Source: a virus. Taken from it: a stretch of DNA of 28,351 nucleotides. The notes beneath the pieces were generated by a model. The model was given only the letters and a program-made list of their open reading frames with translations. It did no database searches and was not told the origin of the DNA. Location of the stretch: the IMG/VR virus record IMGVR_UViG_3300045988_146736, positions 1 through 28,351 of that record; one strand, written 5' to 3'. The position numbers were made by a program, and so were the translations under genes. Positions within the stretch are counted from its first letter, which is position 1. Every line of letters begins with the position of its first letter. Shown in pieces: positions 1 through 28,351 of this stretch.

Positions 1-32
1 GATTGTCAGGATGCGCGTGTTTCGCGTGTTCA
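1..32. repeat. Terminal direct repeat, copy 1 (identical to 28320..28351); most likely the overlap of a circularised assembly
   Basis: Direct comparison: gattgtcaggatgcgcgtgtttcgcgtgttca occurs at both ends of the window. Confidence 0.9.
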
Positions 33-233
33 TCGGTCGGACCTTTCGGGGGTGTAGGTGTAGCCGAGCGAAAGTTCGGCGCTTTCGTTGAAGTACCCGG
101 CGGGCGTGGTCTTTATGTCGTCGATCATGGCGTCTTCGGGAAGGTGACCAATGATCGCGCCGAGGAGCGCGGCGGGGATACCTTTTCGCGGGTCGTAGGT
201 GATCGTGAAGATGTCGTGGCGTTGCTTGCTCAT
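30..233 (-). CDS. Hypothetical protein (67 aa)
   Basis: ORF 30..308 trimmed to the ATG at 233, which has GAAAGG 6 nt upstream. The TGA stop (30..32) overlaps the ATG (33..31) of the next gene across the contig junction. No recognisable motif. Confidence 0.6.
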   Translation of the reverse strand: MSKQRHDIFTITYDPRKGIPAALLGAIIGHLPEDAMIDDIKTTPAGYFNESAELSLGYTYTPERSDR

Positions 234-243
234 TTCGCGCCTT

Positions 244-540
244 TCATGCGTGGGTTTTGGCGATGAGTTGCTCGAGGCTGCGGCGTGCGGTAGCGTTGTG
301 GTCAACATGACCGGTTCCGCTCCCCGCGCCGCGAGGGGAGTCCAGGGCCGGTCTTTGTTGTCCCTGAAACGTGTATTTCACGCGTAGCTCGGTTCGGAGC
401 GGGGTCACGTGGGTTTCTACGTGGATGATCCGCGCGGTCTCGGGAACGTAGGTGCGGAGCGCGTGCGTGACGTCGCGTCCGGTCGGTGGGTTGATTGTCT
501 CCCAGGGGATGACTAGGCCGTAGGTTTCAGGGGTCAGCAT
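244..540 (-). CDS. Hypothetical protein (98 aa)
   Basis: ATG at 540 preceded by GAAAGGA. Tightly packed in the minus-strand operon. No recognisable motif. Confidence 0.6.
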   Translation of the reverse strand: MLTPETYGLVIPWETINPPTGRDVTHALRTYVPETARIIHVETHVTPLRTELRVKYTFQGQQRPALDSPRGAGSGTGHVDHNATARRSLEQLIAKTHA

Positions 541-556
541 TGTCGGTGGTCCTTTC

Positions 557-1057
557 TCAGACGGCGCGGAGCTGGGGTGCTTCGGTTGTGCGGGGTGCGG
601 TGATTTCGGGAGGTGGGGCGGGGACGCCTGCGACGTCGTAGCCGCGTTGGCGGGCGGCGGCGTTGATCTGTGCGGGCGTCATGTCGGGGTGCGCGTCCAT
701 AGCGAACGCCTGGGCGGCGCGCAGCCATGTGACGTACTCGGACGGTGTCAGGTCGCCGTCGGGGTATAGCGGGCCGCCGTGTGACGGTGCGGAGACGAGG
801 GTGAGTCGGTTCGCGCGGTCGATCCGCTCGGCTTCGGTGGGTGTGCCCTTCAGGAAGTTCACGAGGTCGCCGAGGCGGACAAAGCCGGTGGTTTCGTCGA
901 GGACGTCGGCGGCGCGGGCGAGGTCGGCGTCTGTGGCGTCGGGAAACTTTCGGCTTATCTTTCCGCCCCACGTCTGTAGCTGGCCGGGCTTTGGGATGAG
1001 CACCCCGGCATCCTCGAGGTGTTCGAGGAAGGCTTGCATTCCACGTCCGGTAATCAT
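557..1057 (-). CDS. Hypothetical protein (166 aa)
   Basis: The ATG overlaps the upstream stop (ATGA at 1054..1057), which suggests translational coupling. The competing Arg-rich ORF 534..1073 is a high-GC alternative-frame artefact. Confidence 0.65.
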   Translation of the reverse strand: MITGRGMQAFLEHLEDAGVLIPKPGQLQTWGGKISRKFPDATDADLARAADVLDETTGFVRLGDLVNFLKGTPTEAERIDRANRLTLVSAPSHGGPLYPDGDLTPSEYVTWLRAAQAFAMDAHPDMTPAQINAAARQRGYDVAGVPAPPPEITAPRTTEAPQLRAV

Positions 1058-1923
1058 TCGCGGGTCCCTTCAATGGTGAGGATGGCTGCTTCGGTGGGCT
1101 GTGCGCCCCAGGCGGCGTCGATTTCGGCGGCCTTAGCGCGCTGTCGGGCGCGGAACTCTTCGGCGCGGGTGACGTGGGGGCGCGCGCCCCGCTCGGCCTG
1201 TAGCTTCAGGGTGTCCCACTTTTCGCGGAGCTTTGGGATGCTTAGGATGTTGGCTCGCCAGAACTCGGATCGATGTACCCAGTCGATTGCGGCGTGAATC
1301 TGTTCCTCGGTGCGCCCGTCGCGGTCGATCATGAGTCGGGCGGAATCGAGCCACTTCTTCGTGATACGGGGGCGGCGTCCGGTGCGTTCACAGACGGAGT
1401 TAGCCATGTGATAGCAAACTGACTCGACGTCGCGGCGAACGTTTGTTGGTTCGGGCGTGACTATGACCGAGTCGAGGACACTGTCGTCGTCGGTCGCGGT
1501 CGGTGTGGGGTCCGGCGCGGGCGCGGGCGCGGCGTCGGGTTCGGCGGCGTCCTGTGCGGCGCGGGCGCGTTGGCGTGCTTTGCGTTCGCGTGCGGCGGCT
1601 TTGCGGGCGTCGCTTTTCGCGGTGATGTCCCCCCATGTCCCGTTCCACCGTGTCCACGAGGTTACGGTGATTGTGGTCGCGGCGGCGGTGACGAGGCCGT
1701 GTGTGGTGAGGGCGTCGAGGCGGGCGGCGGCGTCGGTTAGGCCGAGGCGGCTTGTGGCGACCTCGACGGGGACAGCTCCGTCGGTTTCGGGGTGCAGGGC
1801 ACACCATGACAGGAGGCGGATGTAGAGAAGCTCGGCGTCTGGTCCGGCGGCGATGACGGCGGGGTCGTCGTAGTAGCCGCCTGCGAGGGCGGCGTATCTG
1901 CCGGGGCGCTTGAAGGGGGGCAT
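1054..1923 (-). CDS. Putative replication initiator / DnaD-like replisome organiser (289 aa)
   Basis: ORF 1054..1992 trimmed to the ATG at 1923 (GAAAGG upstream). The C-terminal segment ...ITKKWLDSARLMIDRDGRTEEQIHAAIDWVHRSEFWRANILSIPKLREKWDTLKLQ fits the DnaD-like / conserved phage C-terminal replication-protein pattern. An Ala/Pro/Asp linker sits in the middle. The gene lies next to the repeat array. Confidence 0.55.
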   Translation of the reverse strand: MPPFKRPGRYAALAGGYYDDPAVIAAGPDAELLYIRLLSWCALHPETDGAVPVEVATSRLGLTDAAARLDALTTHGLVTAAATTITVTSWTRWNGTWGDITAKSDARKAAARERKARQRARAAQDAAEPDAAPAPAPDPTPTATDDDSVLDSVIVTPEPTNVRRDVESVCYHMANSVCERTGRRPRITKKWLDSARLMIDRDGRTEEQIHAAIDWVHRSEFWRANILSIPKLREKWDTLKLQAERGARPHVTRAEEFRARQRAKAAEIDAAWGAQPTEAAILTIEGTRE

Positions 1924-1963
1924 TGCGTGTGCCTTTCGGTCGGGGCGGTGCGTCACTAGCCAT

Positions 1964-1992
1964 ATGCTAGCGGCTGGGGGGGGGCGCGTCAA
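1964..1992 (-). promoter_or_regulatory. Predicted promoter of the replication operon (TTGACG-17-TAGCAT)
   Basis: Minus strand: -35 TTGACG (1992..1987), 17-nt spacer, -10 TAGCAT (1969..1964, fits TANNNT). It sits 41 nt upstream of the ATG at 1923. The spacer contains a 9-nt C run (G run on the plus strand, 1976..1984). Confidence 0.45.
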
Positions 1993-2084
1993 ACGCTAGC
2001 CGGTTGCGCGCCAGTCGGTGACGCGTGAGCGTCGCCGACGTGATTTTATCCCTCATCCTTTATCTTCTCCTTCATCCTTGCGCG

Positions 2085-2420
2085 CATGTCCCGCGTGACA
2101 TCACGCGCATGTCACACACCTATGTCACGCGTGACGTGAGCGTGACAATGAGGGTTAGGGGTGGGCGCATTTTTCGGTGGGATGGGGCGGTTTGTCGGGG
2201 TGGAGCGGTATATTTCCTGGCATATTTTGCGCTACTTTCCCACTCGGATGTCACGCCGGATGTCACGCGATTTTGCCCCCGGTGTCACGCGCGTTTTTTC
2301 CGATGTCACACGACGTTACGCACCCGGTCACGCGCATGTCACACGTGACTTCACGCGTGACATGTGGCGTGACTGCGGGCGTGGCAGCTGATTGGCAACG
2401 CGTGTTGCAGGTCACGCAAT
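2085..2420. repeat. Iteron-like array of GTCAC(G/A)C motifs (candidate origin of replication or operator array)
   Basis: Exact GTCAC at 2111, 2124, 2250, 2262, 2284, 2305, 2327, 2338 and 2411. Exact GTGAC at 2095, 2131, 2142, 2345, 2357 and 2369. Most extend to (C/G)ATGTCACRCG. Palindromes at 2093..2106 and 2124..2135. Perfect 12-bp tandem cggatgtcacgc at 2245..2268. AT-rich patches at 2041..2080 and 2208..2243. Confidence 0.7.
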
Positions 2421-2425
2421 TACCC

Positions 2426-2503
2426 TTGCATACGGCTATGCATAGGTGTATGCTGGGGTCATCGGGAGGAAAGGCCCCCCGATAGACCGAAAGGACCGAA
2501 GCC
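2426..2503 (+). promoter_or_regulatory. Early promoter-leader cassette, copy 1 (TTGCAT-17-TATGCT, 5' hairpin, conserved RBS block)
   Basis: -35 at 2426..2431 and -10 at 2449..2454. A hairpin at 2461..2483 begins about 7 nt after the -10. The AGACCGAAAGGACCGAA block lies directly before the ATG at 2504. Bases 2425..2457 are 33/33 identical to the reverse complement of 7331..7363. Confidence 0.7.
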
Positions 2504-2869
2504 ATGAACACCGAGACCGCGACCACGAACGAAACCATCCGCGACTACCTCGGCGACTTCGCCAATGAGTTCACCGAGGATCAAATCAGCATCATCACCG
2601 CCGCCGCTACAGACGTCGAGGAGCGCATCATCGCCAAGTACGGCGACATGACCCTCGAGGAGCGCGGCGTGATGATGCTGACGCCGCTCGAGGCTATCGT
2701 CGAGTACGTCAGTGATGAGACGACGCTCGCTAAGTGCGTCGGCGACGATGAGCGCCTGGAGGCCGCCCTGATCGCCGGTGCATACAGTGGCCGCCTCACG
2801 GAGCGCCTTGCCGAAGCCGCCGGGATCGACCTGGCCAAGGCGCAGGAGCTCCTCGGGGATCTTGCCTGA
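2504..2869 (+). CDS. Acidic protein of unknown function, paralog A (121 aa), possible C-terminal helix-turn-helix
   Basis: ATG with the conserved RBS block. By eye it aligns along its whole length with the product of 8723..9082 (MNTET..., ITxAAT..EER, YGxMT, RLExAxIAGxYxG, LAxxAGIxLAKAxxxLGxL). I count about 26 Asp/Glu against 9 Arg/Lys. Confidence 0.8.
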   Translation: MNTETATTNETIRDYLGDFANEFTEDQISIITAAATDVEERIIAKYGDMTLEERGVMMLTPLEAIVEYVSDETTLAKCVGDDERLEAALIAGAYSGRLTERLAEAAGIDLAKAQELLGDLA

Positions 2870-2877
2870 CTTACCCC

Positions 2878-2907
2878 GGAGGCCCCGTCCATCCCGGCGG
2901 GGCCTCC
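2878..2907 (+). promoter_or_regulatory. GC-rich hairpin after paralog A (possible attenuator or RNA-stabilising element)
   Basis: ggaggccccg (2878..2887) pairs with cggggcctcc (2898..2907): a 10-bp stem with a 10-nt loop and no U-tract. A hairpin occupies the same position after paralog B. Confidence 0.4.
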
Positions 2908-2930
2908 ACCTCGTGAAAGGATAATACACC

Positions 2931-3152
2931 ATGACCACCATCGAGCCCCCCGACTTCGCGTTCAACTTCAAGACCGGATATGCCCGCATTGGCTCCGAGA
3001 CCATCCGCCCAATCAATGGCATCACCCAGCAGACCAACGGCTTCGGGGCGCATTTCATCACACTGACTATCCCGGTTGCCCGCGTCATCATCGAGGACGA
3101 TCCGACCGGCCCCGTTAACCCGTCCGCCCCTAGCTTCACCGTGCGCCCCTGA
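2931..3152 (+). CDS. Hypothetical protein (73 aa)
   Basis: ATG preceded by GAAAGGA. Same strand as the rest of island 1. No recognisable motif. Confidence 0.55.
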   Translation: MTTIEPPDFAFNFKTGYARIGSETIRPINGITQQTNGFGAHFITLTIPVARVIIEDDPTGPVNPSAPSFTVRP

Positions 3153-3165
3153 AGGGACTAAGACA

Positions 3166-3888
3166 ATGACCGCTATTGACAAGATCATCGCGCAGATTCG
3201 CCAGCTCCTGAAAATTGCGTCCGACGGGGGCGCGAGTATCAACGAGCGCGAATTGGCGCAGCGTCGCGCCGAGCGTCTCATGGTGCGTTATCGCATCGAA
3301 ACACTGCCCGATAGTGACGCGCGCGCCCGCGACGAAGACATGACTACCATCACAGTTGAAATCAAGGGGAGCTCCGGGTCAATGGCGCGCGCAATCGTGG
3401 ACGGCCTCGCCACGCTCTCCCACGCTCTGAGTTGCTTCTGTTCGTGGCGCATGTACCGAAGCCACATCGTGGCTACCATCGTGGGCACCCGCTCGGACCT
3501 CGCATACGTCACGGAGTTCTACAACGCTGCCGTAGCGTCCTACCCGTCCATGTTGAAGGCCCGGCTGCGTCACGAAGACTTCTACAGTGAGTCGGAGCGC
3601 CGTCGTTTCCGGCGTTCCTACGTGATGGGCTATTTTGAGGGCATCGCCGAGCGTATCGAGATCGCTACCCGTGAGGAGACGACGTCGACGGGGCAGGAAC
3701 TTGTGCTTGCGTCCCGATACCAGCGGGCCGAGGCGAAGGCCCGCGAGGGGTGCAAAATACGCATGGCGCGTGACCTCATGATCGACCATAACGCGACGGT
3801 TGGCGGACAGCGCGACGGGTACGCCTCCGGCATTGGCTGGATGGGCGAGCGCCTTGACGGCCCGCGCGTCGGCATTGCCGCCTCCTGA
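3166..3888 (+). CDS. DUF2786-like protein (240 aa)
   Basis: ORF 3076..3888 trimmed to the ATG at 3166 (GAAGGGA upstream). The N-terminus IDKIIAQIRQLLKIASDGGASINERELAQRRAERLMVRYRIE matches my recollection of the DUF2786 pattern (KI.kLLalA...neNEAe.A...A..Lm.ky.I). Confidence 0.6.
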   Translation: MTAIDKIIAQIRQLLKIASDGGASINERELAQRRAERLMVRYRIETLPDSDARARDEDMTTITVEIKGSSGSMARAIVDGLATLSHALSCFCSWRMYRSHIVATIVGTRSDLAYVTEFYNAAVASYPSMLKARLRHEDFYSESERRRFRRSYVMGYFEGIAERIEIATREETTSTGQELVLASRYQRAEAKAREGCKIRMARDLMIDHNATVGGQRDGYASGIGWMGERLDGPRVGIAAS

Positions 3889-3912
3889 TGAATTCACCGA
3901 AAGGCATCCCCC

Positions 3913-4374
3913 ATGAATCGTGTTGCGCGCCCCCTCGTTGGGCTGCTGATCCTGATCGTCCTTGTCCTCGTGTTCGTGATGTCCGGCGGGTCTGCGTCCC
4001 GCACGTCGAACGCGGTGGCGAACACGCCAGCCCCTCCGGTGCTGACCGGGTGGGTGGGTGCGGATAGCCGCCAGCAGTGGACGCTATCGTGGACGCCCGC
4101 GTCGAGCGGCGGTCTTGTCGACGTGGCGTCTGATTCGGAGGACGTGTACCCGGGCGTGACGTGCCGGACGGACGCCGGGCGTGAATTCACGCTGACTGGC
4201 ACGCAGGAGGCCGTGAATCGCGTGTCCGTCCGCATCCCGGCGGGTGTCGCGCGGTGTGATGCGTACATGGGCGGGCGGCCCGCATCGAAGACGCGGCGCA
4301 TGTTCAATAACGTGACCGTCGACGGCGCGCCCGTGATTGGTGTCATCGAGCCGGGAGCTGCGCGGATGGTCTAA
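3913..4374 (+). CDS. Signal-anchored or secreted protein (153 aa), function unknown
   Basis: ATG with CGAAAGG 8 nt upstream. The N-terminus MNRVARPLVGLLILIVLVLVFVMSGG is a basic stretch followed by a long hydrophobic helix. There is no lipobox Cys. It is the last gene of island 1, just before the terminator. Confidence 0.65.
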   Translation: MNRVARPLVGLLILIVLVLVFVMSGGSASRTSNAVANTPAPPVLTGWVGADSRQQWTLSWTPASSGGLVDVASDSEDVYPGVTCRTDAGREFTLTGTQEAVNRVSVRIPAGVARCDAYMGGRPASKTRRMFNNVTVDGAPVIGVIEPGAARMV

Positions 4375-4381
4375 TGTTGAT

Positions 4382-4421
4382 AGCGCCCCGCCTTCCTGTT
4401 TGTCAGGATCGGCGGGGCGCT
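4382..4421. terminator. Bidirectional terminator hairpin between island 1 and the recombination operon
   Basis: agcgccccgcc (4382..4392) pairs with ggcggggcgct (4411..4421): an 11-bp stem with an 18-nt loop, followed by tttgcgttt on the plus strand. It sits between convergent genes. Confidence 0.55.
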
Positions 4422-4427
4422 TTGCGT

Positions 4428-4859
4428 TTAGTCATCGATTGCTGTCACGGCGACGTGTACGCCGGGCGGTTGGCCGTCGGATGCCCACCGTTTGGTCAGG
4501 ACCCACGTCACGATGCGCGAGTCCTCTAGCAGGATGCCGCCGGGGGCCGCGAGCGCATCGCCGACGGCGCGGGCCAGCTTGTCGAGGTCCGGTTTGGTTG
4601 CCGCGTGGTCAGGGAACCTGGGGCGCTTTGGGCGCGGTAGGTAGAAGTGCGCCTGGACGGCGACAGGGCCGTCATACTGTGGCTCCCACCCGGCGGCGCG
4701 GGCGGCGTCGTTGGCGGAGCGGGCGACGATGGTTCGCCACCCCGCGAGCCGGGGGTTGTCGTGCGCGACGACGGGACGCCCGCCCCGGTAACCGACGTAC
4801 CTGTGAGAGCCTTCGGGGGCGGCGACGCCCTCCGCGAAGAAACTGACCACGCGTTTCAC
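4428..4859 (-). CDS. rusA: RusA-family Holliday junction resolvase (143 aa)
   Basis: ORF 4428..4964 trimmed to the GTG at 4859, which overlaps the upstream TGA (GTGA). Motif KPDLDKLARAVGDAL...LLEDSRIV is typical of RusA. Confidence 0.75.
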   Translation of the reverse strand: MKRVVSFFAEGVAAPEGSHRYVGYRGGRPVVAHDNPRLAGWRTIVARSANDAARAAGWEPQYDGPVAVQAHFYLPRPKRPRFPDHAATKPDLDKLARAVGDALAAPGGILLEDSRIVTWVLTKRWASDGQPPGVHVAVTAIDD

Positions 4860-5458
4860 TGTTCGCCGCCGTCGTCGTTCAGGGCGGTCACGCGCGCCTT
4901 GATGAGGTCCTGCAGCTCGGGGTGCGCTTGCCACCACGCGCGGAGCTGTTCCTTGTCCGTGCAAGCGGCGATCAGCTCGGGCGTGACGGCGGGCGTCGTC
5001 GCGTCGTTATTCGCCGCGTCGGCGGTTGCCGGGCGTCCGTCTTCGTCGGGGTCGCCGGTGATGCCCCAATCAACCTGGGCGAGCTGGCGCTTCGCGTAGG
5101 TCAGGTTTGCGCCGAACGCCTGGGGGTTTGCCGGTCGGTCAACGATGAGCGCGCCGAGGGGCATAGTGTTTCCGTCGGCGTCCACGAGGCTCGAGATGAG
5201 GATAGGCGGCGTGTCCCCGGTGGGGGCCTGGATCGCCTGTCGGTAGGCGAGCCCGTGCTTTGCGCACGCGGCGCGGATGACGCCGAGCGTGGCTTTCAGG
5301 GATGCGAAGCGCGTCCTGAAGTGCGGGTTCGACGCGTCGAGGGGCGGGTTTTCACAGTCTGCCCAGGCGGCGGCGAAGCGCGCCTCGATGCTGACAGGGG
5401 TTCGCGCGGGCGTGGTCTTGCGGGCAGCGGGCTTCTTTTCGGGGGCGGTGTCGGTCAT
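4856..5458 (-). CDS. ERF-family single-strand annealing protein (200 aa)
   Basis: Motif NPHFRTRFASLKATLGVIRAACAKHGLAYRQ resembles the ERF signature (N..F.skYa.L..v......khGl...Q). It lies next to an exonuclease and a resolvase. Confidence 0.65.
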   Translation of the reverse strand: MTDTAPEKKPAARKTTPARTPVSIEARFAAAWADCENPPLDASNPHFRTRFASLKATLGVIRAACAKHGLAYRQAIQAPTGDTPPILISSLVDADGNTMPLGALIVDRPANPQAFGANLTYAKRQLAQVDWGITGDPDEDGRPATADAANNDATTPAVTPELIAACTDKEQLRAWWQAHPELQDLIKARVTALNDDGGEQ

Positions 5459-5479
5459 TGTCGTGTCCTTTCTATGTGG

Positions 5480-6322
5480 TCAGTTTGCCTGGGCGGCGTA
5501 CCAGGCGGGCGGGGTGATTTCGGTGATCGCATCGCCGTAGGCGGGCCAGACGTTGAACACCTGGCACATGTTCAGGGTGTCGAGGGCACGGCGCATACGC
5601 GCGTACCCGGCGGCGAGGAAAGACTCGTCCATGATGACGACGCTAACCAGGTGGGGGGCGTCCACGCCGACGAGGACGTGAACGAAGCACGCGTCCTCAC
5701 CGGTGACGGCTTTCCACTGGGTCAGATACCAGGCGGCCTGGACCGCGTAGTCGAGGTTCGCGGCGTCGCGCGCCCACGACTTGGGGCGCGGCTGCCTCGT
5801 GGTTTTCAGGTCCACGAGGACGGTACGCCCGACGTCGTCTCGCGTGGTCCAATCGATCCGGCCCCGGAGCCATAGGCCCGTGTCGGGGTCAACGCTGTAG
5901 ATCGACTGCTCGGGCGTGCCCTGTGCGAACAGGGCTGCGGCGGCGGGGTGGTTCATGACCGCCTGGTAGGCGTCCTCGGCGCGCGCGTAGTCGGCGCGAC
6001 TCATGGGGACCTGGCCGCGCTCACGGGCCGCCGCGATGTCTTCCTTCGCGGCCTTTGTGCGTAGGCTGTCGTGGTCGTGGACGTAGATGTCAAGGCCGGT
6101 ACCAAGGACCATACCGTGGACGGTGTGACCGAAATCGAACGCTGCCTTCGGGGGGGCCGGGTTCTCTTTCGACCACTTGTAAAGGGCCGGGCAATCGAGG
6201 AGGCGCTTAGCCTCCGTCGATGACACCGACCCGGGGGGGCCAAAACGGCCCGAGTGGTAGTCCAGCTCGGGCACGTCGGGGTAGATGCCTGCCACGAAAG
6301 CGGCGGGGTCATTGTCTGCCAT
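5480..6322 (-). CDS. PD-(D/E)XK (RecB/Cas4-like) exonuclease (280 aa)
   Basis: Motifs GRIDW...LVDLKTT and YAVQAAWY (D...(D/E)xK plus QxxxY), in a recombination-module context. Confidence 0.7.
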   Translation of the reverse strand: MADNDPAAFVAGIYPDVPELDYHSGRFGPPGSVSSTEAKRLLDCPALYKWSKENPAPPKAAFDFGHTVHGMVLGTGLDIYVHDHDSLRTKAAKEDIAAARERGQVPMSRADYARAEDAYQAVMNHPAAAALFAQGTPEQSIYSVDPDTGLWLRGRIDWTTRDDVGRTVLVDLKTTRQPRPKSWARDAANLDYAVQAAWYLTQWKAVTGEDACFVHVLVGVDAPHLVSVVIMDESFLAAGYARMRRALDTLNMCQVFNVWPAYGDAITEITPPAWYAAQAN

Positions 6323-6524
6323 GTGTGGGTCTTTCCTTTCGGTCGGAATGTTGTCGGGATAGGCGTCGCCAGTCCCGGCTTAGGCTGATCGTGCCCGCGA
6401 GCGCGATCACGGCACCGAGGGGGAGCGCCCAGGACGGGTCCCAACCCCCGGGGTTGGTAGGGCCACCCGACGCGGCGACGACGAGCAGTCCCACAATGAG
6501 GAGGATAGGGGTGAGCGGGTTCAT
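6309..6524 (-). CDS. Small membrane protein (71 aa)
   Basis: ORF 6309..6566 trimmed to the ATG at 6524 (AAGGAGGG upstream, ATGA overlap with the upstream stop). It has two hydrophobic segments (PILLIVGLLVVAASGG and WALPLGAVIALAGTI). Confidence 0.55.
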   Translation of the reverse strand: MNPLTPILLIVGLLVVAASGGPTNPGGWDPSWALPLGAVIALAGTISLSRDWRRLSRQHSDRKERPTHGRQ

Positions 6525-6850
6525 TTGCGTCCCTCCTTGCTGACCAGCGGGTAGGAAATGATGCACGGCACATGGTCGATTGCGCCGTCCTCGGCGCGGA
6601 TCGCCACGCAGCCGTGCATTTCGAGGTCGTTGCCGTTGACGACGACATACCGGGCGTCGTTCATGAGCATTGCCGCGTCAATGGTGTCGTCGCGCTTCAG
6701 GGCGTGGAGTTCGACGCCCCACACGCCCTGGAACTCGGCGCTGCGGGCGACACGGACGTCCGCGACCGCGCGCGTTGACTGTTGCACGACGTCAACGAAG
6801 CGGGCGGCTACGCGTTTGGCGGCTTGGAAGGCCAGGAAATCGGGGTCCAT
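6521..6850 (-). CDS. Hypothetical protein (109 aa)
   Basis: ORF 6521..6955 trimmed to the ATG at 6850 (GAAAGGA upstream). No recognisable motif. Confidence 0.6.
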   Translation of the reverse strand: MDPDFLAFQAAKRVAARFVDVVQQSTRAVADVRVARSAEFQGVWGVELHALKRDDTIDAAMLMNDARYVVVNGNDLEMHGCVAIRAEDGAIDHVPCIISYPLVSKEGRK

Positions 6851-6914
6851 GATGGGTGTCCTTTCGATGGGGTGCCCCCGGCCCTGTGGGGCGGGCCGGG
6901 GGCGATGGTGGTTG

Positions 6915-7283
6915 TCACTCGCTGTCGGCGAGCGCGGCGGCGATAGCCGTGTCAATGGCCGGGTAGGTCGGGCGCTCCTTACCCTCCCACTTGGAGCCCG
7001 CCCACACCTGCGCGGGCCAAAGGCGGCGGGGAAGGACGGCCTCGATGTCCGGCCACTCGCCCGGATCGTCGGATGAGAAGTAGACCTTCTCGCCGAGGAT
7101 GCGGTTCATGACGACGCGAACCTCGTCGTCAATGACGTCGATGTAGATTGCGAGGAGGTTGTCGCCGTCAACGCGGGCCGTGAGGTCTGCGCCGGGCGCG
7201 ATGATGCGCTTCCAGTCGCCGAGGGGCAGCTTGTTCAGGTCGATCCAGTTGAGTTGATCGGCGGAGGTAATGATCGGGTTCAT
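6915..7283 (-). CDS. Hypothetical protein (122 aa), first gene behind early cassette copy 3
   Basis: ORF 6915..7442 trimmed to the ATG at 7283. That ATG is preceded by the same AGACCGAAAGGACCGAAACC block seen upstream of 2504 and 8723. Confidence 0.7.
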   Translation of the reverse strand: MNPIITSADQLNWIDLNKLPLGDWKRIIAPGADLTARVDGDNLLAIYIDVIDDEVRVVMNRILGEKVYFSSDDPGEWPDIEAVLPRRLWPAQVWAGSKWEGKERPTYPAIDTAIAAALADSE

Positions 7284-7362
7284 GGTTTCGGTCCTTTCGG
7301 TCTTTGGGCGGGCGTTTCCCTCCCAATGATCCCAGCATACACCTATGCATAGCCGTATGCAA
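7284..7362 (-). promoter_or_regulatory. Early promoter-leader cassette, copy 3 (inverted relative to copies 1 and 2)
   Basis: Minus strand: -35 TTGCAT (7362..7357), 17-nt spacer, -10 TATGCT (7339..7334), hairpin 7326..7304, then AGACCGAAAGGACCGAAACC-ATG. Confidence 0.7.
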
Positions 7363-7397
7363 GACGCGTTTAGTGATGTGGCATACATAAAGTGAAA

Positions 7398-7430
7398 GGG
7401 GGCCTCGCCGACCGAAAAGGCGAGGCCCCC
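7398..7430 (-). terminator. Terminator hairpin downstream of the methyltransferase gene
   Basis: gggggcctcgcc (7398..7409) pairs with ggcgaggccccc (7419..7430): a 12-bp stem with a 9-nt loop. On the minus strand it is followed by TTTCACTTTAT. A second 6-bp hairpin lies at 7433..7449. Confidence 0.65.
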
Positions 7431-7534
7431 ATGCCCCGACATGCGGGGCGGTGATGCACGGCTACAGTATATACACGGCGAACGCGGGCGCGCAAGTCGA
7501 AACTAACCGACCGGCAAAACGCCGCGCCCGCGCG

Positions 7535-8545
7535 TTAAATGAGGAAGTCGAGCGGCGCGTCGATCCCCCGCCGGAACCGATCATGAATCAACGGGATATA
7601 GCGCTCGTCGAGCTCACACCCGACCGCGTTCACGCCCTCCATTGCGGCGGCCTGTAGGGTCGTCCCCGACCCGGCGAACGGCTCGAGGATCGTCGCGCCT
7701 GGCCTCACCACAAGCCGGATCAGGTAACGCATGAGATCGAGGGGCTTGACTGTCACGTGCTGCACCCCCCCCACCTTCGGGCGTTCGTGCGTCGGGGCCT
7801 TCGGCTGGTACTTGAAGCTCGGCCAGCTGTGATCGGGCGCGCCCTGTTCGACAGCCGCCGCGAGCGCGGCTTCGCTGACCATGAGGTTAGGCGGGTAGGA
7901 CCCGCCGACGGCGTCCATTGCTGACCGGATGTTCATTGCTCCGGTCCCGAAGGCGCTCACGTTGTCGACTAAGCTGCCCTCGAGTGGCTTTCGAGCCACT
8001 ACGATAGGCTCCCATGCTGGTTTTAGGCCGAGGCCCCAGCCGTCCCATGTCTTAGCCATGTCCGTAACCGGCTCGCCGGAGCTGTGTACCTTGTGGGTGG
8101 ACATATGCGTCGCTGTGTTGCCGCTGTCCCACTTTCTCACGTCGCGCCCCTCGCGCTCGTCGAGAACACCGGCTGCCCTGTCGAACATTGCAGAGAGATT
8201 TACCGCCGCCGGTTTCCTATCGGCGAATATCCATGAGAGTCCATCCCTGACTTCGAAGCCCGCATCCTCAATGCCAGCTGTGAGACGATGGTAGGTTCGC
8301 GGCGACGAAAACGCCAGCAGGTAGCCGCCGGGCTTGATGGTGCGCAGAGCTTCAACTGCCCATGATTCGGCCCATGATTGAAACCCGCGCGGCGTTGCGG
8401 TGTCCCACTTTTCGCCCATGAATGAAATTCCATACGGCGGGTCGGTAATGATCGCGTCGAAGTGATCGGCGGGCATTTCCCGCATGATGTCGCGGCAGTC
8501 GCCGTTGTGGAGGGTAATCCCCTCATAGATTGTTTGTCCGGTCAT
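7535..8545 (-). CDS. DNA methyltransferase, beta-class (N6_N4_Mtase family), probably N6-adenine (336 aa)
   Basis: ORF 7535..8617 trimmed to the ATG at 8545 (the upstream Met codons fall inside the promoter). Motif IV IITDPPYG is near the N-terminus and motif I ILEPFAGSGTT near the C-terminus. There is no adjacent restriction endonuclease. Confidence 0.85.
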   Translation of the reverse strand: MTGQTIYEGITLHNGDCRDIMREMPADHFDAIITDPPYGISFMGEKWDTATPRGFQSWAESWAVEALRTIKPGGYLLAFSSPRTYHRLTAGIEDAGFEVRDGLSWIFADRKPAAVNLSAMFDRAAGVLDEREGRDVRKWDSGNTATHMSTHKVHSSGEPVTDMAKTWDGWGLGLKPAWEPIVVARKPLEGSLVDNVSAFGTGAMNIRSAMDAVGGSYPPNLMVSEAALAAAVEQGAPDHSWPSFKYQPKAPTHERPKVGGVQHVTVKPLDLMRYLIRLVVRPGATILEPFAGSGTTLQAAAMEGVNAVGCELDERYIPLIHDRFRRGIDAPLDFLI

Positions 8546-8579
8546 GGTTGCTCGCTTTGGTAGGTGGCATTGCGTTTCG

Positions 8580-8608
8580 ATAGTAGGGCCATGCATCACT
8601 GTATGCAA
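8580..8608 (-). promoter_or_regulatory. Predicted methyltransferase promoter (TTGCAT-17-TACTAT)
   Basis: Minus strand: TTGCATACagtgATGCATggcccTACTAT. It shares the TTGCATAC-N4-ATGCAT layout with cassette copies 1 and 3, and lies back-to-back with cassette copy 2. Confidence 0.55.
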
Positions 8609-8645
8609 ATCTTCCATATGTGGCTACAGTCTCTTATATCCCTAC

Positions 8646-8722
8646 TTGCATAACGCTATCCACTAGGTGTATGCTGGGGGTATCCCCTGAAGGGCAGGGG
8701 ACAGACCGAAAGGACCGAAACC
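8646..8722 (+). promoter_or_regulatory. Early promoter-leader cassette, copy 2
   Basis: -35 TTGCAT at 8646..8651, 18-nt spacer, -10 TATGCT at 8670..8675. Hairpin tcccctg/cagggga at 8683..8701, then AGACCGAAAGGACCGAAACC-GTG. Confidence 0.65.
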
Positions 8723-9082
8723 GTGAACACCGAGACCGTTATCAAGATGGTTGGCGACTTCTTTGACCTCACCGCCGAGGACTTCACCCCCAAGCAGCTC
8801 GCCGTCATCACCGAAGCCGCGACCGAAATCGAGGAGCGCCTCGCTAGGTACGGCGAGATGACGACGTTCGAGAAGAACATCATGATGCACGGCGCTATGG
8901 GTGCCGTCGTTGACTACGCGAGCGGATGCACGCCCCTGGCCGAGTTCATCTACGATGACGCCCGCCTGGAGGGCGCGATGATCGCGGGCATCTACGCAGG
9001 CAAGACCACGGCCCAGCTCGCCAACGAAGCGGGCATCACGCTTGCCAAGGCGTCGCGCATCCTCGGCAGCCTTGACTTCTGA
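8723..9082 (+). CDS. Acidic protein of unknown function, paralog B (119 aa)
   Basis: GTG start in the conserved leader context. The first 15 coding nt after the start codon are identical to those of 2504..2869. The protein aligns with paralog A over its full length. Confidence 0.8.
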   Translation: MNTETVIKMVGDFFDLTAEDFTPKQLAVITEAATEIEERLARYGEMTTFEKNIMMHGAMGAVVDYASGCTPLAEFIYDDARLEGAMIAGIYAGKTTAQLANEAGITLAKASRILGSLDF

Positions 9083-9090
9083 CCTATCCC

Positions 9091-9114
9091 CGCCCCGCCC
9101 AACCGGGCGGGGCG
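9091..9114 (+). promoter_or_regulatory. GC-rich hairpin after paralog B
   Basis: cgccccgccc (9091..9100) pairs with gggcggggcg (9105..9114): a perfect 10-bp stem with a 4-nt loop, followed by TTAT. Confidence 0.45.
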
Positions 9115-9144
9115 TTATCACCCCAATCACGAAAGAAGACCGAA

Positions 9145-9489
9145 ATGACCGAAAACACCGAAGCCCACGACCGCGATGACCACGTGACCACGGCACTGCT
9201 GGCCGCCCTGATCGGCAAGACCGTACAAAGCGTTACCGTCACGCTCCCAGCCGACGCGCTGACCGGTGACTACCTTGCCCACCTCGTCGCCGACATGGAG
9301 CCCGCCGAGTACGAGGCGTTCGCCGCGACCCTTGACGAGCAGGTCGTCGCCAACGGCGCAACCAAGGCCGCCGCGCTCACCGATCCGCGCGAGGACCGCA
9401 CGCCACATTGGCGGGGCGCTATCTACATGATTGACCGCGACGGGGACGACGTCACCGTGAAGGTGCTGGTTTTCACCTGCCGGTGCTAA
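9145..9489 (+). CDS. Hypothetical acidic protein (114 aa)
   Basis: ATG preceded by GAAAGAAGACCGAA. Second and last gene of island 2. No recognisable motif. Confidence 0.6.
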   Translation: MTENTEAHDRDDHVTTALLAALIGKTVQSVTVTLPADALTGDYLAHLVADMEPAEYEAFAATLDEQVVANGATKAAALTDPREDRTPHWRGAIYMIDRDGDDVTVKVLVFTCRC

Positions 9490-9499
9490 GCGCGTAGAC

Positions 9500-9536
9500 C
9501 AAGGCCCCCACCTGGACGGTCCAGGTGGGGGCCTTG
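9500..9536. terminator. Bidirectional terminator hairpin between island 2 and the end of the late/lysis operon
   Basis: aaggcccccacctgg (9501..9515) pairs with ccaggtgggggcctt (9521..9535): a perfect 15-16-bp stem between convergent genes. There is no clear U-tract, which is common for actinobacterial terminators. Confidence 0.7.
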
Positions 9537-9561
9537 TGGCGAACTAACGAGAAGTACGCTG

Positions 9562-9993
9562 TCAGTGTACCACGTGCGCCGTGAGGGTTTCGCGCTGTGC
9601 CTGTATATCCTCGCGCTGTGCTTGGATGTCCTCACGCATCCGCCCGAGTTCCTCGCGGATGAGTCGCACCTCATTGACGCGCTCGCCGCGCTCAATCTCG
9701 GCGCGCGCGTCGGCGCGGTTTTGTGCGGACTGAATCGCCGCCAGGCCCTCACGCATCTGCGCGGCTAGCGCGTCGAGGTCGTCGCGCAGGTTCGACCCGT
9801 GGTGATTCGTCACCTGCTCACGGGCGGCCTCGGCGGTAGCGTGGACGTCATCGAGCCGCTGTTTCAGGCGCTCCTGGAGCGCCCGCAGCTGGATCGCAAT
9901 CGTCCCACAAATGGCAACAATCACACTGATGAGTGCTGCCACTACCTCCGGGGCCGTGATGACCGCGACGACTGGGTGAGTCGCTCCGGTCAC
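9562..9993 (-). CDS. Membrane-anchored coiled-coil protein (143 aa), lysis-cassette accessory
   Basis: The GTG start overlaps the holin stop (GTGA). N-terminal hydrophobic helix VVAALISVIVAICGTIAIQL, then a charged helical region with the tandem REDIQAQ REDIQAQ. Confidence 0.65.
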   Translation of the reverse strand: MTGATHPVVAVITAPEVVAALISVIVAICGTIAIQLRALQERLKQRLDDVHATAEAAREQVTNHHGSNLRDDLDALAAQMREGLAAIQSAQNRADARAEIERGERVNEVRLIREELGRMREDIQAQREDIQAQRETLTAHVVH

Positions 9994-10295
9994 TGATCGC
10001 CGCCCTCGATGGTGTTAGACGGCGTGGTCAGCTCCTCCCACCAGTCAATCAGGCCGGTGGGCTTTAGGGCGGTGTAGACGAGCTGACCGGCGGCGATCAC
10101 GCCAGCCGCCTCGGTCAGGATGACGCGCCCGGCGTCAGGGAATCGGGTGACTCCCCACGCGATGAGCGTCAGGAGGACGGACGCGGCGATGAAAACCAGG
10201 CGCTTGGTCTGTGCCTCCCAGTGGGAGCGGGTGACCGTTGCGGTCAGGAAGGGGACGAGCGCGCCAATCAGGGCGGCGGTGGTGAGCGGTGCCAT
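9990..10295 (-). CDS. Putative holin (101 aa)
   Basis: Two or three hydrophobic helices and a charged C-terminus. It lies immediately downstream of the endolysin. Confidence 0.65.
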   Translation of the reverse strand: MAPLTTAALIGALVPFLTATVTRSHWEAQTKRLVFIAASVLLTLIAWGVTRFPDAGRVILTEAAGVIAAGQLVYTALKPTGLIDWWEELTTPSNTIEGGDQ

Positions 10296-10296
10296 A

Positions 10297-11142
10297 TTAG
10301 AAGCCTCCGTTGTTCAGGGCGGCCTGCATGGCCGCGACAGTGAGTGAGGGGGCGGACAGGACGCCGTCCCCCTCGATTCCGTACCGCGCGGAAAGCGCGT
10401 TGATGGTGACGGGTCCCATGATCCCGTCATTCGTGACGCCGAGGCGCGCCTGCATGGCGGCGATAACGGCGGAACCGTCGGGGTCGGTCTCCCACTCCCA
10501 CCCGTCGGTGCAGGCGGGGAGGATCGATCGGTTTTCGACCTCCTGGGAGGACACCACGCCGTCGATGGGCGTCCCGAGCACTTCCTGAAGCGCCGCCGTC
10601 GTGCGGGGACCCCAGTAGCCGTCCTCGGCGATTCCGCCGACGGTGCTTGCCGACTGGTCATAGGCCGGGCGGATGACAGCCGCGACGCTATCCCAGTCGC
10701 GGGTGCGGCGGTACACGCCGCCGCCGTTGCCCTGAGAACCGCCGCTGCCGGGCGACGTGTTGAACTCGATGGTCTGCAGGTAGGACACGGCGTTGATTTC
10801 AACGAAGCCGATGTGATCGGCTTCGCCGTCGTCGTCCCAATCGAAGCAGACGAGATCGCCTGCCTGTGCGTTGTGGATGGGAACGAGGCGGCCCGCCGCG
10901 CGGGCGGCGTTGATTCCGGCGGGCACATAGGCGAACGCACCGCCGGGCGGTTCCATGCCGACCTGGGCGAGCGCCCAGGACACACCCATAGCACAGAAGG
11001 GGACGCCGGACGCGCCGAAATACGAGCCGCGCCCTTCGGCGTACCAACGCCCGTACTTGGTGCCCGTCTCCGGATCGTTCCAACGGCTGTAGCCAATTTC
11101 ACCTGCGGCTACGCGCAGGACGTCATACGCCTTAGCCGTCAT
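10297..11142 (-). CDS. Endolysin: N-terminal CHAP/NlpC-P60-type peptidase plus C-terminal peptidoglycan-binding repeats (281 aa)
   Basis: Catalytic-type motifs VPFCAMGVSW (Cys), ADHIGFV (His) and TIEFNTS. C-terminal repeats DGYWGPRTTAALQ and DGIMGPVTINAL resemble PG_binding_1. Confidence 0.8.
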   Translation of the reverse strand: MTAKAYDVLRVAAGEIGYSRWNDPETGTKYGRWYAEGRGSYFGASGVPFCAMGVSWALAQVGMEPPGGAFAYVPAGINAARAAGRLVPIHNAQAGDLVCFDWDDDGEADHIGFVEINAVSYLQTIEFNTSPGSGGSQGNGGGVYRRTRDWDSVAAVIRPAYDQSASTVGGIAEDGYWGPRTTAALQEVLGTPIDGVVSSQEVENRSILPACTDGWEWETDPDGSAVIAAMQARLGVTNDGIMGPVTINALSARYGIEGDGVLSAPSLTVAAMQAALNNGGF

Positions 11143-11221
11143 ACTTCACCTCCCGGATGGGTGCCACGTCGTCGGGCGACGTGTTACCGGTGTCCTTGAT
11201 GTCTTCCACGTTGTCAGGCAT
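11132..11221 (-). CDS. Possible 29-aa acidic micro-ORF (MPDNVEDIKDTGNTSPDDVAPIREVKYDG)
   Basis: Hand translation. ATG at 11221 preceded by GAAAGGAAGG. Its stop lies 8 nt inside the endolysin gene, in another frame. It is below the size cut-off of the ORF track. Confidence 0.35.
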   Translation of the reverse strand: MPDNVEDIKDTGNTSPDDVAPIREVKYDG

Positions 11222-11284
11222 ATTGCCTTCCTTTCTCTATCAGGCGGTCACATTCTACCGCGCAATGAAACCGGTCGCACCGCC

Positions 11285-11605
11285 CTAGAGATACTCGTTA
11301 GGGGGAGTGACATAACCCGGGTCCGTCGTGCCCTCGAGGAGGGTTGTCAGTTCGAGCACGTCGCCGTCATACAGGGTGACGGTGCGGGCTGCCAGCATTT
11401 GGGATGACGTGTACACAACCAGACGGTAGGTGCCCGGCAGGACATCGACGTCAACGGGCGACGTCTGATCGACGACGATGTCACCGGGGATGATGATAGC
11501 GCCGTTACCTGCGTTCCTAGGCGCGGGAACGGGCGCTGCGTTGATGGTTACTCGGACGGGGGTTTGGCTCGGCGTGACCACCGAGCCCCTGATTTTCGCT
11601 GTCAT
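11285..11605 (-). CDS. Hypothetical protein (106 aa), tail-tip region
   Basis: ATG with GGAAAGGA. It lies between the tail genes and the lysis cassette, and its beta-rich sequence suggests a structural role. Confidence 0.6.
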   Translation of the reverse strand: MTAKIRGSVVTPSQTPVRVTINAAPVPAPRNAGNGAIIIPGDIVVDQTSPVDVDVLPGTYRLVVYTSSQMLAARTVTLYDGDVLELTTLLEGTTDPGYVTPPNEYL

Positions 11606-11639
11606 GGTGAAGTCCTTTCCAGTAGGTAGGTTTTTGATG

Positions 11640-12287
11640 TCAGAGTGCGGGAGCCGGGAACGCCATGACAGACAGCTTCGACCAGTCGTCGGCGGACACG
11701 GTGACCTTCGTCCCGTTCGGTCCGGCTCCGAGGAGCCACATCGAACAGTCGGGGACCGTGTTTGCGGGGATGACGCCGAGGCAGTGCGCCGACGTGGAAT
11801 CGTCCCACGATCCGAGGCGGCTGCGGCCCTTGATGCCGTTCATCCAGACCTCCAGGTCAACGTACTGCTGGGCTGTCGCGTTGACGCCCCACAGGGAGCC
11901 AATAGCGAACGCTACGCGCTGGTAAGGGCGGGCCTCGATGCGGGCGTCACATAGCTTGCGGTAGTTGCCCGCGCTCAGTTCGACGACGCCGCTGACCGTG
12001 CTATTAGACGTGGCGAAGTCGACTGTCACTGACGGGCGGAGGACGGGAAGGCCGCCCGCGGTTTCCCCGGCGCTAGACAGGAGCAAGTTATGGACAAGGA
12101 AGTACATCGGATTGCCCGCCGTCGGGCCATTTCCTGCGGCAGTCGCAGCCTTGACGATGTTGCGCGCCTCGTCTGTCGTGGCGACGGCGCGGACAAGGCC
12201 GGAGGTACTGACCATCTTGTCGATTGACTCGACGATCCTGTCTCCGGCGTCGGGGATGATCGGCCCCTTTGGGTGCTGGTGCGCCAT
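11640..12287 (-). CDS. Minor tail / tail-fibre-associated protein (215 aa)
   Basis: ATG with GGAAAGGAG. Synteny: it lies directly after the large tail-fibre-like gene. Confidence 0.6.
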   Translation of the reverse strand: MAHQHPKGPIIPDAGDRIVESIDKMVSTSGLVRAVATTDEARNIVKAATAAGNGPTAGNPMYFLVHNLLLSSAGETAGGLPVLRPSVTVDFATSNSTVSGVVELSAGNYRKLCDARIEARPYQRVAFAIGSLWGVNATAQQYVDLEVWMNGIKGRSRLGSWDDSTSAHCLGVIPANTVPDCSMWLLGAGPNGTKVTVSADDWSKLSVMAFPAPAL

Positions 12288-12300
12288 GCGCGCTCCTTTC

Positions 12301-14499
12301 CTAGATGGGGATCACAATCGCGGAAATGTCGCGATGTGACCACTTGCTGAACCCTGTTGATGCGTCCGTTCCGAACCATAGGCTGGTTTTGATCGCCCAC
12401 GTGCCGCTAGTTGGGAGGTCCTTCAGCATGGTCAGCATTGTTAGCTGACCGGAGTCCCAACCATTGTACGAGTATTGGTTCGGAGTTTCGTACAATCGGC
12501 TACCGTTGACCTGAATGTCTCCCCACCGGTAAGCGGGTGACTGGACGCCCATGTCGTAGGACGACACGACGAGGATCATCGCGCGGCCCGACGACGACGC
12601 GGGGACCGTGAAGTTAGTGACCGAATAGCCCGATGAGCTGGGCGGATAGGTGCCAGCCCACGCGTAACCGGACGCGCCGAAAATGATCGACGCAAGCGAA
12701 AGGAGCGCGTCAGACGTCGGCGACTTGATCGCCATACCGTAGGGCTGCGCCGGGTCCAGCACAACGTATGGCTTTCCACCCTTACTAACGATCAGCTTAT
12801 CAGGGCCGAGCGTGACGGCGTTCGCGCCGGACCCGGCAACGATGGTTTTACCGGTGATCCTGTCGGCGATCAGGTCGCCGCCGATCTTGGCCGTCCCGGC
12901 TACCAGTTGGTCAGTGGTGACCTTCAGGAACTTACCGGTTGCGGCGGCGACGGATTGGGCGTTGATCTTGGTCGCGTCCACGGACCCGGCGGCGATCTTC
13001 GGTGCGGTGATTGCGCCGTCCCTGATGTCTACTGCGCCGGTGGCCTTGTGGACGTCGACGTGACCGACGAACATCGGCGCGCTGACCGGTGCGCCCGTAG
13101 CGGCCAGGCACACTGGTTCGACGCTCATCCTGACCGCACGGTCGGGAACTGTCACCTGGGCGTCGCCTCCGACCGTGAACCACTTGTTTACCGGGTGGTT
13201 AGTGATCGGCACTGTTGACCCGCATACGGGGGCCGCTACGCGCGTTCCGTCCTCCGCGTAGAACGCAACGCGGACGCCGAACCCGCCGCCGCCGAGGCGG
13301 GTCATAGGCGCGACGGCGTGCCATGCGGCGGACGCGATAACGGCGTCACCGGGCTTGCACGGGACACGGTTCGCGGGTGACAGGACAGGACCGACTATCG
13401 TCGGGTCAGAAACGCCCATTGGGCGGGCCGTGACCATCGCGGCGCGCGCGTGACCGAGGTACTGGGTCGGCGGGGACGTGAATTGCCCGGGCTCGCTGAT
13501 TGTCCACACGCCGTTTTCCGCGTGGTCGAAGTATGGGTCAGGCATGAGGTTGTCAGACATGACCGTGATCGCCGTCGCGGCGACCTTCCCGAGGAACGCG
13601 CGGTCCGCGATTAGCGTGTCAATAACGGCACTGTTGAACTTCGCGCCGCCCGCTACGGTCAGTTTGTTGACCGCCAGGTCAGAGATTTTCGCGTTTGTGA
13701 CAGACGCGTCGGCGATCTGTGCCGTGCCTACGGCGAGGTCACCGATTTGTGCGCGCCCGATAGCCTTTGCGCCGATGTAGTCCGCGCCGATACCGACGCG
13801 CGTCCACGTGCCCGACGTGAGGACCCAGCGGCGGACCATTGTCGCGCCGTCACGGACCTCCCACAACGCGCCCTCGGGCTTTCCCGTGGCGTCGGCGGGC
13901 GCGGGGTCACGTGTGGCGACGGTGATCGCGCCGTTCGGCGTGGCCTGGCCACCCCCCGATTGGGCGAGCGCGTCGGCGGCGTCCTGCGCGGCCTTCGTCG
14001 CCTTTGTGAGCGCGTCGCGGGCGTTGGTTGCGGCGGCGTCGGCGGCGTCCTGCGCGGCCTTCACGCCGTCCTGTGCGGCCTTCACCGCACGTTCCACTTC
14101 CGCCTTCGACGCGGTCAGGTCGGCGCGCGCTTCGGCGAGCTGTGAGTCAAGCAGGCTAACCCGCTTGTGCGCGTCCACGATCTGACGACCGGTTTCACCG
14201 ACCGGTAGGACGGTGGCCCCGGCGGGCGTGGCCCCGGCGGGCGCACTGACCGACGCGACGCGGCCAGTCGAATCACGCGGGAGGGTCACGCGCGCCCCGA
14301 CGTAGGTCAGACCGGCGTCTGCGCGGGCGACCACGTGGGACCCGTCGGCCCCGTCGATAGCGACCGAGACGAGCCCCTGACCGGCGTCAACAACGCTCGT
14401 TACCCACCCGGTCAGGGTGGTGTCAGGGGCCGCGAGCTGATCGGCGACCGCCGCCTCGTCGGGCACTAGGTCGAGGAATGGGGAAAGGCTTATATCCAT
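12301..14499 (-). CDS. Large minor tail protein, candidate receptor-binding / tail fibre protein (732 aa)
   Basis: GGAGGAA RBS. Coiled-coil stretch with three KAAQD repeats, fibre-like repeats (AIGRAQIGDLAVGTAQIADASVTNAKISDLAVNKLTV), and a large C-terminal domain. Position is after the tail hub genes. Confidence 0.7.
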   Translation of the reverse strand: MDISLSPFLDLVPDEAAVADQLAAPDTTLTGWVTSVVDAGQGLVSVAIDGADGSHVVARADAGLTYVGARVTLPRDSTGRVASVSAPAGATPAGATVLPVGETGRQIVDAHKRVSLLDSQLAEARADLTASKAEVERAVKAAQDGVKAAQDAADAAATNARDALTKATKAAQDAADALAQSGGGQATPNGAITVATRDPAPADATGKPEGALWEVRDGATMVRRWVLTSGTWTRVGIGADYIGAKAIGRAQIGDLAVGTAQIADASVTNAKISDLAVNKLTVAGGAKFNSAVIDTLIADRAFLGKVAATAITVMSDNLMPDPYFDHAENGVWTISEPGQFTSPPTQYLGHARAAMVTARPMGVSDPTIVGPVLSPANRVPCKPGDAVIASAAWHAVAPMTRLGGGGFGVRVAFYAEDGTRVAAPVCGSTVPITNHPVNKWFTVGGDAQVTVPDRAVRMSVEPVCLAATGAPVSAPMFVGHVDVHKATGAVDIRDGAITAPKIAAGSVDATKINAQSVAAATGKFLKVTTDQLVAGTAKIGGDLIADRITGKTIVAGSGANAVTLGPDKLIVSKGGKPYVVLDPAQPYGMAIKSPTSDALLSLASIIFGASGYAWAGTYPPSSSGYSVTNFTVPASSSGRAMILVVSSYDMGVQSPAYRWGDIQVNGSRLYETPNQYSYNGWDSGQLTMLTMLKDLPTSGTWAIKTSLWFGTDASTGFSKWSHRDISAIVIPI

Positions 14500-15566
14500 G
14501 ATTCCTCCATCATATCAACCCGCATCACGTGCCCGGGGTCATCGAGGGTGATCGACAGGGCCTGCACGCGGCCCCTGACGCGTTCGACCGTCCCGTCCTC
14601 ATGGTCGATCACGACGAGGATGAGGTCACCGACCTCGAGCCGGGGATCGGCGGCGATCTGTACCGACCGCGCGCCCGACGCCGCGAGCGCCTTGCGCATG
14701 TAAGACGTCGCGGCCTTTTCCACGGCGTCCGCACTGGTCGCCGCGTTGAACTCCTTTCGCTCGGTCACGATCCCGTAGCGGTCGGGCGCGTAGATGCCCG
14801 TGAAGTTCTCACGGACGGCTGTCCACTTGGTGGACGAATCGCCCTGCGCGGACCCCTGCACGATCCACCGGTTAGGCGTGCGTTCACGCGCGGCCCGGAC
14901 AGCGCCTACCAGGAGGTCAGTGCCCGTGTAGACCTCTACGGGGTCCCCCCCGTAGTTCAGTGCCCACACATGAAGGCACCCATCCGGCTTGACACCGTAC
15001 ATGAGGCCGTATGTCTCACACAGCTCCTGCAGGTTTTCCGCCTTCTTGACCCCCCATTGGAAGTTTGTACTAATCGACCGGTCAGGCACCTCGAGAACAA
15101 CGGGGATCGTCTGACCGAACGCCACGCTTGACGTGATGATGCGTTGCACCTCACTACCCAACGTCGCACCGGCGGGCGGCGACGACGGCCAGACCGCCTG
15201 GTCATCGACGATGGTCTGCACGAGGTCCATCGCCGTAACCTCCACGCCCCCCGACCGTTCCTCCCAGTCGGTCAAGACAAACCACCCGTAGGGGATGCGC
15301 GTCATTTCCCCGCCGATTTCGACGAGCGCCGTCACGTGAAGGCGCTGTCCGTAGTTGTTAAGCGGGTCACCGGGGGCCGTGGGGACCATGCCGGGGTCAA
15401 CCCTCATGGTCAGTTTCGACGGGACCACGCGCTTCAACGTGGACTCTACCTTCACGTCCCACGCGGGAATGTCAGACGCTATACAAGATCCGCCGTGATA
15501 CACGTCAACACGGACGCCGACGGCGACCGGCCCGGACAGGGCCGCGAGACTAGGCCCGGCCCTCAT
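14490..15566 (-). CDS. Minor tail protein in the tail-associated-lysin / baseplate-hub position (358 aa)
   Basis: ATGA overlap with the upstream gene. Synteny: second gene after the tape measure. Confidence 0.6.
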   Translation of the reverse strand: MRAGPSLAALSGPVAVGVRVDVYHGGSCIASDIPAWDVKVESTLKRVVPSKLTMRVDPGMVPTAPGDPLNNYGQRLHVTALVEIGGEMTRIPYGWFVLTDWEERSGGVEVTAMDLVQTIVDDQAVWPSSPPAGATLGSEVQRIITSSVAFGQTIPVVLEVPDRSISTNFQWGVKKAENLQELCETYGLMYGVKPDGCLHVWALNYGGDPVEVYTGTDLLVGAVRAARERTPNRWIVQGSAQGDSSTKWTAVRENFTGIYAPDRYGIVTERKEFNAATSADAVEKAATSYMRKALAASGARSVQIAADPRLEVGDLILVVIDHEDGTVERVRGRVQALSITLDDPGHVMRVDMMEESWI

Positions 15567-16261
15567 GCGGGCATCCCCGCGATCAGGCGGGCGAGGGTTA
15601 CCTCGCTTTGATCGGACTTGTTTCCCGTCCGGTCAGACCATGCCTGCCAGTCGCCCCACGTGACGACGGCGACCGCGCCGCCCCCGAGGCGATCCACATC
15701 CAGCGGCCCGGCCTCGGTCCACTGAACGGTCAGGGTGATTGTGCCGTCCGCGCCGAGGCGCTCGCGGTTCACGCTGGTCACGGTGACCATGCGCGCGGGG
15801 ACGCCGGGCGTTGCGTCGCCGGGCGCGATGATGATGTGTCCGCGCGCCCTGAGTACGCGCCACGCGTCGGCTTCGGCGGACGCGGGGAGTACACAGTGGG
15901 TTTTCCCGGTATGGAGGGGGGTGCGCATCGACCACCTGGTTAGACGGTCATCGATGATTGACGCGTCTGACTTCCACGATATGGGGTCCTGATTGTTCCA
16001 AGCGGTCAGTCCGTCGACAGGGCGTCCGTCGATGCCTGTGAGGAGCATTCCGCCGCCGGGGATGGTGCGTCGGGTAAGCGTGACCGTTTCCCTTCCCACC
16101 TGGTAGGTGGTGGGCACGCCGGGGGCCGCGAGCGCGTCAGAGAAGACGCCCGCCTGCCCACCGGACCATAGGACGCGCGAGCCGGTGGTGACCCGGACAC
16201 CGGCGTCCACGCTGAAGGACGGGAGCCCGGTGTGGGCGGCGATCCACTTTCGGTTTGCCAT
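15563..16261 (-). CDS. Minor tail protein in the distal-tail-protein position (232 aa)
   Basis: ORF 15563..16330 trimmed to the ATG at 16261 (GAAAGG upstream, just after the tape measure stop at 16275). Confidence 0.6.
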   Translation of the reverse strand: MANRKWIAAHTGLPSFSVDAGVRVTTGSRVLWSGGQAGVFSDALAAPGVPTTYQVGRETVTLTRRTIPGGGMLLTGIDGRPVDGLTAWNNQDPISWKSDASIIDDRLTRWSMRTPLHTGKTHCVLPASAEADAWRVLRARGHIIIAPGDATPGVPARMVTVTSVNRERLGADGTITLTVQWTEAGPLDVDRLGGGAVAVVTWGDWQAWSDRTGNKSDQSEVTLARLIAGMPA

Positions 16262-16274
16262 GTTGTGCCTTTCG

Positions 16275-18461
16275 TTACACGCGTCGGAGTGTGCGGACGG
16301 TCTCACCCTGCAGGTAGGACGTGAACTCACGCTCCCCGACGCGGAGCGTCAGGGTTTCGGGGAGGCCGCCCGGGCCTGACCATCCGGTCGGTGCGGTCGG
16401 CGCGCCCATGTTCGGCGCGAGTGATGCCGTGAACCGCCCGAGGCTGTCGCGGGCCGCCGCGTACTGGCTTTCCATGCCGGTAACGAAGCCGCCGATAACC
16501 AGACGTCCGGCGTCCTTCAGGATCACCCGGTCAAGGTCTTCGGGTCCCTTCCATGACGGGAGCATGGACGTGAGGGACCCGAGGGTCGATTGGACGGCCC
16601 CGAAGGCGCTCTTGATGCCGTTGATAAAACCGTCGATGATCGACCGACCGGCAGAGATTAGCCAGCTGCCCGCGCCTGAGAACACGCCCAAGATGCGGGA
16701 CGGGAGCTGTTGCACGTAGGACACGGCGCTAGACACGCCGGAGCTGATCGCGCTCGTGATCCCTGACCACGCGGACGACACGAGCGACGTCAAGGACGAC
16801 CACGCGGCGGAGAACAGGCCGGACACCATCTGAAGCCATGCGCTTAGGATGCCACTGATCGCGGACACCACGCCGGAAATGATGCCCTGGATAGCCGTCC
16901 ACACGCCGGAGAACATGGTCTGTATGCCTGTCCACACGCCCGACCAGTCGCCCGAAATGAGGGCACCGACCGTCTGAATCAGGCCCTGGATGAACGTGAG
17001 CGCGCCGGAAATCACAGTCATGATCGCCGAAAACACCGCGCTCACGGTCGAGCCGAGCGTCTGGAACACGGGTATCAGAATCGTCCCGAGCTGTTCGATG
17101 ATCGGCCCTAGGAACGCGCCGAGCTGGACGAACGTCTCCCCGAGCTGCGACAGGACGGGCATGAGGGCGTCAACGCATTGGCTGACCAGTTGGACAAGCA
17201 CCTCGACGACCGCCGCGACGATGGGCGTCAGGGCCGTGATTACCGGGGCCAGGCCGTCGCCAATCTGACCAAGTAGCGGCCCGATTGCCTCGACTAGCTG
17301 CATGAACACGCCGCCGAGCGGCTCTAGGGCGGGGAGGATCGCGGCCCCCATGTTCATGAGTGCGTCACGCAGCGCCTCGGAGTTCTGTAGGACGCCGACG
17401 AACGCGCCGACCGCGAGCCCAATGGGGCCGGTCAGTCCGGCGAAGCCGCCGCCGATGAGGGGCAGCTGCGACAATAGGGGGCCGAGCGCACCGGCAAGGC
17501 CGCCAACGACGGGCGCAATTCCTCCGAGCATGCCGGTGAAACTGTCAAGGCCACCGCCGCCGTTGACCATGCTGTCGATCCCGGCGGCGACCGTCTCAAA
17601 TACCGGCGTCAGGGTATCGGCGAGGCCGCTGAGCGCGTCGGTCAGTGGCCCCTTCAGTGGTTCGATGATTTTCACGAGCCCGCCGGTGATCGCGGCCTCT
17701 AGGTTGCCCCACGCGCCTTCGAAGGTCGCCGTCGATGTGGCCGCCTCCGACGCGACGTCGGTTAGGCCGAGGCTCATGATCGCGGCGTTGAACTCATCCG
17801 CCGAAATCTGACCGTCGGACATGGCCTTCGCAAAGTCACCCGTGTACGCGCCCGCATCGAGTAGGGCCTGCTTGATCGGCCCCGCCGCGCCGGGGATCGC
17901 GTCGGATAGCTGACGCCAGTTTTCGGCGGTCAGTTTTCCAGCGCCCGCCGTTTGGGTCATGACCTGCCCGACGGACTTGAAGGTTTCCGTGTTGCCGCCT
18001 GCGACGGCGTTCAGGTTGCCCGCCGCGCGGGCAAGGTCGGCATAGCCCTCGACGCCGTTCGACGCGAGCTGCGCCGTGACCGACTGAATGTCGGACAGGT
18101 CGTAGACCGTGCGGTCAGCATACTCCTGGACCGACGCGGTCAGCTCTTCAATGGTTGATGAGTCAAGGCCCGCGAAGTTTAGCGTTGACTTGAACTTGTC
18201 GGTTGCGTCGGACGCGGCCAGGGCCTCACCGGTGTAGGACGCGATGAACGCGCCCGCAGCCGCGAGGCCCGTGGCCGCTAGGGTCCCGACGGCCTTGAAC
18301 GCGCCGCCCATGCTCGCCGTGATCGTCGATCCCCACGAGGACGATGACTTCGTGACCTGCTGGTCAACGGCCCCGAACTCCTGTGCGATGCTTTGCCCCA
18401 TCCCCTTAAAGGACGGGACAACGTTGATCCACGCGGTGCCGATGTCCATTCCGCCAGCCAT
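16275..18461 (-). CDS. Tape measure protein (728 aa)
   Basis: A very large ORF directly after the frameshifted chaperone pair. Gly/Ala/Ser-rich with long hydrophobic repeats. Confidence 0.85.
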   Translation of the reverse strand: MAGGMDIGTAWINVVPSFKGMGQSIAQEFGAVDQQVTKSSSSWGSTITASMGGAFKAVGTLAATGLAAAGAFIASYTGEALAASDATDKFKSTLNFAGLDSSTIEELTASVQEYADRTVYDLSDIQSVTAQLASNGVEGYADLARAAGNLNAVAGGNTETFKSVGQVMTQTAGAGKLTAENWRQLSDAIPGAAGPIKQALLDAGAYTGDFAKAMSDGQISADEFNAAIMSLGLTDVASEAATSTATFEGAWGNLEAAITGGLVKIIEPLKGPLTDALSGLADTLTPVFETVAAGIDSMVNGGGGLDSFTGMLGGIAPVVGGLAGALGPLLSQLPLIGGGFAGLTGPIGLAVGAFVGVLQNSEALRDALMNMGAAILPALEPLGGVFMQLVEAIGPLLGQIGDGLAPVITALTPIVAAVVEVLVQLVSQCVDALMPVLSQLGETFVQLGAFLGPIIEQLGTILIPVFQTLGSTVSAVFSAIMTVISGALTFIQGLIQTVGALISGDWSGVWTGIQTMFSGVWTAIQGIISGVVSAISGILSAWLQMVSGLFSAAWSSLTSLVSSAWSGITSAISSGVSSAVSYVQQLPSRILGVFSGAGSWLISAGRSIIDGFINGIKSAFGAVQSTLGSLTSMLPSWKGPEDLDRVILKDAGRLVIGGFVTGMESQYAAARDSLGRFTASLAPNMGAPTAPTGWSGPGGLPETLTLRVGEREFTSYLQGETVRTLRRV

Positions 18462-18485
18462 TTGGTTGTCCTTTCGTCTGATCGG

Positions 18486-19135
18486 TCAGGATTCGCGTAT
18501 AGCCGCGAGCGCGGCTTCGAGTTCGTCGATGGGTAGTGCGACGTATGTGTCCGCCTTGTTGTCCCACGGGCGCGGGAAGGGTGGGGGGACGCGCTGGTTT
18601 CGTTGCCCGTCGCGTGTTTTCGACCACTGAAGCCACCGTAGGGCGTCCGATGCTAGGACGCCCCACTGGTTGGTCAGGAGTGACCATTCCCAGGCGGGAT
18701 CGACCTTGCGGCGCGTCCACGATTCTGGCTGCGCGATCATCGCGGCGGCGAGTGATGCGGCGCGCATTGGGGGGAGCTGCCGCCAATCTTCCACCTGGTA
18801 GAACCGGAGGAAGTCGGCGGACAGCTCATCGGGGGCTTTTTGCTCCGCCCCCAGGAGCGTCAGGAGTTTGGGGCGACAGCCTTGACTGCCTTCAGGAGGA
18901 AGGCGGTCATGTCCTTGACGTTGACACGTCCGTCGGCGTCGCGGAGGTGGTCCTTGACCGCCTGGTAGGCGTCGCCCTTGAAGACCATGCGGAAGGGGCG
19001 CACGATGTTTTTGGGGTCACCGTTGTCGACGTCGGCGAGCGCCTCGAGGAGCTCGTAGTCTTGAAACACGGCGGGGTCAACGGTGATTTCAAGGCCGTCA
19101 ATTTCAACGGTCTTGGTGGTCAGCTTCGTCGCCAT
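18486..19135 (-). CDS. Tail assembly chaperone, long form made by a programmed -1 frameshift (G-T type)
   Basis: Hand translation. After a -1 slip at CCCAAAC the frame stays open (…APK LLTLLGAEQKAPDELSADFLRFYQ VEDWRQ…) and runs into ORF 18486..18794. Confidence 0.65.
18860..19135 (-). CDS. Tail assembly chaperone, short form (91 aa)
   Basis: Small acidic ORF between the major tail protein and the tape measure. The slippery heptamer lies 3 nt upstream of its stop codon. Confidence 0.75.
   Translation of the reverse strand: MATKLTTKTVEIDGLEITVDPAVFQDYELLEALADVDNGDPKNIVRPFRMVFKGDAYQAVKDHLRDADGRVNVKDMTAFLLKAVKAVAPNS
18866..18872 (-). promoter_or_regulatory. -1 ribosomal frameshift slippery heptamer C_CCA_AAC
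   Basis: The zero frame reads gcC CCA AAC tcc tga. This is X_XXY_YYZ in the correct phase. Confidence 0.6.
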
Positions 19136-19136
19136 G

Positions 19137-19697
19137 TCACGCCGCCTTCTTGATGTACTCGTAGACGGTGTTCCCCTGGCTGTCGGGGAAACACGTCACG
19201 GTGGTTTCGTAGCCAACGGCGGTGCCGTCCACATACGTAACGTCGCCGACCTCGGTAACCTGACCAGCCGGTACAACGATGCGCTTGACCGCATTGCCGG
19301 TCATGAGCATGTCAATAACGAACGCGCGGCGGGGGAGTTCCTTGCCGTTGTGCTTGACGGTGATCCCGGTCGTCAGATCGCCGGTGACGTTGTCCTGACC
19401 GTAGACCTCCTTCAGGACATCGACGTCGAGCGCCTGCACGAGGGTAAACTTGAAGGTTTCCGTTCGGCTTGTCCGAACGGTCAGGATCGTGTCACCGCCC
19501 CACGCCTTGATGTTCTCGACGTCCTGATCCAGGCCGTTGGTCAGGCCGTCCTCGGACACGTAGCCGAGCTTGACGAACCCGGCGGCGAGGTTGGTCGTCG
19601 CGTCGGTGGGGAGGGTGAGCTTGGTCGTGCCGGAGCTGATCGCGCCCGCCGCTACGGGCTTGGCGACTGACGCCAGGCTAGAGTCATTGTTAGCCAT
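19137..19697 (-). CDS. Major tail protein (186 aa)
   Basis: GAAAGGA RBS. Position is between the tail terminator and the chaperones. The sequence is Thr/Val/Gly-rich and beta-type. Confidence 0.75.
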   Translation of the reverse strand: MANNDSSLASVAKPVAAGAISSGTTKLTLPTDATTNLAAGFVKLGYVSEDGLTNGLDQDVENIKAWGGDTILTVRTSRTETFKFTLVQALDVDVLKEVYGQDNVTGDLTTGITVKHNGKELPRRAFVIDMLMTGNAVKRIVVPAGQVTEVGDVTYVDGTAVGYETTVTCFPDSQGNTVYEYIKKAA

Positions 19698-19710
19698 TAC
19701 ACATGTCCTT

Positions 19711-20070
19711 TCATGGGCGTGTAGGCATCATGAATGATGCCGTGACAGTGAGCTGGTAGCGCGCCTGCCTACTGTCGGGGTCAGGGAAATTATACATGCT
19801 GGTCACCTGCAGGGCAGCCATGTCGGCGACGCGCGCGGGCGCGCCAATCAGTGTGTCTCGCACGTCGCTTGCCAGCTGGTAGGCGTCGGCGTGCTTGTCG
19901 GCCCATGCCTGCACGGCGTACACGCCGTGGTCGATCAGGTGGTCAGTGCGCCCGCCGGTGCGTTCAATGGTCACGAGCGCGCCGCCCGTGTAGTTTCGTG
20001 GCACGGTCGCGTGGACGGGCACGGACCCGCCGCGTAGGTTGGCGCGCAGGTAGTCGATGAGTCGCTTCAT
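19711..20070 (-). CDS. Tail terminator / tail completion protein (119 aa)
   Basis: Synteny: it lies immediately upstream of the major tail protein. Confidence 0.55.
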   Translation of the reverse strand: MKRLIDYLRANLRGGSVPVHATVPRNYTGGALVTIERTGGRTDHLIDHGVYAVQAWADKHADAYQLASDVRDTLIGAPARVADMAALQVTSMYNFPDPDSRQARYQLTVTASFMMPTRP

Positions 20071-20291
20071 TAGCCTTGCACCGCCTTTAGGAGCGTGTTG
20101 TCGCGCGCGTTGCGGCGGCGCGCTTTGAAGGTTGTTGCGTAGACGGCCCCGTGGGGGCGGTCCGTCTGAATGACGGAGCCCTCAAAGCCTTCGCCCGCAC
20201 GCGCCGCGATAGCGTGAACACGCTCCTCGATGAGCGGACGGGTCATGTCGCCTACCTTGCGGTAGTCAATTTTGACTCGCGCATTTGCCAT
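20070..20291 (-). CDS. Head-tail joining (neck) protein (73 aa)
   Basis: Synteny only. The TAATG overlap links it to the next gene. Confidence 0.5.
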   Translation of the reverse strand: MANARVKIDYRKVGDMTRPLIEERVHAIAARAGEGFEGSVIQTDRPHGAVYATTFKARRRNARDNTLLKAVQG

Positions 20292-20295
20292 GTGG

Positions 20296-20634
20296 TCATC
20301 CTTCCGTTCGTTCGACGGTGACGGGGAGGTCCCATGCGCCGGGCGTCAGGGCGGCGGCGTACCGTTGGGGATCGCCTATCACGCGGTAGGTGACGCCGCG
20401 AACGATGACGCGACAGCCCCGGAGGTTGCCCTCATGGGTCTTTGGGAAGTGGAGCGTGAGTGCGTCGCGGTCGCCGTCGCGGCGGAGGCTCCCGTTCAGG
20501 TCGTCCGTTGACGCGGGGGCAACAAGGACGTTCCCGACGGGGACTCCGGGTTGCCATTCGGTCAGCTCATCCCCGAACGCATCGAGGCCGGCGTCCGCCG
20601 GGCGGATCAGGGTCACGGTTTCGCCGCGTATCAT
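20296..20634 (-). CDS. Head closure / head-tail adaptor protein (112 aa)
   Basis: Size and position match. Sequence MIRGETVTLIRP...VTYRVIGDP resembles SPP1 gp16 / HK97 gp9-type head-tail joining proteins. Confidence 0.6.
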   Translation of the reverse strand: MIRGETVTLIRPADAGLDAFGDELTEWQPGVPVGNVLVAPASTDDLNGSLRRDGDRDALTLHFPKTHEGNLRGCRVIVRGVTYRVIGDPQRYAAALTPGAWDLPVTVERTEG

Positions 20635-21041
20635 GATCGACCTGCCAGGAGGTCAACGTTGAACGCGCGCGACGTCGGGAGCCCAAGGCGGCGGCGATGG
20701 ACGCGTGTGAAGCTCATCGACCCGGTGGGGGTCTTGTAGGACGCCGATTGCGTGTAAGGGCCAGCCGTCTGGCTGATCTGTGTTGCCCCGAAGGGTGCGT
20801 CACCGGCGGCGCTACGTTGCATATAGGCCACCATGTCGCACACGACGTCGGCGGCGGTGTCGGCCTGGACCTTACCGGCTTGTATAAGCACGGTGATGTC
20901 AAAGCCTTCGCGCGCGAACTCATCGCGGACGATGCGCGATGCGCGGGCGAGGTGCGCATCGGTGGCCGCCGTTTCGGCGGCGTCTAGCGGGCCGTACCGG
21001 TCCGCGTAGTCTCGCGCGGTCGCGAGGGTGAACCCCGTCAT
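20631..21041 (-). CDS. Head-tail connector protein (136 aa)
   Basis: ORF 20631..21068 trimmed to the ATG at 21041 (GGAAAGGAGG upstream). First gene after the major capsid protein. Confidence 0.6.
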   Translation of the reverse strand: MTGFTLATARDYADRYGPLDAAETAATDAHLARASRIVRDEFAREGFDITVLIQAGKVQADTAADVVCDMVAYMQRSAAGDAPFGATQISQTAGPYTQSASYKTPTGSMSFTRVHRRRLGLPTSRAFNVDLLAGRS

Positions 21042-21121
21042 TGCGCCTCCTTTCCTACCATGTGGCAAGGGGGGCGACCGCCAGCGCTAATGGCCGGAGC
21101 CGCCCCCCCCTGTTCACGTGG

Positions 21122-22045
21122 TCACTTTTCGGCGACCACCGCGAAACGATCCACGAACGCATACCATCCGTACACGATTTCGAGCCGGAGGGCGATCTGA
21201 TTCTTGCGCTTCAGGTCGCCCTGGCCGTCAGGGTCGCCGTAGGTGATGAGTTCGACGGGGAGCTCCTTCTGGATGCCCCATCGGATACCGCCGGTGAAAT
21301 CACCGACGATAGCGCGTACCTTTGTGTCGGTGGCCTCGGGGAGGCCGGACACCGTGGAGCCGACGGCGACGGGGACGCCCATGAAGGACGTCACCTCCGC
21401 GCCGAGGCCGAGCTGCGGGTAACGCGGCGTGGACGTGACGCCCGCGCCGTCCTTGACCATGAGGTTGGACAGCGCCCAGGTGAACTTGGGGTCAAGGGCC
21501 GCGCCGGTCACCTGAACGCCGGTGTTAACGTCGTTGATGATGAGACCGGCGGCGGCGCGGAAGTCCGCGTCGGGGTCGGAGCCGCCCTTGCCGAGTTCAA
21601 CGCGCTTGGTCGTCGCGTTGATGTAATTCGTCCAGCTGGTAATGGCCTGGCCATTCAGGGGGTTGATGCGGTGGTACACGCCCAGATCAAGGGCGCGGGA
21701 CAGGGCGTCGGCACCGGCGGAGGCGAGGGTGCGGAGCACGCCGAGCTGATGCTCGTCGTCCGCCCACTGAACCTCCTGCGAAAAACGCATGGTGACCTGC
21801 GCCTTGTGGGGCGCGGCGGTGACGGAGCCGAAGGACCCCGTGGTCGAGTCCTTGTCGCCGTTCTCCTCCACGAACTGAGCGCGGGGGAGGTCGTTGAACG
21901 TGATGATGTCCGTCTTGCCGAAACGCATCGGCTCCTGTGCGGACAGCTTCGCAATGGTCGATGTCGAAAGGGTCTTCTTGACCATTCCGTCCGCGATCTC
22001 GCGGGGCATGAGCGGTGCGGCCTGGCCGGTACCGAAAACAGCCAT
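21122..22045 (-). CDS. Major capsid protein, HK97-fold type (307 aa)
   Basis: Position after the scaffold gene, with size and sequence character typical of actinophage capsid proteins. Confidence 0.8.
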   Translation of the reverse strand: MAVFGTGQAAPLMPREIADGMVKKTLSTSTIAKLSAQEPMRFGKTDIITFNDLPRAQFVEENGDKDSTTGSFGSVTAAPHKAQVTMRFSQEVQWADDEHQLGVLRTLASAGADALSRALDLGVYHRINPLNGQAITSWTNYINATTKRVELGKGGSDPDADFRAAAGLIINDVNTGVQVTGAALDPKFTWALSNLMVKDGAGVTSTPRYPQLGLGAEVTSFMGVPVAVGSTVSGLPEATDTKVRAIVGDFTGGIRWGIQKELPVELITYGDPDGQGDLKRKNQIALRLEIVYGWYAFVDRFAVVAEK

Positions 22046-22067
22046 GTTCGTTGTTCCTTTCAGTGGG

Positions 22068-22568
22068 TCAGTTTCCGAACAGGGCCTTCACGAACGCCTG
22101 CTCGGTTGTCTGGTTGGTCTCGGGGACGGCCCCGAGGGTGGGGATGACGGGTGTCGCCGACCGGGCGGTCAGGAACTCCGCGAGCGCCTTTCCGTGCGCG
22201 GTCATTTCCTCACGGGTCGATCCGCGAAGGAGGTCGGCGGGGACGCCGGTTTCCTTTGCGACCTCACGGACGAGGGCCGTGTGCGCGGCCTCACGCTCGT
22301 AGGTCTGAACCTTCGCGGTGGCTGCCGCGAGGTCAGTTTCGAGGGTGCCGATCTTGGCCGCGAGGTCGTCGTAGTCCGCGTACTTGCGGCGCTCACGTTC
22401 GACGCGCTTCGTAATGATCGCGTCGAGGGCCTCCTGGCTGGTGATCGGGTTGAACGCGTGGTCAGGCGCGGGGGCCTGTTCCTTCGTCGTGTCCTGAGTG
22501 TTGCCCGCGTCGGGCGCGGGGGCCGCGTCGGGCGCGGGGGCCGCGTCGGTGTTGGTTTCGTCATCCAT
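22068..22568 (-). CDS. Capsid scaffolding protein (166 aa)
   Basis: Acidic, helical, with a low-complexity N-terminus (DAAPAP x2). It lies between the MuF-like gene and the capsid gene. Confidence 0.75.
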   Translation of the reverse strand: MDDETNTDAAPAPDAAPAPDAGNTQDTTKEQAPAPDHAFNPITSQEALDAIITKRVERERRKYADYDDLAAKIGTLETDLAAATAKVQTYEREAAHTALVREVAKETGVPADLLRGSTREEMTAHGKALAEFLTARSATPVIPTLGAVPETNQTTEQAFVKALFGN

Positions 22569-22624
22569 GATGTGCCTTCCGTTTATGGGGGCCGTCGCCC
22601 CGTTTCCCAGCTGAACCCCAGCTG

Positions 22625-23395
22625 TCAGGTTGTTTGCGGGCGGTCTTTCACGCCGTCCGCGTATGCGCCGGGCGTTGACCGCCTGGCATGTCGCATGAGC
22701 ACGTTCAGGTCTGAGGGGTTTTCCCCGCTCATGATCGCCGCGCTTCGTGCCTCATTGTACAACGTTTCCAGGTGGTCAGGGTTATAACCGTCGATCTTGG
22801 GGTCTGTGTCCCCGAACGCGGGGACTATCTCGCAATCGCAATCGTGGTGAAAGCGGTTGCCGAGGCCGCCCGCCGTCTTTTTCGACGCGTACACCCAGCC
22901 GCGCGAGGCCAGCATGGTGCAAAACGCGCATGTTTTCGCGCCGCGCGGGACGCGTGCCCACCTCGGGTTAGCCGGATCGCGGCGGACGTTGCGGAGAACG
23001 GTGTCGCGGCCCGCGTCCTTGACCCACATTTGGAGCCCGCCCATGAGGTCGGACAGCATTTTTTCTTGCTGGTCAGACCACAGGTGCCCGGCGGATGCCC
23101 GGACGCTCGCTTCGACCTGAGCGGGGAGCGCCGACGGGGCCGGGGTAGCCCGGTACGCAGACCGGACGCCCGCCGCGTCGCGTTCGCTTTCGTACCATTC
23201 GGTAGCCGCGAGCGCGGCGACGTCGCCATATTGGGCGGCGAGGCGTGGGACGAAGTCGGCGAGCGCGTCACGGCACGCGGCGGGGTCGTCGAACGGCAGC
23301 GTATCCCAAAATGCGGTCAGGTCGGCGCGGGCCGCCTCGACCGCCTGGTCAACTGCCTTGGAGTATCGGGTGATGGAGCGGCGGGTGACCATCAC
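22625..23395 (-). CDS. MuF-like minor capsid / head morphogenesis protein (256 aa)
   Basis: ATGA overlap with the portal stop. The C-terminal Cys/His cluster CAFC...HHDCDC is typical of actinophage MuF-like proteins. Confidence 0.7.
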   Translation of the reverse strand: MMVTRRSITRYSKAVDQAVEAARADLTAFWDTLPFDDPAACRDALADFVPRLAAQYGDVAALAATEWYESERDAAGVRSAYRATPAPSALPAQVEASVRASAGHLWSDQQEKMLSDLMGGLQMWVKDAGRDTVLRNVRRDPANPRWARVPRGAKTCAFCTMLASRGWVYASKKTAGGLGNRFHHDCDCEIVPAFGDTDPKIDGYNPDHLETLYNEARSAAIMSGENPSDLNVLMRHARRSTPGAYADGVKDRPQTT

Positions 23396-24804
23396 GCCTC
23401 CCGCGTCGTGGCGAGCTTATCCAGGCGGTCAAGGATCGACGTCGCGCCGGTCCGACGGGTTTCGGCTTGCATCTGGTCGATCTCTTGCTGCGTGAACCCC
23501 GCGCGGCGCATGCCGACCGTCGTCGTGGCGACGTCGGGCATGGCTTGGGCGATCTTGACAATGAAGTCGGACGACGCCTGCGGGGACACGTAGCGCGCGG
23601 GCGTCCAATTGACGGCGAGTTTCCAGGATTCGTCGGGCGCGGTGACCGAGTGGTCACGAACCATGACGACGTCCTCAATGATGCGGCGGAGCGCGGGCGT
23701 GAAAACGCGCCACTGGTACTCCGCTTCGTCCGATAGGGCGTATTCGGCGGCCTGCATGGCCTCGGCGGACGCGGGGTTGTCCGCGAAGATGCCGACGGAC
23801 GACGTCGGCATGTTCGTAGCCGAGCACAGATTTTGCGCGAGCTGCCGGTACATCGATAGGTGCGGGTCCATCGACAGTTGCGAAAACTGACCGACGGAGG
23901 GAATGTCGCCGTTTTCGTTGGGTGACAGGGCGAGGATGCGCCCGGTGATCGCCGACCAACGGTCAACGCCCGCGAAGGCGTCCTCATCCGCGCCGAGCAC
24001 GTACCGCTGCGGGGATGAGAAGAACTCGGCGGACGCTTCGGTTCGGACCATCGTCCTAATTGCACAGTCGGTCAGGTATCGCACCTCGCGGCTGATGCGG
24101 GAGCGCCCGAAGGGGCGGCTGATCTGCGGATCATAGGTCAGCATTTCGATCAGGACACGCCCGGCGGGGTTGGGGAGGCGTTGCACCTGCCACGCGCCGC
24201 GCTTGCCACGCGTTAGGCGGATCGTTTCGCCTGGGAGGAACAGTGTCGCGTCTGACGGTTCGACGAGGCGCGTGATGGTGTCCATGTCCCACCCGTCGCC
24301 GTCGGGCGACGTCGCGCCGTTGATCGCCAGGCCAGCGGTGACGCATCGGCGGCGCGTGTCCCACTGGACGGACGTCCAGCGGGCGTCGCGGGCCTGGATG
24401 ACTACGGGCGGTTCACCCGCCGCCGTGTCGCCCGCGCCGACGACGAGGAAGGAGCAGGAGTGCTTGTAGGCGGATTGGATTGCCTGCATGAGTTCGACGT
24501 CAAACGAGTTCCTAACCAGGAGTTCAGTGACGTCGAACGGGTCGAGCCGCCCGTCGAGGGAATACCCCTCAAAGACGTGCTTGCGGGCAAGTGTGGACAC
24601 GGCCTTCGCGGGCCACCCGAGGGCGGCGCGGACGCGGGCCATTTGGGGCGGGACGCTGATCCCGAGGTCCTGGAAGACGCGGTGACCGTCGTAGTAGGCG
24701 TTCAGTAGTTCATTCTTTGCGGCCTTAGTTTCGATGCGCTTCCATAGCGCCGCGAAAATGGCCTGCTCCGCGCCGGTCAGGGCGGCGATCACGGGGGCGG
24801 GCAT
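23392..24804 (-). CDS. Portal protein (470 aa)
   Basis: ORF 23392..24909 trimmed to the ATG at 24804 (GGAAAGGGA upstream). Size and position match the portal slot after the terminase. The sequence is SPP1 gp6-like in character. Confidence 0.8.
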   Translation of the reverse strand: MPAPVIAALTGAEQAIFAALWKRIETKAAKNELLNAYYDGHRVFQDLGISVPPQMARVRAALGWPAKAVSTLARKHVFEGYSLDGRLDPFDVTELLVRNSFDVELMQAIQSAYKHSCSFLVVGAGDTAAGEPPVVIQARDARWTSVQWDTRRRCVTAGLAINGATSPDGDGWDMDTITRLVEPSDATLFLPGETIRLTRGKRGAWQVQRLPNPAGRVLIEMLTYDPQISRPFGRSRISREVRYLTDCAIRTMVRTEASAEFFSSPQRYVLGADEDAFAGVDRWSAITGRILALSPNENGDIPSVGQFSQLSMDPHLSMYRQLAQNLCSATNMPTSSVGIFADNPASAEAMQAAEYALSDEAEYQWRVFTPALRRIIEDVVMVRDHSVTAPDESWKLAVNWTPARYVSPQASSDFIVKIAQAMPDVATTTVGMRRAGFTQQEIDQMQAETRRTGATSILDRLDKLATTREA

Positions 24805-24893
24805 AGGTTCCCTTTCCGGTTGGTTGACTTTTGTCTCCAATGGTACACACCGCCGCGCTGTGATAGGGGATCGGCATATCACACCGCCCACAT

Positions 24894-24922
24894 TGGCATT
24901 ATGCATCACATGTGCATATAAT
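24894..24922 (+). promoter_or_regulatory. Predicted promoter of the HTH gene (TGGCAT-17-TATAAT)
   Basis: -35 at 24894..24899 and a consensus -10 TATAAT at 24917..24922, 29 nt before the ATG. The leader AGACCGttcagAAAGGACCGAc resembles the early-cassette RBS block. Confidence 0.6.
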
Positions 24923-24951
24923 GATGCAAAGACCGTTCAGAAAGGACCGAC

Positions 24952-25269
24952 ATGACCGACATCGCCGAGCGCCGCTCGGACCTGCTGATTTCACAGACTG
25001 ACTTCGGGCGGCTCGCCGCCGGGGTGAAACAGACATCCGTCTCACGTTGGGAGCGGGGTAAGCACATCGAGCAATCTGACATGTTGGACAATGTGCTTGA
25101 CTCCGCCGAAGCAAAGCGGCGCGCGCTGACACGCTTCATTCACAAGGACCGACCGCGCTTCGCGGTCACGGAGGCCGATTATCGGGAGCGTTTCCCGGAT
25201 TATTGCCCAATCATCCCCTATGCCCTGTATCGCATCATTCATAACGCGGTACACGACATGACTACATGA
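24952..25269 (+). CDS. Cro/CI (XRE)-type helix-turn-helix regulator (105 aa)
   Basis: Motif ISQTDFGRLAAGVKQTSVSRWERGKH is a classic HTH_3 pattern. It is the only plus-strand gene in the late region, and its 3' end overlaps the terminase stop tail-to-tail by 8 nt. Confidence 0.8.
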   Translation: MTDIAERRSDLLISQTDFGRLAAGVKQTSVSRWERGKHIEQSDMLDNVLDSAEAKRRALTRFIHKDRPRFAVTEADYRERFPDYCPIIPYALYRIIHNAVHDMTT

Positions 25270-26788
25270 CGACAACGCCGCCGCCGCGCCGCCCCTGAGC
25301 GTTCCCACCACGGAGCGCACGGGGGCGGCGTCGCGTTGTACGGGCGATCCAGTACGCCGCCGACGCCGCGTCGAGCGGGGACGGGTCGCCGTCTTCTACG
25401 GTGGCCGCCCATCCCCAGGCCCCGTCCTGACCGCGCAGGCGCTTGTCGCACGTGGCTACCGCGCGGTTCAGGAGGTCGTCACGTTCGCCCTTCGGGTGGG
25501 TCAGGTGCTTTTCACGCACCGCATCGAGGAACAGGGACGTTGCCCCGAAATACTCGCCGGTACTCATGATGTGGATCATGGGCTTTGGGACGCCGCGCTC
25601 ACGCAGCGCTTCGGCGAGGACACCCGACCCGGCGCGCCCGAGGATCGCAATCTCCGCGATCCGGTGACGCCGTTCGGCGATCCAATCGGCGAGCTGCGCG
25701 ACGCCGACGTCCGCGCGCCCTGAGTACGCGCCGATTAGTTCGACGTGACCGCCGTCCTCGGTCCTGACCGCGCCCGCGACGGCCTGGTGAAGCCCGTCCG
25801 CCGTGAAGGACACGCCAATCGTGCGCACGCCCTCCGACTCATCCGGCGGCGTCGTGGTCGCCGTTGCCGACCATTGGGCGGGCGTAATCAGGCGCTTTGC
25901 GCCCGCGTCCTGACGCCAGATTCCGAGCCGGTCCTGTGCGAACCGTTCGGGCGTGTAGGTCTCGTATTCGCCTTGCACGACCTCGTGGTTAATTAGGCTG
26001 TTCCACGACGGGTTAGCCTGCCACCTGGTCAGCTCCGACGCCGGGTCGAAGTCGGCGGCGTCAGGGTCCGCGCCCCATTCGACCCACGCCGACGCCGTGG
26101 ACTTCCCCGACATGGCCGCCTTCCTGACCATGTCGAAGGTGTAGCAATCGTCCTCATCCTGTGGGGGCGTGCCGAGGAGCCACACCTGCGGGTTGGCGCG
26201 CGCGGATATCGTTGAGTTGATCGACGTCCACGCCCGGGACCCAAGGATCTGTGCCTCATCGAGGAGGAGGCAATCTGAGCTGAAACCCTTGCCGCCCGCG
26301 CCGGAGCGGGCCTTGAACTTGATCTTCGCGCCATTCTTGAACTTGACGGACTCGCGTCCAAAGGCGTTCATGACGCCGTTTTTTGCCAGGCGGTCACGGA
26401 GCCCCTGGTTTTCGTCGGCTTCGACGATCTCTAGGAGCTTTTCGAAGGTTTCGCGGGCCGTGTCTTGCTGATGGGCGGACACGACGATGAGGCGCTCCCC
26501 GAAAATCAATGCGCCCGCGAGCGCCCGCGCGACGAGGAGCTGGCTCTTGCCGTTCTGACGGGGCACGGACACGCCGACGCGCTTTGCCGCCCACGTGCCG
26601 TTTGCCTGTTCGCCCATCGCGGCGTCCAACACGAGCTCCTGCCACGGTAGGAGCGTGACGCCCAACATCGCGGACAGGTCGGCGACGTCTTCCCAGCCGT
26701 TAGACCGCTCGCCCTCGGGGCGGACGAGGACGCGCGGCGGGGCCTCCCCTAGCAGCGCGACGTCGGGCGAGTTCGTCGAACGGGTCAA
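25262..26788 (-). CDS. terL: Terminase large subunit (508 aa)
   Basis: Walker A-like VSVPRQNGKSQL, LLLDEAQ (Walker B), and a C-terminal nuclease-type region. The TTG start at 26788 is preceded by AGAAGGA. Confidence 0.85.
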   Translation of the reverse strand: MTRSTNSPDVALLGEAPPRVLVRPEGERSNGWEDVADLSAMLGVTLLPWQELVLDAAMGEQANGTWAAKRVGVSVPRQNGKSQLLVARALAGALIFGERLIVVSAHQQDTARETFEKLLEIVEADENQGLRDRLAKNGVMNAFGRESVKFKNGAKIKFKARSGAGGKGFSSDCLLLDEAQILGSRAWTSINSTISARANPQVWLLGTPPQDEDDCYTFDMVRKAAMSGKSTASAWVEWGADPDAADFDPASELTRWQANPSWNSLINHEVVQGEYETYTPERFAQDRLGIWRQDAGAKRLITPAQWSATATTTPPDESEGVRTIGVSFTADGLHQAVAGAVRTEDGGHVELIGAYSGRADVGVAQLADWIAERRHRIAEIAILGRAGSGVLAEALRERGVPKPMIHIMSTGEYFGATSLFLDAVREKHLTHPKGERDDLLNRAVATCDKRLRGQDGAWGWAATVEDGDPSPLDAASAAYWIARTTRRRPRALRGGNAQGRRGGGVVVM

Positions 26789-27188
26789 TTGCTGATTCCT
26801 TCTTACTGGCTTGTTCGGTCAGGGCGTTCAGCTCGGCTAGCGTGGCCCGGAATTGGCTTGCTAGCGGGCCTCGGCGGTCCGGTGGGGCGTCCTCGATGGA
26901 TGCCTTCAGGACCCCCGCTAGCCATTCTAATTCTTGCTGACGATTTTGGGGGAGGCTCACACGCCACTCGGAATGTGCCTCGATCACCTCGGGGCTGTCA
27001 TCGACCGGGCGCTCGGCTTGGTACTTCAGACGGCGGACGCGGTTCACCTCGTCGCGGTGTTTTTTCATGTACCGCCTGTTTTTCGCGTGGTCGCGACAGG
27101 TCTGTGAGCAATAGGTTTTCTTGCGTCCGCGCGCGGGCTGATCGAGCTCGGCTCCGCACTCGCGGCAGTGCGTCGGGGTGGGGGCCAT
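26700..27188 (-). CDS. terS: Putative terminase small subunit with N-terminal zinc ribbon (162 aa)
   Basis: CRECG...CSQTC zinc-ribbon-like N-terminus, a basic region, and a position immediately upstream of terL. GAAAGG RBS. Confidence 0.55.
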   Translation of the reverse strand: MAPTPTHCRECGAELDQPARGRKKTYCSQTCRDHAKNRRYMKKHRDEVNRVRRLKYQAERPVDDSPEVIEAHSEWRVSLPQNRQQELEWLAGVLKASIEDAPPDRRGPLASQFRATLAELNALTEQASKKESAIDPFDELARRRAARGGPAARPRPPRGRAV

Positions 27189-27224
27189 GTTCGACCTTTC
27201 TGTGTGTGTTTTTCGCTTTGCCTT

Positions 27225-27254
27225 GGGGGGTTCACGGGGGCCGGGGGGAGGGGG
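27225..27254 (+). other. G-quadruplex-type motif (G6-N5-G5-N2-G6-N1-G5) in the HNH-terS intergenic region
   Basis: ggggggttcacgggggccggggggaggggg, read directly from the sequence, followed by tg and a C6 run. Confidence 0.6.
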
Positions 27255-27268
27255 TGCCCCCCGTCACG

Positions 27269-27571
27269 TTACCAGGCTACCAGGGTTGTTGTGGTGCCTG
27301 TTCGGCGGCGCTTTGGAGCGTTGTTGCGCCCGTTCCCGCGCCGTTGATTGCATCGCCTGCATATCGTGCGCCCGTTGTCGAGCGTGTTCGTCCCGCCAAG
27401 CGACCACGGGGTGATGTGGTCGGGTTCGGGGCTGTCCGGTTGCAGGCTGGTGTCCCATGCGAGCGTGACGCCGCAGGTGGGGCAGGTGGTCTGTCCGGCG
27501 GCGCGGTCACGTTTAAGGACGGCTGCACGCCAGCGCTTGTGTCCGGTGGTTCCGGTCCTACTGGTGGTCAT
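27269..27571 (-). CDS. HNH endonuclease (100 aa)
   Basis: CPTCG ... DHITPWSLGGTNTLDNGRTICRRCN (paired CxxC plus the H-N-N/H core). Its position beside the terminase genes is as in cos-type HNH phages. Confidence 0.85.
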   Translation of the reverse strand: MTTSRTGTTGHKRWRAAVLKRDRAAGQTTCPTCGVTLAWDTSLQPDSPEPDHITPWSLGGTNTLDNGRTICRRCNQRRGNGRNNAPKRRRTGTTTTLVAW

Positions 27572-28043
27572 GGTGGGTGGGGGGGGTGGTTGTTGGCGGG
27601 GGGGGGGGTTTGTGGTCCCCCCCCGCCGGGGGGGGTAGAAGGGGGGGGCATTTGGCCAGGGGGTTGGGGGGGGGGGGGGGGGGTTTGTTGGCGGGCGCGC
27701 CGTGCGCTGGTGCGGGGCGCGGTTCCTTGGCGACCTTGGGGAACCGGAGGACGATCTTTTGGCCGGGCTGGCCGTTTTTGGTCGTGTAGGTTTCGAGGGC
27801 GAGGGCGCCCGTTGCGATCACGGGGTCCCCCTTGCGTAGGAGCTCGGCGGCGGCTTCGGCGTCGGCGTCCCATAGGGTCGCGTTGATCCACAGGGGCGCG
27901 CCGTCGTCCTCCCACTCGCCGGTCTGTCGGTTTTTGCGGCGGGGGGTGGCCGCGATGGATAGCTCGAGGACGGCGTGGCCGCCCTGTGTCCATCGGAGCA
28001 CGGGTTCGGCGATCCGGCCTGTGATGGTTGCTGTTGCTGGCAT
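27558..28043 (-). CDS. ssb: Single-stranded DNA-binding protein (OB fold) with a Pro-rich tail of uncertain reading frame (161 aa as read)
   Basis: The N-terminal 100 aa fit the SSB OB-fold pattern (ITGRIAEPVLRWTQGGHAV...LWDADAEAAAELLRKGDPVIATGAL). The C-terminus is encoded by C homopolymers and lacks the usual acidic tip. Confidence 0.75.
   Translation of the reverse strand: MPATATITGRIAEPVLRWTQGGHAVLELSIAATPRRKNRQTGEWEDDGAPLWINATLWDADAEAAAELLRKGDPVIATGALALETYTTKNGQPGQKIVLRFPKVAKEPRPAPAHGAPANKPPPPPPNPLAKCPPLLPPPAGGDHKPPPPPTTTPPTHHDHQ
27579..27683. repeat. Cluster of long G/C homopolymers (G8, G11, C8, G8, G8, G5, G18 on the plus strand)
   Basis: Counted directly: runs at 27579..27586, 27598..27608, 27617..27624, 27628..27635, 27641..27648, 27659..27663 and 27666..27683. 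Confidence 0.9.
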
Positions 28044-28058
28044 TGCAGGGCCTTTCGA

Positions 28059-28351
28059 TTAGTCGCGGGTGGGGAGGTTGCGTGATGCGCGGGCGATGTC
28101 CGCGAAGGCGCGCATCGGGTCATAGTTTCGGTACTCATCGATGATACGCTGCCGTTCGGCGTCGGTGTCGATGGTGTACTCGATGCGGAGCCCGACGTGG
28201 TGCGCGTCAACGTACTCGACGGCGGTCGGTTCAATGCTGATTGCTTCGGCGTCATCGGGTAGCTTGCGGAGGGCTTTGGCGATGTCGCGGAGCTTCACTG
28301 GCTTGTCGGACGCCCAGGTGATTGTCAGGATGCGCGTGTTTCGCGTGTTCA
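28059..28351 (-). CDS. Hypothetical protein, gene split by the linearisation point (97 aa when wrapped; start codon is 33,32,31)
   Basis: The frame of ORF 28059..28298 stays open to the window end. Bases 28350..28351 (equal to 31..32) plus base 33 form an ATG with GAAAGG (47..42) 8 nt upstream and an ATGA overlap with the stop of gene 30..233. The GTG at 28298 has no RBS. Confidence 0.65.
   Translation of the reverse strand, partial: NTRNTRILTITWASDKPVKLRDIAKALRKLPDDAEAISIEPTAVEYVDAHHVGLRIEYTIDTDAERQRIIDEYRNYDPMRAFADIARASRNLPTRD
28320..28351. repeat. Terminal direct repeat, copy 2
   Basis: Identical to 1..32. Confidence 0.9.

What the first reader, a model, noticed from the sequence alone, without database searches (positions are those of the whole stretch)
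1952..2420. Dense GTCAC(G/A)C motif array with AT-rich patches: candidate origin of replication or multi-site operator
The 580-bp gap 1924..2503 is much the largest non-coding stretch in the genome. It lies between the divergent replication-operon promoter and early cassette copy 1.
- Motif count: 15 exact GTCAC/GTGAC cores in both orientations fall within 2095..2415, with two more at 1952 and 2018 and several one-mismatch copies. Most extend to (C/G)ATGTCACRCG.
- Chance expectation: my rough estimate for this base composition is about one such 5-mer in that length.
- Internal structure: palindromes GCGTGAcaTCACGC (2093..2106) and GTCACGCGTGAC (2124..2135), plus a perfect 12-bp tandem at 2245..2268.
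- AT-rich patches at 2041..2080 and 2208..2243 could act as unwinding elements.
- The last motif ends 6 bp before the -35 of cassette copy 1, so the array could also control both flanking promoters.
- No repeat-binding protein is assigned. The adjacent DnaD-like protein is the obvious candidate.
Basis: partly seen in the sequence, partly recalled or inferred. Interest (0 to 1): 0.75.

Follow-up and report, generated by a model that had tools for sequence, protein, structure and literature searches.

The report
Phage replication origin with GTCAC iterons
The dense GTCAC repeat array is real and is most likely the phage's origin of DNA replication: a set of binding sites for the initiator protein encoded next door, placed beside an easily melted stretch, which is an ordinary kind of element in a phage family where it had not been described.

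Summary
Fifteen GTCAC/GTGAC cores lie in 2095-2415, against about 1.2 expected, and a weight matrix finds 18 sites forming two clusters (2084-2150 and 2246-2377) plus one isolated site at 2407.

The array is conserved in Actinomyces phage LC001 and in 12 metagenomic relatives. These include a subgroup whose initiators are only 61-64% identical. Motif columns are more conserved than spacer columns (93% against 76%).

The adjacent gene 1054-1923(-) encodes an O-like/DnaD-like replication initiator.

A motif-only scan of IMG/VR returned 120 unrelated phage contigs with phased GTCACRC arrays. In 53 of them the array lies inside or beside a replication-initiator gene, against 0 of 120 for a permuted control motif. 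The N-terminal domain of the window's initiator is homologous to one of those families, which also shares the 11-12 bp repeat spacing.

A pyrimidine-rich, AT-rich tract (2041-2080) flanks cluster A. It is the second least stable duplex stretch in the genome, and the same purine/pyrimidine-asymmetric tract accompanies 31% of the other arrays (1% expected).

Best reading: a lambda-like iteron origin placed upstream of the initiator gene rather than inside it. A resemblance to host MtrA boxes is noted but is probably coincidental. No binding or replication assay exists.

The parts
1054..1923 (-). Replication initiator gene (289 aa). It has an N-terminal putative winged-helix iteron-binding domain (about residues 10-118), a disordered linker (about 128-162), and a C-terminal O-like/DnaD-like replisome-organizer domain (about 160-256).
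   Evidence: PHROG hits are phrog_2447 and phrog_1882 (replication initiation protein, N-terminal part) and phrog_2514, 391 and 4880 (DnaD-like loader, O-like, replisome organizer; C-terminal part). tblastn matches the C-terminal domain to phage genes annotated as replication protein O or replisome organizer. The AlphaFold model shows helix/beta-hairpin topology at residues 20-95 with pLDDT 76-87. hhalign matches the N-terminal domain to cluster 2 initiators at 97.8%.
1952..1992 (-). Leftward promoter of the replication operon: -35 TTGACG at 1992-1987 and -10 TAGCAT at 1969-1964. The palindrome CTAGC-N5-GCTAG (1956-1970) overlaps the -10. One GTCAC lies at 1952-1956, near the expected transcription start.
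   Evidence: This is the only promoter-like site found by the scan of 1800-3000. The palindrome is unique in the genome. The palindrome arms and the GTCAC are conserved in most relatives.
2014..2039 (+). Conserved inverted repeat forming an 11-bp-stem hairpin. Its function is unknown. It may be a cruciform or a single-strand hairpin at the edge of the unwinding element.
   Evidence: As DNA it folds at -13.5 kcal/mol, z = -3.99. Two stem pairs change on both sides between the subgroups: GTCGGTGACGC/GCGTCGCCGAC against GTCGGAAACGC/GCGTTTTCGAC. The scan flags it as terminator-like, but the T-run is not conserved in group 2.
2041..2080 (+). Pyrimidine-rich (33 of 40 on the + strand), AT-rich tract made of TCCTT/CATCCTT repeats. 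This is the putative DNA-unwinding element.
   Evidence: It is 62.5% AT and is the second least stable 30- and 40-bp duplex window in the genome, about 3.5 sd from the mean. It is one of only two purine/pyrimidine-asymmetric tracts (>=22 of 24) in the genome; the other is a G18 run near 27666. Group 2 has CTACTCCTTTAT repeated about three times at the same place. The same kind of tract lies within 100 nt of 37 of 120 GTCAC arrays elsewhere, against 1% expected.
2084..2150 (.). Iteron cluster A: 7 sites. The 14-mer starts are 2084+, 2090-, 2096+, 2107+, 2120+, 2126- and 2137-. The + strand series is spaced 12, 11 and 13 bp.
   Evidence: Weight-matrix scan. In close relatives, site columns are 96% identical against 65% for non-site columns.
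2151..2245 (.). Spacer between the two clusters. It has a G-rich part (2151-2207, poorly conserved) and an AT-rich patch (2208-2243, conserved only in the close subgroup).
   Evidence: Alignment A2 and the duplex stability ranking.
2246..2377 (.). Iteron cluster B: 10 sites. The direct run has 14-mer starts at 2246, 2258, 2280, 2301, 2323, 2334 and 2346 on the + strand (the cores lie 4 nt downstream of each start). The inverted sites start at 2340, 2352 and 2364 on the - strand. The exact + strand cores (2250-2338) are spaced 12, 22, 21, 22 and 11 bp, which puts them on one face of the helix. T-tracts fill the 21-22 bp gaps.
   Evidence: In close relatives, site columns are 92% identical against 77% for non-site columns. 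The cluster is conserved in group 2 with drifted spacers.
2407..2420 (+). Isolated iteron-like site just upstream of the early promoter. Initiator bound here could influence early transcription.
   Evidence: It scores 13.3 bits and is conserved in group 1. In group 2 a GTCAC lies 9 nt further from the -35.
2425..2509 (+). Early promoter cassette copy 1 (-35 TTGCAT at 2426-2431, -10 TATGCT at 2449-2454, 5' leader and start codon). It transcribes away from the array.
   Evidence: It is repeated in inverted orientation at 7278-7363 and partly at 8700-8747. It is conserved in all relatives.

Best explanation
The region 2014-2420 is the phage's origin of replication, of the iteron type.

**Proposed mechanism (inferred, not shown)**
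1. The initiator encoded at 1054-1923(-) binds through its N-terminal winged-helix-like domain to the roughly 10-bp sites ATGTCAC(G/A)CG. These are arranged in two clusters at 11-12 bp (or 21-22 bp) spacing, so the bound proteins line up on one face of the helix and form a nucleoprotein complex.
2. That complex melts the adjacent AT-rich, pyrimidine/purine-asymmetric tract at 2041-2080. The two flanking promoters fire outward and would generate negative supercoiling between them, which may help melting.
3. The C-terminal O-like/DnaD-like domain then recruits the host replicative helicase. The phage encodes an SSB, and no DnaB-like helicase gene was found among the proteins that were scanned.

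**What is shown**
- The array is real and enriched.
- It is conserved, with its spacers drifting.
- The neighbouring gene encodes an initiator.
- Across phages, GTCAC arrays are statistically linked to homologous initiator N-terminal domains.
- The melting-prone tract is present.

**What is inferred**
- Binding of the initiator to the sites, unwinding of the tract, helicase loading and replication start.
- Sites near the two promoters (1952 and 2407) may additionally let the initiator tune its own transcription and early transcription.
For: **Enrichment**
- 15 cores in 320 bp against about 1.2 expected, and 13 strong weight-matrix sites inside the gap against 4 in the rest of the genome.

**Conservation**
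- The array keeps the same layout in LC001 and in 12 IMG/VR relatives. These include a subgroup whose initiators are 61-64% identical.
- Motif columns are 93% identical against 76% for the others, circular-shift p = 0.003.

**The neighbouring gene**
- It is a replication initiator by PHROG profiles and by tblastn to phage O and replisome-organizer genes.

**Independent association across phages**
- A motif-only scan of IMG/VR gave 120 loci.
- In 53 of them an initiator-family ORF overlaps the array (50 loci) or lies within 60 nt of it (3 loci).
- A DnaB helicase gene lies within 2.5 kb in 16 loci.
- The composition-matched control motif GCTACRC gave 0 of 120 initiator hits and 1 DnaB hit.

**Domain and geometry match**
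- The window's N-terminal domain matches the cluster 2 initiators (hhalign 97.8%, E 1e-12), whereas its C-terminal domain does not.
- L068 has a direct homolog of the initiator (phmmer 4.6e-46) and the same layout of a pyrimidine tract followed by GTCACGC at 12-bp spacing.
- Array period tracks the initiator family: 10 bp in cluster 0, and 11-12 bp in clusters 2 and 8 and in the window.

**Unwinding element**
- The tract 2041-2080 is the second least stable stretch of the genome.
- A purine/pyrimidine-asymmetric tract flanks 31% of GTCAC arrays against 1% expected.

**Specificity change in a diverged relative**
- L016, a diverged relative, carries a different 11-bp-spaced repeat (CACTGAGG) followed by a purine tract. 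This is consistent with binding specificity changing along with the protein.

**Analogy**
- Lambda's origin consists of iterons plus an AT-rich tract within the O gene (PMC7466680).
Against: - No experiment exists: no binding assay, no origin mapping and no autonomous-replication test.
- The structure model is of modest quality (mean pLDDT 64). The fold search gave only non-significant winged-helix matches (E >= 0.4).
The initiator profiles were built from the same hit set, so only the control comparison is unbiased.
- 67 of the 120 loci had no recognised initiator nearby, and some are clearly coding repeats (for example L070).
- Unlike lambda and most of the other arrays, this array lies upstream of the initiator gene rather than inside it.
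- The second AT-rich patch and the G-rich spacer are not conserved.
- GC skew follows gene orientation and says nothing about replication.
Confidence: 0.75

Rival explanations
1. The array is mainly a multi-site transcriptional operator. A phage regulator (the initiator itself, the weak HTH protein at 24952-25269, or the small paralogous early proteins) would bind the GTCAC sites to control the two divergent promoters, with no role in starting replication.
For: The array lies between two divergent promoters. One GTCAC sits at about +1 of the leftward promoter (1952) and one sits 8 nt upstream of the early -35 (2411-2417). Iteron-binding initiators often repress their own genes (general knowledge of plasmid Rep proteins).
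Against: - The other two copies of the same early promoter cassette (7363-, about 8647+) have no GTCAC sites.
- Group 2 has about 50 bp of extra tandem repeats inserted between the array and the early promoter, so the array-to-promoter distance is not constrained.
- In other phages the same arrays lie inside initiator genes, far from promoters.
- No homolog of the paralogs or of the HTH protein was found near those arrays.
- Roughly 18 sites spread over 330 bp, next to a melting-prone tract, is more than promoter control would need.
Confidence: 0.1
2. The sites are mimics of host MtrA boxes. The host's essential OmpR-family response regulator MtrA would bind the array and couple phage replication or early transcription to the host cell-envelope and cell-cycle state, or the array would titrate MtrA away from host targets.
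For: - MtrA sites in Mycobacterium are direct repeats of GTCACAgcg, and four such boxes lie inside the M. tuberculosis oriC (PMC4285127).
- ChIP-seq gives a 9-nt direct repeat with 2-nt spacing, an 11-bp period (PMC6265350).
- The dnaA promoter box is CACGCCG (PMC2945938).
- The Streptomyces site is GTnAcC-n5-GTnAcn (PMC13189361).
- The phage motif is GTCAC(G/A)CG in direct pairs 11-12 bp apart.
- The host of the close relative LC001 is an actinobacterium.
Against: - The same phased GTCAC arrays with flanking purine tracts occur in phage contigs of 42-47% GC, which are unlikely to infect Actinobacteria (L057, L108, L139). There they are embedded in initiator genes.
- Array period follows the phage initiator family.
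- No literature links MtrA to phages.
- The host MtrA regulon could not be examined with the tools available.
Confidence: 0.05
3. The array is a packaging recognition site (pac or cos) bound by the small terminase subunit, or some other cis site such as a partition centromere.
For: Packaging sites of some pac phages contain clustered short repeats (general knowledge). The small terminase subunit was not confidently identified here.
Against: - The ends of the LC001 record map to window position about 27601, next to an HNH endonuclease gene (27269-27571) and the large terminase gene (25262-26788). That arrangement is typical of cos phages, and it is about 2.7 kb from the array across the circular junction.
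- The array sits beside the initiator gene, not beside terminase genes.
- No ParB-like gene is nearby.
- Across phages the arrays associate with initiators and DnaB, not with terminases.
Confidence: 0.03

Closest known systems
Bacteriophage lambda origin (ori-lambda) with O protein
   Same: - A cluster of initiator-binding repeats lies directly beside an AT-rich tract that unwinds.
- The initiator has an N-terminal iteron-binding part and a C-terminal part that brings in the helicase.
- The C-terminal domain here matches O-like PHROGs and phage genes annotated as replication protein O.
- In relatives such as L068 the array lies in the middle of the initiator gene, as in lambda (PMC7466680).
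   Different: - Here the whole origin lies upstream of the gene, between divergent promoters.
- The repeat units are about 10-bp asymmetric sites in both orientations at 11-12 bp spacing, with about 18 copies in two clusters. Lambda has four to six longer iterons.
- The N-terminal domain shows no detected sequence similarity to lambda O.
- No P-like loader was identified.
Bacillus phage SPP1 oriL/oriR with G38P (replisome organizer, DnaD-like); stated from my own knowledge, not tested here
   Same: A DnaD-like replisome-organizer initiator binds short repeated boxes next to an AT-rich region. The C-terminal domain here hits PHROGs named replisome organizer and DnaD-like helicase loader, and Bacillus phage replisome-organizer genes.
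   Different: The repeat sequence and number differ. SPP1 encodes its own helicase and loader. SPP1 oriL lies inside gene 38.
Satellite phage P4 ori/crr with alpha protein; stated from my own knowledge, not tested here
   Same: Many copies of a short (8-bp) site in direct and inverted orientation are arranged in two separated clusters, both needed for replication.
   Different: The initiator is unrelated (a primase-helicase), the motif is different (TGTTCACC), and the host is gamma-proteobacterial.
MtrA boxes of Mycobacterium tuberculosis oriC and MtrA regulon promoters
   Same: GTCAC core, direct-repeat organisation, an 11-bp period, and location in a replication origin of an actinobacterial replicon.
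   Different: The binder would be a host response regulator. The resemblance rests on a 5-6 nt core. Identical arrays occur in low-GC phages alongside homologous phage initiators.

Membership tests
Iteron-type phage replication origin (lambda ori / O-like initiator kind) | Cluster of repeated short sites far above chance | tested here: met
   15 cores against about 1.2 expected. There are 18 weight-matrix sites, and at >=13 bits 13 lie inside the gap against 4 in the rest of the genome.
Iteron-type phage replication origin (lambda ori / O-like initiator kind) | Easily melted AT-rich tract directly beside the repeats | tested here: met
   2041-2080 is 62.5% AT and is the second least stable 30/40-bp window of the genome. 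It lies 4 nt from cluster A.
Iteron-type phage replication origin (lambda ori / O-like initiator kind) | Initiator gene adjacent to or overlapping the repeats | tested here: met
   Gene 1054-1923(-) matches replication-initiator PHROGs. The array starts about 160 nt upstream of its start codon.
Iteron-type phage replication origin (lambda ori / O-like initiator kind) | The initiator binds the repeats | not testable with these tools
   Only indirect evidence is available. GTCAC arrays co-occur with homologous N-terminal domains in 53 of 120 loci against 0 of 120 for the control. Array period tracks the initiator family.
Iteron-type phage replication origin (lambda ori / O-like initiator kind) | [quoted passage not shown] | tested here: not met
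   In the window and its 12 close relatives the array is intergenic and upstream. It lies inside the gene in 50 other loci, including the homolog in L068.
Iteron-type phage replication origin (lambda ori / O-like initiator kind) | Supports replication initiation or autonomous replication | not testable with these tools
   This needs origin mapping or plasmid replication assays.
DnaD-like / replisome-organizer initiators | C-terminal DnaD-like/O-like domain | tested here: met
   phrog_2514 at 5.9e-20, phrog_391 at 9e-19 and phrog_4880 at 2.7e-15 over residues 181-255. tblastn hits Bacillus replisome-organizer genes and Lactobacillus DnaD-like loader genes. There is no Pfam hit.
DnaD-like / replisome-organizer initiators | N-terminal winged-helix DNA-binding domain | tested here: inconclusive
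   The model has helix-strand-helix-helix-hairpin topology at residues 28-92 with pLDDT 76-87. The top PDB matches are all winged-helix proteins, but E >= 0.4.
Host MtrA-box cluster | Half-site GTnAC / GTCACAgcg in direct repeats with an 11-bp period | tested here: met
   The consensus is ATGTCAC(G/A)CG, with direct pairs 11-13 bp apart, compared with published motifs. This is a resemblance only.
Host MtrA-box cluster | Bound by MtrA, and the motif matches the host's own MtrA regulon | not testable with these tools
   The host genome could not be retrieved. No relative was found in the reference genomes.
Host MtrA-box cluster | Confined to phages of Actinobacteria | tested here: not met
   The same arrays occur in contigs of 42-47% GC, inside initiator genes (L057, L108, L139).
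DnaA-dependent origin (oriC-like) | DnaA boxes (TTGTCCACA / TTATCCACA) in the region | tested here: not met
   No box with <=1 mismatch lies in 1924-2503. The nearest perfect box is at 13500, inside a gene.
pac/cos packaging site | Location at the genome ends or beside terminase genes | tested here: not met
   The ends of the LC001 record map to about 27601, beside the HNH and TerL genes, which is about 2.7 kb from the array.

The most novel reading that the evidence does not exclude
The GTCAC sites do double duty. Besides binding the phage initiator, they mimic the binding sites of the host's essential cell-cycle and cell-wall response regulator MtrA (GTCAC direct repeats with an 11-bp period, as in the M. 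tuberculosis oriC). MtrA occupancy would then gate phage replication or early transcription according to the host's growth state, or the replicating phage DNA would titrate MtrA away from host targets. This could relate to LC001 infecting only surface-grown Schaalia.
Probability: 0.06. Interest if true: 0.8.

Novelty: new member of a known kind. Interest (0 to 1): 0.4.

Why it matters
- It gives a concrete, testable origin for a family of lytic phages of oral Actinomycetaceae. That family includes LC001, a model phage in Saccharibacteria-host-phage studies whose GenBank record is unannotated.
- The 1924-2503 fragment plus gene 1054-1923 is a candidate minimal replicon for Schaalia and Actinomyces, which have few genetic tools.
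- More broadly, one signature marks origins in many unrelated phage contigs: GTCAC repeats at 10-12 bp spacing, a purine/pyrimidine-asymmetric tract, and a particular initiator N-terminal domain. It could serve as a simple computational predictor of phage origins.
- The comparison also shows an origin module that lies either inside the initiator gene or just upstream of it.

Tried and rejected
- **DnaA boxes:** none in the region.
- **GC skew as an origin marker:** it follows gene orientation and is uninformative.
- **Prophage or host copies of the initiator:** none found in 185k reference genomes, so no host naming and no host loci were obtained.
- **Using the number of IMG/VR hits as an enrichment measure:** Only the gene-context comparison was used.
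- **Fold search of the initiator model:** no significant PDB match.
- **Repeats upstream of more distant initiator relatives (L015-L019):** no upstream array, because those genes sit inside operons. Looking inside the genes instead showed other repeats or purine tracts.
- **Literature:** nothing found on GTCAC iterons or on MtrA and phages. The LC001 genome paper (PMC9472602) is not held.
- **Hairpin 2014-2039 as an intrinsic terminator:** rejected, because no + strand gene or promoter was identified upstream of it and the T-run is not conserved in group 2.
- **G-quadruplex reading of the G-rich spacer 2151-2207:** dropped, because the G-runs are not conserved in close relatives.
- **Coding-repeat explanation of the arrays in other phages:** rejected for most, because 10- and 11-bp periods are not multiples of three.
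Full report
**What the window is**

The window is a 65% GC phage genome. Its first 32 bases repeat its last 32, so it is a circularly closed assembly of about 28.3 kb.

The only close relative among deposited phages is Actinomyces phage LC001 (ON920540.1). LC001 is lytic on Schaalia odontolytica XH001, is about 90% identical to the window, and its record is unannotated.

Genes left of the finding run leftward and wrap round the window end:
- the initiator at 1054-1923;
- an SSB at 27558-28043;
- an HNH endonuclease at 27269-27571;
- the large terminase at 25262-26788.

Genes right of the finding run rightward. They start from a promoter cassette (2425-2509) that is repeated at 7278-7363 and partly at 8700-8747.

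**The observation**

- There are 17 GTCAC/GTGAC cores in the 580-bp gap, 15 of them in 2095-2415. Density is 29 per kb against 3.8 per kb elsewhere, and no other 330-bp window holds more than 5.
- GTCACRC occurs 32 times in the genome against 15.9 +/- 3.9 in shuffles, and 14 of those copies are in the array.
- A weight matrix built from the copies gives the consensus ATGTCAC(G/A)CG. Eighteen sites score >=8 bits in the gap. At >=13 bits there are 13 sites in the gap and 4 in the other 27.8 kb.
- The sites form cluster A (2084-2150, 7 sites in both orientations), cluster B (2246-2377, 10 sites) and an isolated site at 2407.
- In cluster B the exact + strand cores are spaced 12, 22, 21, 22 and 11 bp. 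This places them on one face of the helix.
- The palindromes, the 12-bp tandem and both AT-rich patches are confirmed.

**Conservation**

A search with the initiator protein found 18 IMG/VR loci. Twelve of them hold the upstream region together with a close relative of the initiator, and all twelve carry 16-22 cores at matching positions. Four of these (L010-L013) have initiators only 61-64% identical to the window's.

The alignment shows the same order of elements in all of them:
1. leftward promoter;
2. inverted repeat;
3. pyrimidine-rich tract;
4. cluster A;
5. variable spacer;
6. cluster B;
7. early promoter.

Site columns are 93% identical among close relatives, against 76% for the other columns (circular-shift p = 0.003).

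Indels in relatives break the ORFs that the six-frame list shows inside the gap, so the region is non-coding.

**What lies beside the array**

Gene 1054-1923(-) matches PHROG families in two parts:
- over its N-terminal part, families named replication initiation protein (phrog_2447 and phrog_1882);
- over residues 181-255, families named DnaD-like helicase loader, replication initiation O-like and replisome organizer.

tblastn links the C-terminal domain to 423 phage records. These include genes annotated as replication protein O, replisome organizer and DnaD-like loader.

An AlphaFold model is of modest overall quality (mean pLDDT 64). Residues 20-95 are better (pLDDT 76-87) and have helix/beta-hairpin topology. 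The PDB fold search returns only winged-helix proteins at the top, but none is significant.

**The decisive comparison**

I scanned IMG/VR for three phased GTCACRC copies, using no protein information. Many of them hold 8-17 cores in 600 bp at 10-12 bp spacing.

Clustering the ORFs within 2.5 kb of each array showed two things:
- the array lies inside a 270-350 aa gene in three related protein clusters;
- a DnaB helicase gene often follows about 400 bp downstream.

PHROG names those genes replication initiation proteins. For cluster 2 and for L068 the families are the same ones the window's initiator hits (phrog_2447 and phrog_1882).

Profiles built from the clusters find an initiator-family ORF in 53 of the 120 loci. 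In 50 the ORF overlaps the array, and in 3 it lies within 60 nt.

The same pipeline was run on a composition-matched control motif (GCTACRC), which also returned 120 loci. It finds none, and DnaB is found in 1 control locus against 16.

Further links between the array and the initiator's N-terminal domain:
- The window's N-terminal domain (residues 10-118) aligns to cluster 2 with 97.8% probability (E 1e-12), whereas its C-terminal domain matches none of the clusters. The part of the protein shared with other GTCAC-array phages is therefore the presumed DNA-binding part.
- Array geometry follows the protein family. The period is 10 bp in cluster 0, and 11-12 bp in clusters 2 and 8 and in the window.
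- Periods of 10 and 11 bp exclude a simple coding-repeat explanation.
- L068 encodes a direct homolog of the initiator (phmmer 4.6e-46). It shows a (CTCCTTT)n pyrimidine tract followed by GTCACGC at 12-bp spacing, which is the layout seen at 2041-2150.
- A more diverged relative, L016, has a different repeat (CACTGAGG) at 11-bp spacing followed by a purine tract. This is what one expects if binding specificity changes along with the protein.

**The unwinding element**

The tract 2041-2080 is 62.5% AT and has 33 of 40 pyrimidines on the + strand. It is the second least stable 30- and 40-bp window in the genome.

Tracts with >=22 of 24 purines or pyrimidines occur at only two places in the genome. 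One is here and the other is a G18 run near 27666.

Across the 120 other loci, such a tract lies within 100 nt of the GTCAC cluster in 37 cases (31%), against 1% at random places in the same loci.

The second AT-rich patch (2208-2243) is conserved only in the close subgroup.

**Other elements in the gap**

- An inverted repeat at 2014-2039 folds into an 11-bp-stem hairpin (-13.5 kcal/mol as DNA, z = -4.0). Two stem pairs differ on both sides between the subgroups. It is not a convincing terminator, and its role is unknown.
- The leftward promoter (-35 at 1992-1987, -10 at 1969-1964) is overlapped by a unique palindrome, CTAGC-N5-GCTAG. A GTCAC lies near the expected transcription start.

**Mechanism proposed**

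The initiator binds the two iteron clusters through its N-terminal domain and oligomerises along one face of the helix. It opens the adjacent asymmetric AT-rich tract. Its O-like/DnaD-like C-terminal domain then brings in the host helicase.

The two promoters flanking the origin fire outward. Under the twin-domain model of transcription-driven supercoiling, this would favour melting between them; that point is inference. Sites at 1952 and 2407 may add feedback on transcription.

The binding, melting and loading steps are all inferred. The sequence features and the cross-phage statistics are shown.

**Rivals**

- *Pure operator.* This is unlikely because the other two copies of the early promoter lack the motif. 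In addition, group 2 has about 50 bp of extra tandem repeats inserted between the array and the promoter.
- *Packaging site.* This is unlikely because the ends of the LC001 record map to window position about 27601, beside the HNH and terminase genes.
- *DnaA boxes.* These are absent from the region.
- *Host MtrA boxes.* This lead is striking. MtrA boxes are GTCACAgcg direct repeats with an 11-bp period and are found in the M. tuberculosis oriC. However, the same arrays occur in phage contigs of 42-47% GC alongside homologous initiators, which makes a host-specific explanation unnecessary. I could not retrieve the host genome to test it.

**Comparison and verdict**

The element works like the lambda origin: iterons plus an AT-rich tract, and an O protein whose domain order is the same (PMC7466680). 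It differs in three ways:
- it lies upstream of the initiator gene rather than inside it;
- it uses short asymmetric sites in two clusters;
- its N-terminal domain shows no detected sequence similarity to lambda O's.

It is a new member of a known kind. It is well supported computationally and untested experimentally. The interest is moderate: it is useful for Schaalia and Actinomyces genetics and as a general signature for finding phage origins.

Noticed in passing
window 1-32 and 28320-28351: The first 32 bases are identical to the last 32. This is a circular-assembly overlap, so the window is a complete, circularly permuted genome of about 28,319 bp, and the leftward operon that starts at the array continues across the window end.
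   Followed up: yes
window about 27601; G18 run at 27666-27683: Both ends of the LC001 GenBank record map to about 27601, between the HNH endonuclease gene (27269-27571) and the SSB gene, next to an 18-G homopolymer. This is probably the cos or physical-end region, but it was not verified.
   Followed up: partly
window 1956-1970: A perfect palindrome, CTAGC-CATAT-GCTAG, overlaps the -10 of the leftward (replication operon) promoter. It is unique in the genome, and its arms are conserved in the distant subgroup with a different spacer. It is a candidate operator for an unidentified dimeric regulator.
   Followed up: partly
window 2014-2039: A conserved 11-bp-stem inverted repeat lies between the promoter and the AT-rich tract. 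Two stem pairs differ on both sides between the subgroups. Its function is unknown, and it is not a convincing terminator.
   Followed up: partly
L010-L012, between iteron cluster B and the early promoter (alignment A2 columns about 535-600): Group 2 relatives carry four or five tandem copies of the 10-bp unit GGGGTGCGAT, which is absent from the window's subgroup.
   Followed up: no
window 2425-2509, 7278-7363(-), 8640-8747: There are three copies of an early promoter/leader cassette (TTGCAT-N17-TATGCT, with leader GACCGAAAGGACCGAA). They drive three small paralogous proteins (2504-2869+, about 6915-7283-, 8723-9082+) that have no family match. The initiator gene uses a similar GACCGAAAGG ribosome-binding context.
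   Followed up: partly
window 24892-24932: An AT-rich, partly palindromic stretch (ATTATGCATCACATGTGCATATAATGATGCA) containing a TATAAT lies upstream of the weak-HTH gene 24952-25269, which is the lone + strand gene inside the leftward structural operon. It is among the least stable duplex windows of the genome.
   Followed up: no
window 7535-8617(-): A DNA methyltransferase gene (phrog_67, E 1e-64) sits between early cassette copies 2 and 3.
   Followed up: no
window 1976-1984: A run of nine G lies inside the 17-nt spacer of the leftward promoter. L009 has a much longer and disrupted G-rich stretch at this place. A change in run length could alter promoter spacing.
   Followed up: no
L016 2476-2734; L015 4469-4490; L017 about 1330-1380: More distant initiator relatives carry other in-gene repeats in the linker before the C-terminal domain. 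L016 has CACTGAGG at 11-bp spacing followed by (GGAACA)n. L015 has (CAGAC)n. L017 has (GTCAGAGACAGA)n. This suggests origins with different specificities in the same gene family.
   Followed up: partly
Genome-contig scan: No relative of the initiator was found in 185,579 reference bacterial and archaeal genomes. This is consistent with a strictly lytic phage family that has no prophage copies.
   Followed up: yes

Follow-up and report, generated by a model that had tools for sequence, protein, structure and literature searches.

A repeated promoter, hairpin and ribosome-binding-site cassette in LC001-like phages is probably an early expression unit with a protective 5' leader

Introduction

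What does a small phage do with one non-coding sequence that it carries three times, in both orientations, each copy ending at the start codon of a gene? We met this question in a 28,351-nt stretch of viral DNA (IMG/VR record IMGVR_UViG_3300045988_146736, hereafter the window), in which ~85-nt cassettes lie at 2425-2509(+), 7363-7278(-) and 8645-8728(+). An original prediction, made from the letters of the window alone, had described them as an ~80-bp unit of promoter, 5' hairpin and ribosome-binding site (RBS); its coordinates and sequences all hold, and its interpretation is supported in every part that can be checked computationally.

The window is a complete circular relative (~28.3 kb, 90-93% identity) of LC001, a lytic phage of Schaalia odontolytica. 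Schaalia is an oral bacterium and the host of LC001-like phages. The family appears strictly lytic: we looked for copies in bacterial genomes and found none.

Results

The cassette is a bounded unit shared by related phages

When the three copies are aligned (alignment A1), similarity begins sharply at CTTGCAT and stops at (A/G)TGAAC. Between copies 1 and 2, part of it runs on into the coding region because the genes downstream are paralogs (48% amino acid identity, E 2e-34). Chance and simple gene duplication were rejected as origins of the repeat, since duplication accounts only for this extension into the paralogous coding regions.

Searched with a covariance model, the window, LC001 and 39 related loci from viruses or metagenomes yielded 101 cassettes, 79 of them distinct, at 2-5 per contig and upstream of at least five unrelated gene families. 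All parts are kept: the promoter TTGCAT-17/18-TATGCT, in which the -10 may also be TATACT, then a constant gap of 7 nt, a hairpin of 7-9 bp, the RBS block AGACCGAAAGGACCGAA and the start codon. Differences of 1-2 nt in the length of the hairpin's 3' arm and of the RBS spacer rule out a coding reading and led us to reject a leader peptide. LC001 lacks copy 2, so this copy is dispensable. A second phage group carries its cassettes in tandem.

The window has no match in Rfam 15 at gathering thresholds; a permissive search of 2380-2560 returned three matches, the weakest at E = 0.8 and all far under gathering scores. The RBS block is absent from the Actinomyces and Schaalia genomes in the 596 Gb scanned, and its 46 single matches in unrelated taxa are chance hits and not prophage or host copies.

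The cassettes head transcription units (Table 1). Copy 1 follows the iteron region, copy 3 stands right behind a terminator, and copy 2 is back to back with a divergent methyltransferase (MTase) promoter, the true start of the MTase probably being the ATG at 8545. After the fam1 gene, the operon of copy 3 continues with a PD-(D/E)XK exonuclease, ERF and RusA; the module between copies 1 and 3 encodes these three and a DUF2786 protein, and holds no transposase or invertase gene. The operons of copies 1 and 3 had been expected to meet at a bidirectional terminator, and on either strand the hairpin at 4382-4421 indeed gives a strong fold (-37 and -34 kcal/mol, with z -6.5 and -7.1). The fam0 protein, first gene behind two of the three cassettes, is predicted to be an all-helical orphan of ~120 aa. 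It has no Pfam or PHROG match, its detectable homologs are close ones only, and there is no sequence relative in the PDB; the protein gives weak sigma/LuxR-like fold hints, and its confident AF2 model yields no Foldseek match below E = 0.17.

Table 1. Features of the three cassettes and of their surroundings in the window
Feature	Position	Strand	Details
Copy 1 promoter	2426..2454	+	-35 TTGCAT 2426-2431, 17-nt spacer, -10 TATGCT 2449-2454; kept in relatives
Copy 1 spacer region with TGCAT-N6-ATGCA	2427-2442	+	
Copy 1 5' hairpin	2461..2483	+	AUCGGGAGG-AAAGG-CCCCCCGAU, A unpaired; -11.6 kcal/mol
Copy 1 RBS block	2484..2506	+	AGACCGAAAGGACCGAA, SD GAAAGGA 2489-2495, then gcc, ATG 2504-2506
Gene behind copy 1	2504..2869	+	121 aa, fam0
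Bidirectional terminator hairpin	4382..4421	both	copy 1 and copy 3 operons converge there
Gene behind copy 3	7283..6915	-	122 aa, fam1
Copy 3 RBS block	7281..7303	-	block 7303-7287, then acc, ATG 7283-7281
Copy 3 5' hairpin	7304..7326	-	UUGGGAGGG-AAACG-CCCGCCCAA; -12.2 kcal/mol; compensatory C-G to U-A change relative to relatives
Copy 3 promoter	7334..7362	-	-35 TTGCAT 7362-7357, -10 TATGCT 7339-7334; same as copy 1
Terminator-like hairpin, then U-run	7398..7430	-	ends MTase unit ~35 nt upstream of copy 3 -35
MTase promoter	8580..8608	-	TTGCATACAGTGATGCATGGCCCTACTAT; class I promoter architecture, no hairpin or RBS block
Copy 2 promoter	8646..8675	+	-35 TTGCAT 8646-8651, 18-nt spacer, -10 TATGCT 8670-8675
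Copy 2 5' hairpin	8683..8701	+	UCCCCUG-AAGGG-CAGGGGA; -12.2 kcal/mol, z -3.0
Copy 2 RBS block	8703..8725	+	block 8703-8719, then acc, GTG 8723-8725
Gene behind copy 2	8723..9082	+	119 aa; paralog of copy 1's gene
RBS-block-like repeat	9137..9162	+	AGACCGAAATGACCGAAAACACCGAA; includes ATG of gene 9145..9489; no promoter or hairpin
Xre-type HTH gene leader	24893..24954	+	TTGGCA-18-TATAAT, TATGCAT in spacer, AGACCG-ttcag-AAAGGACCGAc-ATG; E 0.028
Xre-type HTH gene	24952..25269	+	partial cassette relative upstream

The upstream part has promoter geometry and, in class I, a palindrome

The predicted 33/33 identity of the promoter block proved exact, cttgcatacggctatgcataggtgtatgctggg being the same at 2425-2457(+) and 7363-7331(-), and an inverted-repeat finder joined copies 1 and 3, with arm lengths of 48 nt (94%) and 42 nt (88%). 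As had also been proposed, the block reads as TTGCAT-17/18-TATGCT (17-nt spacer in copies 1 and 3, 18 in copy 2), which sits 49-53 nt ahead of the start codons in the geometry of a sigma-70/sigma-A promoter; this geometry is retained in the 79 distinct cassettes. The pattern TTGNNN-16/18-TANNNT has only 10 sites in the genome, five of which are these promoters. A stricter consensus scan (at least 4/6 matches per hexamer) does not list the cassette promoters because TTGCAT agrees with TTGACA at only 3/6 positions. Two classes of promoter can be told apart by spacer sequence; in both, the -35, the -10 and the spacing between them are kept, and the hairpin begins after the same 7-nt gap. One contig (L013 = L116) combines cassettes of class I and class II as a mosaic.

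The 28-nt promoter block is also a near-palindrome, and its reverse strand matches the covariance model; we rejected a reverse-strand promoter within it as the reverse -35 and -10 are poor. The core, TGCAT-N6-ATGCA, is conserved in class I promoters and in the MTase promoter and absent from class II. Across the window, TGCATA/TATGCA occurs 13 times against ~4 expected, with 10 occurrences inside the five promoter regions, where all four ATGCAT sites fall as well, and TGCAT-N6-ATGCA-N6-TANNNT has 3 matches against 0 expected. The MTase promoter and the leader of the HTH gene had been put forward as diverged members of the family, and each is so in part: the former has exactly the class I spacing and lacks both hairpin and RBS block, while the latter has an RBS block with a 5-nt insertion and lacks the hairpin. 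Of 18 fam1 cassettes, 8 have lost the TT of the -35 and retained TGCAT/GCAT, a pattern more in keeping with a protein site than with sigma contacting a -35.

These observations are the ground for a possible, though doubtful, alternative in which the inverted repeats act on DNA: the palindrome (central CTATGCATAG), the hairpin region or both would be operators for a phage regulator, with the Xre-type HTH protein or the 120-aa fam0 protein as candidates, and the cassette would be chiefly a repressible or activatable promoter. The symmetry and enrichment of the block, the shared palindrome spacing of the MTase promoter and the half-site that outlives the -35 TT all speak for it, as does the presence of the HTH gene with TATGCAT in its own promoter. 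It is weakened by the class II promoters of the second phage group, which lack the palindrome but have the same leader; by TGCATG...TACGCA-like variants, which break the symmetry with no compensation; and by several contigs in which fam0 is truncated or absent and the promoters remain. The binding protein, moreover, is only a candidate.

The hairpin is conserved as a structure in RNA

Each copy folds into the 7-9-bp hairpin that had been proposed for it (2461-2483, 7326-7304 and 8683-8701), at -11.6 to -12.2 kcal/mol with modest single-sequence z-scores (-1.9 to -3.0). In copy 1 it begins at the predicted transcription start, A2461, the 7th nucleotide past the -10, and in 38/39 folded cassettes it begins 6-8 nt past the -10; this puts it at the 5' end of the transcript only if transcription starts at the usual 7th nucleotide. 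The hairpin sequence had been taken as unconserved, which is true only of hairpin 2, a type 2 hairpin in which the arms have changed places compared with type 1; between hairpins 1 and 3 there is sequence homology, with a common 5' arm GGGAGG and one compensatory C-G to U-A difference.

Among the 79 distinct cassettes the hairpin region has a fixed position and 47 distinct sequences. The structure was set by hand, checked on a plain MAFFT alignment and then followed through re-alignment by the covariance model. On alignment A2, which is not fitted to structure, 85.5% of cells pair, against 36-56% with the partners slid; on model-fitted alignments the figures are 89-90% and 38-60%. Pairing rather than sequence is thus what the cassettes conserve (85.5-90% of cells against 36-60% slid), with the exception of the type 1 5' arm, whose sequence is kept as well. 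For covariation the score is 0.20; shuffles give 0.04 and 0/500 of them reach the observed value, although the signal comes mostly from a few events common to many related sequences, so that the shuffle statistics overstate independence. Six of the nine hairpin pairs have changed on both sides, and G·U pairs are present. The independent stem solutions include GGGAGG/CCNCCC, CCCCUG/CAGGGG, CCCACG/CGUGGG and CGCCUG/CAGGUG (with a G·U pair), and further UUGGG/CCCAA, GGGAG/CUCCC and GGAGG/CCUCC. On the plain MAFFT alignment RNAalifold predicted no hairpin because indels had misaligned the 3' arms.

This pattern is unlike that of an operator at the hairpin itself: from one type to another the arms change places or give way to other sequences, some pairs are G·U, and bases are gained or lost in the 3' arm while the 5' arm is fixed, whereas a protein site would be symmetric. 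An intrinsic terminator or attenuator was rejected, given that AGACCGAAAGG follows the hairpins with no U-tract and a terminator scan lists none, as was an RNase III site, for which the stem is too short.

The RBS block extends beyond the Shine-Dalgarno sequence

The block AGACCGAAAGGACCGAA, said to be identical in the three copies, is found exactly at 2484, 7303(-) and 8703; with up to 3 mismatches it has five matches in the window against 0.10 expected. Its core GAAAGGA is the general Shine-Dalgarno (SD) sequence of the phage, which precedes many other genes (capsid, tape measure, ERF and SSB among them), and stands 7-8 nt ahead of the ATG or GTG. With CCUCCUUUCU, assumed here as the actinobacterial 16S 3' tail, GAAAGGA gives a duplex of -9.5 kcal/mol.

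The two GACCGAA sequences that flank the SD, which have no pairing partner in 16S rRNA, do not vary across about 100 cassettes, and both phage groups keep the type 1 5' arm UCGGGAGG almost unchanged. Taken together, these flanks and this arm point to some sequence-specific function beyond a plain nuclease barrier. The leader could be read as a translational control element, in which the SD-like GGGAGG hairpin and the tandem GACCGAA-AG-GACCGAA would bind a repressor or activator, or would form a ribosome standby or stabilising site, in the spirit of the start-associated sequences (SAS) of cluster K mycobacteriophages or of STAB-SD elements. That altered forms of the block recur ahead of the HTH gene and where gene 9145 starts suits this reading too, yet we hold it improbable: SD and start codon are unpaired in the predicted leader folds, none of which sequesters them, type 2 hairpins lack GGGAGG and vary in the loop (AAGGG, AAGGA, AAGCG), which argues against a single specific RNA-binding partner, and we found no candidate RNA-binding protein.

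The copies do not behave as the ends of a mobile segment

That the repeats are mainly recombination substrates or mobile-module ends, with copies 1 and 3 flanking an invertible or exchangeable 4.9-kb segment and the promoter features secondary, is very improbable. In its favour, copies 1 and 3 are inverted repeats of ~85 nt, the two copies within genomes show a weak sign of concerted evolution (permutation p = 0.047) and the mosaic contig mixes the two cassette classes. Against it, the repeats end at the -35 and the start codon, the third copy lies in direct orientation, copies in the second phage group are in tandem, and the module is free of transposase and invertase genes. The inversion that had been suggested between copies 1 and 3 was looked for (2510-7277) and not seen, the same gene standing behind each flank in all placeable related contigs; fam0 stays at the iteron side and fam1 at the other flank in all contigs with both copies placeable. 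Terminal inverted repeats of a transposon or MITE were rejected for the absence of a transposase, the direct third copy and the ends at the -35 and start codon.

Discussion

The cassettes are, in the reading that we favour and consider probable, host sigma-A-type early promoters joined to a standard leader with an mRNA-protecting 5'-terminal hairpin. Each would serve an LC001-like lytic phage as a self-contained unit of expression, with TTGCAT-17/18-TATGCT read, to judge from its geometry, by the host housekeeping (sigma-A/sigma-70 type) RNA polymerase and with transcription predicted to start at the A seven nucleotides past the -10. The first 19-25 nt of the mRNA would then fold as a 7-9-bp G+C-rich hairpin with 0-1 unpaired 5' nucleotides, followed by an unstructured leader whose core GAAAGGA would pair with the 3' tail of 16S rRNA 7-8 nt from the start codon. 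The phage appears to put this unit at the heads of non-structural operons, presumably early ones, ahead of otherwise unrelated genes: the recombination module, two paralogous 120-aa proteins predicted to be all-helical, and small genes of no known function. The hairpin would most likely block 5'-end-dependent decay, that is, pyrophosphate removal of the RppH type, 5' sensing by RNase E and 5' exonuclease action by RNase J, and would thereby set high, uniform early mRNA levels.

The least certain part of this explanation is the palindrome over the -35, which probably adds a regulator-binding site. A more far-reaching proposal, which we think unlikely, is that the class I palindrome, the UCGGGAGG arm and the tandem GACCGAA leader are all recognition sites for phage factors (fam0 or the Xre-type HTH protein), which would make the cassettes parts of a self-regulating early switch.

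Phages are well known to carry families of near-identical early promoters of the sigma-70 type, as in T7 A1-A3, lambda pL/pR and the early promoters of mycobacteriophages. The cassettes resemble them in having several copies per genome, at the heads of early operons, some convergent or divergent, and apparently served by host RNA polymerase; they differ in that the conserved unit takes in the whole 5' UTR up to the start codon. In the Streptomyces phage phiC31, conserved inverted repeats (CIR) at early promoters are bound by the phage repressor. Both systems are promoter-associated inverted repeats recurring in an actinobacteriophage, but the CIR are sequence-conserved protein sites of a temperate phage, whereas in these cassettes one stem sequence can stand in for another and the phages appear to be a strictly lytic family. 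Polypurine or STAB-SD 5' stabilisers occur in phage SP82 and cryIIIA, and a katG polypurine stabiliser has reportedly been described in mycobacteria (PMC2358910). The cassettes share with them an SD-like purine run, GGGAGG, near the transcript 5' end; here, unlike there, the run is base-paired in a stem and is missing from type 2 cassettes.

For the stabilising role that we propose, the closest parallels are 5'-terminal stem-loops. As far as the account in PMC3997798 and its references goes, 5'-terminal base pairing hinders RppH- and RNase E/J-dependent decay, and stabilisers of this kind include the leaders of E. coli ompA and papA, B. subtilis aprE and T7 phi10; BsRppH requires a minimum of two unpaired 5' nucleotides (PMC3997798). 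The cassette leader has the same design, a stable hairpin 0-1 nt from the predicted 5' end and then an open, strong RBS, and in both the stem sequence may vary while pairing stays. Unlike those leaders, it has a sequence-conserved 5' arm in type 1, its stabilising role is a prediction, and it would act in an actinobacterial host, where RNase E and RNase J are both present.

The SAS of cluster K mycobacteriophages are a 13-nt motif, GGGATAGGAGCCC (at most 2 changes), located 3-8 nt before start codons, and the inverted repeats of the extended SAS (ESAS) are 17 bp long and conserved in sequence, and their authors found them not to support RNA pairing (PMC3203893). Like the SAS, the RBS block is specific to actinobacteriophages, overlaps the SD, stands 3-8 nt from the starts of non-structural genes that belong to different families, has conserved positions in excess of the 16S-pairing part, often has inverted repeats just upstream and is absent from host genomes. 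The motif itself is a different one (AGACCGAAAGGACCGAA against GGGATAGGAGCCC), with 3-5 copies against 11-19 per genome, and, unlike ESAS, the stems covary and a promoter belongs to the unit; on sequence, then, the cassette is an analogue and not a member of SAS/ESAS. It opens no new category: early promoters in repeated copies, hairpins that stabilise at the 5' end and conserved RBS motifs have each been described before.

These data provide the first regulatory map for LC001-like phages (the GenBank record of LC001 has no annotation), whose prey, Schaalia odontolytica XH001, also hosts the Saccharibacteria epibiont TM7x. In Schaalia genetics promoters are still borrowed, the Kan^R promoter of pJRD215 being one example (PMC11032452), and an 85-nt unit in which promoter, putative protective hairpin and strong RBS come together offers an expression cassette ready for use. 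Its natural hairpin variants, compensatory ones included, amount to a mutant series for 5' hairpin protection in an actinobacterium that has RNase E as well as RNase J. Finally, should the self-regulating early switch be true, the cassettes would offer a tractable counterpart, in a strictly lytic actinophage, to the still unexplained SAS/ESAS of cluster K.

Gene layout

Positions 1-32 of the window are identical to 28320-28351, an assembly overlap, and the window is therefore a complete circular contig of ~28.3 kb. Over most of its length it is 90-93% identical to Actinomyces phage LC001 (ON920540, 26,219 nt, unannotated), a lytic siphophage of Schaalia odontolytica XH001 (PMC11032452). The structural, lysis and replication genes lie on the minus strand, among them terminase, portal, capsid region, tape measure, CHAP endolysin, SSB, HNH and a DnaD/O-like replisome organiser, and the cassettes are located in short non-structural operons in the 2.4-10 kb region.

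Between the replisome-organiser gene and cassette copy 1 stand at least 15 copies of GTCACGC/GTCACAC, frequently as ATGTCACGCG and several in inverted pairs, which probably form an iteron-type replication origin. The sole match of a strict sigma-70 scan, TTGACG-17-TAGCAT, is unrelated to the cassette family and likely drives the long leftward operon of replication and structural genes; the longest replisome-organiser ORF takes the TTG of this -35 as its start codon, which is probably wrong. An ORF situated between the SSB gene and the putative small-terminase region resembles an HNH endonuclease (DHITPWSLGG...CRRCN).

Cassettes, the genes they serve and neighbouring features
Feature	Position	Strand	Content
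Cassette copy 1	2425-2509	+	121-aa protein, 73-aa ORF, DUF2786/DUF7168 protein, 153-aa ORF
Cassette copy 2	8645-8728	+	119-aa paralog, three small ORFs
Cassette copy 3	7363-7278	-	122-aa protein, small ORFs, PD-(D/E)XK exonuclease, ERF recombinase, RusA
Paralogous ~120-aa fam0 genes	2504-2869; 8723-9082	+	
Convergent terminator	4382-4421	both	strong on both strands
Second terminator	7398-7430	-	insulates copy 3 from methyltransferase unit
Replisome-organiser gene	1054..~1960	-	
GTCACGC/GTCACAC array	2069-2420		
Strict sigma-70 site	1992-1964	-	
Methyltransferase promoter	8608-8580	-	
Methyltransferase, longest ORF	from 8617	-	
Methyltransferase, likely start	ATG 8545	-	MTGQTIYEG...
RBS-block variant	9137-9162	+	gene 9145..9489
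Xre-type HTH gene	24893-25269 (gene 24952..25269)	+	105 aa
HNH endonuclease-like ORF	~27264-27571	-	
Segments absent from LC001	2808-3847; 7914-9246		

Three cassettes and their relatives

The three copies are present as the original prediction described. Their promoter blocks are 33/33 identical between copies 1 and 3, the RBS-block 17-mer AGACCGAAAGGACCGAA occurs unchanged in every copy, and each copy folds into a hairpin (-11.6 to -12.2 kcal/mol) starting 7-8 nt 3' of the -10, with the Shine-Dalgarno (SD) and start codon unpaired in the predicted folds. With up to 3 mismatches, AGACCGAAAGGACCGAA has five matches in the window against 0.10 expected. In an alignment of the copies, similarity sets in sharply at CTTGCAT and ends at (A/G)TGAAC. 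The proposed bidirectional terminator was likewise recovered. The hairpin sequence had been described as unconserved; this holds for copy 2 (UCCCCUG...CAGGGGA), which is distinct, but copies 1 and 3 carry versions of a single sequence, UCGGGAGG...CCCCCCGA and UUGGGAGGG...CCCGCCCAA, which one compensatory change (C-G to U-A) sets apart.

Scanning IMG/VR and metagenome contigs for exact patterns gathered ~40 related loci, and a covariance model was built from 41 distinct cassettes. Run with filters off, it finds three full members in the window and no further ones; its total for the window, LC001 and 39 related loci together is 101 cassettes (79 distinct), 2-5 per contig. Genes behind them belong to at least five unrelated families: fam0 (a ~120-aa helical protein in three lineages), fam1 (MNPIIT..., 125 aa), fam2 (MKAYR..., 132 aa) and two singletons. 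Copies 1 and 2 are each followed by a fam0 gene, the two being paralogs (48% identity, E 2e-34) unrelated to the first gene behind copy 3. These paralogs form an orphan family limited to LC001-like phages and relatives. The fam0 AF2 model is confident (pLDDT 90.8) and has seven helices and an HTH-looking C-terminus; neither model nor sequence gave a significant PDB or BFVD match, sigma and LuxR-like hints being weak only.

Missing from LC001 are copy 2, the 119-aa paralog gene and the 5' portion of the methyltransferase gene, as well as the 73-aa ORF and DUF2786/DUF7168 gene; lytic growth in the laboratory therefore requires neither segment, copy 2 included. In bacterial genomes the RBS block gave 46 single matches in unrelated taxa and 0 in Actinomyces or Schaalia; absent beyond these, it is therefore phage-specific. 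No prophage copy was found in the bacterial genomes scanned, and no matching family in Rfam.

Promoter

Class I promoters (LC001-like group) read TTGCAT-ACGCCTATGCATAGGTG-TATGCT and class II promoters (a second phage group) TTGCRT-TAAATATnnnGAGGTGYG-TATACT. Their spacer sequences differ, whereas the -35, the 17-18-nt spacer length, the -10 (TAnnCT) and a 7-nt gap from the -10 to the hairpin (G/A-GTGTCA) are kept. Judged by sequence, a fixed -35, spacer length and -10 despite a changed spacer is the pattern that a promoter predicts. Ten sites in the whole genome match TTGNNN-16/18-TANNNT: five are the three cassettes and the methyltransferase and HTH-gene promoters, and a sixth heads the long leftward operon. 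The methyltransferase promoter, proposed as a diverged relative, has exact class I spacing (pattern, 3 matches against 0 expected). It falls inside the longest methyltransferase ORF. The Xre-type HTH gene, with weak HTH_3 and HTH_92 matches, is encoded antisense in a patch of low GC (0.42) flanked by the portal and terminase genes; a near-consensus promoter of its own, TTGGCA-18-TATAAT, serves it, and its leader is kept in LC001 and four other related contigs.

Class I promoters carry TGCAT-N6-ATGCA across the -35 and form a near-palindrome, GCATACnnCTATG|CATAGnnGTATGC, whose reverse strand matches the covariance model. TGCATA/TATGCA and ATGCAT cluster in the five promoter regions, and 8/18 fam1 cassettes have lost the -35 TT and retained TGCAT/GCAT. 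The palindrome, the TGCATA clustering and the TT loss hint at a candidate regulator site, but class II promoters lack the palindrome; in class I it may act as a DNA-level operator.

Ribosome binding site

GAAAGGA lies 7-8 nt 5' of the start codon. It is able to pair with CCUCCUUUCU, the usual 16S tail of actinobacteria, which we assume for the host. It also precedes many other phage genes (capsid, tape measure, ERF, exonuclease, SSB), and is therefore the normal SD of this phage. The block is a direct repeat, A-GACCGAA-AG-GACCGAA, with invariant SD flanks. A leader acting as translational regulator or standby site would account for these flanks and for the GGGAGG 5' arm of type 1 hairpins (copies 1 and 3), but GGGAGG is missing from type 2 cassettes (CCCCUG arm, copy 2) and this reading has no direct support. 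At 9137-9162, AGACCGAAATGACCGAAAACACCGAA is a variant of the block in which AGG is replaced by the ATG of a gene; the repeat runs into the coding sequence and is kept in relatives.

Hairpin

All folded cassettes but one place the hairpin 6-8 nt 3' of the -10. In a MAFFT alignment not fitted to structure, standard pairs occupy 85.5% of pair cells, against 36-56% with the 3' partners slid by 1-3 columns; model-fitted alignments give 89.4% and 90.0% against 38-60%, with a covariation score of 0.18-0.20 against 0.04 in shuffles, 0/500 of which reach it. Because many sequences share ancestry, we counted distinct pairing solutions among 47 distinct hairpin-region sequences: GGGAGG(G)/CCCNCCC, where the A never pairs; CCCCUG/CAGGGG, whose arms are interchanged; CCCACG/CGUGGG, where two double changes have occurred inside the second type; CGCCUG/CAGGUG, containing a G·U pair that is valid only in RNA; UUGGG/CCCAA, found in copy 3 of the window; GGGAG/CUCCC and GGAGG/CCUCC, where the A has gained a partner; and one with two additional base pairs at the stem foot. 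Loops vary (GAAAC, AAAGG, ACAAG, AAGGG, AAGGA, AAGCG), and single bases are gained and lost in the 3' arm, the 5' arm being fixed. This variation fits selection for an RNA stem kept in a constant position and is a poor fit to a symmetric protein-binding site, and a hairpin acting as DNA-level operator is unlikely. Differences of 1-2 nt in cassette length show the leader to be non-coding. With no U-tract 3' of the stem, a terminator is ruled out.

Arrangement of the copies

Copies 1 and 3 are inverted repeats (48 nt at 94% plus 42 nt at 88%, inverted-repeat finder), and inversion between them had been suggested; only one mosaic contig and a weak sign of concerted evolution of the copies (p = 0.047) point to cassettes as recombination substrates or invertible-segment ends, but all contigs with both copies placed keep one orientation, fam0 on the iteron side and fam1 opposite, and the idea is not supported. 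In the mosaic phage (contig L013 = L116, 27,569 nt), the class I cassette of fam0 hardly differs from window copy 1, fam1 and fam2 have class II cassettes typical of the other phage group, and a group-B fam0 gene is absent.

Discussion

As far as computation reaches, the original interpretation is supported. Onto the observed anatomy, conservation, covariation and SD usage we place a mechanism in which host RNA polymerase, presumably early, would initiate at the A 7 nt 3' of the -10. The first 19-25 nt of nascent RNA would fold at once into the hairpin, leaving 0-1 unpaired 5' nt, and this 5'-terminal hairpin may stabilise the transcript by hindering pyrophosphate removal and 5'-end-dependent attack. 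Such pairing geometry is known to hinder both processes, and BsRppH requires at least 2 unpaired 5' nt (PMC3997798); the classic cases are the ompA, papA and aprE leaders (references therein). The open, strong SD would then load ribosomes. Promoter, protective hairpin and strong SD together would thus give equal high, stable expression of several unrelated early operons.

The cassette resembles a phage early-promoter family combined with a stem-loop that stabilises the 5' end and with a consensus SD; these kinds of element are already known, and it is unsurprising in kind. Among described actinophage features, the SAS/ESAS of cluster K mycobacteriophages (PMC3203893) comes closest. Both have an SD-overlapping conserved motif before unrelated non-structural genes and upstream inverted repeats, but motif sequence and copy number differ, and the SAS/ESAS repeats do not support RNA pairing, whereas the cassette stems covary; the cassette is an analogue of SAS/ESAS, not a member. 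Its practical value lies in Schaalia genetics and in the natural series that the hairpin variants form.

Follow-up and report, generated by a model that had tools for sequence, protein, structure and literature searches.

The stretch analysed here (the window, positions 1-28,351, all 28,351 nucleotides) is a circularly closed assembly of a whole phage genome with a G+C content of 65%. An exact 32-nt direct repeat at its termini (1-32 and 28320-28351) indicates that the window is a complete, circularly closed genome. The only GenBank phage matched by positions 2000-10000 in a megablast search was Actinomyces phage LC001 (~91% identity over 70% of the query), and by sequence the window is a relative of this lytic phage of Schaalia odontolytica. 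LC001 has been described as a lytic siphovirus that forms clear plaques on strain XH001 (PMC11032452). That description does not mention the two genes considered below, and the GenBank record, in which the host is Schaalia odontolytica XH001, carries no annotation.

According to both the ORF lists and the annotation, nearly all genes are located on the minus strand. These include the genes for terminase, portal, major head protein, tape measure and endolysin, as well as an N6/N4 DNA methyltransferase (8617-7535), a RecE-like exonuclease (6322-5480), Erf (5458-4856), RusA (4964-4428), a DnaD/O-like replication initiator (1992-1054) and an SSB ORF (27558-28043). This layout is interrupted by two plus-strand islands, island A (2504-4374) and island B (8723-9489), which are present at the borders of minus-strand transcription units, on which they converge. 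The leading genes of these islands, A and B, do run against the rest of the genome, as stated in a preliminary description of this DNA.

Paralog A (2504..2869, plus strand) encodes a protein of 121 aa, and paralog B (8723..9082, plus strand), which has a GTG start codon and adjoins the methyltransferase gene, encodes a protein of 119 aa. The two proteins align from end to end with 57 of 120 positions identical (48%; positives 68%; BLASTP E 2e-34), confirming the paralogy proposed previously, and every conserved block named at that time was found in this alignment. A contains 26 D+E against 9 K+R (net -17, pI 4.05), exactly the count given before, and B contains 18 D+E against 9 K+R (net -9, pI 4.41). 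In a ranking by net charge per residue over the 33 candidate ORFs passing a codon-position GC filter, A was first (-0.14), the gene after B second (-0.096) and B third (-0.076). Most proteins of this phage are net negative (median -0.025 per residue), indicating that the acidity of A and B is partly background. The earlier characterisation of both proteins as strongly acidic fits A and its distant homologue P0021, but B is only moderately acidic.

The GC content by codon position in A (0.65/0.41/0.85) and B (0.58/0.42/0.87) is like that of the exonuclease and portal genes, and the mean dN/dS among orthologues was 0.23 over 9 distinct sequences of A and 0.50 over 7 distinct sequences of B. Together, these values identify A and B as real genes. 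A dN/dS of 0.2-0.5 indicates constraint, with purifying selection in both paralogs and no signal of an arms race. Two long antisense ORFs on the minus strand (2459-3139 and 8663-9196) were also considered as genes and were rejected, as their codon-position GC does not fit.

Both genes are preceded by a putative promoter and leader, previously described as a duplicated, near-identical cassette. The motif TTGCAT-N17/18-TATGCT has exactly three matches in the window, where 0 are expected, and the 17-mer AGACCGAAAGGACCGAA is present in three exact copies, where 0.1 are expected. The putative promoter core of P_A (2426..2454, plus strand), which comprises TTGCAT, 17 nt and TATGCT, is kept before A in all relatives. 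The putative core of P_B (8646..8675, plus strand) has the same hexamers and a spacer one base longer (18 nt). A third cassette, P_C, occupies 7290..7362 on the minus strand, with its promoter core at 7362-7334 followed by a leader hairpin and a Shine-Dalgarno block. The description as near-identical holds for the core and the Shine-Dalgarno block, which are identical, but there are three copies, those before A and B share only 71% identity over 92 nt, and the leader hairpin has been replaced. P_A and P_C are the closest pair (83% identity over 93 nt) and form the inverted repeats I1 and I2, which are 94% and 88% complementary. In the clade of the related contig L002 the hexamers are TTGCGT or TTGCAT and TATACT, and the layout is retained. 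A scan with the E. coli promoter consensus does not call the cassette sites; it is the conservation of the cassette that points to a promoter.

P_C heads gene C (6915..7283, minus strand), which encodes an acidic protein of 122 aa that is not related to A and B; two small genes come next, ahead of the exonuclease, Erf and RusA genes. The cassette is not confined to accessory islands, since this third copy drives gene C and the recombination genes, and additional copies head an unrelated 132-aa gene in relatives. A fourth ribosome-binding block, GACCGAAAGGA, is present without a promoter at 6334-6344 (minus strand) before the exonuclease gene (start 6322), and also in L007 and L009.

The leader of A (2457..2503, plus strand) contains a stem-loop (2457-2488) just past the predicted transcription start, followed by the Shine-Dalgarno block AGACCGAAAGGACCGAAGCC. 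The leader of B (8679..8722, plus strand) has a different stem at the same place (8679-8707) and a Shine-Dalgarno block as in A, and the corresponding stem-loop of P_C lies at 7331-7300 (minus strand). The stems are TCGGGAGG(G)/CCC(G)CCCGA in P_A and P_C and CCCCTG/CAGGGG in P_B; a shared position with a different stem sequence suggests a conserved 5' RNA structure. Beyond each gene, a GC-rich hairpin begins 8 nt past the stop codon on the plus strand, with a 12-bp stem and no U tract after A (2878..2907; -30 kcal/mol, z -3.7) and a 10-bp stem after B (9091..9114; -25 kcal/mol, z -3.9). Both folds had been reported earlier at these positions, and in each case none of 200 shuffles folds as well. 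Among relatives, the place of the hairpin after A is kept with three different stem sequences, and the hairpin after B is absent from three relatives.

Two further sequence features were observed around the cassettes. The spacers of P_A (2428-2453) and P_C (7360-7335, minus strand) carry GCATA-N4-TATGCATA-N4-TATGC, which forms two overlapping 14-bp dyads across the -35 to -10 region. P_B retains only the left dyad (8648-8661), which is perfect (GCATAGCGCTATGC) in the relative L011. These dyads may represent an operator, or may result from the reverse complementarity between the -35 and -10 hexamers. About 13 copies of TGTCACRCG (one mismatch allowed), in both orientations, are present at 2087-2362, with no other cluster in the window. 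This array fills the intergenic space from which the replication initiator gene and P_A diverge, and is probably an iteron array or origin and possibly an operator array.

Behind A, the second gene of island A (2931..3152, plus strand) encodes 73 aa with no family match and is missing from most relatives. The third (3166..3888, plus strand) encodes a DUF2786/phrog_421 protein of 240 aa, which is intact in the window, L005, L006, L007, L010 and L011. It is missing from LC001, L008, L009, L012 and the genome that carries P0004, and the deletion junctions are of at least two kinds, one in LC001 and one in P0004. The fourth (3913..4374, plus strand) encodes a basic protein of 153 aa with the hydrophobic N-terminal segment LVGLLILIVLVLVFVM. 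It is present in every relative covering its locus, even those in which the genes between A and it have been deleted, and its product may be a membrane-anchored exclusion or envelope protein. In island B, the second gene (9145..9489, plus strand) encodes an acidic protein of 114 aa with no family match.

The A/B family has a narrow distribution. A profile search of 1.84 billion representative proteins recovered 11 members at E up to 0.001, and all of those with genomic context read belong to phages of this group. Word-index searches returned only close relatives of each paralog, a tblastn search of GenBank phages matched only LC001, and no prophage copy was found in 185,579 species genomes. 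The homologues found overall are close relatives, shortened or chimeric variants and one distant clade (P0021, P0024 and P0026), with 347 and 373 members in the two largest protein clusters. The preliminary description had asked how widespread the pair is and whether it always travels with the cassette. A and B are both present behind their cassettes in the window and in L007, L008, L009, L011 and L012; of the six related contigs spanning both island positions, five keep both copies, as does the window. In L005, A is present, B is absent and a cassette heads an unrelated, very acidic 132-aa gene at the place of B. This cassette-headed protein (MKAYRFQD...) is encoded at 6813-7211 of L005 and at 11002-11400 of L002. 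The L002 clade has a single family member, P0021 (117 aa; 51% identical to A and 37% to B), which lies at the island B position although it is closer to A.

Several relatives carry altered versions of these genes. LC001 lacks the equivalent of window positions 7910-9247, and with it B and two thirds of the methyltransferase gene, as well as that of positions 2808-3847, where the last 19 residues of A have been replaced. Its version of A (L001 3251-3583) consists of residues 1-102, continued at a shared ERL tripeptide by the ten C-terminal residues of the DUF2786 protein. The deletions in LC001 might be laboratory artefacts, and its shortened A could still work. P0004 is also a fusion of A to the DUF2786 tail, at a junction other than that of LC001, P0019 and P0020 comprise residues 1-31 of B fused to the following gene, and P0023, P0025 and P0027 have internal deletions. 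P0026 (L015 8005-8316) consists of residues 1-50 of gene C followed by the 53 C-terminal residues of a P0021-like protein, and is encoded at the island B position of a phage in which no methyltransferase gene was called at that site. This chimera hinted at a concealed homology of gene C with the A/B family, which was rejected (hhalign probability 0.1%), and P0026 is therefore a true domain swap. The earlier reading of A and B as accessory gains indirect support from the loss of B and alteration of A in LC001, the absence of B from L005, the single copy in the L002 clade, and the deleted and chimeric versions in metagenome assemblies.

This turnover could also be taken to mean that the A and B proteins do little, and that the islands persist through recombination and duplication of the cassettes or as strong counter-direction transcription that insulates neighbouring operons. 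The frequent deletions, chimeras and copy-number changes agree with this, as does the position of both islands at junctions of minus-strand units on which they converge. The purifying selection in both A and B argues against it, however, together with the retention of both copies in five of the six informative contigs plus the window, and the conservation of a confidently predicted fold across proteins that are only 36-51% identical, making this explanation very improbable.

Scans of Pfam, PHROG, NCBIfam and PADLOC covered A, B, P0021 and the island neighbours, and the only match was that of the DUF2786/phrog_421 gene (3166-3888). A and B had no Pfam match at E up to 1 and nothing below E 0.01 in PHROG, NCBIfam and PADLOC, in which known defence and anti-defence families were included. 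Full-length and C-terminal profiles searched against PDB sequences gave matches at chance level, such as a HEPN toxin (E 0.02-0.16) and a GppA-type pyrophosphatase (E 0.22). AF2 modelled A with confidence (pLDDT 92.7, pTM 0.86; 15-sequence alignment) as helices 9-22, 25-46, 51-70, 74-77, 82-94, 99-106 and 110-120, and B (pLDDT 93.4, pTM 0.86) as seven helices matching those of A, the two models being built on overlapping alignments. Both are thus predicted to be compact seven-helix proteins with one shared topology. The best Foldseek matches had E values of 0.49 (PDB, A), 0.48 (BFVD, A) and 1.5 (PDB, B), with TM-scores of ~0.2-0.35. Neither Foldseek nor the PDB sequence search matched a known DNA mimic (Ocr and ArdA included) or an anti-restriction, anti-CRISPR or anti-sigma protein, AsiA did not appear in either search, and no DNA mimic was among the top 50 PDB matches listed for A and B.

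The preliminary description could assign the proteins to no family, and this still stands after the searches of Pfam, PHROG, NCBIfam, PADLOC and the PDB; Foldseek on the AlphaFold models and the homology searches likewise returned no structural, housekeeping or other known family. If A and B fit anywhere, it is as a new orphan family within a known class, the small acidic early phage proteins, and orphans of this sort are carried by many phages.

Sigma-like and HTH domains recur low in the Foldseek lists at non-significant scores and are treated as a lead only. They include PhyR, RsbN-BldN, SigG1 and actinobacterial sigma chains, all at E above 1, which would be compatible with A and B binding the host RNA polymerase or its principal sigma factor and redirecting or shutting off host transcription in the manner of AsiA. 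Small size, helical structure, acidity and early-gene position are in keeping with such a role, and a phage of 28 kb whose annotated ORFs include neither an RNA polymerase nor a sigma factor must time its late genes somehow. The sigma-like matches are non-significant with TM-scores of 0.2-0.3, however, no specific tie of A or B to RNA polymerase was found, and an essential timing factor is hard to reconcile with LC001, making this role quite unlikely. T4 AsiA is an anti-sigma factor and sigma appropriator, and a small all-helical early protein. It is like A and B in being small, helical and early, and its HTH-like motif binds protein and not DNA, but it has no detectable similarity to them and is needed for T4 middle transcription, whereas LC001 grows without B and with A shortened.

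The C-terminal part of both proteins was previously described as HTH-like over the last ~25 residues. The classical HTH pattern involves a small residue at position 5, Gly at position 9 and hydrophobic residues at positions 4, 10 and 18. By eye, the segment TERLAEAAGIDLAKAQELLG fits this pattern, and the C-terminal 22 residues match it at all of these positions. AF2 places helices in this part, at 82-94, 99-106 and 110-120 in A and at 79-91, 96-103 and 107-117 in B, and no HTH family was significant. The best Pfam profile was HTH_IclR, which reached E 0.0083 and matched 2 of 15 family members. B-type members gave weak, sub-threshold matches (best E 0.008) to HTH_IclR, HTH_31, HTH_20, Crp and MarR. 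When the profile of the last 47 residues was searched against the PDB, it had a best E of 0.22 and, as its only HTH-domain match, a weak TetR (E 1.3), and the Foldseek matches to the HTH domains of DosR, KorB and DnaA-DBD were all at E above 3.

The second helix of this unit reads DLAKAQELLGD in A, DIAEAAEILGD in P0021 and TLAKASRILGS in B-type members, in which the residues that would face DNA are D, L, A, K, A, Q and E in A, D, I, A, E, A, A and E in P0021, and T, L, A, K, A, S and R in B. A polar or basic recognition helix suited to contacting DNA is found only in B-type members (net -8 to -12) and not in A or P0021. B retains T, K, S and R/N at typical DNA-contact positions, whereas the last 45 residues of P0021, whose net charge is -22, are free of K and R. 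The positions that do not vary between the three clades are mostly occupied by hydrophobic or small residues, with the addition of D14, D81, D82 and E86 and a single basic residue, R41, indicating that the family conserves its fold and acidity rather than a DNA-binding surface. With acidic residues at the recognition positions, the HTH-like unit is unlikely to bind DNA in A and P0021; B alone could still do so. A DNA mimic, an RNA polymerase modulator and a switch factor had all been put forward as roles for these proteins, and the acidic recognition positions of A and P0021 speak for protein binding or mimicry rather than for a DNA-reading switch factor.

An alternative, possible though on the unlikely side, is that A and B are DNA-binding HTH regulators of phage transcription, which feed back on the cassettes or act on the TGTCACRCG array and thereby provide a Cro-type early shut-off or an early-to-late switch. 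The fit of the C-terminal 22 residues to the pattern by eye and the two predicted helices with a short turn are consistent with this, as are the weak HTH matches of B-type members (best E 0.008, below threshold), but no HTH family reached significance. B has T, K, S and R at contact positions, but the recognition helix of A contains D and E, and P0021 combines its net charge of -22 with a last 45 residues devoid of basic residues. The GCATA-N4-TATGC dyads of the P_A and P_C spacers, two of them overlapping, would provide operators, but they follow in part from the reverse-complementary -35 and -10 hexamers and are degraded in P_B. The ~13 TGTCACRCG repeats just upstream of P_A would provide another binding site, but they adjoin the replication initiator gene and are more simply explained as an origin. 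No other obvious regulator is present among the annotated ORFs, but LC001 completes lytic growth without B and without the second and third HTH helices of A. Small regulators of the Cro/CI type resemble A and B in size, in having a C-terminal HTH, and in being the first gene behind an early promoter with dyad symmetry; they differ in that A and B have no profile match to them, acidic recognition positions (in A and P0021) and an extra three-helix N-terminal part.

The reading favoured here, at a tentative probability of about 0.4, is that A and B are abundant early accessory proteins that bind a host protein and not DNA, acting as decoys that neutralise a host factor. The host RNA polymerase would read the TTGCAT-N17/18-TATGCT promoter once the phage DNA enters the cell. 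The transcript would begin with the stem-loop and the strong ribosome-binding block and would contain the GC-rich hairpin just past the first gene, and these elements are proposed to allow expression of the acidic gene as a stable, largely monocistronic message. In the seven-helix product, the HTH-like C-terminal unit would have changed from reading DNA to presenting an acidic surface, with which the protein could titrate a host factor that normally binds nucleic acid, such as a nuclease acting on DNA ends or a defence enzyme of the restriction or BREX type. The presence of two paralogs may reflect two targets or two variants of a target.

Several observations agree with this decoy role. A and B each come first behind a cassette of the kind that also drives the recombination operon, and hairpins bracket each of them. 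A is the most acidic protein of the phage, P0021 reaches a net charge of -22, and the trait shared across the family is acidity and not a DNA-binding surface. Both AF2 models predict the same fold with confidence. The genes appear dispensable and subject to turnover, as LC001 grows without B and with a shortened A, the L002 clade has a single copy at the other island, and chimeras and deletions are common. Their range is narrow, with 11 matches in 1.84 billion proteins and none in 185,579 species genomes. B also adjoins an orphan N6/N4 DNA methyltransferase, a type of gene that serves as a counter-restriction device. On the other side, A and B have no sequence or fold likeness to known mimics or anti-defence proteins, B is moderately acidic and retains DNA-contact residues, part of the acidity is background, and dN/dS gives no sign of an arms race.

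T7 Ocr (gp0.3) is a DNA-mimic inhibitor of type I restriction and BREX. Ocr resembles A and B in being ~120 aa long, all-helical, strongly acidic, encoded by the first gene behind strong early host-type promoters, and dispensable in the absence of its target (PMC7261183). It differs from them in having no sequence or fold similarity, and B is far less acidic. T7 gp5.9 and lambda Gam, the DNA-mimic RecBCD inhibitors, are also small, acidic and helical and come from phages with a recombination system (PMC9836394), represented here by exo, Erf and RusA, but A and B lie outside the recombination operon and show no similarity to either. Gene C and its two neighbours are better placed than A and B for a role of the gp5.9/Gam type. 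Ocr and gp5.9 are both small acidic early phage proteins that mimic DNA (PMC7261183 and PMC9836394), and by analogy with these two, the target of A and B would presumably be a DNA-binding defence enzyme or nuclease. Restriction, CRISPR and RNA polymerase had all been suggested previously as targets, and no evidence singles out any of them.

A bolder form of the decoy proposal, which is rather doubtful, is that an HTH domain which once read DNA has become an acidic decoy, mimicking either DNA itself or an HTH or sigma-4 domain of the host, giving a new fold of counter-defence or takeover protein. B would then still be DNA-competent, A and P0021 would be fully acidic, and the cassettes would be recombination sites that shuffle the domain, as in P0026.

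If A and B are decoys, they would represent a structurally new family of inhibitors from a common group of human oral phages, and would direct attention to a target in the defence or DNA processing of oral Actinomycetota, whose phage-host biology is little explored. If they are ordinary regulators, the result would be routine annotation of an orphan family. The features that set this family apart are a confident fold without neighbours, paralogs with contrasting HTH surfaces, cassette-mediated shuffling and a near-null phage in culture with its host, as both LC001 and XH001 are cultured and LC001 is a natural near-null in which B is absent and A is shortened.

Elsewhere in the genome, a pair of long G tracts, separated by 75 nt and reaching up to ~18 G on the plus strand, is present at 27584-27688, at the 3' end of the SSB ORF, and the ends of the LC001 record map to ~27601 of the window.

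Follow-up and report, generated by a model that had tools for sequence, protein, structure and literature searches.

Why does a gene for a putative DNA-binding protein lie on the plus strand between the large-terminase (terL) and portal genes of a phage whose late genes otherwise occupy the minus strand? The window (the whole stretch of DNA that was analysed, 28,351 nt) is a circular genome related to the lytic Actinomyces phage LC001 (92% identity). For Schaalia odontolytica XH001, the strain that hosts the Saccharibacteria episymbiont TM7x, LC001 serves as the model lytic phage, and its GenBank record has no annotation; the clade comprises LC001-like lytic siphophages of oral Schaalia/Actinomyces. 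An earlier note on this DNA had described a helix-turn-helix (HTH) gene at this junction as an interruption of a late operon that is otherwise unbroken on the minus strand. The structural operon was confirmed, with the HTH gene as its sole exception. The note had also called this the only repressor-like gene in a genome that has no integrase, and Pfam and PHROG scans of nearly all predicted genes agree, having detected neither an integrase nor a second HTH gene; Pfam and PHROG scans of the genome likewise detected no ParA/ParB partition genes. The reading that we favour, with a probability of about 0.5, is that the HTH protein is a Cro-like repressor of early genes that also represses its own synthesis, and that its gene belongs to an autonomous early unit inserted in antisense orientation.

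Insertion at the terL/portal junction

The genes at and near the junction are as follows:

23392..24804, minus strand: portal gene (phrog_104, E = 2e-107), whose true start codon is ATG 24804, with the ribosome-binding site GGAAAGGGA
24952..25269, plus strand: HTH gene, 105 aa, comprising the HTH (approximately residues 4-40) and, towards the C-terminus, an orphan helical domain (approximately residues 43-104)
25262..26788, minus strand: terL, large terminase (phrog_9, E = 7e-61), its 3' end overlapping the HTH gene by 8 nt
26700-27188: conventional small-terminase candidate, overlapping the terL start

When IMG/VR was scanned with a profile of the family, the gene was found in the LC001 clade only and always at the terL/portal junction, which answers the earlier question of whether related phages carry a gene at this position. 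All relatives with portals at least 93% identical carry the HTH gene at this junction, and those with 55-68% identical portals are without it. Among the 11 distant relatives examined, the terL stop codon overlaps the portal start codon as ATGA or GTGA in 9, which indicates that the approximately 455-bp unit is an insertion peculiar to the LC001 clade. Judged from these sequences, the insertion would have broken an ancestral translational coupling of terL and portal; the locus would then be a clean, dated case of a translationally coupled junction that acquired a regulatory gene, with a hairpin evolved inside the terL coding tail. The unit exists as two alleles, groups A and B, that are approximately 50% identical between flanks of 94-96% identity, and this divergence hotspot should be useful for questions of how promoter-gene-terminator units are gained and what late operons tolerate. 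The 8-nt tail-to-tail overlap with terL described previously is present in group A (25262..25269), but the group B stop codons merely abut.

The 105-aa plus-strand ORF that had been proposed as a gene between terL and portal is intact in 15 of 15 related loci. Its dN/dS ratio of approximately 0.15-0.5 is indicative of purifying selection in both alleles, and the protein itself therefore appears to matter. Minus-strand ORFs were considered as the true gene and rejected, because their lengths are inconsistent across relatives, whereas the plus-strand ORF has 105 codons in every locus.

Sequence and profile comparisons support a Cro/C1-type HTH at the N-terminus of the protein. The assignment to the XRE type made in the earlier note is supported at the level of the family, but the window protein itself scored below the cutoff of 23 bits against Pfam HTH_3 (17.2 bits, E = 0.005). 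HTH_3 was matched by 10 of 14 family members (best E = 1e-4), a profile of the family recovered proteins with strong HTH_3 domains, and the best solved-structure match was the N-terminal domain of P22 C2 (E = 0.02; 86% probability over 35 columns in hhalign). An AlphaFold2 model from a 14-sequence alignment was poor (mean pLDDT 61, residues 1-41 below 50); helices were predicted in it with low confidence at residues 4-11, 15-23 and 32-36, and a Foldseek search of this pLDDT 61 model against the PDB gave no match, for the C-terminal domain either. In family-profile searches the C-terminal half had no relatives beyond the LC001 clade, and no Peptidase_S24 domain was matched in the 105-aa protein. 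Full-length relatives were confined to the LC001 clade in word-based protein searches and an exhaustive HMM search, a profile search of 185,579 representative bacterial genomes gave generic HTH proteins only and no homologue, and PADLOC gave only weak, HTH-level matches to RmrA. Because LC001 is described as a lytic phage that forms clear plaques (PMC11032452), and because the bacterial genomes held no homologue, a Cro-like lytic role is likelier than a CI-like one, and the protein probably functions in early-gene shut-off rather than as a lysogenic repressor.

The position of the gene next to terL also suggests an accessory role in packaging, in which the HTH protein would be small-terminase-like or bind cos or pac. 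In its favour, small terminases often carry their HTH at the N-terminus, ahead of a helical oligomerisation domain. However, a small-terminase candidate and an HNH endonuclease are already encoded in the genome, the relatives package without an HTH gene, and the gene is on the opposite strand with an early-type promoter. We give almost no weight to a packaging role.

Promoter, leader and hairpin of the unit

The gene is accompanied by the following elements:

24893..24922, plus strand: P_HTH, a sigma-70/sigmaA-type promoter with TTGGCA (24893-24898), an 18-nt spacer and TATAAT (24917-24922)
24940..24950, plus strand: Shine-Dalgarno block GAAAGGACCGA, an 11-mer common to three early-cassette leaders
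25270..25342: GC-rich hairpin, a candidate plus-strand terminator with the conserved core 25282-25335, starting 1 nt past the HTH stop codon

P_HTH matches the consensus at 11 of 12 positions and was the sole match of the consensus scan in 14-28 kb; the one other match in the genome reached 9/12. It is thus the best promoter in the genome, as claimed previously, but the register given then (TGGCAT-17-TATAAT) was one base off, the correct one being TTGGCA-18-TATAAT. Transcription would start at approximately 24929. The hexamer TATAAT occurs just twice in the genome, and the -10 element of P_HTH is invariant in 15 of 15 related loci, with TTGGCG or TTGAGC as the -35 element in relatives. The leader, which had been described as related to the ribosome-binding block of the early cassettes, indeed carries an 11-mer whose exact copies are restricted to three early leaders and the HTH gene (2489, 7288 on the minus strand, 8708 and 24940); with up to one mismatch, 7 matches were found compared with 0.75 expected. 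We counted this common block in favour of an early regulator. The group B leader differs and reads AGGAGG.

The hairpin lies inside the last approximately 27 codons of terL and folds at approximately -50 kcal/mol (z = -4.8), with none of 200 shuffles folding equally well. Between alleles A and B, 22 pairs are kept, and one-sided changes preserve the pairing. Minimum free energies were between -47 and -59 kcal/mol in 12 loci with the HTH gene, compared with -15 to -28 kcal/mol in 10 gene-less relatives. Hairpins are present at two other convergent junctions too. The earlier statements that no convincing terminator follows the gene and that its transcript runs on into terL need to be revised, since a conserved, stable hairpin stands directly after the stop codon, in gene-bearing phages only, and makes a long antisense run into terL unlikely. 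The hairpin would terminate transcription, with an activity that is uncertain because it has no U-tract.

These elements could also act through transcription itself. The firing of P_HTH against the late minus-strand transcript, or the pairing of an approximately 410-nt antisense RNA with terL-portal read-through RNA, might restrain the portal and structural genes until P_HTH is turned off, with the protein serving mainly as the off-switch. The unit occupies precisely the junction of terL and portal, antisense to both, where the ancestral coupling would have been broken, and no promoter in the genome matches the consensus better than its own. In addition, the 147-bp gap between the portal start and the HTH gene contains no canonical minus-strand portal promoter, so the portal gene probably relies on read-through across the antisense gene. 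The clade also keeps the position strictly, despite divergence of the sequence to approximately 50%. However, the site could simply be a permissive insertion point, the conserved hairpin limits antisense transcription into terL, the 8-nt overlap is unconserved, and purifying selection acts on the protein in both alleles. Convergent-promoter interference switches are known from coliphage 186 (pR/pL) and the enterococcal prgQ/prgX system, where both promoters serve a lysis/lysogeny or conjugation decision. As in these systems, a strong promoter here opposes a long operon, with a predicted transcript overlap of approximately 400 nt; the differences are that of the two opposing promoters only the plus-strand one could be predicted here, no late minus-strand promoter having been identified, that the hairpin limits the overlap (approximately 410 nt) and that the site is the terL/portal junction. 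We consider interference improbable as the main role of the unit; if true, it would constitute a compact mechanism of late-gene timing.

One further element, upstream of P_HTH, had been taken for an autoregulatory site:

24855..24887: inverted repeat GCGCTGTGATA / TATCACACCGC, core TGTGATA-N11-TATCACA, of doubtful function

The repeat exists, and extends to 10/11 over these positions, but we rejected it as an operator. After dinucleotide shuffling of the intergenic region, 13.7% of the shuffles contained a perfect 7-bp arm and 1.75% the 10/11 version. In 4 of 7 group A relatives the left arm is altered to TGCGATA or CGCGATA, no equivalent repeat was found in group B, and the half-site was not enriched elsewhere in the genome. 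From sequence, a better candidate for autoregulation is the palindrome over the -10 element of P_HTH (24913..24928), which is common to the early promoters.

The same region would be central if the HTH protein regulated late genes, that is, if it bound the allele-specific region upstream of the -35 element (in group A, the repeat at 24855-24887) and activated or repressed a divergent, -35-less portal promoter with the -10 element TACCAT (24845-24840). Such a role would suit the divergent layout, with a regulator on one side and the regulated operon on the other, and the repeat, whose 10/11 version is rare among shuffles, would centre near -38 of the portal promoter. The portal-upstream block GTGTACCAT...CGGAAAG is kept in alleles A and B, and the stretch between this block and P_HTH is allele-specific. 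Several observations argue against it, however. Although the group A proteins are near-identical, the left arm varies, and group B has no comparable repeat; alleles A and B do not differ in the base-contacting residues of the recognition helix, unlike the expectation for allele-specific sites, and the portal promoter has neither a -35 element nor an extended -10 element. A mirror-image minus-strand promoter inside P_HTH (TTGCAT at 24929-24924, CATAAT at 24903-24898) was also rejected, as its 20-nt spacer is poor and its -10 element is lost in LC001 (CATAAC). Regulation of the late genes by this route is thus, in our view, highly improbable. The portal-leader motif GTGTGTACCATTGG gave nothing above chance elsewhere in the genome, and Rfam detected no known RNA family in 24600-25500.

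A palindrome common to P_HTH and the early promoters

The promoters that carry TGCAT-N6-ATGCA, and the related sites in P_HTH, are as follows:

2426..2454, plus strand: early promoter P1, TTGCAT-17-TATGCT, with a perfect palindrome at 2427-2442 and an overlapping one-mismatch site at 2439-2454
7334..7362, minus strand: early promoter P2, of P1-like architecture, with a perfect palindrome at 7346-7361 and a one-mismatch palindrome at 7334-7349
8580..8608, minus strand: promoter P3, TTGCAT-17-TACTAT, upstream of a DNA methyltransferase gene, with a perfect palindrome at 8592-8607
8646..8675, plus strand: early promoter P4, TTGCAT-18-TATGCT, with a one-mismatch palindrome at 8647-8662
24901..24906: extra half-site ATGCAT in the P_HTH spacer, 11 bp upstream of the left arm of the candidate operator
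24913..24928: candidate operator TGCAT-ATAATG-ATGCA, a perfect palindrome over the -10 element and +1 of P_HTH

Four perfect copies of the palindrome were found in the genome, compared with approximately 0.01 expected (an estimate from base composition), and all lie in promoters: three in early promoters, over the -35 element and spacer, and one in P_HTH, over the -10 element and +1. With up to one mismatch, 7 matches were found compared with 0.45 expected, a count reached by none of 100 shuffles. The genome contains just 4 copies of the hexamer ATGCAT, all of them in promoter regions, and the copy in P_HTH is kept in all group A loci. P2 drives recombination genes, with those for an exonuclease, ERF and RusA downstream.

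Among relatives, the arms are kept and the N6 varies; at P3, whose flanks are also kept, the spacers read AGCACG, ACCGTG, AACGCA and AGCGCG. Both alleles have the palindrome at P_HTH, perfect in most group B loci and altered at one position, to TGCCT or TGCTT, in 6 of 7 group A loci, and group B genomes also have it on at least one early promoter. At two to three cassettes, group B genomes have a second class of early promoters without the palindrome, which suggests that the regulon is lineage-dependent. Alleles A and B are only about half identical, yet the putative operator is the same, which we counted, like the group A mismatches and the second promoter class, against the reading that we favour. 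Covariation of allele and operator was considered as a test of binding and discarded: the difference in early-promoter class amounts to a single A/B lineage split, which speaks neither for nor against binding, and the P_HTH palindrome is the same in both alleles. A search for outgroup early regions via the exonuclease gene returned close relatives only; IMGVR_UViG_3300045988_143860 is one member of the nearest outgroup.

These comparisons suggest that the HTH protein binds TGCAT-N6-ATGCA. It is the sole recognisable DNA-binding regulator in the genome, which we counted towards this link, and residues Q27, V30, S31, R32, W33, E34 and R35 of its recognition helix are identical in alleles A and B. 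Part of the conservation of the early sites could stem from promoter function alone, because their left arm overlaps the -35 hexamer TTGCAT. Other early proteins without assigned function could bind the palindrome instead.

Proposed function and known counterparts

Of the reading that we favour, the demonstrated parts are the gene and its insertion, the promoter, the set of palindromes, and the hairpin together with its co-occurrence with the gene; binding of the palindrome by the HTH protein, termination at the hairpin, and the direction and timing of regulation are what we infer. The unit would be composed of a near-consensus host-type promoter, a Shine-Dalgarno leader, the 105-aa HTH gene and the GC-rich hairpin. 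Host RNA polymerase would transcribe the gene right after infection, and the protein would bind the 16-bp palindrome, whose half-site centres are 11 bp apart, probably in dimeric or higher oligomeric form. Occupation of the palindromes over the -35 element and spacer, and at P1 and P2 of the second overlapping site that reaches the -10 element, would shut off the early promoters. As the palindrome also covers the -10 element and +1 of P_HTH, the protein would limit its own synthesis. The hairpin starts right after the stop codon and thus probably ends an approximately 410-nt mRNA, approximately 75 nt into terL antisense. On the minus strand it is within the translated tail of terL, where ribosomes could prevent its folding and so allow late read-through to portal.

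An elaboration of this scheme would make the unit an early-to-late timer. P_HTH and the hairpin would first block read-through from the replication and terminase genes into the portal and structural genes; the accumulating HTH protein would then repress P_HTH and the early promoters via TGCAT-N6-ATGCA and lift the block, so that the structural genes could be expressed with no late promoter, sigma factor or antiterminator dedicated to them. Ribosomes translating the tail of terL would open the hairpin, which would become a one-direction terminator. We put this forward as speculation with only a slim chance of being correct.

Alternatively, the unit might be a moron-type accessory gene with another target (host genes, superinfection exclusion or cross-immunity, or counter-defence), the palindromes being bound by another factor. 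The morons described by Juhala and Hendrix in lambdoid and HK97-like phages reportedly consist of an own promoter, a gene and a terminator inserted between late genes. The unit resembles them as an apparently autonomous set of promoter, single gene and hairpin at a late-operon gene junction, present in one clade and absent from the same junction in relatives; moreover, divergence in the module (42-68% nucleotide identity) far exceeds that of the flanks (85-90%), as expected of arms-race genes, and the C-terminal domain is an orphan. Classical morons, however, are expressed from the prophage and benefit the lysogen, whereas no lysogeny is evident for the LC001 clade, the payload here seems wired into the early regulon of the phage itself (palindrome and ribosome-binding block), and the hairpin is embedded in the coding tail of terL and has no U-tract. 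The presence of the rare early-promoter palindrome in the gene's own promoter ties it to the phage regulon, the phage is lytic (PMC11032452) and no prophage copy was present among 185,579 representative bacterial genomes, so that there is no lysogen to profit from a conversion or immunity gene, and the PADLOC matches stay at the HTH level. We therefore regard an accessory role as unlikely, although it deserves some weight.

On the Cro-like reading, the HTH protein would be a regulator of a familiar kind whose gene has an uncommon location. Among the HTH_3 repressors P22 C2, 434 and lambda Cro, the P22 C2 N-terminal domain is the best match in both sequence and profile, and as in these repressors the candidate sites overlap promoter hexamers, including those of the gene's own promoter. 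The HTH protein is larger than Cro (105 aa) and has an unrelated helical C-terminal domain, and it differs from lambda CI/LexA-like repressors in having no C-terminal S24 peptidase domain. Its gene lies antisense in a packaging/structural operon and not in an immunity or early region, and the phage is lytic and has no integrase. The scans showed no integrase, no ParA/ParB and no occurrence as a prophage, in contrast to a temperate-phage immunity module.

A counterpart in arrangement is the Streptomyces phage phiC31, which is temperate and whose early-region repressor recognises conserved inverted repeats at several early promoters. Here, too, an actinobacterial phage has a conserved inverted repeat, the putative operator, that recurs at several early promoters; the likeness is one of arrangement and not of sequence, and the phiC31 repressor gene lies in the early region of a temperate phage. 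For the LC001 clade, the analysis provides a first regulatory map, with five promoters, a common 16-bp palindrome, one candidate regulator and a hairpin at each of the convergent junctions.

The operator of phage 434 reads ACAA-N6-TTGT. The putative operator has the same geometry, as a 16-bp palindrome with 5-bp arms around a non-conserved 6-bp centre. The candidate DNA partner of an HTH-protein dimer is TGCATATAATGATGCA, with Q27, S31 and R32 as the putative arm-contacting residues.

An antisense gene between terL and portal

The window is a circular assembly and a complete genome of ~28,319 bp, with a 32-bp terminal repeat (bases 1-32 = 28320-28351) and a G+C content of 65%. It shares 92% identity, across 89% of its length, with Actinomyces phage LC001 (ON920540), whose host is Schaalia odontolytica XH001 and whose GenBank record carries no annotation. 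LC001 has been described as a lytic siphovirus with clear plaques (PMC11032452). Nearly every gene of the window lies on the minus strand, in the order replication initiator, SSB, HNH endonuclease, small-terminase candidate, terL and portal, followed by head maturation protease (MuF-like), scaffold, capsid, connectors, tail genes and lysis genes; no integrase, partition gene or second helix-turn-helix (HTH) protein was found among the window's genes. Next to the replication-initiator gene is an iteron-like array (2078-2360; ~10 repeats of ATGTCAC[G/A]CG, partly in 17-34-nt units), together with a pair of pyrimidine-rich direct repeats (2043-2079); given this location, the array probably serves as the replication origin.

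Features of the junction and the replication region
24952..25269, plus strand: open reading frame of the HTH gene, encoding 105 aa
24893..24922, plus strand: P_HTH, promoter of the HTH gene, TTGGCA-18-TATAAT (11/12 matches in a consensus scan)
1054-1992, minus strand: replication-initiator gene

We scanned IMG/VR with the portal, which returned 80 loci. Every locus in which the portal was at least 93% identical and the junction was reached carried an antisense 105-codon gene between terL and portal, and the gene was absent from every locus with a 55-68% identical portal. In 9 of the 11 gene-less relatives examined closely, the terL stop codon overlaps the portal start (ATGA or GTGA), which is a classic sign of translational coupling. 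These comparisons indicate that the LC001 clade's ancestor acquired a ~455-bp unit that split a coupled terL/portal pair. Scanning with the family profile detected the gene in 12 IMG/VR contigs, in each case at the terL/portal junction; among 185,579 representative bacterial genomes, no true homologue was returned.

The gene exists as two alleles: group A (the window, LC001 and five others, 87-96% identity) and group B (at least 8 loci, with ~50% identity to group A). On either side, TerL and portal are 94-96% identical as proteins, and nucleotide identity falls from 85-90% to 42-68% exactly from the portal start to the terL stop; by this measure the unit is a divergence hotspot. The dN/dS values inside each allele group (0.15-0.5) show purifying selection on the protein in group A and group B alike. 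The 8-nt terL overlap described in the earlier note was confirmed, with terL ending at 25262 on the opposite strand; it is a feature of group A only, and the stop codons abut in group B. The true portal start is the ATG at 24804, preceded by the ribosome-binding site GGAAAGGGA.

A 3.3-kb contig of an NCBI metagenome-assembled genome (GCA_017879105.1, contig JAFJNK010000074.1) also contains the same portal-HTH-terL region, which is full of frameshifts; either the assembly is of low quality or the copy has decayed. Its called 103-aa protein was rejected as an artefact in which promoter DNA is fused to the HTH domain.

A palindrome common to P_HTH and the early promoters

The earlier note had called P_HTH the best promoter in the genome. 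It is indeed the top-scoring match (11/12 vs 9/12 for the genome's one further match) and the sole match within 14-28 kb, with a register one base off that originally proposed. Self-comparison of the window revealed three repeated cassettes, each consisting of a promoter (TTGCAT-17/18-TATGCT) and a conserved leader. The proposed kinship between the HTH leader and these early leaders was borne out, as exact copies of GAAAGGACCGA stand at 24940 and in each of the three early-cassette leaders.

Palindrome copies and early-region features
2427, 7346, 8592 and 24913: perfect copies of TGCAT-N6-ATGCA (n = 4)
2439, 7334 and 8647: one-mismatch copies (n = 3)
Facing the DNA methyltransferase gene: fourth early promoter, P3, TTGCAT-17-TACTAT
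2504-2869, plus strand: first gene behind an early promoter, small acidic protein
8723-9082, plus strand: first gene behind an early promoter, small acidic protein
6915-7283, minus strand: first gene behind an early promoter, small acidic protein

All four perfect copies of the palindrome lie within promoters. With one mismatch allowed, seven copies were observed compared with 0.45 expected, and none of 100 shuffles reached seven. At the early promoters the palindrome covers the -35 element and the spacer, with the caveat that its left arm shares bases with the -35 hexamer, and at two of these promoters (P1 and P2) a second, overlapping site extends to the -10 element. At P_HTH it covers -10 and +1 (24913-24928), and a further ATGCAT half-site lies 11 bp upstream, although the P_HTH copy of the palindrome has one mismatch in 6 of 7 group A loci. 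ATGCAT itself occurs four times genome-wide, always in promoter regions. Across relatives the arms are kept and the central six bases are free to vary; at the methylase promoter the centres are AGCACG, ACCGTG, AACGCA, AGCGCG and ACAGTG within otherwise conserved flanks. Conserved arms with a variable centre are the pattern expected of the operator of a dimeric HTH protein, with half-site centres one helical turn apart.

In six group B genomes (L109, L110, L090, L087, L103 and L179), the palindrome is present only at P_HTH and one early promoter, and a second early-promoter class without it (TTGC[AG]T-TAAAT...AGGTG[CT]G-TATACT) occurs at 2-3 cassettes. Promoter class thus tracks the HTH allele, but on the basis of a single lineage split. 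The 16-mer CACATGTGCATATAAT at 24907-24922 in P_HTH is common to the window and group B, and the remaining group A members have C[A/G]CGTGTGC[C/T]TATAAT at this position, which suggests either that the alleles have recombined locally or that a perfect operator has been selected for.

Approximately 2.4 kb of the window, within 2808-3847 and 7910-9247, is absent from LC001. The missing DNA takes in promoters P3 and P4, the greater part of the DNA methyltransferase gene and much of a DUF2786 gene, so that LC001 has just two cassette promoters with the palindrome. Two of the three small acidic early proteins are paralogues (48% identity). None of the three had a match in Pfam, PHROGs or PADLOC, and they could be anti-defence or host-takeover proteins.

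The HTH protein and its proposed role

The window protein scored 17.2 bits against Pfam HTH_3, below the threshold of 23, and 10 of 14 family members matched this domain; despite the low score, membership of the HTH_3 superfamily is likely. The top solved-structure match was the N-terminal domain of the P22 C2 repressor (E = 0.02; 86% probability across helices 1-3 with hhalign). When 1.84 billion representative proteins were searched exhaustively with a profile, full-length relatives were confined to the LC001 clade; outside it, the N-terminal 40-60 residues alone matched, to proteins rich in HTH_3 domains. Residues ~43-105 form a conserved orphan domain predicted to be helical; the model is of low confidence, and a structural search with it returned no matches. 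The putative recognition helix keeps Q27, V30, S31, R32, W33, E34 and R35 without variation in the two alleles. The protein lacks an S24 peptidase domain, and assignments to the CI/LexA class and to a temperate immunity module were tested and rejected.

A small XRE-type phage regulator is not a surprising kind of protein; what is notable is the position of its gene and the accompanying hairpin inside the terL tail. With a probability of roughly 0.5, we propose that the unit encodes a Cro-like repressor made early in infection. Its gene would be transcribed by host polymerase, and the product would bind the candidate operator TGCAT-N6-ATGCA, turning down the early promoters and limiting its own synthesis. 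P22 C2, 434 and Cro-type repressors, which act at palindromic operators, would be similar in mechanism. The sequence comparisons establish the gene, its insertion, the promoter, the set of palindromes and the hairpin that co-occurs with the gene, and from these we infer which protein binds the operator, in which direction it regulates and when. Alternatively, the unit might be a moron with an external target, which it resembles in anatomy and which its fast divergence would also fit; the palindrome common to P_HTH and the early promoters and the absence of lysogeny do not fit, and we consider this rather unlikely. That the protein is a packaging accessory is highly improbable given the strand of the gene, its promoter type and the conventional small-terminase candidate already in the genome. 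The finding is of use for work on the LC001/XH001/TM7x model system.

Sequences flanking the HTH gene

The earlier note saw no convincing terminator after the gene, but a long GC hairpin occupies 25270-25342 (z = -4.8; 0/200 shuffles fold equally well). Across both allele groups 22 pairs are kept, with several one-sided pairing-preserving changes and no double compensatory changes. The hairpin co-occurs with the gene: folding energies of the last 90 nt of terL were -47 to -59 kcal/mol in 12 loci bearing the HTH gene, and -15 to -28 kcal/mol in 10 relatives without it. Long GC hairpins also lie at 4384-4420 and 9496-9540, where the genome has its two remaining convergent gene junctions; one of them has an 18-bp perfect stem, and that at 9496-9540 lacks a U-tract. 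Every convergent junction of this phage seems to be marked in this way.

In the proposed Cro-like reading, the hairpin would end a ~410-nt mRNA a short way past the stop codon. For minus-strand transcription it lies inside the translated tail of terL, where ribosomes could prevent its folding, and late transcription could therefore still reach portal. Transcriptional interference or antisense control, as first suggested for this gene, would draw on the fact that read-through from terL to portal necessarily crosses the unit head-on, a topology similar to the pR/pL convergent-promoter switch of coliphage 186. Both the hairpin and the selection acting on the protein weaken this explanation, which is unlikely.

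The inverted repeat TGTGATA-N11-TATCACA previously noted upstream of the P_HTH -35 element does exist, and extending it gives 10/11 matches, but it is weak. Of the shuffled sequences, 13.7% contained a perfect 7-bp arm and 1.75% a 10/11 repeat; the left arm is mutated in 4 of 7 close relatives with a nearly identical HTH protein, nothing comparable was found in group B, and the rest of the genome shows no enrichment of the half-site. Control of a divergent portal promoter through this poorly conserved repeat is accordingly quite improbable. A portal leader block (GTGTACCAT..GAG.CAAAAG.CAACCAA.CGGAAAG; 24805-24850, minus strand) is kept between the two alleles, unlike the sequence beside it. 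It holds the -10-like hexamer TACCAT but no -35 element, and is possibly a promoter for portal or an element of the mRNA leader.

Follow-up and report, generated by a model that had tools for sequence, protein, structure and literature searches.

The SSB-HNH junction as assembled

The junction between the genes for an SSB and an HNH endonuclease in a 28,351-nucleotide viral genome (IMG/VR record IMGVR_UViG_3300045988_146736; this whole stretch of DNA is called the window) is a tract of extreme homopolymer runs, which raises the question of whether the SSB of this phage has an ambiguous C-terminus, possibly even fused to the nuclease, or whether the tract misrepresents the genome. The window is a circular assembly with a 32-nt terminal repeat and comes from an LC001-like phage, with 92.6% identity to Actinomyces phage LC001 (ON920540), which is lytic on the oral bacterium Schaalia odontolytica XH001 (PMC11032452). 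SSB is followed by the tract, HNH, a G/C-rich spacer, a 162-aa gene in the TerS position, TerL and portal, in that order. Pfam matches to the two genes flanking the tract agree with the identities assigned in the first-pass annotation, which had been made from the sequence alone:

27750 to 28043, minus strand: OB-fold part of the SSB (about aa 1-98; PF00436, E 2e-14, over aa 5-98).
27269 to 27571, minus strand: HNH endonuclease gene, 100 aa, separate from the SSB (PF01844, E 1.5e-11; phrog_338).

On the plus strand the runs are G8 (27579-27586), G11 (27598-27608), C8 (27617-27624), G8 (27628-27635), G8 (27641-27648) and G18 (27666-27683), which make up six of the ten runs of at least 8 bases in the window (28.35 kb), all inside 105 nt (27579-27683). 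The minus (coding) strand reads AAA-C18-AA-C5-TGGCCAAATG-C8-TTCTA-C8-GGC-G8-ACCACAAA-C11-GCCAACAACCA-C8-ACCCACC-ATG, with no stop codon in any of the three minus-strand frames of the window between 27572 and 27700. The SSB frame as read stops at 27560-27558 and gives a 161-aa ORF ending in ...THHDHQ; a second frame ends at TGA (27570-27568), overlapping the HNH ATG; and the HNH frame is open upstream to 27817, its first ATG being at 27571. The run cluster, the three open frames and the positions at which they end (27558, TGA 27568, and the HNH frame open from 27817) had been described in the first-pass annotation, and a recheck of the window agrees on every point. What is confirmed in this way is the text of one assembly, not the genome of the phage: the extreme homopolymers and open frames are very probably base-calling and assembly errors over a real, ordinary C-rich junction.

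The same genome in other assemblies

Contigs of the same strain were found by looking up the exact TerL protein of the window: L042 (an ENA scaffold, sample SAMEA2738126), L043 (a MEGAHIT k127 contig from run ERR589679, an oral metagenome of project PRJEB6997), L044 (a k119 contig) and L045 (a Logan contig of ERR589679); L046 is an additional Logan contig of ERR589679. The exact-TerL route gave these same-strain assemblies, and the nearest relative reached through the HNH protein was only 96% identical. Outside the tract, L042-L046 have 0 differences from the window over about 13.7 kb (100%), and from these flanks we infer that the window is the same genome as the ERR589679 assemblies.

Every difference between the window and L042/L043 is confined to 27606-27684, so that assemblies of one genome differ only at the suspect site, as is characteristic of an artefact. 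On the coding strand the window has C where L042/L043 have A at seven positions (27648, 27635, 27632, 27606, 27674, 27670 and 27667), has the opposite change at 27684 (A in the window, C in L042/L043), and lacks a net 14 nt; in terms of codons, GAC has become GCC, TAA has become TAC, and two CCA have become CCC. L042 and L043 are concordant, reading ...AAC GCC CCC TGG CCA AAT GAC CCC CCC TTC TAA CCACCCC GGCGGGGGGGG ACCACAAACCA CCCCCCCCGCC AACAACCACCCCCCCCACCCACC ATG, where the part from the tip onward can also be written GAC C7 TTC TAA CCACCCC GGCG8 ACCACAAACCA C8 GCC. None of the other assemblies of the identical genome has the C18, the C11, two of the C8 runs, the loss of the stop or the offset of the frame. 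The starts of L043, L044 and L045 all lie within the tract.

The C-terminus of the SSB

The 3' part of the SSB gene, as established by these comparisons, consists of three segments:

27659 to 27749, minus strand: Pro/Asn/Gln-rich linker, aligned with L042/L043 and LC001; corrupted in the window from about 27692.
27638 to 27658, minus strand: tip codons TGG CCA AAT GAC CCC CCC TTC (WPNDPPF), on the evidence of L042/L043, homologues and CRISPR spacers.
27635 to 27637, minus strand: the true stop codon, TAA, as in L042, L043 and relatives; TAC in the window (A to C at 27635).

The corrected SSB (L042) has 140 aa, ends in ...APWPNDPPF followed by TAA, and matches phrog_44 over aa 3-139 (E 2.5e-26); the OB-fold part is 85-96% identical to phage SSBs P0002-P0011. 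Its linker holds the first copy of a direct repeat, GCCAACAACCAC7ACCCACCA, which in the window is degraded to A followed by C18 (27666-27683), with C for A at 27674, 27670 and 27667, A for C at 27684, and the loss of 14 nt that shifts the frame. This loss puts the tip, which has GCC at 27649-27647 (A to C at 27648), into the HNH frame of the window, where it is still legible as WPNAPPFY. The earlier remark that the SSB has no acidic tip is wrong for the genome.

Fifteen of the 25 SSB homologue clusters end in PNDPPF, each with 129-140 aa, and these include the LC001 protein and one cluster with 221 member sequences. Twenty DNA sequences reach across the tip and the hairpin that follows it; GAC is present in 17 of them, TAA in 19 and CCACCCC after the stop in 16, and the window is the only one with TAC at the stop position. 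An exact search of IMG/VR for the window's own variant of the tip gave zero matches. Host genomes hold an independent record of the tip and stop: two I-E-like CRISPR arrays (28-nt repeat, 33-nt spacers) have spacers reading ...CCCCCTGGCCAAA(T/C)GACCCCCCCTTCTAA.., which carry GAC-C7-TTCTAA. A scan of GTDB genomes for SSB relatives gave two remote MAG matches only (31-33% identity) and no helpful prophage copy.

The C-terminus of the SSB is thus unambiguous (140 aa, ...WPNDPPF, stop at 27637-27635), and SSB and HNH are separate genes. The first-pass annotation had held that the true product could not be decided, and had proposed comparison with related phages as one way to decide it; sister assemblies and relatives settle the matter in favour of error, with WPNDPPF and TAA conserved. 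In known SSBs (PF00436) the OB fold is followed by a disordered linker and an acidic-hydrophobic tip, such as ...DDDIPF in E. coli and ...DEPPF in actinobacteria. The corrected protein resembles them in its OB fold, its short Pro/Gln/Asn-rich linker and its terminal ...NDPPF, and differs in having just one acidic residue in the tip and a very short linker of about 25 aa. As written in the window, the protein is unlike known SSBs in having the OB fold without a tip: an acidic residue with an (I/P)PF end is missing from the ORF as read and present in L042 and in 15 of the 25 clusters, and on these sequences the phage can be counted among those with such a tip.

The intergenic hairpin and the HNH leader

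Two further elements lie between the SSB stop and the HNH start codon:

27595 to 27627, minus strand: conserved intergenic hairpin, seen in the RNA fold of L042 and as an inverted repeat in relatives.
27571 to 27597, minus strand: second copy of the direct repeat, GCCAACAACCAC8ACCCACCA, which serves as the C/A-rich HNH leader; no differences between the window and L042-L045.

The hairpin begins 10 nt after the SSB stop and is made up of GGCG8 (27627-27617), an 11-nt loop ACCACAAACCA (27616-27606) and C8GCC (27605-27595); the C11 of the window consists of the C8 arm and adjoining loop bases, A having become C at 27606. Folding of 111 nt of L042 (770-880) gives an 11-bp stem with an MFE of -31.2 kcal/mol and a z score of -3.1. 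LC001, L015, L032-L043 and L055-L057 share this G(n)...C(n) inverted repeat, and in more distant relatives, too, HNH is preceded by a G/C hairpin and a C/A-rich leader. Covariation is not possible in arms that consist of a G run and a C run. The stem is not followed by a T run and is not called by a consensus scan for intrinsic terminators; a promoter and terminator scan found nothing at the junction, and an Rfam scan of the junction returned a chance miRNA match only (E 0.92), with no family. Stem-loop ("I-shaped") terminators without a U tail have been reported for Actinobacteria, and the phage hairpin is like them in having an 11-bp G/C stem 10 nt past the SSB stop, with similar hairpins in distant relatives; lacking a U tract, a scan call and an Rfam match, it is a candidate only. 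It probably serves, where the replication module meets the packaging module, as a stem-loop lacking a U tail that stabilises RNA or acts like a terminator.

The HNH leader has no Shine-Dalgarno sequence, and its C8 (27586-27579), which L042-L045 share with the window, is genuine. The direct repeat (26-27 nt, GCCAACAACCAC7-8ACCCACCA) is found in LC001 and most close relatives, and the linker residues ANNHPPTH are specified by its first copy; in L003/L039 the whole segment from one copy to the other is missing.

Once corrected, the junction still has five runs of 7-8 bases in 133 nt, compared with six runs of at least 7 in the other 28 kb: two are Pro-Pro codons (CAC CCC CCC ACC and GAC CCC CCC TTC), two are the hairpin arms, and the last is in the HNH leader. 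It also remains the top G4Hunter window of the genome, with a score of 1.33 compared with 1.82 as assembled; the G4 and i-motif propensity noticed earlier is real, if weaker after correction.

Signature and proposed origin of the errors

Relative to LC001, seven of the nine substitutions in the tract are to G on the plus strand (6 T>G, 1 A>G), every one of them after GG. GGT has become GGG at 6 of the 13 GGT sites in the tract, compared with 24 of 614 outside it (Fisher p = 1e-5; both relative to LC001). This conversion of the base after a run to the run base, on one strand, is what defines the Illumina post-homopolymer or GGT error, which has been attributed to phasing lag (PMC8002175), and substitution errors are dominated by motifs ending in GG (PMC4787001). 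The likeness extends to G being called after a G run, to dependence on read direction, and to recurrence at the same sites in independent datasets. An internal control is provided by contig QWBZ01000127.1 (28.5 kb), which is terminally redundant and so contains the tract twice: the copy at its end is canonical, and the copy at its start has A converted to C at four sites, of which three (in the codon for the tip Asp, in the CCA that follows the stop and at the final base of the loop) are the window's own. The same conversions are found in different backgrounds in L036, L051 and L057, and that at the linker site in L041/L042.

The five isolated runs G9 (1976), C8 (7765), G7 (6150), G7 (6233) and C7 (14945) have the same length in LC001, and the sole isolated run that differs is a C8 at 21103, with a 2-nt indel; since the other runs are stable in length, the trouble is specific to the junction cluster. 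The case also resembles Illumina error with breaks at G/C-rich inverted repeats, in that the tract adjoins a GGC-containing inverted repeat and contig ends are degenerate homopolymers. It is unlike the usual Illumina error in that the errors made their way into the consensus of a circular contig that is nominally complete, where they gave rise to a 161-aa ORF; for errors to reach the consensus, usable coverage over the tract would probably have to be very low. A two-colour poly-G artefact was considered and set aside as a less complete account than phasing lag, the G8 arm on the coding strand being stable; several affected samples, with low IMG taxon numbers, are presumably Human Microbiome Project sets of the four-colour era.

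A mechanism can be proposed in which reads along the G-rich plus strand, passing through the G7-G8 runs and the inverted repeat, would undergo phasing lag, and a T or A after a G run would be miscalled as G, which on the coding strand would read as C in place of A. Coverage and quality would collapse over the tract, and the assembler would have bridged the gap with faulty reads, which could yield the C18, the C11, two extra C8 runs, GAC to GCC and TAA to TAC, as well as the 14-nt loss and the shift of frame. Dislocation mutagenesis (transient misalignment) can bring about substitution toward a neighbouring run base in vivo, so that the direction of change alone is no proof of error.

Assembly breaks and false proteins

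The tract is also where most of the older assemblies break off. Seven of nine IMG/VR contigs with this SSB end in it or just before it, five of them (L005, L007, L008, L009 and L010) trailing into homopolymer-rich sequence that overwrites known coding sequence, such as G22 in L005 and C25, C12 and C15 in L009. Of eight close HNH contigs on the other side, six have their first base 10-61 nt ahead of the ATG; in two genome-length IMG/VR contigs (31.4 and 32.1 kb) SSB and HNH are at opposite ends, and the GenBank record of LC001 is cut inside the hairpin, on which most contig breaks are centred. About ten assemblies, mostly newer ones (k141 MEGAHIT, Logan, SPAdes-style), cross the tract cleanly. 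The possibility of a simple error, which the first-pass annotation had listed first, and its warning that such runs are error-prone are both borne out by sister assemblies and relatives.

Three database proteins join the two genes: P0006, from a 1607-nt contig, is a 225-aa in-frame SSB-HNH protein, and P0005 and P0007 (227 aa) run out of frame into HNH. These three and contig L003/L039 skip exactly the segment between the direct repeats, and all three frames occur among them, L039 stopping at ATGA. P0005-P0007 look like deletions or assembly collapses between the 26-27-nt repeats; they may have arisen when a de Bruijn graph collapsed at a repeat beside a loop of low coverage, or may represent deletion variants that are not under selection.

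Run-length variation and CRISPR spacers

An alternative to error is that the tract is truly hypermutable, by slippage or dislocation in its C7-C8 and G8 runs, with co-existing sub-populations of which the window shows one real variant. Runs of G or C of at least 8 are the classic slippage sites of phase-variable loci; the hairpin runs vary from G7 to G12 and from C6 to C8 (up to C10 in one alignment) among contigs with an identical HNH protein; and both versions of the tract are present in one assembly, QWBZ01000127.1. In addition, two independent spacers, in three assemblies, have C6 at the tip run, compared with C7 in all phage contigs. They belong to type III-like arrays (36-nt repeat) whose neighbours are a RAMP protein and a stand-alone Cas1; acquisition of these spacers from RNA by an RT-Cas1 was considered and found no support, the neighbouring Cas1 being stand-alone with the RAMP protein adjoining.

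Against hypermutability, the window variant would have lost the tip Asp, the stop and the frame at once in a genome otherwise identical to assemblies in which the gene is intact. Its changes are mostly substitutions of the known Illumina type rather than changes of length, and those in the coding part are substitutions and a deletion, not simple run-length changes; contig ends in G22 or C25 overwrite coding sequence and cannot be biological; and C6 at the tip is found in none of the phage contigs (n=20 junction sequences). The window is therefore quite unlikely to be a real variant of this kind, although some of the intergenic run-length variation among contigs may be real slippage. There is likewise only a slight chance that the run cluster is a real slippage hot spot in oral actinophages, with -1/+1 variants (for example C6 at the DPPF codons) at appreciable frequency; if it were, the result would be a tip-less SSB or an altered hairpin length, and defective genomes might preferentially feed CRISPR adaptation.

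The packaging module and the genome ends

Downstream of the HNH gene are the following:

27189 to 27268, minus strand: G/C-run-rich spacer, a candidate cos region; identical in the window, LC001 and L003, and without differences in L042.
27188-26700, minus strand: 162-aa protein in the TerS position, with a zinc-ribbon-like N-terminus and no family match.
26788-25262, minus strand: TerL (phrog_9, E 7e-61).

For the exact HNH protein the collection has 39 indexed blocks (22 contigs examined), and in 7 of the 10 places shown HNH is called separately beside a 139-140-aa SSB. PF01844 and PF14279 are both matched, and the order HNH, 162-aa gene, TerL (phrog_9), portal is that of an HNH-terminase module. 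HNH-associated cos phages (HK97 and Cutibacterium phages) have the HNH gene at the genome end next to cos, an arrangement reportedly described by Kala et al. in 2014. The window resembles the HK97 gp74 type and the HNH of Cutibacterium acnes phages in that a 100-aa HNH is directly followed by the gene in the TerS position and TerL, and its HNH gene has 71-74% DNA similarity to those of Cutibacterium phages; unlike in those phages, the cos site is here only a candidate and the role of HNH in cos cleavage putative.

If the tract were the physical ends of the packaged genome, contigs and the LC001 record would be expected to end there. The two genome-length contigs with SSB and HNH at opposite ends would fit, as would two more contigs (27.6 kb) that start just upstream of HNH, the exact abutment of the two ends of LC001 inside the hairpin C run, and the starts of L016, L018, L019 and L044 within about 6 nt of the LC001 cut position. 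The SSB-side ends, however, are degenerate and scattered over about 150 nt, the HNH-side starts vary from 10 to 61 nt before the ATG (a scatter of about 50 nt), and about ten mostly newer assemblies cross the tract cleanly. The analogy with the HNH-cos phages points instead to the spacer at 27268-27189, inside which one IMG/VR contig ends, and which by this comparison would be the likelier cos region. Because contig end positions are heterogeneous, a physical terminus at the tract was rejected as very improbable. The description of LC001 states nothing about its genome termini or sequencing method (PMC11032452).

Frame relations between SSB and HNH

In close relatives TAA and ATG are 62-67 nt apart, which leaves remainders of 0, 1 and 2 on division by 3, and thus there is no conserved frame relation between the two genes. 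The ATGA coupling and the SSB-HNH fusion frames to which the first-pass annotation had drawn attention were created by errors in run length and by erroneous substitutions. Programmed ribosomal frameshifting or transcriptional slippage that would produce alternative SSB tails, including an SSB-HNH fusion, has next to no likelihood: the TAA of this strain (L042/L043) is in frame with the HNH ATG, 66 nt away, and the in-frame 225-aa P0006 exists in the database, but the frame relation is not kept in relatives, TAA is retained in 19 of the 20 junction sequences, P0005-P0007 and L039 show all three frame outcomes, as expected for an artefact, and no product would keep both the tip and the HNH domain.

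Implications for LC001-like phages

With the errors removed, what is left is unremarkable biology: the SSB has its tip, a stem-loop stands between the replication module and the packaging module, and HNH is preceded by a C/A-rich leader. The main value of the finding is for quality control, as a warning about the tract and the false proteins in databases. Forced assembly through it has given rise to the window's 161-aa SSB, P0005-P0007, the 152-aa P0010 and the frameshifted P0001, and the SSB should be annotated as a protein of 136-140 aa ending in NDPPF. In the sampled close relatives of the widespread LC001-like phages of oral Schaalia/Actinomyces, this 130-nt tract is a recurrent assembly break.

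Probable assembly products of the SSB-HNH junction and closure of the genome

Aberrant SSB products of the C/G-run tract at the SSB-HNH junction are present in public protein collections (SSB homologues P0001, P0005, P0006, P0007 and P0010; contig L003/L014/L039), among them an in-frame 225-aa SSB-HNH "fusion" and read-through proteins of 227 aa, and apparently arose by collapse between two direct repeats of 26-27 nt or by run-length errors. The C8 run at window positions 21103-21110 is C7 in the Actinomyces phage LC001, with a 2-nt indel between them, and is the only other long run in the window of which the length is not conserved in LC001.

The window begins and ends with the same 32 nt (1-32 = 28320-28351), an exact terminal direct repeat which shows that the assembly is circularly closed, at ~28.32 kb; the real genome is probably ~14 nt longer. 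In L042, the ENA assembly of the same genome (scaffold_345), the first 74 nt are duplicated in tandem (1-74 versus 75-148), which is a circularisation artefact of that assembly. Other repeats in the window are an inverted repeat of ~90 nt with 90% identity at distant sites (2425-2514 versus 7274-7363) and a near-perfect 37-nt palindrome (9500-9536). Segments ~2809-3846 and 7911-9246, which have no counterpart in LC001 and make up the bulk of the 2.1-kb difference in size between the two genomes, look like mosaic module replacements.

CRISPR spacers that match the SSB tip

Host CRISPR arrays contain spacers that exactly match the SSB-tip protospacer of LC001-like phages, at the following positions of the loci compared:

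L047, 301-333
L052, 462-485 (match), minus strand
L049, 5269-5291 (match), minus strand
L054, 745-767
L058, 8417-8439 (match), minus strand

The run in the tip is C7 in the spacers of two I-E-like arrays (28-nt repeat) and C6 in two independent spacers, both of which end in TTCTAA and belong to arrays with a 36-nt repeat, located near genes for a RAMP protein and a stand-alone Cas1.

Flanks of the HNH gene

Two features lie on the packaging side of the HNH gene:

27189-27268, G/C-run-rich spacer from the HNH stop codon to the next gene
26700-27188, minus strand, 162-aa protein in the small-terminase position

The window shares this intergenic spacer, a candidate cos site, unchanged with LC001 and L003, and L042 has no differences there; the end of IMG/VR contig 3300008136_000064 falls within it. 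The 162-aa protein has a zinc-ribbon-like CxxC...CxxxC motif at its N-terminus, and searches of Pfam and PHROG gave no match. In more distant relatives with HNH proteins 55-61% identical (L021-L023 and L025-L028), the HNH gene is likewise preceded by a G/C hairpin and by a long non-coding leader rich in C and A (locus positions ~980-1200). Since these distant relatives share the hairpin and leader layout before HNH, it therefore predates the LC001 group.
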